This document shows positions 1-64,000 of a DNA stretch of 64,000 nt, piece by piece; the first letter of the stretch is position 1; each line of letters starts with the position of its first letter. Source of the stretch: Clostridia bacterium (GTDB lineage Bacteria; Bacillota; Peptococcia; DRI-13; UBA5745); contig JAHDPO010000006.1 in NCBI GenBank assembly GCA_018434325.1, positions 31,668 through 95,667 of the forward strand. Reading direction: 5' to 3'. The notes beneath the pieces were generated by a model. It made no database searches and was not told where the DNA came from. It saw only the letters and a program-made list of their open reading frames with translations. Position numbers and translations under genes: made by a program.

Positions 1-59
1 AGACTTTCTAAAAAGATATTTGACTAAGCAGAATGAAAGCATATCATTTTTGCATTTAC

Positions 60-95
60 AGAACATCTCGCGGTTCGGGATGTTCTTATTTTTTT
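60..95 (+). terminator. Rho-independent terminator of a plus-strand gene ending upstream of the window
   Basis: Stem agaacatc / gatgttct with an 11-nt loop, followed by ttattttttt. Confidence 0.55.
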
Positions 96-171
96 CGTCA
101 TTTACCGATAAGCAAACTCTCTGCCAAAAACAACATCAAGATATCAAAATGCTAAAAGCACCGGAAAGCAT

Positions 172-1071
172 TCAGACAGCGCCCTGATCCCAACTGACCA
201 GCAGGGCATACATGTCCTTGGCTGCCAAGCCGGTTTCGCAAGCCAGCCGTCTGCTGGCTTCTTTTTTGCTCAAGCCCTGGGCCAGCAAGCTTCTGCCTAA
301 GGATTCCAACTCCTTGCCCGCAAGGCCATCCTCCTTTACCTTATGGTAACCTTCCAGGATCACTACGATTTCCCCTTTGACCTCCGCCGTCTGCTCCAGT
401 CTCCCGATCACATCCGGCAGGCTGCCGCGAATGAATTCTTCGTAGCGTTTCGTTAATTCCCTGGCCACGCAGCAATGCCGGTCGCCCCAAGCCGCCTGTA
501 AGAAGCTTAAAGTAGCAAGCAGCCGTTTGGGGCTTTCATAAAAAATCAAGGTGCCGGGAAAGCTGCCGAAATCACTGAGCCAAGCCTTTCTGACCTTGTT
601 TTCTCTCGGAAAAAAGCCGCCGAAGGCAAAGGCGTCGGTATCGAGGCCGGAAGCCACCAAAGCCGTCAATCCCGCCGAGGGTCCCGGCGCCACCGTTAGG
701 CTGATGCCGGCTGCCGCTGCCTGCCGGATCAATCTGGCTCCGGGGTCCGATATGCCGGGCATGCCGGCGTCGCTGACCAAAGCCACGGTCTTGCCCTCCT
801 GCAAAAGCTCCAGCAGACGCTTGCTCTGCTTTTCTTCATTATGGGCAAAGCAACTTACCAGAGGCTTCTTGAGGCCATATGCCTGCAAAAGCAATCCGGT
901 GCGCCTGGTATCCTCGGCGGCTATCAGGTCCACGCTGCCCAAAATACGCAAGGCCCGCAAGGTGATATCCTCCAGATTGCCGATGGGAGTCGCCACAATA
1001 TATAAAGTCCCCGGCAATAAAGCTGCCGGCTCTTTGCTTTTTGGCAATTGAAAGACCTGTGTCTCACTCAT
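172..1071 (-). CDS. rsmI: 16S rRNA (cytidine1402-2'-O)-methyltransferase RsmI
   Basis: Motifs [23 protein letters not shown] and [12 protein letters not shown]. Start moved to Met11 of the track ORF (MSETQ...), where ATG overlaps the yabA stop (ATGA). Position after yabA matches Bacillus synteny. Confidence 0.9.
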
Positions 1072-1370
1072 TTGCCTAAGAACCCCCGGCAAAACAAGCA
1101 CTCACCTTTTCTTTCCTGGCCAAAAAACAGGTGGCAGATGTGAAAACCCTCCTGATACAGCTTTTCCAGATTATCTTGCGCAGTTTGTTGGATTTTTAAT
1201 CCATTGGCGGACATTTGTTGAAAATCGCCATCCCCCATCTGGCAAAGCTGCCGCCGCAGCCTTTGGTTTTCCTCTTCCAAAAGCCGGGCTTCCTGCTTGG
1301 CCTGCTGAATCTCTTCCTGCAAAAGCCGCTGGCTTTTTTCGATGCGGGAAAGCCTTTCGCTCAGGCTCAT
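1068..1370 (-). CDS. yabA: DNA replication initiation control protein YabA
   Basis: Internal Met of track ORF 1068..1547 (MSLSERL...). Coiled-coil N-terminus and C-terminal [14 protein letters not shown]...CLFC zinc motif typical of YabA. ATGA overlap with the yaaT stop. Confidence 0.85.
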
Positions 1371-2185
1371 TTGTCTTGCTCCTCGTCTTTGTCTATAACC
1401 TGTACCATAATCTCCTCCAGCTCCGGATAATCCGCCAGGTCGGCTTCCGTCAAGTAGCCTTCCTTCAACAGCTCTTCTGCCAGCTCCTTTTCCGAAGGAT
1501 CCTTTTCTTTTTCCTGATTTTTGGGGCAGCGGCCTTTCTTGCTGCATTCATAACCATAGCTCTCATATTTTAAGCAGCACATTAAGCGGCCGCAGATACC
1601 CGATATTTTGCTGGGATTAAGGGAAAGGTTTTGCTCCTTGGCCATGCGGATAGATACAGGCTCAAAATCGCTGAGAAAAGACGCGCAGCAAAGCTCCCGG
1701 CCGCAAGAACCCAAACCTCCCAGCATTTTCGCTTCATCCCGTACCCCGATCTGGCGCAGCTCGATTCTGGTTTTAAATATAGCCGCCAGATCCTTGACCA
1801 GTTCCCGGAAATCCACCCGGCCTTCGGCCGTAAAATAAAACAGGACTTTGCTGCCGTCAAAGGAATACTCTACTCCAACCAGTTTCATAGGCAGCTGGCG
1901 CTGGACGATTTTTTCCAGGCATAAAGCCCTGGCCTGTTCTTCCTTTTCCTGCGCCGCCAGCATTTTTTCCCGGTCTTCCACCGTAGCCAGCCGGATCACC
2001 TTGCGCAGCGGCTGCACTACTTTTTTTGCCTCTACCTGGCGGTTGCCGAGAACGGCTTTGCCATATTCGAGGCCCCTGGCCGTTTCCACCACAACATCGG
2101 TGCCGGCAGGAATTGTAAGCCCTATGGGATCAAAATAATATATTTTTCCCGATGATTTAAATCTGACGCCAACCACTTCAATCAA
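1367..2185 (-). CDS. yaaT: PSP1-domain protein (stage 0 sporulation protein YaaT / RicT)
   Basis: [16 protein letters not shown]..., [33 protein letters not shown] and cysteine cluster SCGRELCC...[11 protein letters not shown]. Sits between holB and yabA as in Bacillus. Confidence 0.9.
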
Positions 2186-2189
2186 GGGT

Positions 2190-3065
2190 TCAGCCTCCTT
2201 CTGTCACTCTAATATTCAGCTTGTTTATCTTAAGAAATAAATTTTCCAAAATTAATAAGGCATTCACATTGCGCTCCAAAAAATAGCCCGCCTGCCAAAC
2301 CTCTTCCAAAGCAGTCAGAAGCTTGCGCCCATCGGCGGCAAGGCCTGCCGGCAGGTTTTCTGCCAAACCCGCGGCGGCAGCCCCGGGGCTCAAATGGCTG
2401 ACCAGGCTTTCCCGCAATAAAAACTCCAAGGCGGCCAAAAATTCCGGCAGCCTTTTTTTGCGGCTGCCTTCCACGAAAGCAGCTTTATCAAACACGGCAT
2501 AATAGCCCTGGCTTTCCAGGGCTCTCACTACATCCAGGACCAGGTCTAATTCCGTCTGAGCAGGCGGAAGCTGCCGGCTGCCAAAATCAATCAGCTGGCA
2601 ACGGGAGCGAACTGTCGGCAGCAAATCCTGGGGCCTGTCCGTCAAAAGCAGCAGAATCGTATCCTCCGGCGGCTCCTCCAGGGTTTTCAGCAGGCAGTTT
2701 TGACTTTCTTCCCTCATCCGGTGGGCGTCCAGCAAAGCCGCCACCTTAACCTGACCGGCCGGCGCTTTGCCCGCCAGCTTAACCTGCAGCTCCCGGATCT
2801 GGCGGATCTGAATCAGACCAGCCGCTCCCTGGGGAGCGATCGTCAGCCAGTAAGGGAAAACAGCCGATTTAATTTGACGGCAGTGGTCACAGCTGCCGCA
2901 AGGCCTGGAGCTTGTCTCCTCCTCCAGGCAATTCAAAAATGCCGCCAGGCTCTCGGCTTCCTCGAGAAGAACCTGGGGATTATTCCCTTTAAATATCAAA
3001 GCATGGCTTATCTTTTGCCTGCCGGCCAGGCCCAAGTCCCGGACGGCTAAAGAAACTGGGGACAT
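2190..3065 (-). CDS. holB: DNA polymerase III delta' subunit
   Basis: HALIF-G...G, zinc module CGSCDHCRQI, LKTLEEPP and SRCQ motifs. Position next to yaaT. Confidence 0.85.
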   Translation of the reverse strand: MSPVSLAVRDLGLAGRQKISHALIFKGNNPQVLLEEAESLAAFLNCLEEETSSRPCGSCDHCRQIKSAVFPYWLTIAPQGAAGLIQIRQIRELQVKLAGKAPAGQVKVAALLDAHRMREESQNCLLKTLEEPPEDTILLLLTDRPQDLLPTVRSRCQLIDFGSRQLPPAQTELDLVLDVVRALESQGYYAVFDKAAFVEGSRKKRLPEFLAALEFLLRESLVSHLSPGAAAAGLAENLPAGLAADGRKLLTALEEVWQAGYFLERNVNALLILENLFLKINKLNIRVTEGG

Positions 3066-3073
3066 TGCTTCTC

Positions 3074-3400
3074 CTAAATCTTATAATTCTCCAGCACATC
3101 CAAGACAAATACGGTGGCGCCGCCCATCCTGACCATAACATCCACGGGGATAATACTTTCCTCGGCAGCCAGCATAGGGGTCATGGGCACCATTTGCTTG
3201 CGGGGCTTGCAAACCCGCCGGATCACCTGAAGCACTTCTTCTTTCTTTTCGTCATCGACGCCAATTAATAAAGTGGTATTGCCCCGGCGCAAAAAACCAC
3301 CGCTGCTGGCCAGCTTCGTAGCCTGAAACCCACCTTCCGACAAAGCGTCCAACAAAGCATGAATATCCATATCGTCAACGACACACATGACCAGTTTCAT
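3074..3400 (-). CDS. darA: PII-like cyclic-di-AMP receptor DarA (YaaQ/PstA family)
   Basis: 108 aa, MKLV.CVV.D.D...L...L.E.GF.ATKL.S.GGFLR.GN.TLLIGV pattern. Immediately upstream of holB as in Bacillus. Confidence 0.85.
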   Translation of the reverse strand: MKLVMCVVDDMDIHALLDALSEGGFQATKLASSGGFLRRGNTTLLIGVDDEKKEEVLQVIRRVCKPRKQMVPMTPMLAAEESIIPVDVMVRMGGATVFVLDVLENYKI

Positions 3401-3531
3401 TTTTCACGCCTCCTCTTTCTATAATATATCAATAATATCATACCACAATCACCTATTCCTTACCACAAAGTTTTTTGATACACTAAATAAGTGCCAAGAG
3501 TCAAAAGGAGCTGAGAAAGCGAAGGTGTGTT

Positions 3532-3993
3532 ATGAAAAAAATTGATGAAACCGACCAAAAAATACTGGATCTCCTTTGCGAAGACGCCAGAATGTCCTAC
3601 GCGGAGCTGGGACGGCGTCTGAATCTAACCAGGGTCACCGTCAGAGAACGGGTCAACGATTTAGTGGAATCAGGAGTCATTGAACGTTTCAGCATCATCA
3701 TCAATCCTGCCAAAGCCGGTTATCACTTGTCCGCTTTCTTTGAAATAGGCGTTCACCCCAGCAAACTTCACGAAGTAGCAAAAACTCTGGCCGGCAATAA
3801 GTTTGTCCAAAGCGTCAATCAAATGACAGGCCCCAACACCCTTCACGTCCATGCCAGCTTATACGACAACAATCATCTCCAGGATTTTATGAAAGACGCT
3901 ATTTATAATTTGCCCGGTATTAACAATGTTAACAGTTATGTGTTGCTGCGGGGTTTCAAAGTTAAGCGTGGCGGCGTGAAAATTGGCAATTGA
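3532..3993 (+). CDS. Lrp/AsnC-family transcriptional regulator
   Basis: 153 aa. N-terminal HTH (DQKILDLLCEDARMSYAELGRRLNLTRVTVRERVNDLVESGVI) plus C-terminal RAM-like domain. Confidence 0.85.
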   Translation: MKKIDETDQKILDLLCEDARMSYAELGRRLNLTRVTVRERVNDLVESGVIERFSIIINPAKAGYHLSAFFEIGVHPSKLHEVAKTLAGNKFVQSVNQMTGPNTLHVHASLYDNNHLQDFMKDAIYNLPGINNVNSYVLLRGFKVKRGGVKIGN

Positions 3994-4005
3994 CTGAATA
4001 TCGCC

Positions 4006-4056
4006 TTACATTGTAAACAAAAAATTTTTAACCACCGGAAAGTCCGTACATTGTAA
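4006..4056 (+). promoter_or_regulatory. Two copies of a TACATTGTAA palindrome, candidate operator pair upstream of the UbiD operon
   Basis: ccTTACATTGTAAac at 4006-4016 (perfect palindrome TTACA-T-TGTAA) and ccGTACATTGTAAtc at 4046-4056, 40 bp apart. A TATACT -10-like hexamer lies at 4081-4086. Confidence 0.45.
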
Positions 4057-4182
4057 TCTTCTTTTCTTTTTCCTATTTGCTATACTGGTCACAGTGCAGA
4101 CTGCATAGCATAGAAAAAGGAAACACGATGCGGGCCCGTCGGTGGTTATTTTTCTTTAAAAGATGTAAGGAGGAGATGGCTT

Positions 4183-5589
4183 GTGCCAAAAGATTTGCGT
4201 TACTTTCTAGACAAGATGCAAAAGGAGATGCCGGAGGACCTGATCACCGTCAACAAAGAAATAGATCCTAAATTTGAGATCGTTGCTATTCAGCAAAAAT
4301 TGGAGGATCAAAACCGTTATCCCTTACTTTTGTTTGAGAACGTCAAAGACAATTACGGCCAGCCCAGCGGCTTTCGCCTGGCCACCAATGTCTTTGCCAA
4401 CCGGGCCCATTGCGCCCTGGCTCTGGAAATGCCCAAAGATAAATGGCAAATGGACACCAGCCTGCAATATTCCCGGCTGGCTCATCAGCCGATCAAGCCC
4501 GTTGTGGTAGACCGGGCCGAGGCCCCTTGCAAAGAAGTGATCATCACCGGCGACGATGTGGATATGTATAAGCTGCCGGTATTGACTCATCATGAAATGG
4601 ACGGTCTGCCCTATTTGCCGGATGTGGTGGTAGCCGCCGACCCCGATACCGGCGTTTATAATACCTCTCATCACCGGATGATCATTGCCGGCAAAAACGA
4701 TTCCCGGATCTGGATGAGCCCCCGCCATCTTTGGAATTATTTTATGAGAGCCCAGGAAAAGGGCCAGCCCTTGCCTATCGCCCACGTTTTAGGCCATCAT
4801 CCCTGTTTCTACCTGGGTTCTGAGTCCATATTGCCCATGCAGAGCGATGAGTACGCAACCATCGGCGGACTCCTTCAGGAGCCCCTGCGGCTGGTGCCCT
4901 CGGAAACTTACGGCGATAAGCTGATGGTGCCGGCAGATGCGGAGATCATTGTGGAAGGCGAGATTTTGCCAAACCTGCGGGAACCGGAAGGCCCCTTCGG
5001 TGAATTTACCGGCTATTACGGCCCTCAGCGCTGGTCTCCCGTGGTGAAAATCAAGGCCATCACCCATCGTAAAAACCCCATCTATTTGAATGTCCTTTGC
5101 GGTCATCCCGACACCTCTATTGTGGGCGGCATTGCCAAGGAGGCCTGTCTTTATGAAGAGTTGAAGCGCACCATGCCCGGTATCCAAGCCGTTCATCTGC
5201 CAATTTCCGGCTGCTGCCGTTTCCATGCTTATATTTCAATCAAGCAGCGCTTTAATGGCGAAGCCAAAATGGCCGGTCTGGCCGCTCTGCCTCATCACGA
5301 TATCGTGAAGCATATCGTAGTGGTCGACGAGGATATCGATCCCTTCAATGAAAAGGAGGTTTTGTGGGCCCTGGCCACCCGGGTTCAGGCCGATAAGGAT
5401 GTGACGATTATCCCCCATTGCCGGGGCGGCTTGCTGGATCCCTCTTGTACGATTGAAGGCATCGGCGCTAAAATGATCATTGACGCTACCAAACCGATGA
5501 CCCGTCCCTATGAAGAAAAAATCAGCGTGCCTAAAGAAGTTATGGATCGTATCCACTTAAAAGACTTTCTGGGAAAGGACTGGTGTTAA
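4183..5589 (+). CDS. UbiD-family prenyl-FMN-dependent (de)carboxylase
   Basis: 468 aa, GTG start 8 nt after AAGGAGG. UbiD signature EGPFGEFTGYY and overall UbiD-like layout. UbiX is encoded in the same block. Confidence 0.85.
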   Translation: MPKDLRYFLDKMQKEMPEDLITVNKEIDPKFEIVAIQQKLEDQNRYPLLLFENVKDNYGQPSGFRLATNVFANRAHCALALEMPKDKWQMDTSLQYSRLAHQPIKPVVVDRAEAPCKEVIITGDDVDMYKLPVLTHHEMDGLPYLPDVVVAADPDTGVYNTSHHRMIIAGKNDSRIWMSPRHLWNYFMRAQEKGQPLPIAHVLGHHPCFYLGSESILPMQSDEYATIGGLLQEPLRLVPSETYGDKLMVPADAEIIVEGEILPNLREPEGPFGEFTGYYGPQRWSPVVKIKAITHRKNPIYLNVLCGHPDTSIVGGIAKEACLYEELKRTMPGIQAVHLPISGCCRFHAYISIKQRFNGEAKMAGLAALPHHDIVKHIVVVDEDIDPFNEKEVLWALATRVQADKDVTIIPHCRGGLLDPSCTIEGIGAKMIIDATKPMTRPYEEKISVPKEVMDRIHLKDFLGKDWC

Positions 5590-5591
5590 TT

Positions 5592-5747
5592 ATGTCAAAA
5601 ATCTTTTGGATTGCCTGTCCTCAATGCAAAAAAAAGTTTTATGCCGCTGTTGATGATTATCGTCACAAAGATCGAAAAATGATGTGTCCTTTCTGTCAGG
5701 CCCGCTTCCTGGATGAAGAGGCTGACGAGATCGTGGATTCGGATTGA
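5592..5747 (+). CDS. Unannotated 51-aa zinc-ribbon protein, possible small subunit of the UbiD enzyme
   Basis: My translation: MSKIFWIACPQCKKKFYAAVDDYRHKDRKMMCPFCQARFLDEEADEIVDSD. It has CxxC...CxxC. The ATG lies 2 nt after the UbiD stop codon and the ORF ends 22 nt before the TRAP permease start. It is below the 60-aa cutoff of the ORF track. Confidence 0.55.
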   Translation: MSKIFWIACPQCKKKFYAAVDDYRHKDRKMMCPFCQARFLDEEADEIVDSD

Positions 5748-5769
5748 CCGTCGTCAGAAAGGAGTTCCC

Positions 5770-7686
5770 ATGTCTGAAAGCAGTGGATTTTTCTCTTCTT
5801 ATATCATGGGTGAAGGGGAGAAGCGCAAGCTTCCCCCGTTATATGCCAATATTGTTAAATGGGTTGCTATCGCTACTACTATTTATAATATGTGGACAGT
5901 ATTCGGCTACCCCGATCTCGTTTTGCACCGGGGCGTCAGCGTCGGCATATTTTTCTCGCTTGCCTTCATGACTTATACGATGCCGGGAACGAAAACCAAA
6001 AAATATATCCCCTGGTACGATTGGATTTTTGTTATTTTATCCATAGCCGTAGCCGTTTATATTGCCGTAAACCTCAACCGGCTCGTTACCCGCTACCCCT
6101 TTGCCTCGCCGGTGACGCCCCTCGATATGTTTTTCGGCATCGTCACTATAATCCTGATGCTGGAGGGTTCCCGCCGGATCATCGGGCCTTGGCTGTCCAT
6201 ACTTTCGATCCTTACCATTGCCTACGCTTTGCTGGGCCAATACATTCCCGGCATGTTCGGCCACCGGGGCTTTACCTGGAAAGCTGTTGTCGATGAGCTC
6301 TTTCTGACTACCGACGGCATCTTCGGCTCGGCTCTGGGCATCGCTTCCACTTATATCATTATGTTTATCATTTTCGGGGCTTTTCTCACCAATTCCGGCG
6401 CCGGCGATTTTCTCTTTGACTTTGCCGCCGCCATTGCCGGCGGTCAAAAGGGCGGCTTGGCCAAAGTAGCCATTATCGCCTCGGGACTCTTTGGCATGAT
6501 CAACGGCAGCCCCGTAGCCAACGTTTCCAGCATGGGTGTCATCACTATCCCCATGATGAAAAAAGTCGGCTATCAAAAGGATTTTGCAGCGGCCCTGGAA
6601 TGCTCAGCCTCCACCGGCGGCACCATCATGCCTCCCGTTATGGGCTCGGTAGCCTTTATTATGGCGGAGGTTATCGGCGTGCCTTATATTAAGGTAGCGG
6701 CTGCGGCAGCATTGCCGGCAGTACTCTATTATGCCGCCATCTATTTTGCCATCGATTTCCGCTCCGGCAAGCTGGGAATGCAGGGCATGTCCAAAGAGGA
6801 AGTCCCCCCGCTGATGAAAACCATTATAAAAGGCGGCGTCTTTTTCCTGCCCTTGATTTTCCTGGTGTTCAGGCTGCTGGGCGGTCTAAGCCCTTCCAGG
6901 GTGGGCTTTGAGACAGCAATCGTTATTCTGGTTGTAAGCTGCATCCGTAAAGATACCAGGATGAATCTGGATAAGCTGCTGAAAGCCTTTATGGAAGGTA
7001 CCACCGGCGGTATTTTAGTTGTGGTGACCATGGCCGCCTCCGGCATCATGATCGGCATTATCAACCTGACCGGCATCGGCACCAAATTCAGCTCCTTCTT
7101 AATGTCCATGGCAGGCAAAAGCACGATTATCACATTGATCTTTACTATGCTGCTGGCCATCCTTTTAGGCCTGGCCATGAACATCACCCCCGCCTATTTG
7201 CTGACCGCCGTAGTAGCCGGCCCTGTTTTGCAGGGAATGGGGATTCCGGCCATGGCTGCCCACATGTTCATTCTTTTTTATGCCGCCATGGCAACGATGA
7301 CTCCGCCGGTAGCCTCGGCAGCTTTTGCCGCCGCCGGCATCGCCGAAGCAGAGCCCATGCGGGTAGGTTTTGTCGCTATGCGAATAGCCATGGTGGCTTA
7401 CCTGATGCCTTTTATCTTCATCTATCAGCAAGGCCTCCTCTTGGCCGCGCCCCTGTGGCAGATCATTCTGTCCCTGATTTCCGGCCTTTTGGCCACGGCC
7501 TTGATCGCCATGAGTACAGAAGGCTGGTTCCGCAAGGACCTGAATCGGCCTCAAAGGAGTATGCTTTTTATCGCAGGCCTGGCGGCGTTGCCCGGAAATG
7601 CCTTCGCCACCATAGCAGCCTTAGTTTTAGCCGCCCTCGCTCTTATGTTAAAACCCAAACAAAACGGCGCCCAGATCAATGCTTAA
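5770..7686 (+). CDS. TRAP transporter fused permease (TAXI type)
   Basis: About 638 aa, polytopic and very hydrophobic. Start moved to MSESSGFF (GAAAGGAG upstream). Followed by a TAXI-type binding protein. Confidence 0.85.
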   Translation: MSESSGFFSSYIMGEGEKRKLPPLYANIVKWVAIATTIYNMWTVFGYPDLVLHRGVSVGIFFSLAFMTYTMPGTKTKKYIPWYDWIFVILSIAVAVYIAVNLNRLVTRYPFASPVTPLDMFFGIVTIILMLEGSRRIIGPWLSILSILTIAYALLGQYIPGMFGHRGFTWKAVVDELFLTTDGIFGSALGIASTYIIMFIIFGAFLTNSGAGDFLFDFAAAIAGGQKGGLAKVAIIASGLFGMINGSPVANVSSMGVITIPMMKKVGYQKDFAAALECSASTGGTIMPPVMGSVAFIMAEVIGVPYIKVAAAAALPAVLYYAAIYFAIDFRSGKLGMQGMSKEEVPPLMKTIIKGGVFFLPLIFLVFRLLGGLSPSRVGFETAIVILVVSCIRKDTRMNLDKLLKAFMEGTTGGILVVVTMAASGIMIGIINLTGIGTKFSSFLMSMAGKSTIITLIFTMLLAILLGLAMNITPAYLLTAVVAGPVLQGMGIPAMAAHMFILFYAAMATMTPPVASAAFAAAGIAEAEPMRVGFVAMRIAMVAYLMPFIFIYQQGLLLAAPLWQIILSLISGLLATALIAMSTEGWFRKDLNRPQRSMLFIAGLAALPGNAFATIAALVLAALALMLKPKQNGAQINA

Positions 7687-7752
7687 AGGCATTTGCGCAG
7701 AGGCATCTGTATAAGATGTATCCTGGAAACACAAATTTAAGGAGGGCTTTTC

Positions 7753-8853
7753 ATGAAAAAACGTCCCGGTTCTATGGTCTTGCTATGTATGCTGCTGGTC
7801 TTCTCCCTGGCTGTTTTCGGAGGCTGCGGCTCCACGCCGGCTCCCTCGGCTCCCTCGGCTCCCTCCGCTCCCTCGGCTCCCGCCGCCTCCTCTACGCCGG
7901 CAGACACCGCCCCGGCTGCTCCCTCTGCAACGGATTTGGCCACTAATACGAACCCTCTTAACATCACCTTTGCCGGCAGCTCTCCCGGCGGCGTCTGGTA
8001 TATGGTCATGGGCGGCGTCACCGAAACCATCAACAAGAGCTTTCCCAAATCTTCCGTAACAGTCGTTCCCGGCGACGGCGTATCCAATCTGGTACGGGTG
8101 GCCGGCGGCGAGGCGGAAATCGGCATGAGTCACAGCGCAATTGCCGCCGCCGCCATAGTGGGCAACGACCCCTTTGATAAAGCCTACGAAAATGTAGCTA
8201 CAGTAGCCGCCTTGTATCCCAGCCATCTGCAATTTGTGGTGACGGAAAAATCCGGTATTACCTCTATCCGCCAAATCATGGAAAACAAAATGAAGGTTCG
8301 CCTTTCCGTAGACGCTCCCGGTTCTACCGGCGAGCTGGCCTTCAAGCGGATGATCAATGAATATGGCTTTACCTATGAGGATATCCAAAAATGGGGCGGC
8401 CAGGTAGTCTTCAAAAACATGGGCGACTCATCGGATATGCTTTCCGACGGCCTGCTGGATGGTATGAGCACCATGACTCTCTATCCCGCCTCGCCCATAG
8501 CCGAAGCCTCTATCAACAACAAATTGGTTCTGATGTCCATTGAGCCGGATATCGCCGCCAAGCTGGCCGAGAAATACGGCTACGGCACCTCTGTCATTCC
8601 CAAAAACACCTATCAGTTCCAGGCTGAGGAGGCCACATCCATATCCTCCTACACCGTAATCTGTGTTCCGAAAGACGCCAGTGAGGAAATTGCTTACAAG
8701 GTAGCCAAGTCCATCACGGAAAATTTAGATTATCTGAAATCCGTCCATGTGGCTATGGAAAGCCTGACCGCAGATCAGCTGGTTAAAAATTTAGGGGCGC
8801 CCCTGCATTCCGGCGCAGAGCTTTACTACAAAGAAAAAGGAATTTTGAAATAA
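7753..8853 (+). CDS. TAXI-family TRAP solute-binding lipoprotein
   Basis: Lipobox LAVFGG-C, Pro/Ala/Ser linker, then NITFAGSSPGGVWYMVMGGV...PGDGVSNL, typical of TAXI binding proteins. Confidence 0.85.
   Translation: MKKRPGSMVLLCMLLVFSLAVFGGCGSTPAPSAPSAPSAPSAPAASSTPADTAPAAPSATDLATNTNPLNITFAGSSPGGVWYMVMGGVTETINKSFPKSSVTVVPGDGVSNLVRVAGGEAEIGMSHSAIAAAAIVGNDPFDKAYENVATVAALYPSHLQFVVTEKSGITSIRQIMENKMKVRLSVDAPGSTGELAFKRMINEYGFTYEDIQKWGGQVVFKNMGDSSDMLSDGLLDGMSTMTLYPASPIAEASINNKLVLMSIEPDIAAKLAEKYGYGTSVIPKNTYQFQAEEATSISSYTVICVPKDASEEIAYKVAKSITENLDYLKSVHVAMESLTADQLVKNLGAPLHSGAELYYKEKGILK
7840..7884 (+). repeat. Five tandem 9-bp units (gctccctcg) encoding the (APS)n lipoprotein linker
   Basis: Units start at 7840, 7849, 7858, 7867 and 7876. 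They are in frame within the binding-protein gene. Confidence 0.8.
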
Positions 8854-8873
8854 TAGCGAAGGAGTCCCTTAAT

Positions 8874-9425
8874 ATGGGTATAGTTGTGGCCATTTCAGGT
8901 GCGTCAGGAGCTATTTATGGAATTCGGCTTTTGGAAGCCCTCAAGGAAGCCGGAAGGGAATCCCATCTGATTCTGTCTGATTGGGGCCAAAAAACCATCG
9001 AAATGGAAACGGATTATACGGTGGAGGAGGTCGTCGCCTTAGCTTCTTTCCATCACAGCCTTAACGATTTAGGGGCCTCCGTCTCCAGCGGCTCCTTCCG
9101 GCATCAGGGTATGGTCATTGCGCCTTGCAGCATGAAAACCTTAGCCGGCATCGCCCACGGCCTGGAGCTTAACCTGATTATCCGGGCCGCCAGCGTTACT
9201 CTTAAAGAGCAAAGAAAGCTGATCTTACTGCCCCGGGAAACACCGTTAACCAGCATCCACCTGGAAAACATGCTCACGCTGACCAGGCTGGGAGCGGTCA
9301 TGATGCCGCCGGTACCGGCTTTATACAACCGGCCGTCCAGTCTTGACCAGGTCGTTAACCATACGATAGCCCGGGTTTTTGATCATCTGGCTATTCCTAA
9401 TGAGCTGACCTCACGCTGGAGCTGA
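8874..9425 (+). CDS. ubiX: Flavin prenyltransferase UbiX (prenyl-FMN synthase)
   Basis: 183 aa. Motifs GIVVAISGASGAIYGIRLLEAL, MVIAPCSMKTLAGIA and RE.PL..IHLENM. Confidence 0.9.
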   Translation: MGIVVAISGASGAIYGIRLLEALKEAGRESHLILSDWGQKTIEMETDYTVEEVVALASFHHSLNDLGASVSSGSFRHQGMVIAPCSMKTLAGIAHGLELNLIIRAASVTLKEQRKLILLPRETPLTSIHLENMLTLTRLGAVMMPPVPALYNRPSSLDQVVNHTIARVFDHLAIPNELTSRWS

Positions 9426-9469
9426 TTAATTAATCTTTTTTTGCTCTCCCAAATCATTACCGATAAGCA

Positions 9470-9502
9470 AAAGGCGGCCCGCTTTATATGAGGCTGCCTT
9501 TT
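9470..9502. terminator. Bidirectional hairpin between convergent ubiX and the decarboxylase gene
   Basis: aaaaggcggcc / ggctgcctttt arms with A/T runs on both sides. Confidence 0.55.
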
Positions 9503-9515
9503 GCTGTACTCCTAT

Positions 9516-11084
9516 TTATTCAGATAAAACCTCGACAAAGACCTGGCCGCCTGTCAGCTCAAGGCCGGTACAGGATTGGCCCGCCTGCAGCCAGCCTTTC
9601 AGGCCGGCAACGGCCTCCTGTCCGATGACCATGCCGGGAAAGACCAGAGGGACTCCCGGAGGATAAGGCGCCAAAGGCAACGCTGCCAGCCGGCCTTGCG
9701 CTTCTTCCAGCTTCACCTTCTGGCGGGGCCGGAAAAAAGCTTCCCGGGGAGAAAGCTCAGGCCGCCAAGGTTTTTGACCCGGGCGGTATAAACCGGCCAA
9801 AAGCTTTTTGCTTTCCGCTTTCATTGCTCTTTGCTTTTTTCCGTTCTCTCCGGCTTTTTCTCGTCCCCAGCCATCATTCTCCTGAATTTCCCGCAAAGCC
9901 TTCAGCAGGTAATCGCCCTGCTCCGGAGCAAAGCCCAGATTCACCATAAACAATACGTAATCATCAGCGGCCAGCTCCGTATCTATGCCATATTGCTGAC
10001 GCAATAACGCCGCTAAAGCAAATCCATTCAAGCCCAGCTCCCCGGAGGATACCGTAATTTTGCGGGGGTCTACCGCATAAGAGGCCGGCAGCTCATCCTG
10101 CCATAAACGGTAGCCTCCTAACGCTCTGATACCGCCGGCCAATTCCCGGGCCAGCTCCTCCGTCTCCTGCAGCCGCTTAACACCGTCCGTCCGCAAGCAA
10201 GCTTGCCAGGCATCCAATGATGCTAAAAGCAAATAGGAAGGGCTGGAGGATTGCATAATATTGACCGTCTGCCGCAGCCTGCCTGACAGCTGCCGGTTAT
10301 TGCAATGAAGGAGAGCCGTTTGGGTAAAACCGCAGCCCATTTTGTGGACGCTTTGCACTACTGTATCGGCGCCCCAATAAAGAGCTCCGGCTGTCTTATT
10401 GACAAATGGCAAATGAGCGCCATGAGCTTCATCCACCAGCCAACCCCAAGCCGGCCGAGCCCTCAGCAGCTCCTTCTCCCAGGCAAGATCGGCAATCACC
10501 CCGTTATACGTGGGGTTTAAGCTGATCCATAAGCCTTTAGCATCAGTGCCGCTGTTATTAAAATAGGCCGTTGCCGCCGCCTGATCCACCCCCAGAGGCA
10601 GCCCCCACTCCCGGTCTATCAGGCAAGGCAGAATTACCGGTTTACTGCCGCTGAGAATCAGGCCCTGTAGAATTGCCATGTGGCAATGAGCACTCATAAT
10701 CGTTGGGATTTCAGAACTGCTCATGGCCAGTATAGCCGCTTCCAAACCGGCGGTAGATCCATTTACCAAATAGAAAACCTCTTGGGAGCCAGCCAGACAG
10801 GCCATGGCTTTTTGACTTTGTTCGATACAGCCTGCAGGGGCCCCTAAATTATCCAGGCCCGGCAGCTCCGTCAGATCCAGAGCCTGCCCCTGCTCCGCCA
10901 GCAAACGGCTGAAGGGCGGCCATTGACCCCGGCCCTGGTGATGGCCAGGCATATGAAAGCCGCCCTTTTTGCCGCCGGCATGGCAAGCCAATGCTGCCAG
11001 CAATGGGGCATTGATCCTTATCTCTTCGTCCATAGGGTATTCCTGCCCCAATTTCACTAAATCTTCCCCCTTCTTTTGGCTCAT
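9516..11084 (-). CDS. Orn/Lys/Arg decarboxylase family protein (YaaO-like, PLP-dependent)
   Basis: 522 aa. FHMPGHHQG near the N-terminus, SVHKM (PLP lysine context) and a C-terminal decarboxylase domain. Occupies the yaaO position of the Bacillus block. Confidence 0.8.
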   Translation of the reverse strand: MSQKKGEDLVKLGQEYPMDEEIRINAPLLAALACHAGGKKGGFHMPGHHQGRGQWPPFSRLLAEQGQALDLTELPGLDNLGAPAGCIEQSQKAMACLAGSQEVFYLVNGSTAGLEAAILAMSSSEIPTIMSAHCHMAILQGLILSGSKPVILPCLIDREWGLPLGVDQAAATAYFNNSGTDAKGLWISLNPTYNGVIADLAWEKELLRARPAWGWLVDEAHGAHLPFVNKTAGALYWGADTVVQSVHKMGCGFTQTALLHCNNRQLSGRLRQTVNIMQSSSPSYLLLASLDAWQACLRTDGVKRLQETEELARELAGGIRALGGYRLWQDELPASYAVDPRKITVSSGELGLNGFALAALLRQQYGIDTELAADDYVLFMVNLGFAPEQGDYLLKALREIQENDGWGREKAGENGKKQRAMKAESKKLLAGLYRPGQKPWRPELSPREAFFRPRQKVKLEEAQGRLAALPLAPYPPGVPLVFPGMVIGQEAVAGLKGWLQAGQSCTGLELTGGQVFVEVLSE

Positions 11085-11152
11085 TCCAATTATTGTGTTA
11101 TAATAAGCTATAATAAATTAGAATAACAGCTCTTCGGAAAGGAGCCTGTCTT

Positions 11153-12616
11153 ATGGCTCATGTCAGCGCCAGCCGTTTTCAGATGATGACAGAAACACCT
11201 CTGCCTTCTTTGATCCGCACACTATCCATTCCGCCTATTATCAGCATGTTGATTACCTCGGTCTATAATTTGGCCGATACTTTTTTTGTCAGCCAAATCA
11301 GCACCAGCGCTTCCGGCGCTGTAGGCGTAGTTTTCTCCCTGATGGCGATTATCCAGGCTATCGGCTTTACCCTGGGCATGGGAGCCGGTATGAATATCTC
11401 AAGGCTTTTGGGTCAGCAGGATCTGGAGCGGGCCCATCTTTTTGCCTCAACCTCTTTCTTTAGCGGTTTGCTTCTGGGCTCTCTGCTCTCCCTAACCGGT
11501 GTGATTTTTTTGGAAGAGCTGGTGGTCAGTTTGGGAGCTACTCCCACCATATTGCCTTATGCCATGGATTACTGCCGGGTCATCCTGCTGGGAGCGCCTT
11601 TCATGGCCAGCTCTTTCGTGATGAACAATATCCTGCGCTCTCAGGGCAACAGCTTCCTTTCCATGATCGGCATCGGCGCCGGCGCCGTTCTCAATATTTT
11701 GCTTGATCCTATTTTTATCTTCGTTTTCGGCTGGGGTATCGCCGGGGCGGCGGCAGCCACAGTTCTCAGCCAGATCCTCAGTTTCTTTATTCTTTATTAT
11801 ATCATTTACCATGAATCAAGCGGCGTTCAGATCCGTTTACGCTATTTCCGTCCGGTCTGGAGCGTCTATCGCTACATCCTTTCCAATGGCCTGCCTTCTT
11901 TTTACCGCCAGATGTTGGCCAGCTTTGCCACCATCCTCCTGAACTACTGCTCCGCCCCTTACGGCGACGCCGCCATTGCCGCCATGTCCATTGTGGCCCG
12001 CCTCAATCACTTTCTGATTTCTTTTATTCTGGGCTTCGGTCAAGGCTTTATGCCTATCACCGGCTTTAATTACGGAGCGAAGAAGTACCGGCGGGTCTGG
12101 GAAAGCTTTTTTTATTGTCAGAAGCTGGCCGCCGGCTTTCTCTTGGTTATGGCAATTATCGTTTTTCTGGGAGCCCCCAGAATCATCGCCCTTTTTCGGC
12201 GGGAGGATCTGGAGGTTATCCGTATCGGTACTTTAGCCCTGCGTCTGCAATGCTTCGTCTTGCCCCTGCAAGCCTGGATCATCCTTTGCAATATGCTGAC
12301 CCAATCCCTGGGCAAATCCATTCAAGCCTCGATCATGGCAATATCCCGCCAGGGTATATTTTTGCTGCCGGCTTTGCTGATCCTTTCGGCCGCTATCGGC
12401 CTTTTAGGCGTACAATGCGCCCAGCCCCTCGCCGATATTCTCACCTTTATTCTCTCCCTGGCCACCACGCTACCCGTATTAAAAATGCTGCGCCAAAGAT
12501 CCGGCGAAGATGAATCCGATCTCAGCCCGGACCTTGAAAGCATGGACGGAGTTGTGCCGGCTATGGCTGCGGAATCGGCAATCGACGAAGCGAATCTGTC
12601 GGATCTCGAAGGCTAG
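11153..12616 (+). CDS. MATE-family efflux transporter
   Basis: 487 aa, 12-TM-like. N-terminal PPIISMLITSVYNLADTFFVSQ typical of MATE proteins. Acidic C-terminal tail. Confidence 0.8.
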   Translation: MAHVSASRFQMMTETPLPSLIRTLSIPPIISMLITSVYNLADTFFVSQISTSASGAVGVVFSLMAIIQAIGFTLGMGAGMNISRLLGQQDLERAHLFASTSFFSGLLLGSLLSLTGVIFLEELVVSLGATPTILPYAMDYCRVILLGAPFMASSFVMNNILRSQGNSFLSMIGIGAGAVLNILLDPIFIFVFGWGIAGAAAATVLSQILSFFILYYIIYHESSGVQIRLRYFRPVWSVYRYILSNGLPSFYRQMLASFATILLNYCSAPYGDAAIAAMSIVARLNHFLISFILGFGQGFMPITGFNYGAKKYRRVWESFFYCQKLAAGFLLVMAIIVFLGAPRIIALFRREDLEVIRIGTLALRLQCFVLPLQAWIILCNMLTQSLGKSIQASIMAISRQGIFLLPALLILSAAIGLLGVQCAQPLADILTFILSLATTLPVLKMLRQRSGEDESDLSPDLESMDGVVPAMAAESAIDEANLSDLEG

Positions 12617-13389
12617 CCTCGGGCTTCCGCCACGAAAGCTTTGGCGGCGGCGGCAAACAAGCTATAGGCAAAGACAATGGCAATTTGACAGCCTTGGCGA
12701 TAATAATCCTCAACCCGTTCACCGGGGCGGACGACATTAGCCATCGGCTTGCCGGTCCGGCGGCCTGCCGCCATCAAGCGCTCTATGGCCTTCGCTACCG
12801 CCGGATGGGAGGTTTCACCGGGATAACCCAGGCTTTGGGCCAAATCACCGGCGCCGATGATGGCGCCGTCGATGCCCGGCGTCGTTAAAATCGCTGCCGC
12901 CTGCTCCACTGCCTCCTCCGTTTCCAGAATAGGCCAGACTATGGTTTCCTCATTGGCCCGGGCCATATACTCCTTCATGGGCAGGGACAGGCCGTAATCC
13001 GAGGCCCTGGTGGCGTTGATCCCCCGCTTGCCCAGGGGATGGTATTTAACGGCCGCCACTGCCGCCGCCGCTTCCCCGGCATTGCTGACTCCAGGCACAA
13101 TGACCCCTGCCGCCCCTATATCCATATAGCGGAGGATCACCTCCGGCCGGGCCGCCGGCACCCGGATCAATGAAGCCAAGCCCCGCAGTTGGGCCGCCGT
13201 CACCATGGCCAGGCAGTCTGCTTCCGAAAGGGGACCGTGTTCGGCGTCGATAAATAAAAAATCAAAGCCCGCAAGCCCGCAAATTTCGGCAAATGCAGGC
13301 ATGGGGCTTTGTATAGCGCAGCCGGTAAGCTTTTGGCCGGCTGCTAATTTTATTTTTAAAAGACGATTGGCCGTGATTTTTTCTTCCAT
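12613..13389 (-). CDS. HpcH/HpaI-family aldolase
   Basis: GFDFLFIDAEHGP, LIRVP and GIDGAIIGAGDL motifs. Start moved to MEEKITANRL (AGGAGG 8 nt upstream). Its stop overlaps the MATE stop at a CTAG. Confidence 0.75.
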   Translation of the reverse strand: MEEKITANRLLKIKLAAGQKLTGCAIQSPMPAFAEICGLAGFDFLFIDAEHGPLSEADCLAMVTAAQLRGLASLIRVPAARPEVILRYMDIGAAGVIVPGVSNAGEAAAAVAAVKYHPLGKRGINATRASDYGLSLPMKEYMARANEETIVWPILETEEAVEQAAAILTTPGIDGAIIGAGDLAQSLGYPGETSHPAVAKAIERLMAAGRRTGKPMANVVRPGERVEDYYRQGCQIAIVFAYSLFAAAAKAFVAEARG

Positions 13390-13451
13390 GGGTATACCTC
13401 CTGATTGCCGCTGCGCCAAAGGCGCAGACAGAATATGCATCAAGTATACCC
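13390..13451 (-). promoter_or_regulatory. Structured leader between leuB and the aldolase gene. It contains a hairpin motif also found at 51991-52024.
   Basis: RNA sense: GGGUAUAC (13451-13444) ... CUGCGCC-UUU-GGCGCAG ... AGGAG-GUAUACCC (13397-13390) AUG. An 8-bp outer helix abuts the SD and start codon. The core AUUCUGUCUGCGCCUUUGGCGCAGCGGCAAUC recurs upstream of the 49762..51831 gene. Confidence 0.4.
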
Positions 13452-13500
13452 TTTTTTACGCGGCCTGCCAATATTCGCTTAGCCGGCTAAATCTCCTTGA

Positions 13501-14580
13501 TTACAGGCTGGTCATAGCTTTGGCGATGGCCTGGCCCATCTCCTTGGTACCAATGGGTTTTTCGCCGCCATAGGCGATATCCCCGGTACGTAAGCCGGCT
13601 GCCAGCACCTGATTTACCGCTTCTTCAATAGCGGCGGCGGCGGCCATCTGGCCGAAGGAATAACGGAGCATCATGGCCGCGGATAAGATGGCCGCCAGGG
13701 GATTGGCAATATCTTGGCCGGCGATATCCGGCGCCGAGCCGTGAACCGGCTCGTATAAGCCGAAAGTGCCGGCGGCCAAAGAAGCCGAGGGTAGCATGCC
13801 GATGGAGCCGGTGATTTGGGAAGCCTCATCGGAGAGGATATCCCCAAACATATTGCTGGTGACGATGGTATCAAACTGGCGGGGATGACGCACCAGCTGC
13901 ATAGCCGCATTATCCACATACATATGGGACAACTCCACATCAGGATAGCTTTTGCCGATATCGATCATCGTCTCCCGCCACAGCCGGGAAGTCTCCAGCA
14001 CATTGGCTTTATCTACAGAGCAAAGGCGCTTATTGCGCTTGCGGGCGAACTGGAAAGCGGCCTCGCCCACCCTCCGGATTTCGTACTCGGCGTAGGCTTC
14101 CGTATCAAAAGCCTCCTGGCTGCCCGGCTCTCCCCGGCGGCTGCGCTTACCAAAATAAATGCCTCCCGTCAATTCCCGGACGATCAAAATATCCAGGCCC
14201 TCGCCTAAAATCTCATCTTTCAACGGCGAAGCGCCGCGCAAGGGCGCATAAACAATGGCCGGCCGCAGGTTGGCGAAAAGCCCCAGGGTCTCCCGGATAC
14301 GCAGCAAACCCTTCTCCGGCCGCTGTTCACCGGCCAGATGATCCCATTTCGGCCCGCCCACAGCCCCCAGCATCACGGCATCGGCAGCTTTGCACTGATC
14401 GATGGTCTCCTGGGGCAGAGGATCCCCCGTCTGATCGATGGCCGCACCGCCAATGAGGGCTTCGGTAAAATCTATGGCAAAGCCGTATTTCTGGCCGGCC
14501 AGCTCAAGAATTTTAAGAGCCTCCTCCGTAACTTCCGGGCCGATGCCATCGCCTTTTAATACTGTAACTCTGTAGTTCAT
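13501..14580 (-). CDS. leuB: 3-isopropylmalate dehydrogenase
   Basis: 359 aa. [14 protein letters not shown] and [12 protein letters not shown] motifs. Last gene of the leu block. Confidence 0.9.
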
Positions 14581-14586
14581 CGCCGG

Positions 14587-15081
14587 CTAGTCCTCCCGCT
14601 TATTCTTGATGTATTCCACCAGGCCGCCGGCGGTAATAATCTTTTGCATGAAAGGCGGGAAAGGGGCGGCCACATAATGCTTATCCTTCGTAATATTATG
14701 GATGGCGCCGTTGTCCAGATCGACTTCGATTTCATCGCCCATGGCTGCTTCTTTAGCGGCCTCGGGGCATTCCAAAACCGGCAGGCCGATATTAATGGCA
14801 TTGCGGAAGAAGATGCGGGCAAAATTTTCGGCGATTACGCAGCTGATGCCGGCAGCCTTAATGGAGATAGGGGCATGCTCCCGGCTGGAGCCGCAGCCAA
14901 AATTCAAGCCTCCCACCATGATGTCGCCGGCCTTGACCCGCTTGACAAATTCTTTGTCGATATCCTCCATGCAATGAGCGGCAAGGGCAGCGGGATCGGG
15001 ATTATTGAGAACCCGGGCCGGAATGATAACGTCCGTATCGATATGATCGCCGTACTTATGGGCGAAGCCTTTGCATTTCAT
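14587..15081 (-). CDS. leuD: 3-isopropylmalate dehydratase small subunit
   Basis: 164 aa. GD.IDTD.IIPA and GSSREHA motifs. Confidence 0.9.
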
Positions 15082-15115
15082 AAACAGTCTCCTTTATTCA
15101 TCTATTTTGTGGCAT

Positions 15116-16378
15116 TTATTCCAAGGAGTCGGGGCCGCAGATGTAGCCGGCCACAGCGGAAGCCGCGGCTACGGCCGGGGAAGCCAGGTAAATCTCGCTG
15201 GTTACATGACCCATGCGGCCTACGAAATTACGGTTAGTGGTGGAAACGCACTTTTCGCCCTCCGCCAATATGCCCATGTGACCGCCCAGACAGGGGCCGC
15301 AGGTAGGGGTGGAAACGGCGGCGCCGGCGTCGATGAAGATATTCATCAGGCCTTCGTCTACGCATTGCTTCCAGATAGCCTGGGTGGCAGGAAAAATAAT
15401 GCAGCGCACGTAGTCGGCAACCTTTCTGCCCTTCAATACAGCGGCGGCGGCCCGCATGTCGTCGATACGGCCATTAGTGCAGGAGCCGATAACCACCTGG
15501 TCAATGGCGATCTTCATTTTTTCTGCTTCTGCCACCGTCCGGGCATTTTCCGGCAGATGGGGGAAAGCCACGGTGAGGGGCACTTCATTTAAATCAATGA
15601 CCACTTCCTGAACATATTCCGCATCGGGATCGGCAGCGTAGGCAACGCCCTTATTGCCGCCGTGAGCGGCGATATATTCCAGGGTGACCTCATCCACAGG
15701 AAAAATTCCGTTTTTGGCGCCGGCTTCGACGGCCATATTGGCTATGGTGAAACGGTCGTCCATGGTCAGCTGGGCGATATCGCCGCCAAATTCCAGGGAG
15801 CGGTAACGGGCGCCGTCGACGCCAAGGATACCGATCAGGTGCAGGATAACGTCTTTGCCGGAAACGTGCTTTTGTTTTTTGCCGGTGACGGTCACCTTGA
15901 TAGCTTCGGGAATCTTAAACCAGGCGGTGCCGGTAGCCATGCCGGCAGCCATATCCGTGGAACCTACGCCGGTGGTAAAGGCCCCCAGGGCTCCGTGGGT
16001 GCAAGTATGGCTGTCGGCGCCGATGACGGCGTCGCCGGGCTTGATCAAGCCTTTTTCCGGCAGCAGGGCATGCTCTACGCCCACTTGGCCCACTTCAAAA
16101 TAATGGACGCCCATTTTACGGGCAAACTCCCGGGTGGTTTTGGCCAGGCCGGCGGCGGCGATATCTTTATTGGGCGTAAAATGATCCGGCACCAGGGCCA
16201 CTTTATTGGGGTCAAAAACTTTGGTGGCGCCCATCTTATAAAATTCGCCGATGGCTACCGGTCCGGTGATGTCGTTACCAAAAACCAGATCCAGATTGCA
16301 CTCCACCAGCTCTCCGGCGACAACCGATGGTTTGCCGGCTTTTTGAGCCAGGATTTTTTGGGTCATTGTCATTGCCAT
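15116..16378 (-). CDS. leuC: 3-isopropylmalate dehydratase large subunit
   Basis: Aconitase-family motifs ([17 protein letters not shown]). Start moved to [10 protein letters not shown] (GGAGG 9 nt upstream). Confidence 0.9.
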
Positions 16379-16414
16379 TACGTAATTCCTCCTATACATC
16401 TTATATCATTAGTT

Positions 16415-18052
16415 TTAAGCCGATTGTTTGGCTGTCTCAGCCTTTGCCCGGTTAATGGCATTCACATAAGCTAAAATGGAAGCTTCGATAATATCGGTAG
16501 ACAGGCCCCGTCCGGTATGGCTGATCATCTGAGCCTTGACGCCCTGGGGCCGCTCTGCCTCAGCGATCTGCTCCGCCTCAGAGGCACCCTGGCCATCGGC
16601 CTCAGTCTTTGTAGCCTCAGCCTGGGTCTCCTCCCGACTGATGCGGACCGTCACCTCGCCGAGGGCATCCATGCCGCCGGTAACGGCCATGATATCATAG
16701 GAATCCAGCCGCCACTGACCGCCCACAATGCGATTAACCGCATTATAAGCTGCATCCACAGGTCCGTCTCCGGTAGCTGCTTCCGTCACTATCTGGCCGT
16801 CACAGGCTAAGGTAATGCTGGCCATCGCCTGCATTTTATTGCCGCTTTGGATCTGGAAGGACTCCATTTTATAGTAGTCCGGGGTATCCCGCTTCACATG
16901 GCCGACGATGGCTTCCAGGTCGCTTTCGGTAATAGTCTTTTTACGGTCCGCCAGCTCTTTAAACTCCGCAAAAGCACTGTCGATATCCTCTTTCGTCAAC
17001 GTATAACCCATGGCCTGCAGCCGGTCGCTGAAGGCGTGGCGGCCGGAGAGCTTGCCCAATACCAGGGTGCTTTCCGTTTTGCCTACGGATTGGGGCGTCA
17101 TGATCTCATAAGTCATGGGATTGGCCAGAATACCGTGCTGATGGATGCCGGATTCATGGGCAAAGGCATTAGCCCCAACGATAGATTTGTAAATCGATAC
17201 CGGCACGCCGGTGAGTTTGGCTACCCGCTGGCTGGTACGATAGATCCGGGTGGTGTCGATGCCGTGGGTTACCTGGAAATTGCCGCCCCGGGTATTGATG
17301 GCCATGATCACTTCTTCCATGGAGCAGTTGCCGGCTCTTTCGCCCAGGCCGTTGACCGTGCATTCAATCTGCAATGCGCCGTTTTGGATAGCCGATAAGC
17401 TGTTGGCCACCGCCAGTCCCAGGTCATCGTGGCAGTGAACGCTGATGATGGCCTTGTCAATATTAGGCACATTCTCTTTGACCCCTTTGATCAGCCTGCC
17501 GAATTCCTCGGGTACGGCATAGCCCACTGTATCGGGAATATTGACAGTAGTGGCGCCGGCGTCAATGGCTGCCTCCAGCACCTGATACATGAAGGCCGGC
17601 TCGGAGCGGCTGGCGTCTTCGCAGGAAAATTCGATATTGTCACAGAGGCTTTTGCCCAGCTTAACGGCCTTCACCGCCGCCGCCAGCACCTGCTCCCGGC
17701 TCATCCTCAGCTTATACTGCATGTGGATGTCGCTGGTGGCAATAAAGATGTGCAGCCGGGGATTGACTGCTCCTTTGACAGCCTCCCAGGCCCGCTCAAT
17801 GTCTGCCGGCACGCAGCGGCACAAAGCCGCCACAGAGCATTTGACATGCTGGGCCACAGCCTGGACCGCCTCAAAGTCTCCGGGAGAGGCGGCAGGGAAA
17901 CCGGCCTCGATTACATCCACTCCCAGCTTCTCCAGCTGCCGGGCAATTTCCAGCTTCTCCGACAGATTCAGGTTAACTCCCGGAGTCTGCTCGCCGTCTC
18001 GCAGCGTAGTATCAAAAATAATCACTTTTTTCTTTTGTTCGGCATTCGTCAT
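16415..18052 (-). CDS. leuA: 2-isopropylmalate synthase
   Basis: IFDTTLRDGEQTPG, VIEAGFPAASPGDFE and HCHDDLGLAVANSL motifs plus a LeuA dimerisation/regulatory C-terminus. The C-terminal domain carries a low-complexity acidic insertion (ETQAEATKTEADGQGASEAEQIAEAE). Confidence 0.9.
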   Translation of the reverse strand: MTNAEQKKKVIIFDTTLRDGEQTPGVNLNLSEKLEIARQLEKLGVDVIEAGFPAASPGDFEAVQAVAQHVKCSVAALCRCVPADIERAWEAVKGAVNPRLHIFIATSDIHMQYKLRMSREQVLAAAVKAVKLGKSLCDNIEFSCEDASRSEPAFMYQVLEAAIDAGATTVNIPDTVGYAVPEEFGRLIKGVKENVPNIDKAIISVHCHDDLGLAVANSLSAIQNGALQIECTVNGLGERAGNCSMEEVIMAINTRGGNFQVTHGIDTTRIYRTSQRVAKLTGVPVSIYKSIVGANAFAHESGIHQHGILANPMTYEIMTPQSVGKTESTLVLGKLSGRHAFSDRLQAMGYTLTKEDIDSAFAEFKELADRKKTITESDLEAIVGHVKRDTPDYYKMESFQIQSGNKMQAMASITLACDGQIVTEAATGDGPVDAAYNAVNRIVGGQWRLDSYDIMAVTGGMDALGEVTVRISREETQAEATKTEADGQGASEAEQIAEAERPQGVKAQMISHTGRGLSTDIIEASILAYVNAINRAKAETAKQSA

Positions 18053-18129
18053 TGTAATTCCTCCTCTTTATTTGCGGATTTTTCGCATTCGCCTGCTGAT
18101 TTTTCTCAAGTCGATTTTGCCGTCCGGTA

Positions 18130-18565
18130 ATAAAAAAACCCTCATCCTGTCATAAGACCGCGGCTTTTACAGCCACAGCTATGATCAGGACGAAGGTTAA
18201 CTTCGCGGTACCACCTGAATTCGCACTTATCATGCGCTCTCGTGGCGGCAAAGAAATCGTTTCCGGCTTAAAGCCTTCTGTCCTTTCTTCTGCCGCCGCC
18301 CCTTTAACGGCGGGCCAGGCCGGCTGGGCTTACTTGCCGCCGCCGATCATCCCATTTCACCTGCCTGCTTTGGATTGCTTGCCGGCTATGGTTTTGTGTA
18401 GATCGCAGAGCTTTCTGCCTGCCGCTCCGGGGCCAGTTCCCCCTGAACCAGTGCCTGAGCCCATGCCCGGCCTGATCCATTTCCCGCTCTCAGTGGCTGT
18501 TTCAGCAACCCAGCCCTCTCTGTACATCCTGCGGATAAGGTACTCTTCCCCTTCATTGCGTTTAT
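18130..18565 (-). promoter_or_regulatory. T-box leader, leuA-proximal copy
   Basis: RNA sense: AAUGAAGGGGAAGAGUAC (GA/AGUA), AGAGAG-GGCUGG-GUUGCUGAAA-CAGCC, and the T-box AAUUCAGGUGGUACCGCG (18221-18204). A terminator stem follows, ending in U7 (18132-18138 on plus). A Leu codon followed by A is present in the specifier region (CUC-A, CUG-A). Confidence 0.8.
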
Positions 18566-18604
18566 TTCAATATGCTGTTTTGCTGTCTGACTGCGGCTTG
18601 CGGG

Positions 18605-18893
18605 AAACAAAAAAGCTTCGCCTCTTGCCTATGCAAGAGACGAAGCTGAAACTCCGCGGTACCACTCTCATTGACGGTCTAAGCCGCCCTGCTCATGTGC
18701 TCTCTTTAGAAAACACTGCCTTTTGATAACGGTGAGGTCACCGCCCTTCCTACTAAGTACCCGCAGGCGCCTTTCGGTCGGAGGCTCAAGGGTGAGTGAT
18801 GTCAGGATGGGACACTGCCTCGCAGCAAACGGCAGCTCTCTGAAGTACCCAGGTTCGTGACTTATTCCCTATCAACGCCAGATGATTTTATAT
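18605..18893 (-). promoter_or_regulatory. T-box leader, promoter-proximal copy
   Basis: RNA sense: GUUGAUAGGGAAUAAGU, AGAGAG-CUGCC-GUUUGCUGCGA-GGCAG, and the T-box AAUGAGAGUGGUACCGCG (18672-18654). A 15-bp terminator follows (agcttcgtctcttgc / gcaagaggcgaagct) plus a U run (18609-18614 on plus). Confidence 0.8.
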
Positions 18894-18899
18894 TTTACA

Positions 18900-18928
18900 A
18901 TATTAACGCACTCCAACTATTATGTCAA
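18900..18928 (-). promoter_or_regulatory. Sigma-A-type promoter of the T-box/leu operon
   Basis: Minus strand TTGACA (18928-18923), a 17-bp spacer, then TAATAT (18905-18900). Confidence 0.7.
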
Positions 18929-19131
18929 GTATTTTTTATTTACAAGCAGAGTTTGATTCAGTACAATGGTCGTACTATGAAAAGGACAAAATAAAGGAAA
19001 AAGTCCTTGCCATAGACTACTTAGCTTTTAAAGACACCATGCACAGCCTCATCGAAAAAGACATCCTAATCCTTCTGCAAGTGATGGCAGGCTAGAGCTG
19101 TTTCAAGCTTTCCCCTGCCCGGGGCTGTTTT

Positions 19132-19281
19132 TGAGCAAAATTGCAAGTTTAAAGTGTGCCGCCTCTTTAAGATAGTGGTCAGGCCGAATCCGCCATACTA
19201 AATACATCTTAAAAACAAGGGAAACCGGTTAAAAGGCCAAAAGGCAGGTTTCGGACACCACTAAACTTGAAATTTTGCTCA
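19132..19281. mobile_element. MITE-like non-coding element with about 28-bp terminal inverted repeats, copy 1
   Basis: Left end tgagcaaaattgcaagtttaaagtgtgcc, right end ggacaccactaaacttgaaattttgctca (reverse complement tgagcaaaatttcaagtttagtggtgtcc). 150 bp with no ORF. Related copies at 23433-23552, 55549-55696 and 40823-40973. Confidence 0.65.
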
Positions 19282-19340
19282 TTTTTTCGAGAAAGAAGGG
19301 CTGCCGCAAATCCGGCAGTCCTTCTCTTCACGTTAACTGT

Positions 19341-20150
19341 TTATTTCCTCATCACCGGCACTTGTATTTCCGTTAACCAATCCTCCACGTTGTCTTTGTT
19401 CCATATACCGTCAATGTAGCTTTCCCGCACATTGTCAACGATTTGATAACCGTTTTGCTCAGCCCATTGCACAGCATAAGCGTAGGCGGCGCCAATCTTT
19501 TCATAAGGGCCCCGGTGCAGAACCGATACGGCTGAGATGGCGGGGATTTCTTTAAAAATAACCCCGTCGCCGTCCTTACCCTTAGCGGTCACCGCTTCAC
19601 AGATCTCAACATTGATATCTCTATCCCTGTATTCACCATCCAGATAGACGTTAAAGCAATATCCCGGTTCCACGCATTTGATGCCCGGATTAGCTTTGCC
19701 AACTTTTTCGCCCAACGCCGGCATAATTTCGTTTAACGCTGCATAATTGGGAATCGTATACCTTGCGGTATAGACAATATAGGCCGGTGTTTCCTTAATT
19801 ACTGCCTGATAATCCATAGAATGACCCTCTTTCTGTTCGTTGATGTAGCAGTTGAGCCGAAAGAGCCGATCGGTGACATTCTGGGCTTCGCTTTCAAGCT
19901 CGGCTTTGCGCTGCATCAGGATTCCCGTGATATTGTGGCCATCAACAATCGCGGAAATCTCCGGGATGGAAAAACCCATTTGCCTGAGAGCCATGATTTC
20001 ATTGAGCCGGAAAAGCTGGCCCGTGGCGTAATAACGATATCCGTTTTCCTCATCCACATGAGCCGGCACTAAAAGCCCCACTTCATCATAATGATGCAGT
20101 GTTTTGACGGTTACCTTTCCCAGCTTGGAAAACATGCCGATGCGATACAT
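19341..20150 (-). CDS. MerR-family regulator with C-terminal GyrI-like (effector-binding) domain
   Basis: MYRIGMFSKLGKVTVKTLHHYDEVGLL HTH, a coiled coil, then a roughly 150-aa GyrI-like domain. ATG at 20150 is preferred over the TTG at 20153 (AGGTGA upstream). Confidence 0.85.
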   Translation of the reverse strand: MYRIGMFSKLGKVTVKTLHHYDEVGLLVPAHVDEENGYRYYATGQLFRLNEIMALRQMGFSIPEISAIVDGHNITGILMQRKAELESEAQNVTDRLFRLNCYINEQKEGHSMDYQAVIKETPAYIVYTARYTIPNYAALNEIMPALGEKVGKANPGIKCVEPGYCFNVYLDGEYRDRDINVEICEAVTAKGKDGDGVIFKEIPAISAVSVLHRGPYEKIGAAYAYAVQWAEQNGYQIVDNVRESYIDGIWNKDNVEDWLTEIQVPVMRK

Positions 20151-20179
20151 CAAATCACCTTCCTCTCTTCCTTGATTTC

Positions 20180-20210
20180 ATCCTACATCCTCCGGCAACC
20201 GGAGGGTCAA
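20180..20210 (-). promoter_or_regulatory. MerR-type promoter with a 19-bp spacer containing a perfect palindrome
   Basis: Minus strand TTGACC (20210-20205), the 19-bp spacer ctccggttgccggaggatg, then TAGGAT (20185-20180). The palindrome CCTCCGG-caa-CCGGAGG lies at 20189-20205. The promoter drives the merR-like gene itself. Confidence 0.7.
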
Positions 20211-20234
20211 GAGGTATATTTAAAATTTCTCAAT

Positions 20235-20272
20235 GGTTGTGTTCTTTACAACCGGCCATTTTATTCTATACT
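20235..20272 (+). promoter_or_regulatory. Putative helD promoter with an overlapping inverted repeat
   Basis: TTTACA (20245-20250), a 16-bp spacer, then TATACT (20267-20272). The inverted repeat GGTTGT-N7-ACAACC (20235-20253) overlaps the -35. Confidence 0.5.
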
Positions 20273-20303
20273 TAAAGCATAACCCACACACAAAGGAGCG
20301 GCA

Positions 20304-22385
20304 ATGTTTAACCAAAAGGAAAGTGACGAAAGAAAGAATTTGGAAGAAGTTCAAGCTAAACTTAAAATAGCCTTGGAGCAAATCCTCAGGAAAATAGACA
20401 GCTATTTCAAAGAAATATTAGAAGCCAAACGCTATATCAACGAAAACCTGGCCCAGCTGGATTCTGCTGAAAAAGCCGCCAACAGAGTGATTGTTTCCGA
20501 TAGCGTTACCCTTGGGGAAAATGCCGTAAAAGAGCGGGAACAGCTGCAAAAACTGCTGCAGTCTCCTTATTTCGGAAGGATCGACTTTAACAACGCAAAA
20601 GGAGCAAAAGCTGAAGTATTCTATATCGGCATACATGGCTTTGCCGGGCCGCTGACTTCTCATCAGATCATTTTCGACTGGCGGGCGCCCGTTTCAAGCA
20701 TGTTTTATGATTTTGAGGTGGGGCCGGCCTTTTATCTGGCTCCTATGGGCAAAATTGACGGCCTGCTGACCTTGAAGCGTCAATACCGTATCAGGCAAGG
20801 TCAAATGGAGTATATGCTGGAAAACTCCTTAAATATTGGCGATGAAATCCTCCAAAAAGAATTGAGCCGGAACTCCGGCGATAAAATGAAAAACATTGTG
20901 GCCACCATCCAAAGAGAACAAAATGCCGTCATCAGAAATGAAGAGGCAAAGGTATTGATCATCCAGGGAGCGGCCGGCTCCGGCAAAACCTCCATAGCCT
21001 TGCACCGGGTGGCTTTCTTATTATATCGCTACAAGGGTACGCTGACCTCAAAAAACATTCTGATTTTTTCTCCCAACAAAGTGTTCGGCAACTACATCGC
21101 CAATGTTTTGCCGGAATTGGGAGAGGAGCATATAGAGGAAATCGGTGTTGACGATATCGCCTCAAGCATGCTGGGTAAGAAGTATCGCTACCAAACCTTT
21201 TTTGAACAAGTCGAAGGTTTATTGGACGGCGGCAATGCCGAAGCAATTGCCAGAATCCAATTTAAAGCAACGAATCACTTTGTCGAAATGCTGCAAGGGT
21301 ATTTGGAATACATTGATGAAACAGGCTTTATCCCCGCTGATTTTAGGTTAGGCAGCTTCTTTATCTCCAAAGAAAAGCTGCTTTCCGCCTACCGTTCCCT
21401 TAAAAAACTGCCGATTAAGAAGCGATTGCGAAAAATAGCAGAGGATTTAATCGAAAAACATCAAAGCGCCACAAACAAAAAAATAGCCGCCGCCTTTTGC
21501 CGTCAAATAAGAAACGGAATAGAAAATATGTTTTCATTTGCTGATAGTCTTACGGTATATCAAAATTTCTACCGCGCTATCGGGCAAGATCACTTATTTC
21601 AGCTTATCCGCAAAAACGCCATTGAATTCTGTGACGTCTATCCCTTCATCTATGTAAAAATCTATGTCGAAGGAGCAGAGCAGGATTTCAAAAACATCCG
21701 GCACTTGCTGGTGGATGAAATGCAGGATTACACACCCATCCAATATGCGGTTTTATCGAAGCTGTTTTCCTGCAAAATGACTATTTTGGGCGACAGTTAC
21801 CAAAGCGTAAATCCTTACAGCTCTTCCTCTGCGGAAAAGATTCAGCCTTACTTCAGCGGCTGCCACTGCATGGAATTGTCCAGGAGTTACCGTTCAACCC
21901 TTGAAATTGTGGAATTTACCCAAAATATATTAAAAAATGAAAAGCTGCTGCCAATGGAAAGGCACGGCGATACTCCAACGATAACCACATGTCAAACCCC
22001 AAAAGAACAAATGAACAAAATAAAGCAGTTGATTGAACAATTTCACCAATCTCAATATGTCTCCCTGGGCATCATCTGCAAATCTCAGAAACAGGCGAAA
22101 CTGCTTTATGAGGAGCTCCGCACCTGCGGCGATATATTTCTGTTGAGTTCTGCCGGCAGCGAATTTCGCAATGGCATCGTCATTACTTCCGTCCACATGT
22201 CCAAAGGCCTGGAATTTGACCAGGTGATTATTCCCGACGCCTCTGACCAGCTTTATCAAACGCCCTTAGACCGCAGCCTGCTCTATATTGCCTGTACCAG
22301 GGCTATGCACAAATTGGATTTAACTTGTTGGGGGCGGCAGACAAGTCTTATGGATACCGTTAATCAGGCCATAATCTGCCGGTAG
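20304..22385 (+). CDS. helD: HelD-like UvrD/REP superfamily-1 helicase (RNA polymerase recycling factor family)
   Basis: 693 aa. N-terminal coiled coil, PYFGRIDF...FYIGIHGF, Walker A GAAGSGKTSIALHRVAFLLY, DEMQDYTP and C-terminal SVHMSKGLEFD...LYIACTRAMH. Confidence 0.8.
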   Translation: MFNQKESDERKNLEEVQAKLKIALEQILRKIDSYFKEILEAKRYINENLAQLDSAEKAANRVIVSDSVTLGENAVKEREQLQKLLQSPYFGRIDFNNAKGAKAEVFYIGIHGFAGPLTSHQIIFDWRAPVSSMFYDFEVGPAFYLAPMGKIDGLLTLKRQYRIRQGQMEYMLENSLNIGDEILQKELSRNSGDKMKNIVATIQREQNAVIRNEEAKVLIIQGAAGSGKTSIALHRVAFLLYRYKGTLTSKNILIFSPNKVFGNYIANVLPELGEEHIEEIGVDDIASSMLGKKYRYQTFFEQVEGLLDGGNAEAIARIQFKATNHFVEMLQGYLEYIDETGFIPADFRLGSFFISKEKLLSAYRSLKKLPIKKRLRKIAEDLIEKHQSATNKKIAAAFCRQIRNGIENMFSFADSLTVYQNFYRAIGQDHLFQLIRKNAIEFCDVYPFIYVKIYVEGAEQDFKNIRHLLVDEMQDYTPIQYAVLSKLFSCKMTILGDSYQSVNPYSSSSAEKIQPYFSGCHCMELSRSYRSTLEIVEFTQNILKNEKLLPMERHGDTPTITTCQTPKEQMNKIKQLIEQFHQSQYVSLGIICKSQKQAKLLYEELRTCGDIFLLSSAGSEFRNGIVITSVHMSKGLEFDQVIIPDASDQLYQTPLDRSLLYIACTRAMHKLDLTCWGRQTSLMDTVNQAIICR

Positions 22386-23304
22386 CGTATTCTTTGCCGG
22401 ATTTAGCTTCCCGCACTTTTACTACGTCATCGTCACCAAGATTACCAAAAAGCAACGGCCCCGCTTCATGGTGGGCCGCCATATTGCGGGCAACGATTTT
22501 GGCACTGTAGTTAGCGTAGCAGTAAAGGCAATGGTTTGCGCAGGTATCATAGGCCCCGATATCTATGCTGGCAATACAGCCGCATTCCCGGCGCTGGTTA
22601 GGATCTTTTGTCATCTTTAGATTATATCCTGACAAACGCTCCAGCCTCGCTTGATCGATACAGCAGGCGGGCATAATGCCAAATTTCCTTAAATCCATTT
22701 CCTCTGCGCAAGTGTCGATATAAAGTCCTTCACTTTTAGCAATAGCAGAGAATCGCTGCATTAATTCTTCTTTTTCTTCCATAGATGGTTTCACGATATC
22801 CAGGGGCGAAATATTTCGCTCCGTTTTTCTGTAAAAATCCAAGAAGCTAACCGTGCACTTTTCGGTATAACCTGCCAGCTTTGACGTTAACATCTGAAAA
22901 TAGTGGAGATGATAGGCCATGGTGTATTTCTCGTTGAAAAAAATTGGATCGTAGCGCCATACTACTTTATCTTTGCCAATTTTTTGCGAAAGCCTTTGAA
23001 AGGCGGGGATTATAATATCCTTTTTGGCAGGCACATTGGGCTCTGCGTCTATACCGTAGGAATTCAGCGCGAACTGAAAATAATAGGTATAACCCTTAAG
23101 CTCTTCAAGCCTATCCAGCATAGGCAAAGGATTCTTAGTCCAAAACACAATACAGTCTACCACATCCGGCAAAAGGCTTATCCGGCCAATCTGATGGGGG
23201 TTCATGGGATTGCGGACAAGGACATAGCCTTCCTTCAGACGGTTGAAAAACCAGCCCGAATAATAGGCCGGAATATCCGTGCGTCTGCTTGCGCTTATAA
23301 TCAT
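22360..23304 (-). CDS. DUF1848-like protein with cysteine clusters including CX3CX2C
   Basis: MIISASRRTDIPAYYSGWFFNRLKEGY N-terminus as I recall for DUF1848. C-terminal ECGC...CANHCLYC. Start moved to the third codon of the track ORF (GGAGGA spacing). The 3' end overlaps the helD 3' end by 26 bp. Confidence 0.65.
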   Translation of the reverse strand: MIISASRRTDIPAYYSGWFFNRLKEGYVLVRNPMNPHQIGRISLLPDVVDCIVFWTKNPLPMLDRLEELKGYTYYFQFALNSYGIDAEPNVPAKKDIIIPAFQRLSQKIGKDKVVWRYDPIFFNEKYTMAYHLHYFQMLTSKLAGYTEKCTVSFLDFYRKTERNISPLDIVKPSMEEKEELMQRFSAIAKSEGLYIDTCAEEMDLRKFGIMPACCIDQARLERLSGYNLKMTKDPNQRRECGCIASIDIGAYDTCANHCLYCYANYSAKIVARNMAAHHEAGPLLFGNLGDDDVVKVREAKSGKEYATGRLWPD

Positions 23305-23432
23305 GGTCATTCCTCCATGTCAATATTCTAACATGACGTTGGCAAAAGTAAAACACAGCAACTGCAAAAAGATCCCCGGATACCGGAGACGGGTACTGCC
23401 TCCCTGGTGGGCACTGCCCCCTTGGCGGGAAA

Positions 23433-23552
23433 TGTGCAAATTTGCAAGTTTAGAGTGTCTTGTTGTTGTAAAAACAACAATTTTGCCCGGTTTTTAGGCC
23501 AAAATTGATCAAAAAGCAGGTTATGGACACCTTAAACCTGCAAATTTGAGCA
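23433..23552. mobile_element. MITE-like TIR element, copy 2 (shorter)
   Basis: Left tgtgcaaatttgcaagtttagagtgtc, right ggacaccttaaacctgcaaatttgagca. The right-hand ~65 bp (ccggtt..aggccaaaa..gcaggtt..ggacacc) aligns with the right-hand part of copy 1. Confidence 0.6.
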
Positions 23553-23762
23553 GCTAGCCAACATGCGGGGTCAATAGCTGCAAAAATGAGCAGGTAGCTA
23601 CCACATTGAAGCTCTGCCTACAAACGCAAAAACTGAACATATGCAAGCCTGGAACAAGTTTTTGCTTCATCAATATAAGGAGGGGCTGCGGCTCTCTGGT
23701 TTTTTCTCAAACCGATTTGCGACAGCCCCCAATAATTATGCTTGCAGGCTTATAACGCCTCT

Positions 23763-24032
23763 TTATAAAAATAAAAAGGACAGCACGGAAAGCAGCCCCA
23801 AACCCGGCGCCCCCAGGAAGCCAACGCCGATGACGGTTACCGGGTTCATTGGCAAATGAAAGCCGGCAAAATTGCCTACTAAATTAAGAATGCATAGGAC
23901 ACCCAGAGCCAAGGCGCAGTTGACTACCACCCGGCTGACGGTTTTCATGGGCCCCATGACCATCCTGGTCAGCAGCATCAAAATCATCAGCAACACCATT
24001 CCGGCTATAATTACACCAATTTCAACCATCAT
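23763..24032 (-). CDS. bofA: Pro-sigmaK processing inhibitor BofA
   Basis: About 89 aa with two TM segments and a C-terminal GLPMNPVT-like HLPMNPVTVIGVGFLGAPGL. Start at MMVEIG (GGAGG 8 nt upstream). Follows yaaL as in Bacillus. Confidence 0.8.
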   Translation of the reverse strand: MMVEIGVIIAGMVLLMILMLLTRMVMGPMKTVSRVVVNCALALGVLCILNLVGNFAGFHLPMNPVTVIGVGFLGAPGLGLLSVLSFLFL

Positions 24033-24339
24033 AAGGCGCTCCTCCGTTTCGCAGATTTTTTTCCTTAGCCAGTTTGACGAAATAATCGTAACGTTTTTCC
24101 GCCGCATTTAACGTAAAGATAGCATTGTCCACCATGTCCGGGTCCACCGCCTGATGAAAAAACCGCCAGGCCTCTTCCCAGCCTATTCTGGCCTGCTGAG
24201 TCAACGTGTATAGGTCAAGCAAATCGGCAGCGTCTTTATTTTCCTCTATTGCGCTCTTGATGCTTGCGCCCGCTTTGCCGCCAAATTTGGCTTTCGTCTC
24301 CTCTTTAAGCCTTTCTACCTGGCCTATTAAGCTGATCAT
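24022..24339 (-). CDS. yaaL: YaaL-family protein (DUF2508)
   Basis: 105 aa. LL..I...K..WE.A...F......D.AI....AAE.RY..L pattern. Position between recR and bofA. Confidence 0.75.
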   Translation of the reverse strand: MISLIGQVERLKEETKAKFGGKAGASIKSAIEENKDAADLLDLYTLTQQARIGWEEAWRFFHQAVDPDMVDNAIFTLNAAEKRYDYFVKLAKEKNLRNGGAPYDG

Positions 24340-24455
24340 TTCTGGCCCTTCCTTTCCGGATCATCCCATCTCGTCTTATGGAAATTATATCCATGGAGGG
24401 ACAAAAAAATACCCGATATCGGCTATCGGGTTAATTTTTTCTGAATTGAGTATTC

Positions 24456-25073
24456 TTAATCAATGATGCGCCGGCCCTCCAAGGCTTGGGCCAAAGTAGC
24501 GGCGTCGGCGTGCTCCAGGTTGCCGCCAACGGGGATCCCATGGGCGATTCTGGTGGCCTTGATTCCCAAAGGCTTCAAAAGCCTGGCCAGGTACAGGGCT
24601 GTGGTTTCCCCTTCCACATCGGGGTTGGTGGCAAGAATCACTTCATTGATCCGGCTGCCTTCCTCGCCTGCAAAACGAGCCAGCAGCTCTTTGATTTTTA
24701 AATCCTCCGGCTGCCGCCCTTCCATTGGCGAGATGGAGCCATGAAGCACATGGTAAAGCCCCCGGTAATCCCGGGCCCTCTCGATAGAAAATACATCGGT
24801 AGTTTCTTCCACCACGCAAATCACCTGCCGGTCTCTCGTCTCATCCCGGCAAACCTGGCAGGGGGTAACGTCCGTCAATGAAAAGCATACAGGACAAAGA
24901 GTCATGGTCTCTTTGGCATTGACCAAAGCCTGGCTGAAAGCTTTGACTTCCTCCTTAGATAAAGATAGCACAAAAAAGGCAAGGCGCTGGGCGGTTTTCG
25001 GTCCGATCCCCGGCAGCTTGCCAAACTGCTCCATCAATTCCTGCATAACTAGCGCATGAAATAAACCTGTCAT
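24456..25073 (-). CDS. recR: Recombination protein RecR
   Basis: [16 protein letters not shown] HhH, C4 zinc finger CPVC...CQVC and a Toprim domain. The start may instead be the internal MQELMEQF. Confidence 0.9.
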
Positions 25074-25390
25074 TAAAACAGCCCCGGAACCTTCACATTG
25101 CCGGTAATCTTGCCCATCTCGGCCGCTGCTTTGTCCTGAGACTGCCGGGAGGCTTCATTGAAAGCCACGATCAGCAGATCCTGGAGCATTTCGATTTCCT
25201 CCGGGTCTAAAAGCTCCGGGTCGATGGTTAGCTCCTTGACCTCCTGCTTGCAGCTCATCACGCAGCGAACAGCACCGCCGCCGGCAGTGGCTTCCACCGT
25301 CATATCCGCCAATTCATCCTGGAGCTTGGCCATATCGGCCTGCATTTTTTGCATTTGTTTCATTAATTTCTGGGGGTTACCAAAGCCCAT
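25073..25390 (-). CDS. ybaB: Nucleoid-associated protein YbaB/EbfC
   Basis: 105 aa, with the MQKMQ...L......EA.AGGG.V......G..E...I.I.PE pattern. Confidence 0.9.
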
Positions 25391-25392
25391 AA

Positions 25393-25557
25393 TTATTGCC
25401 TCCTTGATTTTCTTCTATCGTCTTTCAATATTAAGGATTTGTGGTTTAGCAGATAATAGGTCTGAAAATACTTGCCGTCCATGTCCACATGTCCCATACC
25501 CTGATGACGGTAATTACAGGACAGCCAGCGTCGAAAGCCCTGCAGCAATTTGGTCAT
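25393..25557 (-). CDS. Unannotated 54-aa ORF, first cistron of the ybaB-recR transcript
   Basis: My translation: MTKLLQGFRRWLSCNYRHQGMGHVDMDGKYFQTYYLLNHKSLILKDDRRKSRRQ. AGGAGGTG lies 7 nt upstream of the ATG. The stop is 2 nt before the ybaB ATG, and a consensus-like promoter lies just upstream. I recognise no homology. Confidence 0.4.
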   Translation of the reverse strand: MTKLLQGFRRWLSCNYRHQGMGHVDMDGKYFQTYYLLNHKSLILKDDRRKSRRQ

Positions 25558-25612
25558 GGTTAACACCTCCTACAGACTGCGTCACCAATAACTTATGCAT
25601 GATCTTTCAGTA

Positions 25613-25641
25613 ATTATAACGTTTTTAATAGAAAAGTTCAA
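25613..25641 (-). promoter_or_regulatory. Promoter for the small ORF-ybaB-recR unit
   Basis: Minus strand TTGAAC (25641-25636), a 17-bp spacer, then TATAAT (25618-25613). The -35 overlaps the phosphatase stop codon. Confidence 0.6.
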
Positions 25642-26366
25642 TCGCAGATCCGCATCTGCAGTTTTATCTTATTTTCTTCCGTCAAACCCAGGTAAGTCAG
25701 ATAAGCATCGATGCCGCCCGCCTCTTCGATGTAGTCCAACACCGCTTCAATATATTCTCTGTCCGACCGGGCTAAGCCCTCAGGATAATGGCCCAGCATT
25801 TGCCGGGCTCTGGGACTTTGTTTTAAATAAGAATAAGTTATCTCATAATTAGCGGCAATATCTCCTCGGGAGACTCCCGCCATAGTTAAAAGCAGTGCGG
25901 CTAAAATCCCTGTTCTGTCCTTACCTGCCGAACAGTGAAACAATACACAGCCTTCCCGGGCATTTGCCATCCGGGAAAGTATTTGCTGCAGGGAAGCTCC
26001 TTGACGGCCCAGGATATCCAGATAAAACTTACAGATGAATTTCGCCGTGTCTTCCACCTGCATCTTTGTCACATCGTCCACATCATCAAGCCCTAAAGGC
26101 ATATGGCAGTAATCCGCCGCCGCCACCTGGGCAAAAGGATCCGGATGGGCTTTACATTCGCTATGGCTGCGCAAGTCAATAACGGTTCTTACGCCATAAT
26201 CCAACAAAAAACTAACTTCTTCTTCTGTCAGCATGGACAGGTCGTCGCCCCGCAAGAAAGCCCGCCATTTGGTGACAGAACCTTTTGCGCAGGGATGGCC
26301 GCCCAACTCTCTGACATTGCCTGCATTCTTCAAAGGCAGGCGTACGTAATGTTTAGCAGCATTCAT
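25638..26366 (-). CDS. Tyrosine-protein phosphatase (CX5R PTP-like family)
   Basis: 242 aa. Active-site HCSAGKDRTG. N-terminal NVRELGG typical of the Y_phosphatase3-type family. Confidence 0.8.
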   Translation of the reverse strand: MNAAKHYVRLPLKNAGNVRELGGHPCAKGSVTKWRAFLRGDDLSMLTEEEVSFLLDYGVRTVIDLRSHSECKAHPDPFAQVAAADYCHMPLGLDDVDDVTKMQVEDTAKFICKFYLDILGRQGASLQQILSRMANAREGCVLFHCSAGKDRTGILAALLLTMAGVSRGDIAANYEITYSYLKQSPRARQMLGHYPEGLARSDREYIEAVLDYIEEAGGIDAYLTYLGLTEENKIKLQMRICD

Positions 26367-26432
26367 TCTTTATCTCCTTGATGCTATATCCGGCACGCTT
26401 GCCGTTTGGTAATATCTCTAACACTCCCCTTG

Positions 26433-28298
26433 CTATTCGCTTAACTTCACGATATCGCTGCCAAAGATTTCAATCGCTTTCTGAATCGGGTCCGTATCCT
26501 CCTCTTTGTCCCAAAAACCGCATTCCACTTCAAGGCCGCCGCCCAATACCTGGCAAGCCGCGTCTTTGATCATTTGCAGGTTGTCTCTTTCTACGCAGCG
26601 ATCTCTATGAAAGCGGCCTTTGTCCGGATCAAAAAATATACGCAGCACACCGCTGGTCAGCTCCTGCCGCAATGCCGCCAACAGGAAAGCGTGGAGAACA
26701 ATTTTTTGTCCTTTGATAAGCTGCAGGATCTGCTCCCACTGAGAGGCAGACAGGTCGCCGCCAGAGCTTGAACCGGCGGCAGTGGAGTTCAAGCCGCCAG
26801 CTGCCTTTAAGCCTAAGGCAGCCTTTATCGGGGGTTGCTCTTTGGCAGAAGCTTCGGTTGGAGCAACAGGAGCCTTCGTCTTGGCAGCCGCGGGCGCTGC
26901 CTCGGCAGAGGCGGAAAAGGCCGTTGCCCGCTGACTTTCGCTTTCGCTTGCGCTTGCTGTCCGGCGGCTTCCGACTCCGTCCCTCGGGCCGCTATCTGGC
27001 TGAGAAGAGAACTGAGCTTCTTCCCAAGGCGGCCTTTCTTGCGTTTTGCTAAAATCGGGAGCTGGCATCGCCGGTCTTGCCGATGGGGCCTGACTTGCCC
27101 TCTCTCTTTGGCCGCCGGACGATCCCTGGCCGCCGAACTGACTCTGGCTACCAGACTGCCTCAGTCCTCCCGGCTGCGCCCCGGCCAGCCAGGCTTGTCC
27201 TTCCTGGCCCGGCTGATCAAGCAATAGTCCGGCAAACAATGCCTCCGCCATGTAGCGGCTGTTGCCCCGGTATCTGCCGCCGGCTACCCCCTGGTCCAGC
27301 CGGGTTAATATCTGCTGCAGCCTGGATGCTCCCAGCTTGCCGCTTTGCTCAACCATCAGCCGCCGCTGCTGGCCGGCCGCTATGACCAGCTCCGTCCCTT
27401 GGCCGCAGAGAGCCAAAAGCAGCAAATCCCGGCAATAGCCGGCAAACTCTTTCAGCAGCTGCATAGGATCTACACCTTGGGTGAACAAGGCTTCCAGCTC
27501 CATGAAAAGCTCCGTAGCTTCGCCATCGATCACCGCCGTCAAAAGAGAGGCCAGCGCTTCCTGGCGCACCAGGCCCAAAATAGCGCAGGTGTCGTCCAGC
27601 GTCAGCCGGTCAGGGCTGAAGGAAAGGCATTGATCCAATAAGCTGATGGCATCCCGGAGGCCGCCGTCAGCCTGCCGAATGATCAGGGATAAAGCTTCCG
27701 GATCCACCTTCCTCTCCTGACCGGCGATGATTTCCTCCAGCCGGCCTTTAATGGCTTCATAAGAAATCTTGCGGAAATCAAAGCGCTGGCAACGGGAAAG
27801 CACCGTCGGCGGCAGCTTTTGGGGATCCGTGGTAGCCAGCACAAAAATCACATGTGCCGGCGGCTCCTCTAAGGTTTTCAGCAAGGCATTGAACGCCTCG
27901 TTGGTCAGCATATGAACTTCGTCAACAATATAAACCTTATATTTGCCTAACGCCGGTAAAAAGCTGATTTTCTCTTTCAACTCCCGGATCTCTTCAATGC
28001 CCCGGTTGGAAGCGCCGTCGATCTCCAGCACATCCAGGGCATTGCCTCGGGTGATGGTTTGGCAGCTTTCACATTCGCCGCAAGGGTGAGCGCCATTGCG
28101 GTTAGTACAATTCAGGGCTTTAGCCAATATCCTGGCCGTACTGGTCTTGCCCGTCCCCCTTGGCCCGGTAAACAGATAGGCATGGCTGATCCTATCCTGC
28201 AAAATAGCATTTTCCAAGGTCCGGCGGATATGCTCCTGTCCCGCCAGCTCTTCAAAACCCTGGGGCCGCCAGACCCGGTATAATACTTGATAAGTCAT
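26433..28298 (-). CDS. dnaX: DNA polymerase III subunit gamma/tau
   Basis: Start moved to MTYQVLYRVWRPQ. GPRGTGKTS Walker A, zinc module CGECESCQ, DEVHML, LKTLEEPP and SRCQRF motifs. Long low-complexity linker. Confidence 0.9.
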   Translation of the reverse strand: MTYQVLYRVWRPQGFEELAGQEHIRRTLENAILQDRISHAYLFTGPRGTGKTSTARILAKALNCTNRNGAHPCGECESCQTITRGNALDVLEIDGASNRGIEEIRELKEKISFLPALGKYKVYIVDEVHMLTNEAFNALLKTLEEPPAHVIFVLATTDPQKLPPTVLSRCQRFDFRKISYEAIKGRLEEIIAGQERKVDPEALSLIIRQADGGLRDAISLLDQCLSFSPDRLTLDDTCAILGLVRQEALASLLTAVIDGEATELFMELEALFTQGVDPMQLLKEFAGYCRDLLLLALCGQGTELVIAAGQQRRLMVEQSGKLGASRLQQILTRLDQGVAGGRYRGNSRYMAEALFAGLLLDQPGQEGQAWLAGAQPGGLRQSGSQSQFGGQGSSGGQRERASQAPSARPAMPAPDFSKTQERPPWEEAQFSSQPDSGPRDGVGSRRTASASESESQRATAFSASAEAAPAAAKTKAPVAPTEASAKEQPPIKAALGLKAAGGLNSTAAGSSSGGDLSASQWEQILQLIKGQKIVLHAFLLAALRQELTSGVLRIFFDPDKGRFHRDRCVERDNLQMIKDAACQVLGGGLEVECGFWDKEEDTDPIQKAIEIFGSDIVKLSE

Positions 28299-28349
28299 AA
28301 GATAATTCCTTCCCTTGATCTGTGTAAAGCCCGATAATCCTATGCTTCC

Positions 28350-28379
28350 AGTATAGCATTGAAGAGCTAAAACTGCCAA
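28350..28379 (-). promoter_or_regulatory. Possible dnaX promoter
   Basis: Minus strand TTGGCA (28379-28374), an 18-bp spacer, then TGcTATACT (extended -10, 28358-28350). Confidence 0.4.
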
Positions 28380-28445
28380 TACTATAACTACAGACGCCTG
28401 TTTCTGAGGGCAATATCCCATTTTGCAGGCAGTCATTTGTTTCTC

Positions 28446-28474
28446 TTGAAGTATAAAATCATTTGTGGTAAGAT
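28446..28474 (+). promoter_or_regulatory. Promoter of the candidate antisense sRNA
   Basis: TTGAAG (28446-28451), a 17-bp spacer, then TGgTAAGAT (extended -10, hexamer 28469-28474). Confidence 0.55.
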
Positions 28475-28480
28475 ATAAAT

Positions 28481-28567
28481 ACAAATAGGAACTGCTGCTT
28501 TTTGTGGGGCGGCAGTCCCTCAGTTATGGGGTTTGACCGCCTGTTTCAGCAGGCGGTCATTTTTTTC
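28481..28567 (+). ncRNA. Candidate ~85-nt antisense sRNA (type I antitoxin-like)
   Basis: Starts about 7 nt after the -10. 5' hairpin GGAACUGCUGC / GCGGCAGUCCC, then the terminator GACCGCCUG-uuuc-AGCAGGCGGUC followed by AUUUUUUU. Its 3' end is complementary to the stop codon and 3' UTR of the convergent 29-aa ORF. Confidence 0.5.
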
Positions 28568-28646
28568 TCTTGTTGTTCAACAACAAAGAGGCGAATGCTA
28601 TAGCAACCAAGCAGAAGGTCAAAAACTCCATCCACGTTATTGCCAT
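28557..28646 (-). CDS. Candidate type I toxin: 29-aa hydrophobic peptide with a Lys-rich tail
   Basis: My translation: MAITWMEFLTFCLVAIAFASLLLNNKRKK. AGGTGA lies 7 nt upstream of the ATG (28646). It has one predicted TM helix plus NNKRKK. Not in the ORF track because it is under 60 aa. Confidence 0.5.
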   Translation of the reverse strand: MAITWMEFLTFCLVAIAFASLLLNNKRKK

Positions 28647-28762
28647 ATATATCACCTACATACGCGTTCTTAGTATCTCAGGATAGCGGATTGAGGCCGT
28701 ACGCTCCCTCATTATTCGCTAATGAGAGGGAAAACCGCCAAGCAACAGTTCCTATACGTTGT

Positions 28763-28771
28763 ATTATAACA
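28763..28771 (-). promoter_or_regulatory. Extended -10 promoter (TGtTATAAT) for the toxin-like mRNA
   Basis: Minus strand tgttataat. The predicted 5' end lies near 28755, giving a ~109-nt leader containing the hairpin CUCUCAUUA / UAAUGAGGG. Confidence 0.45.
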
Positions 28772-28888
28772 TTTTTTCCATAAAATTCCGATATCATTTC
28801 TTTATCTTTACTTGTTTGCATTATTCGCCGCATTATGATAATTTATGGGTTAGAATTCCGCCAAATTTATTCTTTAGGAGGCTCGTTA

Positions 28889-30700
28889 ATGCTCCAGTAT
28901 CGCATTCCGGCTAAATCACTCATGATCATCCTGCTACCTGCCTTATTGATATTCAGCATGTTTTCTATTATGCTGTTTCCCCTGCCGGCTTTGGCTGCCG
29001 ACGCCGACCACTATACCTCCCGGGTTTATGTGGTGGTAGACACGGCTTTGGCCGACTCCAGCGATGCCGTGGAGCTGGACGTAATGCTCTTTGCCCCCGG
29101 CCACGGCCTGGTGACGGATAACAGCATTTACTGCGCCTCCTCCCGCAAAGACGACAGCATTTCCATCGGCGCCAACGAAGACGGCCTGATTAAAGTGGAA
29201 ATCTCCAGCTCAAGCCCCGGCATTTCTCAAATCGCTTTGTCCCTGGTATCTCAAGATGCGGCGGCCAGGTTCCTGCAAGGAAAAATCGGCACTTACGAAG
29301 GCAAAATCCTGCAAACCAGTACAGGAGCCGAAACTTTCCCTGTTTATTTTATTGCCGGCAGCCTGGATCCGGAATACTGCCTTATGGAGTTTGATAAAGA
29401 CACCATTGCCGTCACCGATCAACAATATACGGACAATGCCATCGGCACCATTTATCTGCGGACGGAAATCGATCAGCCCGTGGCTAATCAGCGGGTGACG
29501 ATCTACACCAAGAAAAATGGCGTTCTCCTATATCCTGCCCTCAGTTCTTCCACCAATAAAGGTGAAGGCTCTTCAATCAACCTGGTTACCGATAAGAACG
29601 GTACCGCTTCTTTTGTTGTCCGCGGCTACGAGGCAGGTGATGCCGAGATTATCTGTGATGTGGATGGCGAGGAATTCAGCGAATTCATTTATATCGACCT
29701 GGCGGAAAATGTTTTCGATCTGGAGACGGATGACTGGGGCGATGAGGAAGATGAGGAGGAAGAAGACGAAGAGCTGATTATCAGCCGGGAGAATACCAAG
29801 GTCAATCTCTCTAAATCCATAGCTCTGGAATATGGCAGCAACGCCTATTATAATTTCCCCGATACGGAAGCCGGCCGGGACAAAATTATCATTGGCGGCG
29901 TGGCTATGACTGCCGATGACGAGCCGGTACGGGGACAACATCTGGTGCAGGCTTACGTTACTGCCGGCAATCTGGACAAAAGCACTACGCTGACCACCAG
30001 CAACGGCGGCGCTTTTTCTTTCAGCCTCACCTCCAAGGAGATTTGCCTAGGCCGCTATGCCGTTGGTTTAGGCACAACTGAGCAGCTGAAAGGCTATCTG
30101 GAAGGCACCGTCAGTGCCGACGATTGCCAGCTATTAGGCACGGGAATGTACGCCTTCATCGGCCATAACTGGAATAAATACATGATCTGCGCCATCGGCG
30201 ATAAACAGACGATCATCAACGGCTACCTTGAAGAAATGGATGTAGCGCCTTTCATTCAAAACGGCAGGACGATGATGATTGCCAGACCCATAGCCAATAC
30301 CATCGATGCAATCAGCAAATGGGATCAGGCCAAACAAACCGCCAGCTTCTATGTGGGCAGCGGTAATTATACCATTGCCATGAAGGTGGGCAGCACTATC
30401 ATTGATCGCACGGAAACCTATGTGGCTCCTAAGCAGTTTACCAGCGACGTGGCCGCCATGGTCAAAGAAGGCCGCACCGTGCTGCCCTTACGGGCTTTGG
30501 GAGAAGCCTTCAAGATGCAGACCATCTACGACGCCGGCCAGCAGCTGGTGGCCGTTTACAATACGGCTGTCAAATATCCTACCCGTTACAATCCGAAGAA
30601 AGACCCCAATCATCCCGATTACGACCCCGTCATGGACCCCAACAGCGATCAATACGATGCCACCAAGGACCCGGACAGCGACGAATACATTGAACCATAA
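28889..30700 (+). CDS. Large secreted protein with Ig-like repeats and a C-terminal copper-amine-oxidase-N-terminal-like (stalk) domain
   Basis: Start moved to MLQYRIPAKS (AGGAGG upstream). Signal peptide ...LPALA-ADAD and Big-like segments (TDKNGTASFVVRGYEAGDAEIICDV). Also an acidic run DDWGDEEDEEEEDEE, paired G-RT..P.R motifs (IQNGRTMMIARPIA / VKEGRTVLPLRALGEAF) and a DP-rich tail. Confidence 0.7.
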   Translation: MLQYRIPAKSLMIILLPALLIFSMFSIMLFPLPALAADADHYTSRVYVVVDTALADSSDAVELDVMLFAPGHGLVTDNSIYCASSRKDDSISIGANEDGLIKVEISSSSPGISQIALSLVSQDAAARFLQGKIGTYEGKILQTSTGAETFPVYFIAGSLDPEYCLMEFDKDTIAVTDQQYTDNAIGTIYLRTEIDQPVANQRVTIYTKKNGVLLYPALSSSTNKGEGSSINLVTDKNGTASFVVRGYEAGDAEIICDVDGEEFSEFIYIDLAENVFDLETDDWGDEEDEEEEDEELIISRENTKVNLSKSIALEYGSNAYYNFPDTEAGRDKIIIGGVAMTADDEPVRGQHLVQAYVTAGNLDKSTTLTTSNGGAFSFSLTSKEICLGRYAVGLGTTEQLKGYLEGTVSADDCQLLGTGMYAFIGHNWNKYMICAIGDKQTIINGYLEEMDVAPFIQNGRTMMIARPIANTIDAISKWDQAKQTASFYVGSGNYTIAMKVGSTIIDRTETYVAPKQFTSDVAAMVKEGRTVLPLRALGEAFKMQTIYDAGQQLVAVYNTAVKYPTRYNPKKDPNHPDYDPVMDPNSDQYDATKDPDSDEYIEP

Positions 30701-30719
30701 TATATACTTGATAGAAAAA

Positions 30720-30741
30720 GCCAGCGCTTTTATGCACTGGC
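30720..30741 (+). terminator. Weak hairpin after the surface-protein gene
   Basis: gccagcgc-ttttat-gcactggc (7 of 8 pairs) followed by tgatattatt. Confidence 0.35.
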
Positions 30742-30760
30742 TGATATTATTAGTCTAAAG

Positions 30761-31111
30761 CTAGTTCTCACTTAAAACATTTTGGCAATATGATTTTAGC
30801 TTTGGTATATCGTTTACCACAGTCTCCCAAACGTCTGGGATGCTGATATTTACATAAGCATGAGCAGCAATATTGCGCATGGCTCTTATACTTCTCCAAG
30901 GGATTTGGTTATGTGTATTCGTAAATTCATCGGATAACCGACCCGTAAGCTCACCGATCTGCAAAATACACATAGTGACAGCGTTTCGATAAATTTTATC
31001 TGAACTGAAAACCTCTAAGGAATCTCCAAAGCGTTCTACTGTCTGCTCAACTTCTTCACAATATTCAAGGATATGGGTAATAAATCTCATATCCTTTTTG
31101 TTAATGTCCAT
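30761..31111 (-). CDS. hepT: HepT-type (DUF86) toxin of a type VII TA pair
   Basis: 116 aa. RX4HXY motif present as RNIAAHAY. Overlaps the upstream nucleotidyltransferase gene by 11 bp. Confidence 0.8.
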   Translation of the reverse strand: MDINKKDMRFITHILEYCEEVEQTVERFGDSLEVFSSDKIYRNAVTMCILQIGELTGRLSDEFTNTHNQIPWRSIRAMRNIAAHAYVNISIPDVWETVVNDIPKLKSYCQNVLSEN

Positions 31112-31400
31112 ATATCAGCACCTCTTCAGAAGCAATTTCTCTTCTGAACGCCTCATCGAGGCTATCTGTGGTAAGCAAATCTATAGGTACATTAAAAGCA
31201 TCCTCTAAATCAGCATACAACCCACCCAATGCAATCAGGCCTTTAATACGCCCTCTGTCGATACGAAAATCCAAATCACTGCCTGCTTTCTGTTCACCTC
31301 TTGCATAAGAGCCAAACAGAAACATACGCTCAACACCATGGCGGGCAGCAATTTCTCCAGCTATTTGACTTATTTCCTCAACAGTATATGCCTTTTCCAC
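31101..31400 (-). CDS. mntA: MntA-type minimal nucleotidyltransferase antitoxin
   Basis: GSYARGEQKAGSDLDF (GSX10DXD). Start set at the GTG (MEKAYTVEE) 5 nt after GAGGTGA. TGgTATAAT promoter-like sequence upstream. Confidence 0.75.
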   Translation of the reverse strand: MEKAYTVEEISQIAGEIAARHGVERMFLFGSYARGEQKAGSDLDFRIDRGRIKGLIALGGLYADLEDAFNVPIDLLTTDSLDEAFRREIASEEVLIYGH

Positions 31401-31535
31401 AGATCTCACCTCTCTTGTGCGATTTCTAATATTGTACATCATACAAGCGGAGCCGATAAGGCACAATCGGCCATCAAGGTTATTATACCATAAAAAGCCA
31501 AATCTTAACTACGGCAAGAGCAGCAGCGGTCATCC

Positions 31536-32132
31536 TTATCGCTTCCTTATGCCCTCGAAGAAAAAGTCGGTGACCCGTTCCGCCGCCTCCTGAGGCATGT
31601 AATTATCCCATACGGAGCCGCTCCAGGACCGCATCAAATTCTTGACGGCACCCATTAAGGCCCCCAGAAACAGCTGGGGGTCCACCGGCCGTATCTCGTC
31701 GCTTGCTACGCCGGCATTAATGATCTCCTCCAGCCACCGCTGCCAACGCAAATTTTCCTCCTGAGCCATGCTCTGGAATTCCTTCATCGCATTGCCCAAT
31801 TCTGCCGGATTAATATTCATGCCCAGATAGCAGCCTTTATGGTGGCGGAGCATCACCGTCTCCACCAGGGCCTTTATCTTATCTTTTACGGTGGACACCC
31901 CATCCATCTTGTTTTTTACCTGCCGGGTCATTTCCTCCATCTCATAACCGACGGCCGCCGACAACAATTCTTCTTTGCTGCGGAAATATTCATATACCGT
32001 ACCTTTGCCGATACCGGCAGCGGCGGCCACCTCTTCAATCCGGGTATTGTGGAAGCCTTTGCTGCCAAAGGCCCCCAGCGCCGCCCTGATAATCTCTTCC
32101 CGCCGGTTTTTCTGTGCTTTTTCTTTCTCCAT
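31536..32132 (-). CDS. TetR/AcrR-family regulator
   Basis: 198 aa, N-terminal HTH IIRAALGAFGSKGFHNTRIEEVAAAAGIGKGTVYEYF. Last gene of the efflux operon. Confidence 0.85.
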   Translation of the reverse strand: MEKEKAQKNRREEIIRAALGAFGSKGFHNTRIEEVAAAAGIGKGTVYEYFRSKEELLSAAVGYEMEEMTRQVKNKMDGVSTVKDKIKALVETVMLRHHKGCYLGMNINPAELGNAMKEFQSMAQEENLRWQRWLEEIINAGVASDEIRPVDPQLFLGALMGAVKNLMRSWSGSVWDNYMPQEAAERVTDFFFEGIRKR

Positions 32133-32202
32133 AGGAAACCTGCCTTTCTGCCCTAAAGTCCGGCTGTAAGCTAATGCTTATAACGAGGCTTTCTCGTTAT
32201 AC

Positions 32203-35200
32203 TCAGGCCTGACCTTCTTCCGCCGCAGCCTTAACCCGCCGGCGGAAAAGCCTGCCAATGCCGTTGCTGATATTTTCAGCATAAACATACATACAGGGGA
32301 CATAAACCAAGGTGATCAACGTTGAAAAGGTCAGTCCTCCCGCCACCACGGTGCCCAGAGGCGACATCATTTCGCCGCCCTCTCCCATACCGATGGCAAT
32401 GGGCAACATGCCTAAAATGGTAGTCAAGCTGGTCATCATAATCGGCCTAAGCCTGGTCAGTCCCGCTTCAATAATCGCTTCTTCACGGTTCATGCCTTTA
32501 TTGCGCCGCAGAATATTGATATAGTCCACAAGCACGATAGCATTATTGACCACGATGCCGGCCAGCATAATGACGCCGATCAGCGAAACGACGTTGATGG
32601 TTCTGCCGGTGATAAACAAGCAGAAAACAACGCCGATAAACGTAGGCGGCAGAGAAAACATAATCACAAAGGGGTAAAGCAGCTGCTCAAACTGGAAAGC
32701 CATAACCATATAAACAAGCACTATAGCCAAAAGTAAAGCCAGCAGCAAATCCTTGAAGGCGTCCATCATTTCTTTATTACTGCCGCCCATCTCAATTTGA
32801 ACCTCAGGAGGGATATTCATTTCCGCCAAAGCCTTTTGGACGTCGGCGGATACTTCGCTCAGGCTTCTGCCCACAGTGGTGCAGGATACGGATACCTGGC
32901 GGCTCTGGTTTTGCCGGACAATACTGGTCGGACTGGTCTCAACCCTTAAGGTGGCAATATTGCCCAAGGGGATCAGATTACCTGTAGGAGAAGTGATAGT
33001 AAGGGCTGCCAGATCATTAAGATTTTGCCGGTACTGCTCATCCATAATCAGGCGGATATCCAGCTCCTTGCCGGCCTCCCTCAATTTAGTAGAGGCAGTG
33101 CCGCTGACCGCCGCCGATACGGCAGCCGCCACCGTGGAAGAGTTGAGGCCATATTGGGAAGCCTTTTGACGGTCGACGATGACATTGACTTCCGGATTGC
33201 CGTCCTCCAGCGAGGTAGTCACCTCTCTGGTGCCATCGATCAGCTCGATCCGGCCGGCCACCGCATCGGCGATGATCTCCAGCTGGGCCAAATCGTCGCC
33301 CAGCAGATTAATGACGATATCGCTGCCGGTCATCATCATGGTACCGCCGCTGGAAGCCACCTCCACCTCCGCTCCGGGGATATCTTTCAGCCCTTCCCTT
33401 ATCTCATCCAACACTTCATCGATGGAGCGCTGCCGCTGGCTTAAAGACGTCAAAGCGCCGCTAAAAGTGGCGCCGGAGCTGCTGCCGCCGCCAAAGCCCA
33501 TGTTGCCGCCGCCCCCTATATTGCTGATAATGCGCTGGTTTTCCGGAATCTGCTGCAAAACAGCTTCGGCCTCCTGGGCTACCCGTAAGGTTTCCCGCAG
33601 GGCCACACCCTTAGGCAAAGAAAGCGTAACCGTATATTCGCCGGTATCCTGGGCGGGGATGAACTCCATTCCCACTTTTGGCAATAAAAAGGCGGAGCCT
33701 ATTAAAGCTGCGGTAAACAGCAATGCCACCATGCCTTTGCGGCGCAAGGCCAGCGCCAAAAACCGGCGGTACTGCTCTTTGATTGTAAGAAAAATCCGGC
33801 TGCCGCCTTTCTTTTCTTTTTCTTTAATTAATAATTTATTAGACAGCATAGGCACCGTCAAAAAGGCTACCCCTAAGGAAGCTAAAAGGGAGCAGGTAAT
33901 GGTCAGCGCCATTTGACGGAAAATCTGGGAAGCCAGCCCTTCTACAAAAACAATAGGCATAAAAACCACAACGGTGGTAATCGTGGAAGCGATTACTGCC
34001 CCGGCCACTTCCTTGCTGCCGTTGATGGCGGCCATCAGGTTGCTCTCCCCCTCTTGGCGGTGGCGGAAAATATTCTCCAAAACAACGATAGAGTTATCCA
34101 CCATCATACCGATGCCCAGAGCCAGGCCGCCTAAGGAGACCATGTTTAAAGTGACGTCGGTAAAAAACATCATGGCAAAGGCTGCAATGACCGATACGGG
34201 AATGGATATGGCAATAATCAACGTACTGCGCCAGCTGCGCAGGAACAGCATAAGGATCAATACAGCCAGGGCGCCGCCTTGAAGGGCGCTGGAAGTAACA
34301 TTATTGAGGGATAAATTAATATAATCAGCCTGATCAAAGGCAACGACAATATCGTAGCCCTTAGGCAGCTCTTCACGCAAGAGCCCAAGAACCTCCTTCA
34401 CCCGGGCGGAGGTCTGCACCAGGTTGGCGTCGCTCTGCTTCATCAGAGAGACGTTGATGCCGGGCTGGCCGTTGATATAGACGAAGCTGCTGCGGTCTTT
34501 AATGGTTCGTTCAATACTGGACAGGGAGCTTAAAGGGATATAACCGCCGTAAGCGCTGGGCACCTGGATATTCTTGATGTCTTCCAGGCTGGCAAATTCG
34601 CCGACCACCCGGACGGCATGGTCCTTCAGCCCTTCTTCCACCTTGCCGGCACTGATATTGCTGTTTTCCTGCCGCAAAAGGCCTACAATCTGGTTCATAC
34701 TGACGCCATAAGCCTGCAGCCTTTGGGGATCGGTAACGATGCGGATTTCCTCTGTCACGGTACCGGAGGCGTCCACTGAAGCTACGCCGTCTATCCGCTC
34801 CATCCGGGGCCGCAGTTTATCCTCGACGTAATCGGTGAGCTCCTCCAATGTGGTATCGCCGTAGACGCCGATTTGGATAATGGGCATGGAGTCCGGATCC
34901 ATCTTGATGATCATGGGCTTTGTAGCATCGGAGGGTAAAGCCGAGCTATAGAGATCCAGGCGGTCTCTCAACTGGTTGGTGACATAGTTTAAATCCGAGC
35001 CCCAGGCAAACTCCACCAGCACCATGGAGCTGCCTCTGGTGGAATAAGAGGTCATGCTCTGAACGCCGCTGACGGTGCCTACGGCCGCCTCTAGCGGCCG
35101 GGTGATCTGCTCTTCTATTTCTTGCGGGCTGACGCCGGTATAGCTGGTTTGCACCAAAAGCATGGGCAGCTCCATTTTGGGAAACAGATCCATGCCCAAT

Positions 35201-35292
35201 TTGCCGAAAGATACGACGCCTAGAATGACGACGATCAAAACAATCATCGTAACGGCTACCGGCCGTTTTACGGAAAAATCAAAGATATTCAC
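32203..35292 (-). CDS. RND efflux pump inner-membrane component (AcrB/HAE1-like)
   Basis: 1029 aa. MNIFDFSVKRPV N-terminus, 12-TM/two-periplasmic-loop layout. 4-bp overlap with the upstream MFP gene. Confidence 0.9.
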   Translation of the reverse strand: MNIFDFSVKRPVAVTMIVLIVVILGVVSFGKLGMDLFPKMELPMLLVQTSYTGVSPQEIEEQITRPLEAAVGTVSGVQSMTSYSTRGSSMVLVEFAWGSDLNYVTNQLRDRLDLYSSALPSDATKPMIIKMDPDSMPIIQIGVYGDTTLEELTDYVEDKLRPRMERIDGVASVDASGTVTEEIRIVTDPQRLQAYGVSMNQIVGLLRQENSNISAGKVEEGLKDHAVRVVGEFASLEDIKNIQVPSAYGGYIPLSSLSSIERTIKDRSSFVYINGQPGINVSLMKQSDANLVQTSARVKEVLGLLREELPKGYDIVVAFDQADYINLSLNNVTSSALQGGALAVLILMLFLRSWRSTLIIAISIPVSVIAAFAMMFFTDVTLNMVSLGGLALGIGMMVDNSIVVLENIFRHRQEGESNLMAAINGSKEVAGAVIASTITTVVVFMPIVFVEGLASQIFRQMALTITCSLLASLGVAFLTVPMLSNKLLIKEKEKKGGSRIFLTIKEQYRRFLALALRRKGMVALLFTAALIGSAFLLPKVGMEFIPAQDTGEYTVTLSLPKGVALRETLRVAQEAEAVLQQIPENQRIISNIGGGGNMGFGGGSSSGATFSGALTSLSQRQRSIDEVLDEIREGLKDIPGAEVEVASSGGTMMMTGSDIVINLLGDDLAQLEIIADAVAGRIELIDGTREVTTSLEDGNPEVNVIVDRQKASQYGLNSSTVAAAVSAAVSGTASTKLREAGKELDIRLIMDEQYRQNLNDLAALTITSPTGNLIPLGNIATLRVETSPTSIVRQNQSRQVSVSCTTVGRSLSEVSADVQKALAEMNIPPEVQIEMGGSNKEMMDAFKDLLLALLLAIVLVYMVMAFQFEQLLYPFVIMFSLPPTFIGVVFCLFITGRTINVVSLIGVIMLAGIVVNNAIVLVDYINILRRNKGMNREEAIIEAGLTRLRPIMMTSLTTILGMLPIAIGMGEGGEMMSPLGTVVAGGLTFSTLITLVYVPCMYVYAENISNGIGRLFRRRVKAAAEEGQA

Positions 35293-36398
35293 TGAGCTTC
35301 ACCTCGGCTTACTACATTAAGCTTTCTTCCTTCCGTCACCGCATATTGGCCTTCCACGATGATCTGATCTCCTTCGGCCAAACCGCTGAGAACCTCCGCC
35401 TCATTGCCCAGGGTCATGCCGAGGGTTATCAGCTTTTTGCGAGCAACCCCGGCTTCTTCTACAAATACCACAGCCCGGTCTTCCATCCGTAAAACAGCAT
35501 ACTGAGGAATTACCAAAGCATTCTCGATCTTTTCTACCACCAGCTGGATTTCTCCATACATGCCGCCTTTAATCGCTAAATCCCGATTATCCACCTCAAT
35601 GGTAACCGTATAAGCCCTGGTCTGAGGATTGATATTCGGCGGCACGGTTTTGACCCGGCCCTTGACCGCATCCGCACTGAAAGAAGGGATCAGGATATCC
35701 ATCTCGTCTCCCGCTTTCACGCCCATAATATAATTCTCGCCAACCTGCACATCCAGCAGCAGCTTATCGATATTGACCACCATCGCCACCGGTGTGGAAG
35801 CGGCGGCCAGCTGGCCTTCCACTACCGGCAAAGCGCTGACAATGCCGTTAATCGTTGAGGTCACCGTCATTTTCTCCCGGTTTAACCGCAAAGATTCCAA
35901 TTGCAGATCAATCTGCTTAATCTGATTTTCCAAAGTGGTAAGCTGGCCTTCCGCCATGGCTCCCGCCTCAAACAAAGCCTTATTCTTATCATAGTTATCC
36001 TGGAGCTGCTCCTTATTTAACAGGAGATTCTGCTCCTGAATATCCAAGTCCCGCATATCCTGAGTCAAAATAACCTGGCCCTGACGCACGGGATCCCCGA
36101 CTTTGACGGCAACCCGCAGCACCTTGCTGCCAACGCCGCCACCCATCAGCGTCACCTCTTCCTGAGGACGCAAAAGGCCGCCCAGCGTCAGGGTCTTGTT
36201 GAGATCCCGGCGCACTGCCGCCGTCACCGTAACGGGCAGAGCGCTCTCTTCCTGAACCTCAGCGGCCGTTTCACTGCTGCCGGCCGTGGCCTGAGCCGTC
36301 TCGTTGCCGGCGCCGCAGCCGGCCAAGCCAAAGGTTAATAGACATAAAAAAGCCAAAGTGATAAAATCATACATATGCTTGCGAATTTTTTGGGACAT
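35289..36398 (-). CDS. RND efflux periplasmic adaptor (HlyD/MFP family) lipoprotein
   Basis: Lipobox FGLAG-C, then coiled-coil hairpin, lipoyl and beta-barrel segments (VKAGDEMDILIPS...). Confidence 0.85.
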   Translation of the reverse strand: MSQKIRKHMYDFITLAFLCLLTFGLAGCGAGNETAQATAGSSETAAEVQEESALPVTVTAAVRRDLNKTLTLGGLLRPQEEVTLMGGGVGSKVLRVAVKVGDPVRQGQVILTQDMRDLDIQEQNLLLNKEQLQDNYDKNKALFEAGAMAEGQLTTLENQIKQIDLQLESLRLNREKMTVTSTINGIVSALPVVEGQLAAASTPVAMVVNIDKLLLDVQVGENYIMGVKAGDEMDILIPSFSADAVKGRVKTVPPNINPQTRAYTVTIEVDNRDLAIKGGMYGEIQLVVEKIENALVIPQYAVLRMEDRAVVFVEEAGVARKKLITLGMTLGNEAEVLSGLAEGDQIIVEGQYAVTEGRKLNVVSRGEAQ

Positions 36399-36447
36399 AA
36401 TTATCTTTGCTCCTTTAAGATCAGCCTCTTTTTCTTTAACAAAAACC

Positions 36448-36501
36448 GACCGACCATTCGGTCAGTATATATATAATATATTCACAAGCCCGGTTTGTCA
36501 A
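36448..36501 (-). promoter_or_regulatory. Efflux operon promoter with a downstream palindromic operator
   Basis: Minus strand TTGACA (36501-36496), a 17-bp spacer, then TATTAT (36478-36473). The perfect inverted repeat GACCGA-ccat-TCGGTC at 36448-36463 lies just downstream. It is a likely TetR site. Confidence 0.6.
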
Positions 36502-36601
36502 AACGAAGTTTTTAATTGCAGATGCGAATCGCACCGTATAATTTCAAATGAACAAAACACCCTATAGAATTAGCGCCAAAATAGATATCGGGAGAGTAGA
36601 A

Positions 36602-38383
36602 ATGCCAAACCGCAAACCGGATGTTCCCTTGGTTCTGATCACCATTATTACGCTTTTCCTGACGGTCACCATATATGTGGGTACATATACCGCCGCTCTC
36701 CGTTTTTTAAGCCGGCGTGATTACTTAAACATTCCCACCGCTATGCTGGCTTTATTTTTCAGCTTTGTTTTTGTCTCTACCTGCATCATTTTGCTATTGG
36801 AGCACGAAGACCCCAGCCGCACCCTGGCCTGGCTGCTGGTATTGCTGGCCTTTCCCGTAGTCGGCTTTATTTTGTATTTGCTTTTTGGCCAGCGTCTGAT
36901 CAAAAAACAGAAGCTGAGCCGCCATTTACGCCGGGCCTACGGCCAAACGGGGCTTTTGGGCAAAACCACCCTGAGATTCCGCAAGGGTTTTTCTCCCATA
37001 ACCCCGGGCAGCTGTCCCTTGACGGAAATGAACAGGTTTCCTGAGGACTCTGTGCAAATGCGTATGAGCCACCTTATTTACAACAGCAGCGGCACTCGCA
37101 TCACCTGCTCCAACTGGGTCCACATCTTAAACGACGGTATCCGTATTTTCCCGGCCATGCTGACGGCTATCGCCGGCGCTAAGCATCACATCCATCTGGA
37201 AAGCTACATCTTGAGGGACGACGAGATCGGCAAACTGTTTTTTGAAATTTTAGCCGCCAAAGCCGCCGCCGGCGTACAGGTAAGAATCATCACCGACGGC
37301 GTGGGCTCTCTCAGCTTCAAAAATAAAAGAATTAAAGAGCTAAAAGAGCAGGGCATACAGGTTCAGGTCTATTTTCCCCTGCGCTTTACGCTGTTTCGCA
37401 ACAAGCTGAATTACCGCAATCACCGCAAGATCCTGGTGGCGGACGGCAAAATCGGCTTCGTCGGCGGCGCCAATATCGGCAATGATTATTTGGGCCTCTA
37501 TCCCGATATCGGCAACTGGCGGGATACCCAGCTGATGATCCAGGGTCCTGCCGTAGCCGATTTGCAGCGCATCTTTTTTCAGGACTGGGTCACCCTTACG
37601 GGCCGCCTTCCCCAGGACAGCACTGATAAGTATTATCCTTCTTTTACCGCGGCTGACCGGCTGGCCTCTGCCGATCCTATTTTTCCGGATTATTTGACTC
37701 ATCTGGGCAAAGTGACTATGGTAATGGCCCAGACTCTGGCCCTCAATGCGGCAGCGGCAGCCGGCAACAGCAACATAACGGCGGATCCCTTGTCCTCCAA
37801 CGAAGAAGGGCTGCCCCTTTTTCAGCCGGATTACAGTCAGGCAGTGCAGATTGCGGCCAGCGGCCCTGACAGTCCTTATGAATCCATTATGCAGGCTTAC
37901 CATTACGCCATTGCCACGGCAAAGCACACAATTTACATCACATCGCCCTACTTCATCCCTAACCAAAGCATTCTGACGGCTTTGAAAACCGCTGCCTTGG
38001 CCGGCATCGACGTCAACCTGCTGGTGCCCCGCAATCCCGATCACCAGTTAGTTTATATGGCGGCTATGCCTTACATTGAAGACTTGCTGGAGGATGGCGT
38101 TAAAGTCTGGCTTTACCGCAAAGGCTTCCTCCATTCAAAAATTGTTACGGTGGACGACACTATTGCTATCGTCGGCACCGCCAATATGGATCAGCGCAGC
38201 TTCGCCCTTAATTTTGAGGTGAACGCTCTGATTTACGATAAAAAAACGGTAGAAGAGCTGAATAAAGCCTTCCACCGGGATCTGGCCGACGCCGACGGTT
38301 TAGATCTGGCCGAGATGAAAAAACGACCCCTTTCCAGAAGAATACTGGAATCTACCAGCCGCCTTCTTTCGCCTCTTTTGTAG
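36602..38383 (+). CDS. cls: Cardiolipin synthase (PLD superfamily) with a long inter-domain insertion
   Basis: Two HKD motifs (HRKILVADG... and HSKIVTVDD...) and N-terminal TM helices. The start is uncertain. ATG 36602 has GGGAGAG upstream, while ATG 36548 sits 7 nt after a TATAAT and could be leaderless. Confidence 0.8.
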   Translation: MPNRKPDVPLVLITIITLFLTVTIYVGTYTAALRFLSRRDYLNIPTAMLALFFSFVFVSTCIILLLEHEDPSRTLAWLLVLLAFPVVGFILYLLFGQRLIKKQKLSRHLRRAYGQTGLLGKTTLRFRKGFSPITPGSCPLTEMNRFPEDSVQMRMSHLIYNSSGTRITCSNWVHILNDGIRIFPAMLTAIAGAKHHIHLESYILRDDEIGKLFFEILAAKAAAGVQVRIITDGVGSLSFKNKRIKELKEQGIQVQVYFPLRFTLFRNKLNYRNHRKILVADGKIGFVGGANIGNDYLGLYPDIGNWRDTQLMIQGPAVADLQRIFFQDWVTLTGRLPQDSTDKYYPSFTAADRLASADPIFPDYLTHLGKVTMVMAQTLALNAAAAAGNSNITADPLSSNEEGLPLFQPDYSQAVQIAASGPDSPYESIMQAYHYAIATAKHTIYITSPYFIPNQSILTALKTAALAGIDVNLLVPRNPDHQLVYMAAMPYIEDLLEDGVKVWLYRKGFLHSKIVTVDDTIAIVGTANMDQRSFALNFEVNALIYDKKTVEELNKAFHRDLADADGLDLAEMKKRPLSRRILESTSRLLSPLL

Positions 38384-38539
38384 GCGAAAAAACGTCTTGT
38401 TTGAGCCTGCATGCTATATGAAATATAACAACAAGCAGTAAATATGTCCTTTATTATTGTTTTTGCCAAAAGATGATGATATAGTGGAATCAAGGTAAAA
38501 AGAGGTGTTTAGCCTTATGAGCTGAAAGGAAGGTTCACA

Positions 38540-40111
38540 TTGAGCAGCTATAAACCCAAAGGGCCTTCTGAAGGCCTATTTAATATATATTCTTATAAAT
38601 CAAAATCTCCAATATCGGCAGAGGATATGGCGAAGCTGGATCGCTGTTTAGCTATCGTTATTAATAAGATGGTAGCAGAAGGAAGCTTAAGTCCCTATTT
38701 TCGAGATCTGCCGGAGAATCATCTTGACAAATATTGGGCAGACTTCCAGGCTCGTCTGGCCGCTAAAAATAGTCCCTTCCCCGCCGGCTTATCTGGTCAA
38801 GGCAATGGGAATGATAGCAAACTTATCCAAAAGGATTCGCTTCCTAAGCCAGCCGAAGGCCGGTCAACGGTGGTTAAGCTAAGGCCTCATCCCGACGATT
38901 TTTCCGAGAAAGATCTGGAGCTGGCCTGGCAGGATTTGCAGTCCAGACTGACTGCCGAGACTTCGTCTGTTTTACCGGGCAATCAAAGATTGGAGGCAGA
39001 CCCCATGATAAATATAACAATTGATGATATGGATAAGCTGTTGTCCCGTGGGATCTCTTCCATGTTTAATGAAGGTCATCGCCATGATGAAGCGCATCAC
39101 TATGATGAAGCGCATCACTATGATGAAGCGCATCACCATGATGATTTCGATTCCGCTGTCCCTTCCGAAGAAGAAATCGATTTGCTTTGGCAGGATTTAA
39201 AGGATAGAGTGGCTGCCAAAGTCAAAAAAGCTTCTCGGCGCACTAAGGAGCCGGAAGCCCTGGATGAGTTGACCGAGGCCAGAATGGATCAGCTTTTGTC
39301 CCAAGAGATTCGCGGCCTGGTAGGCGAGGCAGGCTTGATCCCCAGCCTGCCGGATCTGACGGCGCAAGATTTGGATCAGGCATTAACCGATTTTGTCGCG
39401 CGGCTGGACAAGCAAGATATTCCGGCGCCGGGCAACTGGCCTGCCGGCGCTGCTGCGGCGGCCGCCGCTTCCGCAGCCACGGTTGCTCAGTCTGCCGCTA
39501 CGGTTGCTCAGCCTGCTGCCACGGTTACCGGTTCCAAGCGAATAAGCAAAATATTGACGGTTATTGCGGCTGCCTTGATTTTGGCTTTGGCCTTGGGGGC
39601 TATCGGCTCCTTTATGCCCCGGGAAGTAACTGCCTGGCAGAAGAAGTTTCTGGCCTTCTTTACCGGCCGCAACGAATCCAGTGTGGTATTGAAGGAAATC
39701 AAGCCTTTGGAGCCGGGCATATACGAAATGGGCAGCTTCGAGGAAATAAATCAGTACGTGCCATTCGCACCGATTTACCCCTACGATAAGCTGCCCCCGG
39801 ACTTTGAAGAGAAAATGTTGAAATTAGAGAAGACTACAGACGGATTCTATAAAGTTGAATGGTTTTTGGTAAAAGAAAATGGAGAGTATATACAAATTGA
39901 ACAAAGCGACATTGCAAAAGATTCTTGGGGTATGATGCAAAATGAGCAGTCTGGTAATCAAAAGCTCGATTTAGGCAATGGGGAGATTTGTATAACACAA
40001 AATCAAGGCGCCAATGATCTTTATTGGTTGAATGAAGGAAAAATTTATATAATAACAAATATACGTGATTCTTCTATCATTATATCTTTATTAAAACAAT
40101 TGATATTTTAA
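38540..40111 (+). CDS. Orphan anti-sigma-factor-like membrane protein with a repeated cytoplasmic module and C-terminal DUF4367-like domain
   Basis: TTG start 6 nt after AAGGAAGG. Four copies of a [DE]x[DE]L[DE]xxWxD[FL]xxR[LV]xA helix motif and three copies of a MxKL/MDxLL motif. His-rich HDEAHHY x3 segment, a single TM (ILTVIAAALILALALGAIGSF), and an extracytoplasmic tail ending LYWLNEGKIYIITNI... Confidence 0.7.
   Translation: MSSYKPKGPSEGLFNIYSYKSKSPISAEDMAKLDRCLAIVINKMVAEGSLSPYFRDLPENHLDKYWADFQARLAAKNSPFPAGLSGQGNGNDSKLIQKDSLPKPAEGRSTVVKLRPHPDDFSEKDLELAWQDLQSRLTAETSSVLPGNQRLEADPMINITIDDMDKLLSRGISSMFNEGHRHDEAHHYDEAHHYDEAHHHDDFDSAVPSEEEIDLLWQDLKDRVAAKVKKASRRTKEPEALDELTEARMDQLLSQEIRGLVGEAGLIPSLPDLTAQDLDQALTDFVARLDKQDIPAPGNWPAGAAAAAAASAATVAQSAATVAQPAATVTGSKRISKILTVIAAALILALALGAIGSFMPREVTAWQKKFLAFFTGRNESSVVLKEIKPLEPGIYEMGSFEEINQYVPFAPIYPYDKLPPDFEEKMLKLEKTTDGFYKVEWFLVKENGEYIQIEQSDIAKDSWGMMQNEQSGNQKLDLGNGEICITQNQGANDLYWLNEGKIYIITNIRDSSIIISLLKQLIF
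39086..39139 (+). repeat. Three tandem 18-bp repeats (gatgaagcgcatcactat) encoding DEAHHY x3
   Basis: Units at 39086, 39104 and 39122. The third differs by one base. In frame. Confidence 0.85.
39476..39531 (+). repeat. About 2.7 tandem 21-bp repeats encoding ATVAQ(S/P)A
   Basis: gccacggttgctcagtctgcc / gctacggttgctcagcctgct / gccacggttaccgg. Confidence 0.8.
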
Positions 40112-40504
40112 TCAAGGTATCGAAATAGCACTGCAACCATAAGATAAAGTAACACCGCCGGCGGTAGCGGTCGCATATGCTCGATAATATCCCGGTGTCA
40201 GACCTGATTTGGCAGTAGAAAGAGTGTGCGTACTGCCAACACCATACTGGTTGCTATAAGTTTTACTGTCTATCTTCTCATAGACGCCGGAACGCACTTC
40301 CCGCTGTAAAGTTATTGTCACATCATAGTAGCCTGGCTCGCTAAGAACCGGAGTTCCAGTGCAGGTAATATAATTTGTTCCATTGCCGATACTAGATCCT
40401 ACCCCTGTAAGCGTAGCTACCGCCAAGGCTATCGTCGGCAAAATCGAGACCATCATCAACACAACGGCTAAAATCAGGGCAATACGTTTTCTACTCTTTT
40501 TCAT
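40112..40504 (-). CDS. Small secreted protein of unknown function
   Basis: 130 aa. Signal peptide MKKSRKRIALILAVVLMMVSILPTIALA, beta-rich Gly/Thr/Tyr mature part with two Cys. AGGAGG upstream. Its stop abuts the stop of the convergent 38540..40111 gene with zero spacing. Confidence 0.65.
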   Translation of the reverse strand: MKKSRKRIALILAVVLMMVSILPTIALAVATLTGVGSSIGNGTNYITCTGTPVLSEPGYYDVTITLQREVRSGVYEKIDSKTYSNQYGVGSTHTLSTAKSGLTPGYYRAYATATAGGVTLSYGCSAISIP

Positions 40505-40697
40505 TATCTTTTCCTCCTAAAAATAATTTGCGACAGTGAATTGTCGAATCTTAGACCACTGTGTCGGAAAAGCGTTTCTTTTCCTCGAATAATGTTAATT
40601 ACTCTAAAGGGCGAAACCTTTTTTTACTTAGATGGTCTAAATATTTTTAAGAGGATTTATGCTATCGTTTTCTAAGTTGCTCAGGTAAAAAGGTATA

Positions 40698-40740
40698 GAA
40701 AAAGCGCCGGCGGCATTAATATGTCTCCGGCGCTTTTCTA
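40698..40740. terminator. Bidirectional intrinsic terminator
   Basis: gaaaaagcgccgg / ccggcgcttttc arms with a 16-nt loop and T runs on both strands. Confidence 0.6.
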
Positions 40741-40822
40741 TGCTTTAAAAACCTATTTTTCCAGCTGATTCAATGTGATCTAATTCCTCGCAAAATTGTA
40801 GCGTGCTATTTATGGAGCGAAC

Positions 40823-40973
40823 TGCTCAAAAAAGTGAGTTGTGTGGAACCCTGCTCCGAATTCAGCCTAAAATTAGCGGTGATTCGCTCAAAAAACCGAG
40901 TTGTGTGCAACTATCAGCCCTCCAAATGGGTCTGAAGCACGATTAAACACCACACAACCCCAAATTTTGAGCA
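40823..40973. mobile_element. Variant TIR element (~151 bp), copy 4 / related subfamily
   Basis: tgctcaaaaaagtgagttgtgtgg (40823-40846), an internal second copy tcgctcaaaaaaccgagttgtgtgc (40884-40908), and an inverted end caccacacaaccccaaattttgagca (40948-40973). It shares the TG..CAAAA...AGTT...GTG pattern and size with the other copies. Confidence 0.5.
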
Positions 40974-41028
40974 TTGCAGCCAGCTAAAATCCACTCAAAG
41001 CCAGAGAAACTGGAAAGTCGAGGTGCGG

Positions 41029-41550
41029 CTATCCCCCATAGCCCATTTCTTTAAGCAGCCTGGCCAACACCGTCATCCGCTCCCCCAGCAGCTCACTGTC
41101 ATTGCTGAGCCCCTGGGAAAACAGTTTAATATCTTCATTGATCAGAGGATTATCCTGACAGACAGCCAGAGTCATGGCGTCCCCCTGAAGTCCCAGCCTG
41201 TCGATCAATGGCTTTGCTTCATCATAAAACTTAGGGTAGCGATAGGCCGTCTCCCGAAAATATTGGCTGGTGCGGCAGATCATAATCGCCAAATCCAACA
41301 CCCGGTGCAGAGGCAGCTCCTCCGATTGGCGAGACCATTTCTCCCCGGTATAACGCCAAACCTTGGCGGAGATATCCACCTTGCCCCGGTCATTCCACTG
41401 CGCCAAGCCCAGAGAAAGGCCTTTGGCGTCGCTGTCAAAAGCCGCTCTGCCGTCGACCCGCTCATAATCTTCCGCCACGATTACCGGCTTGTGCTTTAGT
41501 GCCACCGGTATTTTTTTGTTGCTTTCCTTTTTTGCCTGATTGTCCGTCAT
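41029..41550 (-). CDS. Hypothetical protein (173 aa), second gene of the GIY-YIG operon
   Basis: Start moved to MTDNQAKKESNKK (AGGGGTGG upstream). Conserved-looking core LGLAQWNDRGKVDISAKVWRYTGEKWSRQSEELPLHRVLDL. I cannot confidently recognise a family. Confidence 0.6.
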   Translation of the reverse strand: MTDNQAKKESNKKIPVALKHKPVIVAEDYERVDGRAAFDSDAKGLSLGLAQWNDRGKVDISAKVWRYTGEKWSRQSEELPLHRVLDLAIMICRTSQYFRETAYRYPKFYDEAKPLIDRLGLQGDAMTLAVCQDNPLINEDIKLFSQGLSNDSELLGERMTVLARLLKEMGYGG

Positions 41551-41617
41551 CGGCAAACCACCCCTTCTACTATTCTCTTGCACTTCGAGCGCTTTCTTCC
41601 TCCCCACTCCCTCTTCC

Positions 41618-41660
41618 TCCCGGATCAGCCTTCCCCCGGGTCATCTTGCCTCCCGGGTCA
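41618..41660 (-). repeat. Three direct repeats of TGA(C/T)CCGGG(A/G) at a 16-17 bp period in the intergenic spacer
   Basis: Plus strand tcccggatca (41618-41627), ccccgggtca (41634-41643) and tcccgggtca (41651-41660). Confidence 0.7.
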
Positions 41661-41690
41661 GCCGCACCTGAGGCGCCTGCTTTCTTCCGC

Positions 41691-42032
41691 CTATCTCACC
41701 TTCAGCATGTCGGGATAATTGGCCAGCCACATCTCCTGCAACACTTCCAAATCTTCTTTGTAATCGGTTTTACTTTCGTCTTTGTCGTAATCCAGGCCCT
41801 CTACGACCTCTATGCTCATGGCGTCCAAGCCGTATTGATCGAAATCTGCCTGCAACCGGGCATTGACATGCATACCACCAGCTAACCTGGCTCGGGTGCC
41901 ATTGATAACGCCTCGCAAATCGGCGGCAAACCCCACATAGACGGGAGCTCCGGGGCCAAAGCTTATCGTAAAAAGGCCCATATCGGGCTTACTTTGCTTA
42001 TACAGCTCTTTTAAAGCCTTTTTGTCTACCAT
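41691..42032 (-). CDS. Stand-alone GIY-YIG-like domain protein (113 aa)
   Basis: GLF-x10-YVG (GIY-YIG spacing), downstream Arg (LRGVINGTRARL), H/N (MHVNARL) and Glu (IEVVEGL). The overall pattern K..LKELYKQ.K..MG...Y.G...L...LQ.DF..YG.DA...EV.E matches small GIY-YIG proteins I recall from Firmicutes. Confidence 0.6.
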   Translation of the reverse strand: MVDKKALKELYKQSKPDMGLFTISFGPGAPVYVGFAADLRGVINGTRARLAGGMHVNARLQADFDQYGLDAMSIEVVEGLDYDKDESKTDYKEDLEVLQEMWLANYPDMLKVR

Positions 42033-42056
42033 GCAGCTATCCTCCTCATTAACAAA

Positions 42057-42116
42057 TTAGTTTACTAATTTAGTAAATTACTAGAATAGTATAGATAAAA
42101 AAATTACTTTTGTCAA
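42057..42116 (-). promoter_or_regulatory. Consensus-like promoter plus two palindromic operator-like sites for the GIY-YIG operon
   Basis: Minus strand TTGACA (42116-42111), a 17-bp spacer, then TATACT (42093-42088). The palindromes TAGTAA-a-TTACTA (42071-42083) and TTAGT-tt-ACTAA (42057-42068) lie between the -10 and the SD. Confidence 0.6.
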
Positions 42117-42184
42117 ATACTATAGATACCTATGTCGGTGTCAAGTTGTTGTAGCAGGCTTTGGTAATTTTGGGTAAATCCGTC

Positions 42185-42213
42185 TTGTATATTACCTAGC
42201 AGTATGGTATGAT
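42185..42213 (+). promoter_or_regulatory. Nitroreductase promoter
   Basis: TTGTAT (42185-42190), a 17-bp spacer, then TGgTATGAT (hexamer 42208-42213). Confidence 0.5.
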
Positions 42214-42282
42214 TAGTCCACAGGCTTAGGAATATCTACTGATAAATCATTTAAATCACTAAAAACATAGAGGAGGTGCCTC

Positions 42283-42876
42283 ATGGAATTTTTAGCAGCA
42301 GTAAAAAACAGACGGACAATTTACGGATTAGGTCAGGATATCAGCGTCAGCGAGAAGCGAATCAAGGAAATCGTTAAAGAGGCCGTACTGCATACTCCCT
42401 CAGCTTTTAATATGCAAAGCGCCCGGGTTCTGCTTTTATTTGGAGAGCATCACCATAAGCTCTGGAGTATCGTCAAGGAAACCCTGCGCAAAATCGTTAA
42501 GCCCGAAGCCTTCCCCAAGACGGAAGAAAAAATCGATACTTTTGATGCAGCCTATGGTTCATTGCTCTATTTCGATGACACCCAGGCAGTGGCGGCATTT
42601 CAGGAGCAATTCCCCAGATACAAGGAGAATTTCGCCATGTGGGCTCAGCACGCCAATGGCATGCTGCAGCATGTGATTTGGACAGCCCTGGAGGCAGAGG
42701 GCTTAGGCGTTAATATCCAGCATTACAATCCTATTATCGACGACGAGGTAAAAGCCACTTGGGGCGTTCCCCCCTCCTGGCAGCTGATTGCCCAAATGCC
42801 TTTCGGTTCCATTACCGCCCCCGCCGGCGACAAGGAGTTTGCCCCCATCGAAGAGAGATTAAAGATTTATCCCTGA
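42283..42876 (+). CDS. Nitroreductase-family NAD(P)H-flavin oxidoreductase
   Basis: 197 aa. N-terminal AVKNRRTIYGL...HTPSAFNMQSARVLLL pattern of the nitroreductase fold. Confidence 0.8.
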   Translation: MEFLAAVKNRRTIYGLGQDISVSEKRIKEIVKEAVLHTPSAFNMQSARVLLLFGEHHHKLWSIVKETLRKIVKPEAFPKTEEKIDTFDAAYGSLLYFDDTQAVAAFQEQFPRYKENFAMWAQHANGMLQHVIWTALEAEGLGVNIQHYNPIIDDEVKATWGVPPSWQLIAQMPFGSITAPAGDKEFAPIEERLKIYP

Positions 42877-42932
42877 TCCGGTTTCAACGCGGTAGTTTAT
42901 TGAACCGCACCCTAAAACAACATAAAAATAAA

Positions 42933-42970
42933 GAGATAGGCGTTACCCCTCAGGGGATGGCGCCTATCTC
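42933..42970. terminator. Strong hairpin between the nitroreductase and R-M genes
   Basis: gagataggcg / cgcctatctc perfect 10-bp arms with an inner cccctcagggg palindrome. Confidence 0.5.
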
Positions 42971-43013
42971 ATATAGAAACGACTTTTTTCAATTACATTC
43001 CAAAAAAATAGTA

Positions 43014-43811
43014 TTATTCCAATACTAATAACCCCTTTTGGATCGGTAGCCCTTTACCCTTACGGATACTGGTGGGTTCACAGCCCGAGTTGAAGATGAC
43101 CAGCTTCTCCCAATCAATTGAACCATCCTCCAGACAAAAGGCATTAGCAAACTCTTTGATAAGACGATTTGCCGCTTTCTGAAAGGCTAACTCAAATTCC
43201 TCTATATATTTTTCAGGAAGTCTGTCCATAAACCTTATCAGCTTTACATAAAACTCCTCATCACCGGTAAGCTCTGTCCAGAAATCTTGTCCCGCCAACT
43301 CAGTATAGAATTTAGGCAGTCCCCGGTTCGAAGTTCTTTTCTTACCGTAGCCATAGCCCACAATAGGTACAAAACGTTTTTTAGCCTGCTGTGCCAATTT
43401 TTGTGCTGCCATAAAATTTTGTTCCTGTTTTTTACGGCTATCGGCATTAAAAACACTGGTTCCTGATTTGACCGCTATAGCATAAATAGTATCTCCCCGC
43501 TCAACCATAATATCTATACCTTCAGCGAGGGCCTTCTGGCCTTGGGCGGCGGCGGTGGCAATTGGTTCGAAAAAAACGTTGCCGAATATCGTTTCTTCGG
43601 ATGAGGATACGAAAGCAGCCAGTAGAGCCTCTACAATTTGCGCCGCTCCGTTCATCGCCTTAGCCCGAAAAAGATAAGGATTTTTGCGACCCATGATCTT
43701 ATTAATATTTAATCTGTCCAAATTGGCAATAAGGCTCTTATAAAACTCCTCAAGAGCTACTGCGGTGGCTTGAATCACCGCCTGTTCATTATATTCTGTG
43801 TTAATTGACAT
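43014..43811 (-). CDS. Type II restriction endonuclease (family uncertain)
   Basis: Immediately downstream of, and overlapping, the C5-MTase gene. Motifs KNPYLFRAK...SSSEETIFGN.FE...GIDIMVE....YAIAVKSG resemble TdeIII/Eco47II-type enzymes as I recall them. Start set at MSINTEY (GAGGTGG upstream). Confidence 0.65.
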   Translation of the reverse strand: MSINTEYNEQAVIQATAVALEEFYKSLIANLDRLNINKIMGRKNPYLFRAKAMNGAAQIVEALLAAFVSSSEETIFGNVFFEPIATAAAQGQKALAEGIDIMVERGDTIYAIAVKSGTSVFNADSRKKQEQNFMAAQKLAQQAKKRFVPIVGYGYGKKRTSNRGLPKFYTELAGQDFWTELTGDEEFYVKLIRFMDRLPEKYIEEFELAFQKAANRLIKEFANAFCLEDGSIDWEKLVIFNSGCEPTSIRKGKGLPIQKGLLVLE

Positions 43812-44985
43812 GGACACCACCTCTGATTTTTATGGTGTTATTGATCCTCTTATGTACGCTGGTTCCTCGGATGCGCTTTGTCTTAATCGTTGAAGCCCCC
43901 TCGGCCACAGCGATCAGAGTCTGACCCAGTGCCTTCGCCAGGCCAATCGGTACGGCATTGCCAATCTGTCGATACTTACTGGCAAGATTGCCGGTGAAAA
44001 TCCATTCCTCAGGAAACTGCTGGATTCGTGCATATTCCCTGACAGAAAGGGGCCTGTCCTTTGTGGGGTGACAAAGCATAGAGGCCTTTTGCACCGGTGA
44101 AGTCACTAGTGTAGGACAGGGCTGGTCGTAAGCTAACCGCCTATAAAACCCAACCTTACCGCCACCGGATTGATAAGCGCCTCCCATAGCCCTGGGGATG
44201 ACATCCGTGGGCAGGCTTCGCCAATTGCCGCCTTCTGGCACAAGGCGCAGGTAATTCATGCGTTCTTCGCTGAAATAAGTGCATTCGCCCGGTTCATTCT
44301 CCAGATCACTGATAGCGCTGCGTAATGTGGCCCAGCGGTGAGCAGGACTTTGATGGGTTTGAAAATGAGTTGGCAGCGGCAAAAAAATATCTTCACTGTC
44401 ACGACTGCCGATCAGAACAAAGCGCTCTCGAAACTGTGGAACACCATAGCTGGCGGCATCAAGAATGTCGTAGACAGTCCTATAGCCTAGCTTCTCAAAC
44501 TCAGCAAGAATCACCTCTAAGACAGGCAGGGGTGAATAAGCAGTGTCCGGATCTGTTTGAAATCCCTGCTTCACAAGAGCCGAAACCAACCCCTTCACAT
44601 TCTCCATAATAAAGAAACGAGGCCTGATATAGTCAATCATTCGAATAAAGTCCATAAAAAGACTGCCCCTTGGATCGTTTATGCCTTGACGCTTACCGGC
44701 TGTGGAAAATGGCTGGCAGGGCGGCCCCCCGCAAATAAGAAAAGGCTCTGCCCTTTTCAGCCCGGCCGCCTCCAACAGTTGCTCCGGCATGATTTGCCGG
44801 ATATCTCCTTTAATTACATGATGGCCGTTGGCCCTCATTGTTTCTACACAATTTGCTTCAATATCCTGCCCAACCCTGACATTAAGCCCGGATAAAGCAA
44901 GACCAATATCTAATCCCATAGCTCCTGAAAAGAGAGAGATAACATCGCGGTTTTTTTCCGATAAACGAAATTGCAGGCTTTTCAC
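43801..44985 (-). CDS. dcm: DNA (cytosine-5)-methyltransferase
   Basis: Motif I LFSGAMGLD, motif IV GGPPCQPFS, motif VI ENVKGL, motif VIII QFRERFVLIG and motif X GNAVP. Start set at the GTG (MKSLQFRL) after GGGAGGG. Confidence 0.9.
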   Translation of the reverse strand: MKSLQFRLSEKNRDVISLFSGAMGLDIGLALSGLNVRVGQDIEANCVETMRANGHHVIKGDIRQIMPEQLLEAAGLKRAEPFLICGGPPCQPFSTAGKRQGINDPRGSLFMDFIRMIDYIRPRFFIMENVKGLVSALVKQGFQTDPDTAYSPLPVLEVILAEFEKLGYRTVYDILDAASYGVPQFRERFVLIGSRDSEDIFLPLPTHFQTHQSPAHRWATLRSAISDLENEPGECTYFSEERMNYLRLVPEGGNWRSLPTDVIPRAMGGAYQSGGGKVGFYRRLAYDQPCPTLVTSPVQKASMLCHPTKDRPLSVREYARIQQFPEEWIFTGNLASKYRQIGNAVPIGLAKALGQTLIAVAEGASTIKTKRIRGTSVHKRINNTIKIRGGVHVN

Positions 44986-45085
44986 GCCATCCCTCCCTAC
45001 ACATTCTTCCGGCTGTAATAAGATAAAAATAGACAAAGCCGCCGGCATACGCCATCTTACAGCCTTGTCTTATTTTTGCGTATCC

Positions 45086-45712
45086 CTATTTCACTTTAAC
45101 CAGATATCCGGCTACCCAGCCTACGGTACCGTCGCTGAGCTGCACCTGATACCAGTCCTTATCCACTTTCGTAATAGTGAAGCTGTCGCTGGGGCTCAAT
45201 TTCTTCTTGATGGTGGAAGAGGTGGAAGCGGATTCCCTCAAGTTGACCACATCGGCAGTAACGGCGCCCGTCTTGCCGATATTGGCCTGGGAGACTGCTG
45301 TGCCGCTGCTGCCGGCCCCCGTACCGCTGCCAGTGGAGCCGGTGCCGGCGCCGGTAGAACCGGTGCCTGTCCCTGAGCCCGTGCTGCCGCTTCCTGTACC
45401 ACTGCCTGTGCCCGTACCGGTGGTACCCGTACCTGTAGTACCGGTGCCCACTGTCGCGCCGCCGCCGTTAATCAGGGACAGCTGATTTTCCAGGCTTTGA
45501 ATCTTGGCTTCCAGACTGCTGATCCTGGTATCCATGGCTTGTACCTTCTGCTCGATAGAGCCGTCGGCATAGCTTTTGGTCACCAAAGGATCTTCCTTGG
45601 AGCCGGGATCCTTCGTATCACCGCCCAAAACACCGGTGCCATAAAGAAAGCCCACGCCCACAGAAACAATTATCCCTAAAAGTACAAATACTTTCCAGTC
45701 TATTCTTCTCAT
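45086..45712 (-). CDS. Membrane-anchored SH3b-domain protein with coiled coil and (G/T/S)-repeat linker
   Basis: N-terminal TM, heptad segment ISSLEAKIQSLENQLSL, TGTGTTGTGTGSGTGSGS linker, and a C-terminal SH3b-like VNLRESAS...WYQVQLSDGTVGWVAGYLV. Confidence 0.7.
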   Translation of the reverse strand: MRRIDWKVFVLLGIIVSVGVGFLYGTGVLGGDTKDPGSKEDPLVTKSYADGSIEQKVQAMDTRISSLEAKIQSLENQLSLINGGGATVGTGTTGTGTTGTGTGSGTGSGSTGSGTGTGSTGAGTGSTGSGTGAGSSGTAVSQANIGKTGAVTADVVNLRESASTSSTIKKKLSPSDSFTITKVDKDWYQVQLSDGTVGWVAGYLVKVK

Positions 45713-45766
45713 CTTGTTTCCCCTCTTTGCTTCATTCTCGCTTTACCGCATCAATACCGGAAAACC

Positions 45767-46834
45767 CTAACGGTGGCCTTCCGCAGCCTGGGCCTCCTGA
45801 GACTCCGCCTTTTCTGCCTGTACTCTGCTGCCGATGACGCCAATCTTATCAGCGCCGTAAAGCACGGCCAGAGTGACCAAAACAATGGCCATCATAGCCT
45901 GGCCCGTGGGCATCAGGGCAATGCCAATGGCAGAAAGGCTTAAAAAGATACAAACGCCATAGACGACCAGAACCGCGTTCTTATGAGAAAGACCCATAGC
46001 CAGCAGCCGGTGATGCAGATGATCCTTATCCGCCGTAAAGATGGGGGTCTTATTGATCAGACGGCGTACAATGGCCAGAAGGGTATCGAAAATCGGCACG
46101 CCCAAAACAATTATCGGCAGGAAAATCGATACGGTCGTGGCCATTTTGGTCAAGCCCATGATGGACAGAACCGACAGGGAATAGCCCAGGAATAGGGCTC
46201 CCGTATCACCCATGAAAATCTTGGCGGGGTTGAAATTATACTTCAGAAAAGCCAGAGAAGACGCACCCAGGATCAAAGCTAAAACACCTACGGAGGCAAA
46301 GCCCTCCATCCAGGCAATAACGCCGATGGATAAAGCGGCAATACCGGAAACACCGGCAGCCAGACCATCCAGGCCGTCCACAAGATTAACTGCATTCGTC
46401 AGGCCCACAATCCAGCCCAAGGTCAAGGGCAAGGCCAGCCAGCCCAAGTATGCCGGATTCGTGCCAAACAAGCTGGTGACGAAGGTGATGCGGATACCTC
46501 CATAAAAGATAACCACAAGAGCTGCCGCCAGCTGGAAAGCCAGCTTCACCACAGGACGGATATTTCTGCTGTCGTCCCAAATACCGGAAACCAAAATCAA
46601 CAGGCTGCCCAGACCAAAAGCGATAATCTCTCTGCTCAAAGGCTGAGTCAGCAATACAGTGATCCAAAAGCCGATAAAGATAGCCAAGCCGCCCATAAGG
46701 GGCATTGGCGTCTTGTGAACCTTACGCTGGTTGGGCCGATCCACCACGCCCGCTTTCATCGCCAGATGGCGCACACCGGGAGTCAGTACTAAAGTAATGC
46801 CAAAAGCCATCAATAAAGGCAATATCCAATTCAT
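45767..46834 (-). CDS. tagO: MraY/WecA-family undecaprenyl-phosphate N-acetylhexosamine-1-phosphate transferase (TagO-like)
   Basis: Polytopic. Motifs NA.NL.DGLDGLA and MGDTGALFLG. Start moved to MNWILPLL. Confidence 0.8.
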   Translation of the reverse strand: MNWILPLLMAFGITLVLTPGVRHLAMKAGVVDRPNQRKVHKTPMPLMGGLAIFIGFWITVLLTQPLSREIIAFGLGSLLILVSGIWDDSRNIRPVVKLAFQLAAALVVIFYGGIRITFVTSLFGTNPAYLGWLALPLTLGWIVGLTNAVNLVDGLDGLAAGVSGIAALSIGVIAWMEGFASVGVLALILGASSLAFLKYNFNPAKIFMGDTGALFLGYSLSVLSIMGLTKMATTVSIFLPIIVLGVPIFDTLLAIVRRLINKTPIFTADKDHLHHRLLAMGLSHKNAVLVVYGVCIFLSLSAIGIALMPTGQAMMAIVLVTLAVLYGADKIGVIGSRVQAEKAESQEAQAAEGHR

Positions 46835-47035
46835 AGCTAAAAAAGCCTCCACTATTTCAAGTCCTCAATTAACGTTCTTATCAATTTCAATCCACGCTCT
46901 TAATCCGCCATTATTATAACAGCAAAAAAGAAAAAAAACAAACCCCTTGCAAATTTCTTGCATCTAATAGTATTTTTTACCCTGAAACAACAATTGATAC
47001 ATTACTTGAGAAAACCTTTATTTTATAAGGCCTTC

Positions 47036-48586
47036 TTAAGAGGTCTTCCCCTTGCCTTTGCGCAGTTGTCCAATAAACAGGAATAATTCATTTTCTTTTA
47101 ACAAAAAGATTACAACTATGAAACTCAAAACGCCGGCGACAATCGCTACGGCTACCGCCAGCAGAAGGCCCAGGCTGCCCTTTGCCAAAAGCAGAGAGCC
47201 GGCCAAACGATAAACGATGATCGCCGCCGCTGCCGTTGCGGCCGACCCGGCCAGCACTTTCGCCAGCGTGGTCAGCATATTGCCGTAGCCTGCTCCGGAA
47301 AGCCGCCGCTGCAGCAGAATATACATTCCTATGGCATAGTACAGGCTGGCCAGACTGTTGGCCAAAGCCAGCCCTCCCTGCTTCATCAACGGCGTCAGCA
47401 AACCACTGGCGCCGATATTGACGGCAATGGAGGATAAGCCAAAAAACAAGGGGGTTTTTGTATCTTCCAAAGCGTAATAAGCCCTGGTCAACACTTGGGT
47501 AGCCGCCATAGCCCCCATGCCCGGTCCAAACCAAAACAGAGCCTGAGCCGTCATTATCGTAGCTTCGCCGGTAAAGGCCGCCCGTTCAAAGAGCAGCTTA
47601 ACAATCGGCTGACCCAAAGCCATCAGCCCCGCCGCTGCCGGCAGGGTAATCAGCAGCACCAGTTTCAAGCCGCGGTTGGCCGTTTCCCAAAGCTTGCTCC
47701 TGTCGTCTTCCAAAGCTTGAGCCGACAAAAGGGGGAAAATACTGGAGGATACTGCCGCCACAAAAATACCCAGAGGCAGGTTCATCAGCTTACCGGCATA
47801 ATTTAAGGCAGAAATACTGCCGGCAGGCAGGCTGGAGGCAAAAAACCGGTTGATGGCCAGGTATATCTGGTAGGTGGCCGTACCCAGAAAAACAGCCCCT
47901 AAATTGCTGAATACCCCTTTGACCAAAGGATTTTTATAATCAAAGGAAAAAGTATAGCGGAACCCTGTGCCTTTTAAAGCCGGCAATTGCACCAGCAGCA
48001 TGCAAATAAAGCTGATCAGAGAAGCCACCGGCAAGGCGTATTGGTGGCGGGAGCCAAAGAGCACCACGCCCAGGATAATAATAAAGCTGGCGAAGGCCGG
48101 CGCAAAAGCCGCCACCGCAAACCGCCGGCAAGCATTAAGAATGCCGGTGGTCAGCATAGCCAGGCTCATGAACATTACCGAAGGAAACATAATGGCAGTC
48201 ATGACAGCCGCCAGGCTCCTGGTCTCGGGATTGAAGCCGGGCGCCGTAACGCCCACCAGAAAATCGGCGCCCAATACACCTAGAATCGCAAAAAAGGCCA
48301 TCAGCAAAAAGGTCAGATTCATGGTAATACTGGCTGCTTCCCAGCCCTCCTGCGCCTTGCCGCCGTCAAGGCAGCGAACCATCACCGGCACAATGGAGGA
48401 AACCAGAGCCACGCCCAAAACCATTTGCAGAAAATAAGGAATCGTATAAGCTACCTGATAAGCATCCGTATATTGTCCGGCGCCAAAAGCGGCCGCCATG
48501 ACCGTTTCCCGGACAAAGCCCAGAAGCCGGGCCAGGGTATTCATCATCATCAGCACCAGAGCGGTGCCGGCTATTGTCTTTGCCAC
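47036..48586 (-). CDS. murJ: Lipid II flippase MurJ (MviN family)
   Basis: 14-TM-like. N-terminal ...LLGFVRETVMAAAFGAGQYTDAY. Start set at the GTG after AAGGAGA. Terminator-like hairpin ttgcaa-gaaat-ttgcaa plus a T run downstream. Confidence 0.85.
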   Translation of the reverse strand: MAKTIAGTALVLMMMNTLARLLGFVRETVMAAAFGAGQYTDAYQVAYTIPYFLQMVLGVALVSSIVPVMVRCLDGGKAQEGWEAASITMNLTFLLMAFFAILGVLGADFLVGVTAPGFNPETRSLAAVMTAIMFPSVMFMSLAMLTTGILNACRRFAVAAFAPAFASFIIILGVVLFGSRHQYALPVASLISFICMLLVQLPALKGTGFRYTFSFDYKNPLVKGVFSNLGAVFLGTATYQIYLAINRFFASSLPAGSISALNYAGKLMNLPLGIFVAAVSSSIFPLLSAQALEDDRSKLWETANRGLKLVLLITLPAAAGLMALGQPIVKLLFERAAFTGEATIMTAQALFWFGPGMGAMAATQVLTRAYYALEDTKTPLFFGLSSIAVNIGASGLLTPLMKQGGLALANSLASLYYAIGMYILLQRRLSGAGYGNMLTTLAKVLAGSAATAAAAIIVYRLAGSLLLAKGSLGLLLAVAVAIVAGVLSFIVVIFLLKENELFLFIGQLRKGKGKTS

Positions 48587-48650
48587 AACTATCTCCTTTA
48601 TTGCAAGCCGCTTTTTAGCCTGATTCAAGCCAGAGCCCCAAACCAAAGGC

Positions 48651-49772
48651 TCAATTCAGCAGTTCTATCGCCCGCTCCGCCATAGCCCAGGCCTGCTGCT
48701 GCATTTCCCGGCGGCGGTTCTCCTGCTCCTGACGCAGCGTCAAAGGCAAGGTTTCCATTTCTTCCAGCAGATCATTGGCCACTTCCCAGTCAAAATCCTC
48801 ATAAGGCAGGCAATAGCCGGCCAGTCCCGCCTGCTCCATAAAGGCGTCGACTTTCGGGTCGTAGGAAAGACCCAGCATCGGGGTGCCCATGGCCATGGCG
48901 AAGATCAGCCCATGGAGCCGCATGGCAAAAACCTTGTCGGCATAAGCGGTCAAGGCCAAAAACTGGCGGGCGGTAAGGCTTTTGCCCAGGCAATACAAGC
49001 GTTCTGTCATCAGGTTGCTGATTTTGTCGATAGCCTCCATATCCGACGGAAAATGAGCAGGAACGAGCAATATATCCCAGCCGCCGCTGCGGGCCTGGGT
49101 ATCCAGCAATTGAGCGACAGCAGCCAAGTGCTTGTTGTCGCCCCAGCAGCGGATGGCTGCCAAAAGCAGAGGCTTATGCTTTTTTCCCTTGTCATCCAGT
49201 ATATCCATTTCCTGCAAAATACCTTTGATCTCTTGCCGGTCAACATCCGCATAGCTGAGGGCCATCACCGGGTCACAGGCCACCCGGATGCTTTTTTCCA
49301 CACCAAGCTCTTTCAGCAATCGGGCGGATTGGCTGTCCCGCACTGCGATTTCATGGCAGCGGTTAAATACTTTTGCCGTAGCCTGCCGGTTTTTTTCGTC
49401 AGTCAAGGGGCCTACCCCCTGACCGTAAATCATGGTTTTGCCCGCCAGCAGCTGGGCCAGCCGAATCACCGATAAATAATAACGGGGGCTCCTTTGGCTG
49501 GTCACATCCTGGATCAGGGAGCCGCCGCCGCTGAGAAACAGCCGGCAACCAACCAGGGCTTTGGCCACCGCCACCGGTTTCCAGCGGTCTACCGCCTTTA
49601 CCCCATATAATTCCGCAGTCTTTTCCGGATTATTGGACAGCACTACAATCCTGACGTCCGGACGCAATTGGCGCAAACAATGGACCATTGCCAAAAGCAC
49701 AGCCTCATCACCGCAATTGTCAAAGCCATAATAGCCGCTAATGACGATTTTTGGCCCTTTTTTACGAAACAT
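48651..49772 (-). CDS. csaB: Polysaccharide pyruvyl transferase CsaB
   Basis: 373 aa. N-terminal ISGYYGFDNCGDEA and overall CsaB layout. 11-bp overlap with the upstream membrane-protein gene. Confidence 0.85.
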   Translation of the reverse strand: MFRKKGPKIVISGYYGFDNCGDEAVLLAMVHCLRQLRPDVRIVVLSNNPEKTAELYGVKAVDRWKPVAVAKALVGCRLFLSGGGSLIQDVTSQRSPRYYLSVIRLAQLLAGKTMIYGQGVGPLTDEKNRQATAKVFNRCHEIAVRDSQSARLLKELGVEKSIRVACDPVMALSYADVDRQEIKGILQEMDILDDKGKKHKPLLLAAIRCWGDNKHLAAVAQLLDTQARSGGWDILLVPAHFPSDMEAIDKISNLMTERLYCLGKSLTARQFLALTAYADKVFAMRLHGLIFAMAMGTPMLGLSYDPKVDAFMEQAGLAGYCLPYEDFDWEVANDLLEEMETLPLTLRQEQENRRREMQQQAWAMAERAIELLN

Positions 49773-51831
49773 GAGGCTCTCCTCCCTTTTTTTGGCCGCC
49801 GCTTATTTTCGACAACAGACGCAAAGCCAGGAGAATTGCGCCGATGGCTGCCGCCCCAAGAATAATGCCGATCCACAGACCGTGAAGGCTGCGCAGCAAA
49901 GAAATCAGCAGCGGCGTATGAATATGAGCATAGGTATTGATCAGGGATATCTGACCGATCAAGCCCAGAAGCAATACGGGATACATATTGAAGCGATAGC
50001 CGAAATACAGCAGCACCAGCATCAGCGGATGGCCGATCAAAAACTCCTTCGTCCGGGGCCGGACGCCCAGGAGCCTGTCCAAAAGCTGCCGGAATTGCAT
50101 TTCGATGCCGGAAGCGCTGAGGCTGTCGTTGCCCGTCCGCAGAATGTAAACAGCCAAGCCGGCCAGGACCACCGCGCCTACCGCCAATTGCCAGAACTGC
50201 ACATTGCCTTTGGCGGTATCCGTTAAGCGGCCAAGCCAATCCTTTTCCCACAGCCAGAGAACGGCCGGCACCAATAACAAAGGAATCAGGTGGGCTACTT
50301 TAACCCCCACAAAGCTATCCAGCTTCAGCATAAAAGCCGGTTCCGCCAAAAGGGCGGACATGATCATGGCGCCCGCCAGGGTAAAGGCCGACAACATCAA
50401 CAGCCGGCCAATGGCTCGGGACAGGCTGGGCTTTTGTAAAGTCAGACCTGGGCCGCCGGTATCCTGTTTCAGTACCAAAAGAGTACCCAGACTGGGAAAT
50501 GCTATAGCAGCCGCCAAAGCAAAAAGTTTTCGCGATAAAACCGGCGCCTTCAGCAGCAAGACAGCCCAGACCAGGCAGGCCGCTGCCAGCAGCGCGACAT
50601 AGGGCAGGTAAAGCTTCTTACCGGCAAAAGGCGCCGCCGCCAAAGCCAAGACCCAACCGCCGGCAGCCACAACTCCCAGGCCCAGCAAACATCTTAAACC
50701 ATAGGGAATCTGGAAAGGAGATATACCTTGAGGCTTGCCGATTTGGAAGCCCTCAGCCATCAACCCTTCCCGGACCGAGGCAATCAAATCCGTATTGCTG
50801 GTCAAGGAAGCCGCCGGATTTTCCAGCCCGTAGAAACGGAGGAAAATATAGCGGATATTGCGCTCTGTGGCAGCCAGGTTAAAGCGATCCATAGCATCCC
50901 GGACATTGGCGTATTTTTTCAGTTCATTTTCCGCTATGGCATGGGCCCGCAGCACCTGGTTGTCCAGGCGGCCGGCCAAGCCGGCAAAACCGGCCTGATC
51001 ATAAAATTCAAAAGAAATCAAAGGTTTGTCTAAAGGCTTAATCGCCGCCGCCAGATAATCCTGGAGCAGAGGATTAGTGCCGCCGCCGGAAACGGCCGCA
51101 TCATTGAAACCAATGCCCGCCAGCCCCGGAATCTTGCCTACCCATTCAAACACGGTGGTCAGGTTATCCTGGCGCACCGGCTCCCAGCCCCGCAGCCGGG
51201 GGATCACCTCAAAGCCTGCCTCCGCCGCTATTTGCAATCCTTCCATGGGGAAGCCCAGCCCTAAAGTAGCCCTTTCCGAAGAATGCAGCTGGACGGCTAT
51301 TCCCTGATAGCCTAAGAAGGTAAAGGACTCCGGATAGCGCCGCTTGGCTTCCAGCAAGGAAAACAACTGGTCATAGACCTGAGGGTTTTTAACCAATATG
51401 TAGGTTTTGCCGGCAACTGGCTCAACATCTGAGGCGGCAGTGCCGGGCAGAGCACCTAAGGGATCATTGACTGGCGCACCCTTTGTATACAGATCCTGAT
51501 ACAGTTCCAAATAACTGCCCTGCAGCACCACCACGTCGCCGGCACTTTCCCAGTCCGCTAAAATCCGCTCCCTGACCACCAAACCGGTGGCGCCGGCCTT
51601 CGCCGCCTTCCTGACCATGTCGGCAAAGGTTATATCCTGACCGGCGTCAGCCAGGCGCTTCAATTCATCGTAATCCACCAGCAGACCCACGGTTTTATCC
51701 CGCGCCTCCGCCTGAGCCCGGATGCCGTTGATCCATAAGGCCGCAGCCAGAGACAAGAGCATCATGGCCAAAGCCGCCATTCCCAGACAGCGCCGGAATT
51801 TTTGATCATTAACCTCGTTTTTGCCGATCAT
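49762..51831 (-). CDS. Large membrane protein of the type usually found upstream of csaB (DUF5693-like)
   Basis: 689 aa. One N-terminal TM, a ~330-aa extracytoplasmic domain, then about 8 TM segments. The family name is from memory of csaB neighbourhoods. Confidence 0.65.
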   Translation of the reverse strand: MIGKNEVNDQKFRRCLGMAALAMMLLSLAAALWINGIRAQAEARDKTVGLLVDYDELKRLADAGQDITFADMVRKAAKAGATGLVVRERILADWESAGDVVVLQGSYLELYQDLYTKGAPVNDPLGALPGTAASDVEPVAGKTYILVKNPQVYDQLFSLLEAKRRYPESFTFLGYQGIAVQLHSSERATLGLGFPMEGLQIAAEAGFEVIPRLRGWEPVRQDNLTTVFEWVGKIPGLAGIGFNDAAVSGGGTNPLLQDYLAAAIKPLDKPLISFEFYDQAGFAGLAGRLDNQVLRAHAIAENELKKYANVRDAMDRFNLAATERNIRYIFLRFYGLENPAASLTSNTDLIASVREGLMAEGFQIGKPQGISPFQIPYGLRCLLGLGVVAAGGWVLALAAAPFAGKKLYLPYVALLAAACLVWAVLLLKAPVLSRKLFALAAAIAFPSLGTLLVLKQDTGGPGLTLQKPSLSRAIGRLLMLSAFTLAGAMIMSALLAEPAFMLKLDSFVGVKVAHLIPLLLVPAVLWLWEKDWLGRLTDTAKGNVQFWQLAVGAVVLAGLAVYILRTGNDSLSASGIEMQFRQLLDRLLGVRPRTKEFLIGHPLMLVLLYFGYRFNMYPVLLLGLIGQISLINTYAHIHTPLLISLLRSLHGLWIGIILGAAAIGAILLALRLLSKISGGQKKGGEPHVS

Positions 51832-51990
51832 TTTGCCCTCCGCACAATAAGCAAGTTATGCAAATCAAGTACCAATTAAGTTGCAAATTCAAATTGGATT
51901 TAATTAGACGCAGAAAACCGCCTGCCCCCAGTCCGGCAGCTTATACGATTCTGTAATTAAAATACGGAAATATTTTAATCCGGCAATCTG

Positions 51991-52024
51991 CGATTGCCCT
52001 GCACCAAAGGCGCAGACAGAATCG
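51991..52024 (-). promoter_or_regulatory. Second copy of the AUUCUGUCUGCGCCUUUGG(C/U)GCAG(C/G)GGCAAUC leader motif
   Basis: Lies in the ~190-nt leader of the 49762..51831 gene, flanked by further hairpins (atactgatct/agatcagtat, ggcaatc/gattgcc, attaaaata/tattttaat). Near-identical to 13401-13434. Confidence 0.4.
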
Positions 52025-52129
52025 TATGATACTGATCTTTATTGCAGATCAGTATTATGCCAGAACCGCCGGAGCAGGCGGTCGGGTACTTTGCGGCCCC
52101 TAAAGTTGTCACAAAGTACTTATATTCCG

Positions 52130-53644
<1,515 letters not shown>

Positions 53645-53806
53645 TCAAGTATAAAATGGTTATTAGCACATAAGCGGTTGGCCCATAGGCGATTTCAGAA
53701 AGGCCTGAGCCCGGCATCGCCGCTATCGTTAGAATATGCACGACCGGCACAGACGCCGATCAGGATAAGCGAGGATGCTCAAGAATGCGCAGGGATGCGC
53801 AAATAG

Positions 53807-54280
53807 CTACCGGATTTCTTCCAGCTGGTATTTGATAACGCCGGCAGGTACCTGCACGTCAAATACATCGCCTTTTTTGTGGCCTAAAATAGCCGCTCCT
53901 ACCGGGCTTTCATTGGAAATCCGGTTATTCATGGGATTGGCCTCGGCAGCGCCAACAATGATGTACTCTACGGTTTCATTGTACTCCAAGTCTTTCAGCA
54001 AAACGGTGGAGCCTAAGGTCACTTGAGTCTGCCCTTCTTCGGTATCCTCAATAACCTTGACGTTGCGCAGCATCTTCTCCAAGGTCAGAATCCTGCCCTC
54101 GATAAAGGCCTGCTCGTTTTTGGCGTCCTCATATTCGGAATTCTCACTGATGTCGCCGAACTCGATGGCTTGCTTGATCCGCTCGGCCACTTCCCGGCGT
54201 CTGACGGTTTTCAAGCTCTCTAATTCCTGTTCCAGCTTGAGCAGACCCTCTTTGGTCAAGACTACCTCTTTTTCTTTCAT
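53807..54280 (-). CDS. greA: Transcription elongation factor GreA
   Basis: Start moved to [12 protein letters not shown]. Motifs [10 protein letters not shown] and the C-terminal [18 protein letters not shown]. Confidence 0.9.
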
Positions 54281-54433
54281 TTCTCCTAACACCCCGTCTT
54301 CCGTCAGTTTTAACAGAATAATATCTATACAAATTAACAATAGCACTGGATAGGCCAGTGCAAGTTATCGCCATTTACATACCATTGTCTTCCTGTGTTG
54401 CATGCTCATAAATATCTGTAAAATCTCCCGATA

Positions 54434-54462
54434 ATTATATCCGCAGTACCCAGCTTTGTCAA
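54434..54462 (-). promoter_or_regulatory. Perfect-consensus sigma-A promoter upstream of greA
   Basis: Minus strand TTGACA (54462-54457), a 17-bp spacer, then TATAAT (54439-54434). This implies a ~145-nt greA leader containing the hairpin CACTGG-cctat-CCAGTG. Confidence 0.7.
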
Positions 54463-54535
54463 GGAAAAGCCAAGGCTGTTGCCTTGTCGGCTATTGTCCT
54501 TGCAAGGCGAGACGTACATTTTGGGAGAAATGGCG

Positions 54536-55453
54536 CTAGCCCACCCGGCAGCCTGCCCGCTGTAAGGCTGTTGCCAAATCCAGCAGCTCTTCCAGGCATT
54601 CCCGGGCCGGCCGTTTCTGCAGCAACTGCCACAGCTTGGGGGAGCGGCAATACAAAAGAACCTCAGCCTGCACCGGCGTAAGCCTTCGAGGCTCACCTTT
54701 TATATAAAAGGCCGTCTCGCTATAAGTGAGATTCTCTCCGCCGGCCAGGCAGCGGCCCTTAGTCAAGTCCAGCAGCATAACTCCCGGTGCTTTTTCCTGA
54801 TCAAACTTTTCTAACGCCTCCCGGCAGCCTTCTGCCTCAGCCTGCGGCCGGTTGCCGATAATTGTGCCGGTCCGGTAGCCCGCCTGCTTTTGCCAAAGCT
54901 CCAGTTCCGGCCAGGGATAGCCCCAAAAAATCAGGCTATTTGCTTGTCGGCAAAGCCAATCCAGCAACGCTCTGGGCAGCATGCCCGCCGCCCGGCATCT
55001 TCCGGGCAAAATAACTTGAATTTGGCGGGGATTTTGCCGTTTCACCTTTTCCATGGCCCAATAAATCAATAAATTTTTACCGTCAATATAGGTTTTCCCC
55101 GCCTTTTGCAATTCTTGGCGGCACTGCTCCTCGCCGCCAAAATCCTCGATTATTTGAGAAGCAAATCCCAGGGCTTTGGCCTGCAGCAATAAAGGCTCTT
55201 GCCAATGGGCAGCCAGGTTTGGCGGCTGCGGCAGCCGGCCGGAATCGTTAGCCTGAGACTGCCGGGCAATCCGGGGCAGCCGGTGCCAGCACAGCCACCA
55301 CTCCACTTCGCCAAACGCAGTACAGTGCCGGCTGAAGGCCAGCCTTTCGGCAGCTCCGGGCAATAAAAAAGCCGGCCAATAGCGGCCCAGGGGCAGCTTG
55401 GCTCTGATGCTTTTTTCATCATGAAGATAAGATAAGTAAATTGCCTGGCTCAT
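54536..55453 (-). CDS. Hypothetical Trp/Arg-rich protein (about 306 aa)
   Basis: Long ORF between dusB and greA. Start set at MSQAIYLSYL because the longer N-terminal extension runs into the TIR element at 55549. No family recognised. Confidence 0.5.
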   Translation of the reverse strand: MSQAIYLSYLHDEKSIRAKLPLGRYWPAFLLPGAAERLAFSRHCTAFGEVEWWLCWHRLPRIARQSQANDSGRLPQPPNLAAHWQEPLLLQAKALGFASQIIEDFGGEEQCRQELQKAGKTYIDGKNLLIYWAMEKVKRQNPRQIQVILPGRCRAAGMLPRALLDWLCRQANSLIFWGYPWPELELWQKQAGYRTGTIIGNRPQAEAEGCREALEKFDQEKAPGVMLLDLTKGRCLAGGENLTYSETAFYIKGEPRRLTPVQAEVLLYCRSPKLWQLLQKRPARECLEELLDLATALQRAGCRVG

Positions 55454-55548
55454 GGCATAGTTTATGTGGCTGCCAGACAGCCTATGCCGAAAACTCAAAA
55501 TGATCCGGAGCAAGCCGCGTCTGTGGCTGTGTGGAGGTCGCTGAAAAA

Positions 55549-55696
55549 TGAGCAAAATTGCAAGTTTAAAGTGTCAGGACACTGTTTTGGAGGATGTATT
55601 TGACTTCATTTTACCGTATTCGGCTATATCTAGTGCATCTACAAGAGAACAGACCATATTTTGAATAGGCGGCACACTTTAAACCTGCAATTTTGC
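55549..55696. mobile_element. MITE-like TIR element, copy 3
   Basis: Left tgagcaaaattgcaagtttaaagtgtc, right ggcacactttaaacctgcaattttgc. It is in inverted orientation relative to copy 1 (its right end equals the reverse complement of the copy 1 left end, including ggcggcacac). Internal patches (tgtttt..gatgtattt, attcggc) are shared with copy 1. Confidence 0.65.
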
Positions 55697-55768
55697 GTAT
55701 TTATCTGAGACCTGGCAACTTTTTCAAGGACCTCGGTTGCCTTAGTTGCTCCAGTCGCCTTAGTTGCC

Positions 55769-56767
55769 CTAGGCTTCTCTTGGGTAGCTGCGCAGAATAG
55801 CCTCCGCTTCCGCCAAGGTCCGGCAATGAAATAGCTTCTCTTTTAACGGCGCCGTCCGAGGCAAGCCTTTGAGATACCAAGCCAGGTGCTTGCGCATTTC
55901 CGGTATGCCCTTGGTCTCCCCTTTGCGCTCCACCAGCCGGCGGCAATGCTCCAAAGCCATAGCGATTTTCTCTTCTCTGCCGGGCTCCCGGCCCTCATCG
56001 CCTGTCAGCAAGAATGTAGCTATACGGCCCGGCAGCCAGGGATTGCCTAAAGCCCCCCGTCCCACCATGACGCCGTCACAGCCCGTCTCCTCCAGCAGCC
56101 GGCGGGCGTCTTTAGGGCCCCAGACATCGCCGTTGCCGATGACCGGCACCTGCACCGCCTCCTTGACCCGCAGGATCTGCTGCCAATCAGCCCGGCCGCT
56201 GTAATACTGCTCTCTGGTGCGGCCGTGAACGGCGATCATAGCAGCCCCCGCCGCCTCCATCCGCAAGGCGAATTCCGGCACCACCAGATGATCGCTGTCC
56301 ATGCCCAGGCGAATTTTTACCGTCACCGGAATAGTCACCGCCGCCGCCATCGCCTCCACAATCCGGGCTGCCAGCTGCGGATTTTCCAGCAAGGCCGAGC
56401 CCTCGCCATTTTTCACCACTTTAGGAACGGGGCAGCCCATATTAACATCCACGAAGGCAGCGCCCTGGGCCGCCGCAGTCTGAGCTGCCGCCGCCATCAC
56501 CTCCGGCTCAGAACCAAAAATCTGCACTCCCACCGGGCCGGTCTCACCGCTGATATCCAGCAGGGCTTGAGTTTTAACATTGCGATATGACAGCGCCTTG
56601 GCGCTGACCATTTCCGTATAAAGCAAAACCGGCCCCTGCTCTTTGGCTAACTCACGGAAGGTTTTATCGGTGATGCCGGCCATGGGCGCCAGGGCGACAG
56701 GATTATCTTTCAAAATATCGGCGATATCCGCCAGATTCTTTTCTTTTAGCTGATTACCAGACAGCAA
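55769..56767 (-). CDS. dusB: tRNA-dihydrouridine synthase B
   Basis: 332 aa. LAPMAGITD, DVNMGCP and HGRT motifs. Confidence 0.9.
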   Translation of the reverse strand: MLSGNQLKEKNLADIADILKDNPVALAPMAGITDKTFRELAKEQGPVLLYTEMVSAKALSYRNVKTQALLDISGETGPVGVQIFGSEPEVMAAAAQTAAAQGAAFVDVNMGCPVPKVVKNGEGSALLENPQLAARIVEAMAAAVTIPVTVKIRLGMDSDHLVVPEFALRMEAAGAAMIAVHGRTREQYYSGRADWQQILRVKEAVQVPVIGNGDVWGPKDARRLLEETGCDGVMVGRGALGNPWLPGRIATFLLTGDEGREPGREEKIAMALEHCRRLVERKGETKGIPEMRKHLAWYLKGLPRTAPLKEKLFHCRTLAEAEAILRSYPREA

Positions 56768-56797
56768 AATTTTCTCCTTTTCTCCATATCACTGCTT

Positions 56798-58411
56798 TTA
56801 CCAGGCGGCAACGCAGCCGTCGGTACGGTATTCGCTGCCGCCGCAGAGGACGCCCTGGCCATCACGCCAAATGATTTGCCCCCTGCCGAAGCTGCGGTTG
56901 TGGGGCGCGTAGCGGATGTCATGGCCCTTGGCTGCTAAAGCCGCTGCCAGCTCTTGAGGGAAGCTGGGTTCCACCAATATGGTTTTGCCCTCCGTCCATT
57001 GCCAGCGGAAGCCGTCCAAAGCCTGCTGGGGATTCAGATGGAAATCCAAGGTATTCATCACCATCTGCACATGGCCCTGGGGCTGCATGTAAGCGCCCAT
57101 GACGCCAAAGGGGCCTACGGCCTGTCCATCCTTGGTGAGGAAGCCGGGTATGATGGTATGGTAAGGCTTCTTCTCCGGCCCGACGCAGTTTTCCGATGCC
57201 GGATCCATATAGAAATTCGTGCCCCGGTTATGCAGGGCAATGCCGGTGCCCGGTACTACCACGCCGGAACCGAAGCCCCGGTAATTGCTTTGGATATAGG
57301 AAACCATATTGCCCTGGCTGTCGGCGGTACAGAGATAGACCGTGCCCGCTCCTTCCGGCTTGCCCGGTACGGGGTCCTGAGCCTCGGCAGTGATCAGGCT
57401 GCGGCGTTGGGCTGCAAAATCCTCAGCCAAAAGCTGATCGGCCGTTAGCTTCATCATCCGGGGATCGGCAATGTACCTTTTACCATCGGCAAAAGCCAGC
57501 TTCATGGCTTCCAATTGGCAATGGATAGTTTCCACGTTATCCCGTTCAGCAAACTCCATGCCCTTCAATATATTCAGCGCCATTAAGGCCACAATACCGT
57601 GACCGTTGGGGGGAATCTCCCAGACGTCATAGCCCCGGTAATTGACGGAAATCGGCTCCACCCATTCCGGCCGATAAGCTTCCAGGTCTTCTTTGCGGAT
57701 CAGACCGCCGGTGGCCCGGGAAAACTGATCAATGGCCTCCGCCAGACCGCCTTTATAGAAAGCCTGGCCTTTGGTTCTGGCGATTTCCCGCAGCGTGCCG
57801 CCATGATAAGGGCTGCGCCAAATCTCACCGGCCCGGGGCGTCCTGTCCCCGGGAGCAAAGACTTTAAACCATTCCTGGAATTCCGGGGCTGCCCCCTCTT
57901 TTTTGTACAAGTTATACGCTTCTTTCCAAAGAACGGAGATCACCGGCGATACGGGGTAGCCTTCGTCGGCATAACCGGCAGCGGGCTCCACCACCTCTTC
58001 CAAAGACAACCTCCCGAACTTCTCCGATAAGCTGGCCCAACCCGCCGGCAGGCCCGGCACCGTCACCGGAACCCAGCCGGTAAAAGGCATAGCTTGATAG
58101 CCCCGCTTCAAAACTTCTTCACGATTAAGTGCCTTAGGCGAAGGGCCGCTGGCATTAAGGCCGTGGAGCTTGCCGCCGGTCCAAACCAGGGCAAAGCAAT
58201 CACCGCCGATGCCGTTGGAGGTAGGCTCCAGCACCGTCAGCGCCGCTGCCGTAGCAATAGCCGCGTCTACCGCATTGCCGCCTTTTTTCAGGATGTCAAG
58301 GCCGGCCTGGGCAGCCAGAGGCTGGGAGGTGCAAACCATACCCTTTTTGCCGTAGACCGGTCTTCTTACCGCTCCATAAGTTTCCTGCAAGGGATCAAAC
58401 TGTAGTGTCAT
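56798..58411 (-). CDS. ggt: Gamma-glutamyltransferase family protein (no signal peptide)
   Basis: 537 aa. GGNAVDAAIA, a Thr nucleophile context (GAGTVYL), and GGSEYRTDG near the C-terminus. Confidence 0.85.
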   Translation of the reverse strand: MTLQFDPLQETYGAVRRPVYGKKGMVCTSQPLAAQAGLDILKKGGNAVDAAIATAAALTVLEPTSNGIGGDCFALVWTGGKLHGLNASGPSPKALNREEVLKRGYQAMPFTGWVPVTVPGLPAGWASLSEKFGRLSLEEVVEPAAGYADEGYPVSPVISVLWKEAYNLYKKEGAAPEFQEWFKVFAPGDRTPRAGEIWRSPYHGGTLREIARTKGQAFYKGGLAEAIDQFSRATGGLIRKEDLEAYRPEWVEPISVNYRGYDVWEIPPNGHGIVALMALNILKGMEFAERDNVETIHCQLEAMKLAFADGKRYIADPRMMKLTADQLLAEDFAAQRRSLITAEAQDPVPGKPEGAGTVYLCTADSQGNMVSYIQSNYRGFGSGVVVPGTGIALHNRGTNFYMDPASENCVGPEKKPYHTIIPGFLTKDGQAVGPFGVMGAYMQPQGHVQMVMNTLDFHLNPQQALDGFRWQWTEGKTILVEPSFPQELAAALAAKGHDIRYAPHNRSFGRGQIIWRDGQGVLCGGSEYRTDGCVAAW

Positions 58412-58413
58412 TC

Positions 58414-59187
58414 TTATCGTTCCTTCCGGTTTCTATTATAGATCAGCCGCAGTCCTTCTAAGGTCAAATTGTTATCCACCAGCTGGATGGTCTCCGATTC
58501 CTCGGCGATTACCTCGGCCATGCCGCCGGTGGCAATTACCCGGGGCTTGGCTCCCAGCTCTTTGATCAAACGGTGGACTATACCATCCACCAGGCCGATA
58601 TAGCCGTAAATCAGGCCCGACTGCATGCTGACCACCGTATTGCGGCCAATAACCTGCTTAGGCTTCACCAGCTCGATGCGGGGCAGCTTAGCGGCCCGCT
58701 GAAACAGCGCTTCCGCCGAAATACCGATGCCGGGGCTGATGACGCCCCCCAGATAACGGCCTTCTTCATCAATGACGCAAAAGGTGGTGGCCGTGCCGAA
58801 ATCAATAATGATCAAGGGGCCGCCGTAGTGTTCAAAACCGGCTACGGCGTTGACGATCCGGTCTGCTCCCACCTCTCTGGGATTATCGTAGAGTATGGGC
58901 AAACCGGTTTTGATGCCGGGGCCTACTACCAGGGGCTCAAGGCCGAAGCACTGGCGGACCATTCGCTCCAGGGTGGGCATAATCGGCGGCACCACAGAGG
59001 AAAGGATAACGGCGGAAATATCGCCGGGACTCATCTGCGCATAGAATAAAAACGACCTGATCTTGATCTCGTATTCGTCGGCAGTCTGGTTGCGGTCCGT
59101 GGCCAGCCGCCAGGCATGAAGCAAAGTCTCATCTTTGAACACGCCCATGACGATGTTGGTATTTCCCACATCAAAAACTAAAAGCAT
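58414..59187 (-). CDS. coaX: Type III pantothenate kinase
   Basis: [22 protein letters not shown] and GGMA motifs. Confidence 0.9.
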
Positions 59188-59221
59188 AGGGGGCTCCTCC
59201 TATAGCAAGATAATTAAGGTA

Positions 59222-60913
59222 TTATCTTAATGCCGTGAAAAAATTCAGGAAAGCCAGCAAAACGCCGGTAAGGCTTTCGCCACCGAAAACGCCGGAGGCC
59301 AGAATCATGCCTTTGTCCTGGCTTTTGGGCCAAAGCCTGTCGGTGATCCAGCGAATAACGCCGCCGATGAAGATAGCAGCAGAAAAGGCGAAAGGCAGGT
59401 ATAAGCCGATGCCTAAAGTGGTGGCCGGCAAACCGAAAAAGCACAAAGCTGCACCGGCGATGGCGCCGCTCCAAAACACCAAGGGATCAAAAGCGCTGTT
59501 AACCATGGAAAAAACCAGCCTGGCCTGAGGCGCCGGCAAAGCGTCGGAAAAAACCGGCCCAAATTGGCCGATGACTACAAATAAAGTAAAGCTGGCTACC
59601 ACAGCCCCAAGCAGGCCACCCACGGCCTGGGAGATCAGCTGCTCCTTGGGATTGGTGCCGATGATCTGGCCCGCCCGATAGTCAAACATGGTATCGCCGG
59701 CAAAGCCGCTGGCCACCGCCACCACTGCCGCTACCATCAGGCTGGACTGCCACTGGGGTTTAAATAAGAAAGCCGCCCCCATCATGACAATTATGCCAAA
59801 GATCTCCATAGGATCAATGCCGGACTCGCCGGTGACCAGACAAGCCATCAGCGTCATCAAAAACGTACCGGCTATCACAAATAAGCTGAGGGAAAAGCCC
59901 ATGCCGGCGCCGAAGCAGGCCAGGACCGCACCTACGGCCGCTAAGAGCAGCCAGCTCATGCTGCCGGAAAAGCCTCTCTTATCAAGAGGCCGTTGACCTA
60001 AAGCCGCCGGCCCGGCGCCGCCTTGGTCCGCCTGGCGTCCGGCTTGTCCTCTCTCTTTGATCTGGCTATGGAAAAACCGCAGCAGAGTTCCTAAACCGGC
60101 GCCCACCATAAGCCCCAGGCCCAGGGTATCTTTGAATGACGCCGCTGCGGCGGCATCGGCAAAAAATCCCCAAGCTACGCCAAAGGGCACGATAGCGAAA
60201 TAGGCCAGCAAAGCCCCGCCAAACAGCACCGCCGTATAAATGCCGCCAATCATGTAACCGATGGCCGGCGCCATGGGGTAAAGCATAACGCCGACCTGGA
60301 TGCCGGCGGCTCCCGGCAGCGTGTAGCTGATAAACTGAGGGATTTTCCCCAGGAAATCCCGGATAAACGTAAATATGGCGCTAATAGCCAGAGAAATTGC
60401 CAGCAGCTTGCCTTTACTGCCGCCGGCGTCGCCGCTCTTTATGGTTTCCGCCGCCGCCATGCCGATGGGAAAGGGCAGCTTTCTTTGCTCCAGCAGCATG
60501 GGCCGCCAGTACCAGGTCAGGGCCAGGCCCAGACACAGACCGGCCAGAGCGATCAACAGCACCGGCAGAAAAAAGCTGGAGAGCTGAGGTGCTTGGCCCT
60601 CCGCCCACAAGCCGGGCAAGGTAAAAGCCATTCCGCCGGCGATCATGGCGCCGGCAGTCATGGCAGTTTGGGTCACATTAATTTCGTTTAAGTTGGTATT
60701 GCCCATCAGCTTCAATATGCTCATGGCGGCAATCGAAGCAAAAACCGTAGGCCAGGGCAGCGCTCCCATTCGTAAGGCCACATAAAGAGAGCTGGCCGTC
60801 AATAATGCAGAGCCTAAAGCGCCCCAAATCAGGGCCCGAAGGGTAAGTCCCGGGGAAAACCGTGCTTGCTCCCCCTGTGTTGATTGCTGGTTAGTCCTTG
60901 GCTTGTTTGTCAT
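59222..60913 (-). CDS. OPT-family oligopeptide transporter
   Basis: About 563 aa, polytopic. Start moved to MTNKPRTNQ (AAAGGAAG upstream). The Gly-rich TM pattern is typical of the OPT superfamily. Confidence 0.7.
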   Translation of the reverse strand: MTNKPRTNQQSTQGEQARFSPGLTLRALIWGALGSALLTASSLYVALRMGALPWPTVFASIAAMSILKLMGNTNLNEINVTQTAMTAGAMIAGGMAFTLPGLWAEGQAPQLSSFFLPVLLIALAGLCLGLALTWYWRPMLLEQRKLPFPIGMAAAETIKSGDAGGSKGKLLAISLAISAIFTFIRDFLGKIPQFISYTLPGAAGIQVGVMLYPMAPAIGYMIGGIYTAVLFGGALLAYFAIVPFGVAWGFFADAAAAASFKDTLGLGLMVGAGLGTLLRFFHSQIKERGQAGRQADQGGAGPAALGQRPLDKRGFSGSMSWLLLAAVGAVLACFGAGMGFSLSLFVIAGTFLMTLMACLVTGESGIDPMEIFGIIVMMGAAFLFKPQWQSSLMVAAVVAVASGFAGDTMFDYRAGQIIGTNPKEQLISQAVGGLLGAVVASFTLFVVIGQFGPVFSDALPAPQARLVFSMVNSAFDPLVFWSGAIAGAALCFFGLPATTLGIGLYLPFAFSAAIFIGGVIRWITDRLWPKSQDKGMILASGVFGGESLTGVLLAFLNFFTALR

Positions 60914-60937
60914 GAAAATCTTCCTTTCTGCAGGCCC

Positions 60938-60989
60938 AAAAAAATGCCCCGGCCACCAAAGTTGCCGAAGGCTGTTGTTTTCGGGCATC
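60938..60989 (-). terminator. Possible leader attenuator upstream of the OPT transporter gene
   Basis: RNA sense AUGCCC...GGGCAU stem enclosing a GCC-uuc-GGC mini-hairpin, followed by U7, located ~25 nt before the SD. Confidence 0.35.
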
Positions 60990-61148
60990 TTTGTCTCAGT
61001 CCCATCCTTAGGATCCAAGCATACCTGTAGTTGAAGGGTGCCTATGTAATTGTCCTTTGCCCTTCCCGGCTGCGGGCTAATGTGCCCCAGGGCAGGCTTT
61101 TCTTAAAAACCCGGTATAGGATTCCTGCCGGCTATCGGCTGCCGCCTT

Positions 61149-61676
61149 TCAGATATCCTTACCTTGCCCCTCTATTTCCCCGGTAATATTCATCTTAACA
61201 TCCGCCGCCGCAATTTTCAATACTATGCCCTCATGTATCCACGGCAGATTCCACTTGGCTAATAAGTCTCTATCCATCTCCCCTAAAGGCCCCAGGACAA
61301 AAGCCCTTTCCGCCATGCGGGAATGGGGTACAGTCAATTCCGGCCAATCAATGATTAAATCGTCGATCAGCAGGATATCCACATCGAGGGTACGGGGCCC
61401 CCAGCGCAGAGTTCTTTGCCGTTTATATGCCTTTTCAGCCTGCCGGCAAATTTCCAGCAGCGCAAGGGGCTCAAGGCTCGTCCTGCAATGGACCGCCATA
61501 TTGTAAAACGACGGCTGTTCCGTATAGCCTACGGGCTCCGTCTCATAAATACCGGAGCAATTGCGCAATTCCAAGCCATTGGCCAATAAAAAAGCCAGCC
61601 CTCCCATTAAATGCTCATAACGGTCGCCCAGATTGCTGCCCAGGGATAGCCAGACATCATGGATTGGTTCGGACAA
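61149..61676 (-). CDS. folK: 2-amino-4-hydroxy-6-hydroxymethyldihydropteridine diphosphokinase
   Basis: 175 aa. LGSNLGD, RWGPRTLDVDIL and PH.R...R.FVL motifs. Confidence 0.9.
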   Translation of the reverse strand: MSEPIHDVWLSLGSNLGDRYEHLMGGLAFLLANGLELRNCSGIYETEPVGYTEQPSFYNMAVHCRTSLEPLALLEICRQAEKAYKRQRTLRWGPRTLDVDILLIDDLIIDWPELTVPHSRMAERAFVLGPLGEMDRDLLAKWNLPWIHEGIVLKIAAADVKMNITGEIEGQGKDI

Positions 61677-61688
61677 ATCGCTCCCTCC

Positions 61689-62075
61689 TTACGCCATTTG
61701 ACTGCGGCTGCGGGTAAGCTCCACCGCCGCATAATCCAGAGGCCCCCCTAAAGGCGCCTGAGGTTTTTTCAGCAAAACCTTAACGGCTTCTATTTGCCTG
61801 AAGGTAAAGCAAGCCTTGATTACCGCCTGGGCTAAAGCTTCAATGAGGGCAAAGGAGGGGCCTTCCACCACAGCCTTGATCTGCTGATAAACTTCAGCAT
61901 AGCTTAAGGTATCGTTGAGATCATCGCTGGCGGCAGCTTTGGACAAATCTATACTCATTTCCAGATCCACCACAAACCACTGACCCAGCTCCAATTCAGC
62001 GCTTAGACAGCCGTGGCGGCCGTAAAACCGCATGCCCTTGAGAATAATTTTATCGCTGATTACCGCATTCTCCAT
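61689..62075 (-). CDS. folB: Dihydroneopterin aldolase
   Basis: 128 aa. D.I.L.G..F.G.HG....E...GQ.F.VDL and TL.Y..V motifs. Confidence 0.9.
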   Translation of the reverse strand: MENAVISDKIILKGMRFYGRHGCLSAELELGQWFVVDLEMSIDLSKAAASDDLNDTLSYAEVYQQIKAVVEGPSFALIEALAQAVIKACFTFRQIEAVKVLLKKPQAPLGGPLDYAAVELTRSRSQMA

Positions 62076-62077
62076 CC

Positions 62078-63013
62078 TTAGACCTCCTTTTCACTGCCGG
62101 CTAAAGCCTTGACCATTCTCAAGGCTTCCACCGTTTCCTTCACGTCATGAACCCTTACAAAAGCCACGCCGCCAAGGGCCGCCCAAACCGCAGCCGCCAG
62201 GGAGCCGCCCAGCCGCCCGCCTGCTTCCGGATTGCCGCTGGCCCTGCCGATAAAGCGCTTCCGGGAAGCTCCGATATACACAGGACTGCCTAAAGCCAGC
62301 AATTGCCGGCAATTGTTTAGGATAGTCAAATTCTCGGCGTCGTTTTTACCAAAGCCCAGACCCGGATCCAAAGCAATATACTCCCCGGGCAGACCGGCTT
62401 CCATGTAAAGCTGCCGCAAGGCCCTCAAATCCTCCAGCACCGCCGCCAGGCTGCCCCGTTCCATGCCGGCAGGCCGGTGCATCAAAATCAAGGGCGCCTG
62501 ATGGCGAGCCGCTACTCGAGCCATCTCCGGATTGCCGCCGCTTTCGTCATTCAGCATATGAACCAGGCCCAGGCCCAGCATTTTATCAGCCAGGGCCGGC
62601 TTATCCGTATCCAGCGAAATCAGGGGCCGGGCGGCGGAGCTTGCCTCCTCCGGGCTTGCCGTCTCTGTATGCCGGACTGGGGCTGCCGAAGCCTGCAACG
62701 CTTCCTGCAAGGCCAAAAGCACCGGCAGCACCCGCTTTTCTTCCTCCTCAGCGCTTACGGGCACATGCCCCGGCCGGGTAGATTGCCCTCCGATATCGAT
62801 GATCTGAGCCCCGGCCCGGGCCATAGCCAGGGCCTGGTCTACCGCCGCTGCCGTCTGGAGATAGCGGCCGCCGTCGGAAAAGGAATCCGGCGTCACATTA
62901 AGGATACCGGCCACATAAGGCTGCTCAGGGGGAAATTTCAAGGTCACCCCCGGCCAGCGCCAATACAAAGTCTGTTCTCCAACCTTTTGCGTATGAAACT
63001 GCATTTTATCCAT
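62078..63013 (-). CDS. folP: Dihydropteroate synthase
   Basis: Start moved to MDKMQFHT. GILNVTPDSFSDGG, IIDIGGQSTRPG and DPGLGFGK motifs. Contains an Ala/Ser/Glu-rich insertion. Confidence 0.9.
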   Translation of the reverse strand: MDKMQFHTQKVGEQTLYWRWPGVTLKFPPEQPYVAGILNVTPDSFSDGGRYLQTAAAVDQALAMARAGAQIIDIGGQSTRPGHVPVSAEEEEKRVLPVLLALQEALQASAAPVRHTETASPEEASSAARPLISLDTDKPALADKMLGLGLVHMLNDESGGNPEMARVAARHQAPLILMHRPAGMERGSLAAVLEDLRALRQLYMEAGLPGEYIALDPGLGFGKNDAENLTILNNCRQLLALGSPVYIGASRKRFIGRASGNPEAGGRLGGSLAAAVWAALGGVAFVRVHDVKETVEALRMVKALAGSEKEV

Positions 63014-63110
63014 AGATACCTCTACCCCCAAAAGCCGGCATTTAAGCCGGAAGGGCGCCCCTTCTGTACCTCTTCCAGGTCCATTTTGGGACACCCTTCC
63101 ACCGCTGCAT

Positions 63111-63509
63111 TTATTTCGTTTGCTTCTTCGCTTCAACCTTAGCCAGGAATTTTTCGTTATTGATGATAAATCTTTCGTGGCGGCCTTCGCCAACCAGCTC
63201 CTGCTCATCCCAGGCCTCTACGGCGAACACCAGCCGGCGGCCTTCGACTTCTTCCAGCCGGGCTTTGGCCGTCACCGTCATGCCGATAGGGGTGGCCGCC
63301 TTATGGCTGACTTGAACCAGGGTTCCTACGCTGCCTTGCTCCGGCGTCAGCACCGGCGTCAAGGCATCAACGGCGGCGCCTTCCATTAAAGCGACAAGAT
63401 AGGGTGTGGAAAATACCGGCGCCAACCCGCTGCCAAAGGACAGGGCTGTATTGCTTTCGCTTACCACTACAGACTTTTCACCGGTCAAGCCGGCGGCTAG
63501 TTCCGTCAT
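63111..63509 (-). CDS. Hotdog-fold thioesterase-family protein
   Basis: 132 aa, with a pattern like FlK/YbgC-type small thioesterases (VGT.V.V.H.AATP.G..V.A.A.L.EVEGRRL.F.V.A.D). Confidence 0.65.
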   Translation of the reverse strand: MTELAAGLTGEKSVVVSESNTALSFGSGLAPVFSTPYLVALMEGAAVDALTPVLTPEQGSVGTLVQVSHKAATPIGMTVTAKARLEEVEGRRLVFAVEAWDEQELVGEGRHERFIINNEKFLAKVEAKKQTK

Positions 63510-64000
63510 TATTCGTTACCTCCCCGGTCTTGACTCTCCTGCTCCGGAGATGAAGAGGACTCGGGCTGCCGGGCAGCTTCCGCTGCATCGTCTTTATCCG
63601 GGGACTTGGCTTTTTCCAGCTCGTCTTCTTCGGCCCATTTTTTCTCCAGAGTACCCCAGTGGGGCTCAGGCTTCTTCAGGCCGGCGGCTGCAAAAATAGC
63701 CTTGACTTCCTCGGCGTTGATGGTTTCTTTCTCCATCAGGGACCTGGCCAGCGTGTGCAGTACCTCAATATTATCTTTCAGGATGGTTTCCGCCTCCTGA
63801 TAGCACTCGTTCATCAGCCGCCGGGCTTCCTTATCGATAGCTTCCGCCACCGCTTCGGAGTAATCCCGGTTTTGGGAGAAATCCCGGCCCAGGAAAACCT
63901 GCTCCTGCTTGGCGCCGTAAGTCAGGGGCCCCAGAGCCTCCGACATGCCGTATTCCGTGATCATTTTGCGAATGACCTTGGAAGCCCTTTCCAAATCGTT
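63509..64000 (-). CDS. ftsH: ATP-dependent zinc metalloprotease FtsH, C-terminal part (5' end outside the window)
   Basis: The frame is open to the window edge. Motifs ITEYGMSEALGPLTYG...VFLGRD and an acidic C-terminal tail. 1-nt TAATG overlap with the downstream thioesterase start. Confidence 0.85.
   Translation of the reverse strand, partial: NDLERASKVIRKMITEYGMSEALGPLTYGAKQEQVFLGRDFSQNRDYSEAVAEAIDKEARRLMNECYQEAETILKDNIEVLHTLARSLMEKETINAEEVKAIFAAAGLKKPEPHWGTLEKKWAEEDELEKAKSPDKDDAAEAARQPESSSSPEQESQDRGGNE

Follow-up and report, generated by a model that had tools for sequence, protein, structure and literature searches.

Most known type I toxin-antitoxin (TA) families belong to Proteobacteria, Bacilli or Clostridioides; gene callers and homology searches miss such families. 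In Firmicutes, systems such as txpA/ratA, bsrG/SR4 and fst use convergent RNAs that overlap at their 3' ends. The antitoxins of Bacillus subtilis bind at the 3' end of the toxin mRNA and trigger its cleavage by RNase III; SR4 also provokes a refolding around the Shine-Dalgarno (SD) sequence. In the par locus, a helix sequestering the 5' end of the toxin mRNA contributes to mRNA stability. The convergent antisense RNA of Gram-positive type I systems lies on the 3' side, where it overlaps the end of the open reading frame (ORF) and the 3' untranslated region (UTR) (PMC8594479); for fst, the RNAs interact outside the overlap, through 5' direct repeats (PMC8594479). In hok/Sok of plasmid R1 and aapA/IsoA of Helicobacter pylori, the toxin mRNA is closed by 5'-3' pairing that competes with antisense binding (PMC6733600, PMC8594479), and the primary transcript is very stable, held inert by this long-distance interaction (PMC6733600). 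There, the 3' end masks the SD sequence and the antitoxin binds the 5' region; trimming of the 3' end activates both translation and antisense binding.

Here we describe a stand-alone cassette of ~330 bp adjoining dnaX that is very probably a selected peptide/antisense module and, with good likelihood, represents a new candidate family of type I TA-like cassettes. Uncultured Peptococcaceae-like Bacillota and sediment-metagenome contigs are the sources of this candidate family, which was found by its RNA architecture alone. It would combine 3'-overlapping antisense control with 5'-3' closure of the toxin mRNA, two properties known so far from separate lineages.

The cassette between dnaX and a surface-protein gene

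The cassette occupies a 590-bp intergenic gap, from the ATG of dnaX at 28298 to the ATG of a surface-protein gene at 28889. All features that the original prediction had listed from the sequence alone were found in place when we re-read the window, by which we mean the whole 64,000-nt (64-kb) stretch of DNA that was analysed. Together with those added by our comparison, they are:

26433-28298, minus strand: dnaX, with the Pfam domain DNA_pol3_delta2 and related domains
28395-28461, no strand assigned: decayed second copy of the peptide 3' end and terminator, under and just beyond the sRNA promoter
28446-28474, plus strand: promoter of the antisense sRNA, TTGAAG-17-TGgTAAGAT, from sequence reading and conservation
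28481-28567, plus strand: predicted antisense sRNA, ~85 nt, comprising a 5' hairpin rich in G-U pairs, a weak hairpin with CCCUC and a terminator
28485-28521, minus strand: 3' UTR block of the peptide mRNA, GAGGG-ACUG-CCGCC-...-AAGCAGCAGUUCCUAU, which forms the 3' helix strand and is the target of the sRNA 5' half
28534-28566, plus strand: intrinsic terminator of the sRNA, UGACCGCCUG-loop-CAGGCGGUCA with U7, overlapping the peptide stop codon
28557-28646, minus strand: ORF of 29 codons plus stop, encoding MAITWMEFLTFCLVAIAFASLLLNNKRKK, with one hydrophobic helix and a basic tail
28567-28590, minus strand: hairpin within the 3' end of the ORF, CUUGUUG-N5-CAACAAG (codons LLLNNK), with its stem in all copies
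28652-28657, minus strand: SD sequence AGGTGA, 5 nt before the ATG
28706-28730, minus strand: leader hairpin CCCUCUCAUUA...UAAUGAGGG, whose CCCUC is common to the hairpin and the long-range helix
28726-28755, minus strand: first 30 nt of the peptide mRNA, AUAGGAACUGUUGCUU-GGCGG-UUUU-CCCUC, the 5' strand of the end-to-end pairing
28763-28771, minus strand: extended -10 element of the peptide mRNA, TGtTATAAT, with TGn and TATAAT/TAATAT in 8/8 copies
28889-30700, plus strand: surface-protein gene (Pfam Big_1 and Cu_amine_oxidN1)

The comparative set comprises about seven distinct copies (eight copies were aligned) that fall into two clades. Conservation across them shows that the ORF, the two promoters, the terminator and each strand of a predicted long-range helix are under selection. 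Altogether, the selection on the ORF, the conserved promoters and terminator, and the flanking inverted repeat that travels with the peptide ORF support the type I TA reading of the locus put forward in the original prediction.

The peptide gene and its predicted antisense RNA

An ORF of 29 codons preceded by an AGGTGA SD sequence had been proposed on the minus strand. Both are present (28646-28557 and 28657-28652), and in homologous loci the ORF is uninterrupted, conserved and under purifying selection. Its product is the same in the window and in the related contig L081. L093 encodes a variant (...FCM...RNK), L086 encodes VTWLELFNFCLILLTLASLLSNNKKNK from a GTG start, L098 encodes MAITWNELFAFCM..., and the peptides of the sediment copies follow MAITW[NSG]EF[FL]AFCMVALAFASLLL[NS]NKGK. 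Across the family, the predicted length is 27-29 residues. In the window, the peptide has a mean Kyte-Doolittle hydropathy of 2.07 over residues 2-23, a tail reading NNKRKK and a net charge of +3.

The ORF is 70% identical across clades, with pS at 0.59-0.78 vs pN at 0.10-0.12. Between the window and the sediment ORFs, we counted 9.5-13 synonymous differences (Sd) on ~16 synonymous sites and 6.5-8 nonsynonymous ones (Nd) on ~67 nonsynonymous sites; dN/dS between clades is ~0.05-0.10, with synonymous sites near saturation. Variable sites are distributed 10/6/20 over the three codon positions, the third holding 20 of the 36. One copy (L095 copy 2) has an in-frame 3-nt deletion that removes a single codon; in another (L096 copy 1), the hairpin at the end of the ORF shows a G-C to A-U double change at the cost of an Asn-to-Ser replacement. 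The L086 copy, which needs its GTG start and contains an out-of-frame ATG, has a higher dN/dS of 0.3-0.45. As the sRNA overlaps the last codons only, antisense constraint cannot explain this codon pattern. Judged by its substitutions, the ORF is a translated sequence.

Upstream, the TGtTATAAT promoter and ~109-nt leader expected for the peptide gene are present as well. Placed from TGtTATAAT, the mRNA would start at about A28755 and carry a leader of 109 nt; its -10 element stands 6-7 nt from the invariant block in all 8 copies. The remainder of the leader (28658-28705) differs in length among copies: it is 55-70 nt shorter in L093 and the sediment copies, where the leader hairpin abuts the SD sequence. 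The latter is conserved as AGGTGAT in 7/8 copies, and L093 has GGGAGTGAT instead.

The peptide had been described as belonging to no recognised family, and our database searches agree. No Pfam family matched it at E-values up to 10; the best NCBIfam model, MIGRI_fam, scored 14.6 bits against a cutoff of 28; PADLOC returned no match. It matches none of the known type I toxin profiles in Pfam and NCBIfam (Fst/Ldr, TxpA/BsrG, Hok, TisB, Ibs and holin-like). HMMER found no relatives among 1.84 billion protein representatives, an X-padded query gave no word-sharing candidates in 5.8 billion clusters, and exact look-ups found neither the 32-aa GTG form nor the 621-aa DnaX; small ORFs are evidently absent from the searched protein sets. 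Our literature search turned up no relevant report of the peptide or of a type I TA system in Peptococcaceae or Desulfotomaculum. In its dimensions, the gene falls within the generic description of a type I toxin, a hydrophobic ORF of 20-60 codons on an mRNA of 150-400 nt: it has 29 codons on an mRNA of presumably ~270 nt.

The antisense gene lies on the plus strand. The TTGAAG-17-TGgTAAGAT promoter foreseen at 28446-28474 is present and conserved over a diverged spacer: 5/6 columns of the -35 box are invariant across clades, the -10 element is kept as TGn-TAAnAT (in L098, TAGAAT) and every full copy has a spacing of 17, while none of the 14 spacer columns is invariant (9% between-clade identity). 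It agrees with the consensus at 8/12 positions, below what a simple promoter scanner listed. Because 10 nt separate the -10 box from the shared 16-mer, vs 6-7 nt for the peptide-gene promoter, the 5' end of the sRNA is probably located 2-4 nt upstream of 28485.

The terminator, 28534-28559 with its T-run, covers the TGA of the peptide gene, as anticipated, and is the sole intrinsic terminator found in 28200-29000; in the sediment copies it starts directly after the TAA or 1 nt later. In the stretch of the peptide mRNA that runs from the stop codon to the 3' block, the sRNA is complementary at every position, which bears out the complementarity claimed for the 3' region of that mRNA. At the base of the terminator stem there are two compensatory pairs, and the loops vary; one change from A-U to G-U would become A.C on the opposite strand. 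Two changes in the sRNA (U-A to U-G and A-U to G-U) retain pairing on the sRNA strand only.

The sRNA folds at -41.6 kcal/mol (z = -6.2), and none of 200 shuffled sequences was as stable. In an alignment of the 7 distinct copies, 94% of cells are paired, with conserved stems and variable loops; hairpin 2 is weak (79% paired). Indels measure 1-2 nt rather than multiples of 3, so the sRNA is noncoding. Covariation gives modest support, as 14/500 column shuffles reach the observed score. A covariance model built on the sRNA recovered every copy, and nothing else, in 217 kb. Rfam holds 13 type I antitoxin families (PMC8594479); no covariance model of the known type I antitoxins matched the sRNA, and neither the whole window nor six related loci gave a match to any Rfam family at its gathering score. 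With E-values up to 10 allowed, Rfam gave weak, chance-level matches only (the best being anti-hemB, 21 bits vs 49.5), and the alignments shown for anti-hemB and suhB fall mainly on the terminator hairpin. On the strength of its conserved signals and fold, the antisense gene is a real selected element, and at the level of sequence the locus has an antisense RNA gene whose product would pair with the presumed toxin mRNA, in keeping with the generic picture of a type I system.

The closest architectural parallels are txpA/RatA, bsrG/SR4, bsrE/SR5, bsrH and yonT of B. subtilis, likewise Gram-positive and encoding small single-helix peptides with a basic C-terminus. The 3' overlap of the TxpA/RatA and BsrG/SR4 type recurs here, with the TGA of the window included in the terminator stem. 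In contrast to those systems, neither a Pfam or NCBIfam toxin nor an Rfam antitoxin matches, and the antisense target doubles as the partner of the mRNA's own 5' end. To our knowledge, an sRNA whose 5' end repeats that of the mRNA is not known from the B. subtilis systems.

Predicted pairing of the two ends of the peptide mRNA

The segments 28485-28500 and 28740-28755 were noticed at the outset as an inverted repeat, and they are complementary at 15/16 positions. The complementarity between the mRNA 5' end and its 3' UTR deduced from this repeat is confirmed, but its length was underestimated: instead of 16 bp, the predicted helix has 16 + 5 + 5 pairs, in the blocks AUAGGAACUGUUGCUU, GGCGG and CCCUC. 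All 26 pairs are found in 8/8 copies, giving a predicted long-distance pairing like that of hok- and aapA-type mRNAs. The mRNA does not vary within or between the two clades over its first 30 nt (30/30 columns), a segment outside the sRNA overlap; 27/34 columns of the 3' UTR block are invariant.

In all 8 copies, the minimum free energy structure of the full-length mRNA closes with the long-range helix. The 276-nt minus-strand RNA of the window folds at -109.9 kcal/mol (z = -7.6), with 0/200 shuffles as stable. For comparison, a 16-mer match with up to 3 mismatches is expected by chance 0.96 times per window. As both strands are invariant, the 8 copies provide no covariation for the helix. In half-copies devoid of the partner strand, the arm carries substitutions. 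Complementarity in three blocks is unexpected for a promoter-proximal operator or a transposon end, which favours pairing at the RNA level. Thus conservation and the three-block complementarity support a predicted helix between the mRNA ends.

The sRNA begins with AUAGGAACUGCUGCUU-(loop)-GGCGG-CAGU-CCCUC, so that its first ~37 nt nearly copy the opening 30 nt of the mRNA. The 5' end of the latter and the sRNA 5' half have a common complement in the same 3' UTR segment; the suggestion that the sRNA competes for this segment holds insofar as both are complementary to one strand.

No intrinsic terminator was found on the mRNA strand in 28200-29000. A U-rich run follows the 3' arm in all copies; together with the conservation of the arm, it suggests that the mRNA reaches 28485. 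More speculatively, the closing helix and the U-rich run could themselves act as the terminator of the mRNA.

The SD sequence is located 25-95 nt from the helix. Its predicted unpaired probability in the full-length vs the 3'-truncated mRNA is 0.29 vs 0.27 in the window, and 0.15-0.17 vs 0.25 in the sediment copies. A translational lock of the hok/aapA type therefore finds no support in these predictions, the accessibility being similar with and without the 3' arm. In the models, the CU-rich CCCUC of the 5' block has alternative partners in the 3' UTR and in the G-rich leader/SD region. Burial of the 5' end, with an effect on stability, and competition with the sRNA appear as more economical readings of the predicted structures than a translational lock.

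Like hok and aapA mRNAs, the peptide mRNA would be highly structured and closed by 5'-3' pairing. The geometry is mirrored, however: the presumed antitoxin, encoded opposite the 3' UTR instead of targeting the mRNA 5' region, would cover the 3' helix strand, and the SD sequence remains outside the helix. The host is Gram-positive and there is no sequence homology to either system. With fst/RNAII (par of pAD1, Enterococcus) and SprA1/SprA1as, the locus shares convergent RNAs with a common 3' terminator region; unlike in fst, the complementarity is the overlap itself, and neither an Fst model nor an Rfam family matches.

What we infer, beyond the selection shown above, are both transcripts with their ends, the toxicity of the peptide and the direction of the regulation. 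In the scheme that we propose, a minus-strand mRNA of ~270 nt, made from the extended -10 promoter, would encode a presumed membrane-active toxin, and the convergent plus-strand sRNA of ~85 nt, made from its own promoter, would be the antitoxin. In its closed form the mRNA would bury its 5' end, being stable and poorly translated. Binding of the sRNA would displace this end and create a long perfect duplex, which may lead to cleavage of the RNase III type, to decay from the 5' end and/or to refolding of CCCUC onto the G-rich leader or the SD region. Peptide synthesis would be blocked as long as the sRNA is made.

[quoted passage not shown] Tentative to the same degree is the wider notion of a type I TA family whose antitoxin works by 5'-end mimicry, as a mirror image of hok/aapA. 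If true, a strand-displacement switch would couple the level of antitoxin to the opening of the closed mRNA, whose 5' end would then be exposed to decay and/or whose ribosome-binding region would be masked again. In addition, the invariant 30-nt 5' block offers an experimental handle on the competition between an antisense RNA and an intramolecular helix.

A mobile, duplicated and decaying cassette

Searching with the DnaX protein, we retrieved uncultured relatives at 93% and 79-81% identity. The cassette lies upstream of dnaX in L081 (93% DnaX identity), L086/L087 (80%) and L093 (79%). L084 (79%) has an unrelated insert of ~390 nt in exactly the same slot and no cassette; L091 is without the cassette as well, its gap being just 166 bp. 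All these relatives keep the divergent arrangement of the surface-protein gene and dnaX, and all conserve, downstream of the slot, a promoter proper to dnaX (TTGGCA-18-TATACT). With this promoter in place and the cassette missing from two relatives, it is neither the leader of dnaX nor required. Among the matches listed in a DnaX search of GTDB genome contigs, the closest is 56% identical (L001), and its region upstream of dnaX is without the cassette.

A metagenome scan with back-translated ITWMEFLTFC gave no matches. The invariant 23-mer, when run against JGI/ENA metagenome contigs, led to L095, from sediment, and to L096. Each holds two copies, 1262 nt apart and flanking a TetR gene, in a neighbourhood of Fic, HTH and SDR genes where the cassette is convergent with the TetR and SDR genes; similarity to the window is limited to the cassette. 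A search for TetR homologues revealed two further states: in L098/L099, a single full copy is accompanied by an orphan sRNA and terminator that lack the toxin 5' half, and L097 has a mutated 5' half only, with a truncated ORF fused to foreign codons and no sRNA. More distant TetR-linked loci (L100-L102) contain no cassette. Collections of viral contigs, plasmids and phages gave no match, and no paralogue was found within the window by blastn, tblastn or the covariance model. Across the contigs compared, we see a cassette that moves, duplicates and decays. TA cassettes usually behave in this way: they are mobile and dispensable, duplicate, and decay to half-modules.

Three other explanations were weighed against a type I TA-like cassette. 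SRP or 6S RNA genes often lie near dnaX, and the cassette, directly upstream of dnaX on the same strand, has a very stable fold with a closing helix and no terminator before dnaX on the minus strand; the minus strand might thus specify a 270-nt structured RNA (SRP- or 6S-like) or a dnaX leader, with an accidental ORF. We consider this very improbable, given the codon-position signature and in-frame indel of the ORF, the lack of any Rfam family at gathering threshold in the window and six related loci, the promoter retained by dnaX itself, the two relatives without the cassette, and the occurrence of the same cassette away from dnaX, convergent with TetR and SDR genes. SRP, 6S or another structured RNA was rejected on the missing Rfam match and the clear coding signature. 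Equally improbable is a miniature mobile element, in which the 16-bp repeats would be terminal inverted repeats at the DNA level and the ORF and hairpins cargo or incidental. Such an element would account for the different genomic contexts, the duplications, the exchange for other DNA in the same slot and the fact that the repeat arms are the best conserved parts. Yet homology among copies reaches ~45 nt beyond each arm, to both promoters, so the arms are not the ends of the element; they begin at about +1 of two conserved promoters, and the complementarity continues inwards in GGCGG and CCCUC, which fits an RNA helix and not a transposase site. Furthermore, the 64 kb contain no additional copy of the arm, and the plasmid and phage collections gave no matches.

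A non-toxic small membrane protein with a physiological role, for example in membrane-protein modulation or the stress response, is unlikely but deserves more weight; the sRNA would then tune its expression, and there would be no addiction module. Our results prove just a selected small ORF with an antisense RNA, and the toxicity of many chromosomal 'type I toxins' is only mild when they are made at native levels (PMC6733600). Against this stands the history of the cassette, which moves among unrelated contexts, duplicates in tandem, decays to an orphan sRNA or a truncated ORF and is dispensable in the close relatives L084 and L091; such mobility and decay characterise TA modules rather than small housekeeping proteins. 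The size of the peptide, its single helix and its basic tail are those of Gram-positive type I toxins. Moreover, the sole copy without an sRNA, in L097, has a heavily mutated ORF with a replaced C-terminus.

For the type I TA-like reading, further members of the candidate family can be sought with the pattern ATAGGAACTGTTGCTTGGCGG ... GCAGCAGTTCCTAT. The window itself preserves a relic under and beyond the sRNA promoter: 28425-28461 resembles 28549-28585 (78% identity), and 28395-28411 resembles 28538-28554 (82% identity), with a match of 22/24 nt (E 0.005). This segment, 28395-28461, is probably the remnant of a tandem duplication.

Internal relic, coding hairpin and the start of DnaX

The cassette, the candidate type I toxin-antitoxin locus upstream of dnaX, is accompanied by a decayed partial copy; this relic and two further features lie within or next to the locus.

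Window 28395-28461: decayed second copy of the peptide 3' end plus terminator
Window 28299-28436, minus strand: extra N-terminal stretch of the public DnaX gene call P0001
Window 28567-28590, minus strand: hairpin in the ORF 3' end, CUUGUUG-N5-CAACAAG, codons LLLNNK (counterpart at 2163-2183 of metagenome contig L096)

The relic is identical to window 28549-28572 at 22 of 24 nucleotides, with an insertion in its loop, and is overlain by the sRNA promoter. It probably remains from an event in which the cassette was duplicated in tandem. The N-terminal extension of P0001 (667 aa), which starts 46 codons upstream of a conserved SD and ATG at 28298, reaches into the same relic; alignment with relatives supports the start that would give 621 aa over the longer call.

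The hairpin is kept at the DNA level in all cassette copies. In copy 1 of L096 a G-C pair is changed to A-U by compensatory substitution, at the cost of replacing Asn by Ser.

Occupants of the slot and neighbours of the cassette

L084 2505-2890 (GCA_018436095.1): unrelated insert of about 390 nt between conserved flanks
L098 2866-2952, minus strand: 28-codon ORF MNAAVTIPAIFIGFIDNCFAVMFDNVEK, preceding an orphan sRNA copy
Window 30761-31466, minus strand: HepT-like RNase and MntA-type nucleotidyltransferase genes

In the relative's contig L084, the insert fills the cassette slot exactly. It has no Rfam match at E up to 1, and neither a terminator nor a hydrophobic small ORF was found in it. The slot looks like an insertion hotspot.

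The ORF MNAAVTIPAIFIGFIDNCFAVMFDNVEK of contig L098 is unrelated, yet its stop falls at the equivalent point ahead of the terminator. This ORF shows no obvious SD and no Pfam match, and may represent a toxin that was replaced or has degenerated. Copy 1 of sediment contig L095 adjoins two genes, one HTH_3 (XRE-type) and one Fic/DOC (L095 2764-4403, minus strand), and its surroundings are therefore rich in TA-like or mobile genes.

The window itself holds a HEPN/MNT toxin-antitoxin pair, adjoining the far side of the surface-protein gene. The RNase matches PF01934 (E 8.7e-21) and the nucleotidyltransferase PF18765/PF01909, their genes overlapping by 11 nt. In the relatives' contigs L084 and L086, a TetR gene takes the place of this pair.

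Assembly breaks

L082 and L083, positions 1-28: cassette 3' block at contig start (Logan)
L088-L090, positions 1-141: cassette 3' block at contig start (Logan)

Assemblies break at the cassette, as several dnaX-bearing Logan contigs start within its 3' block, which hints that in those samples it is present in repeated copies or is strain-heterogeneous.
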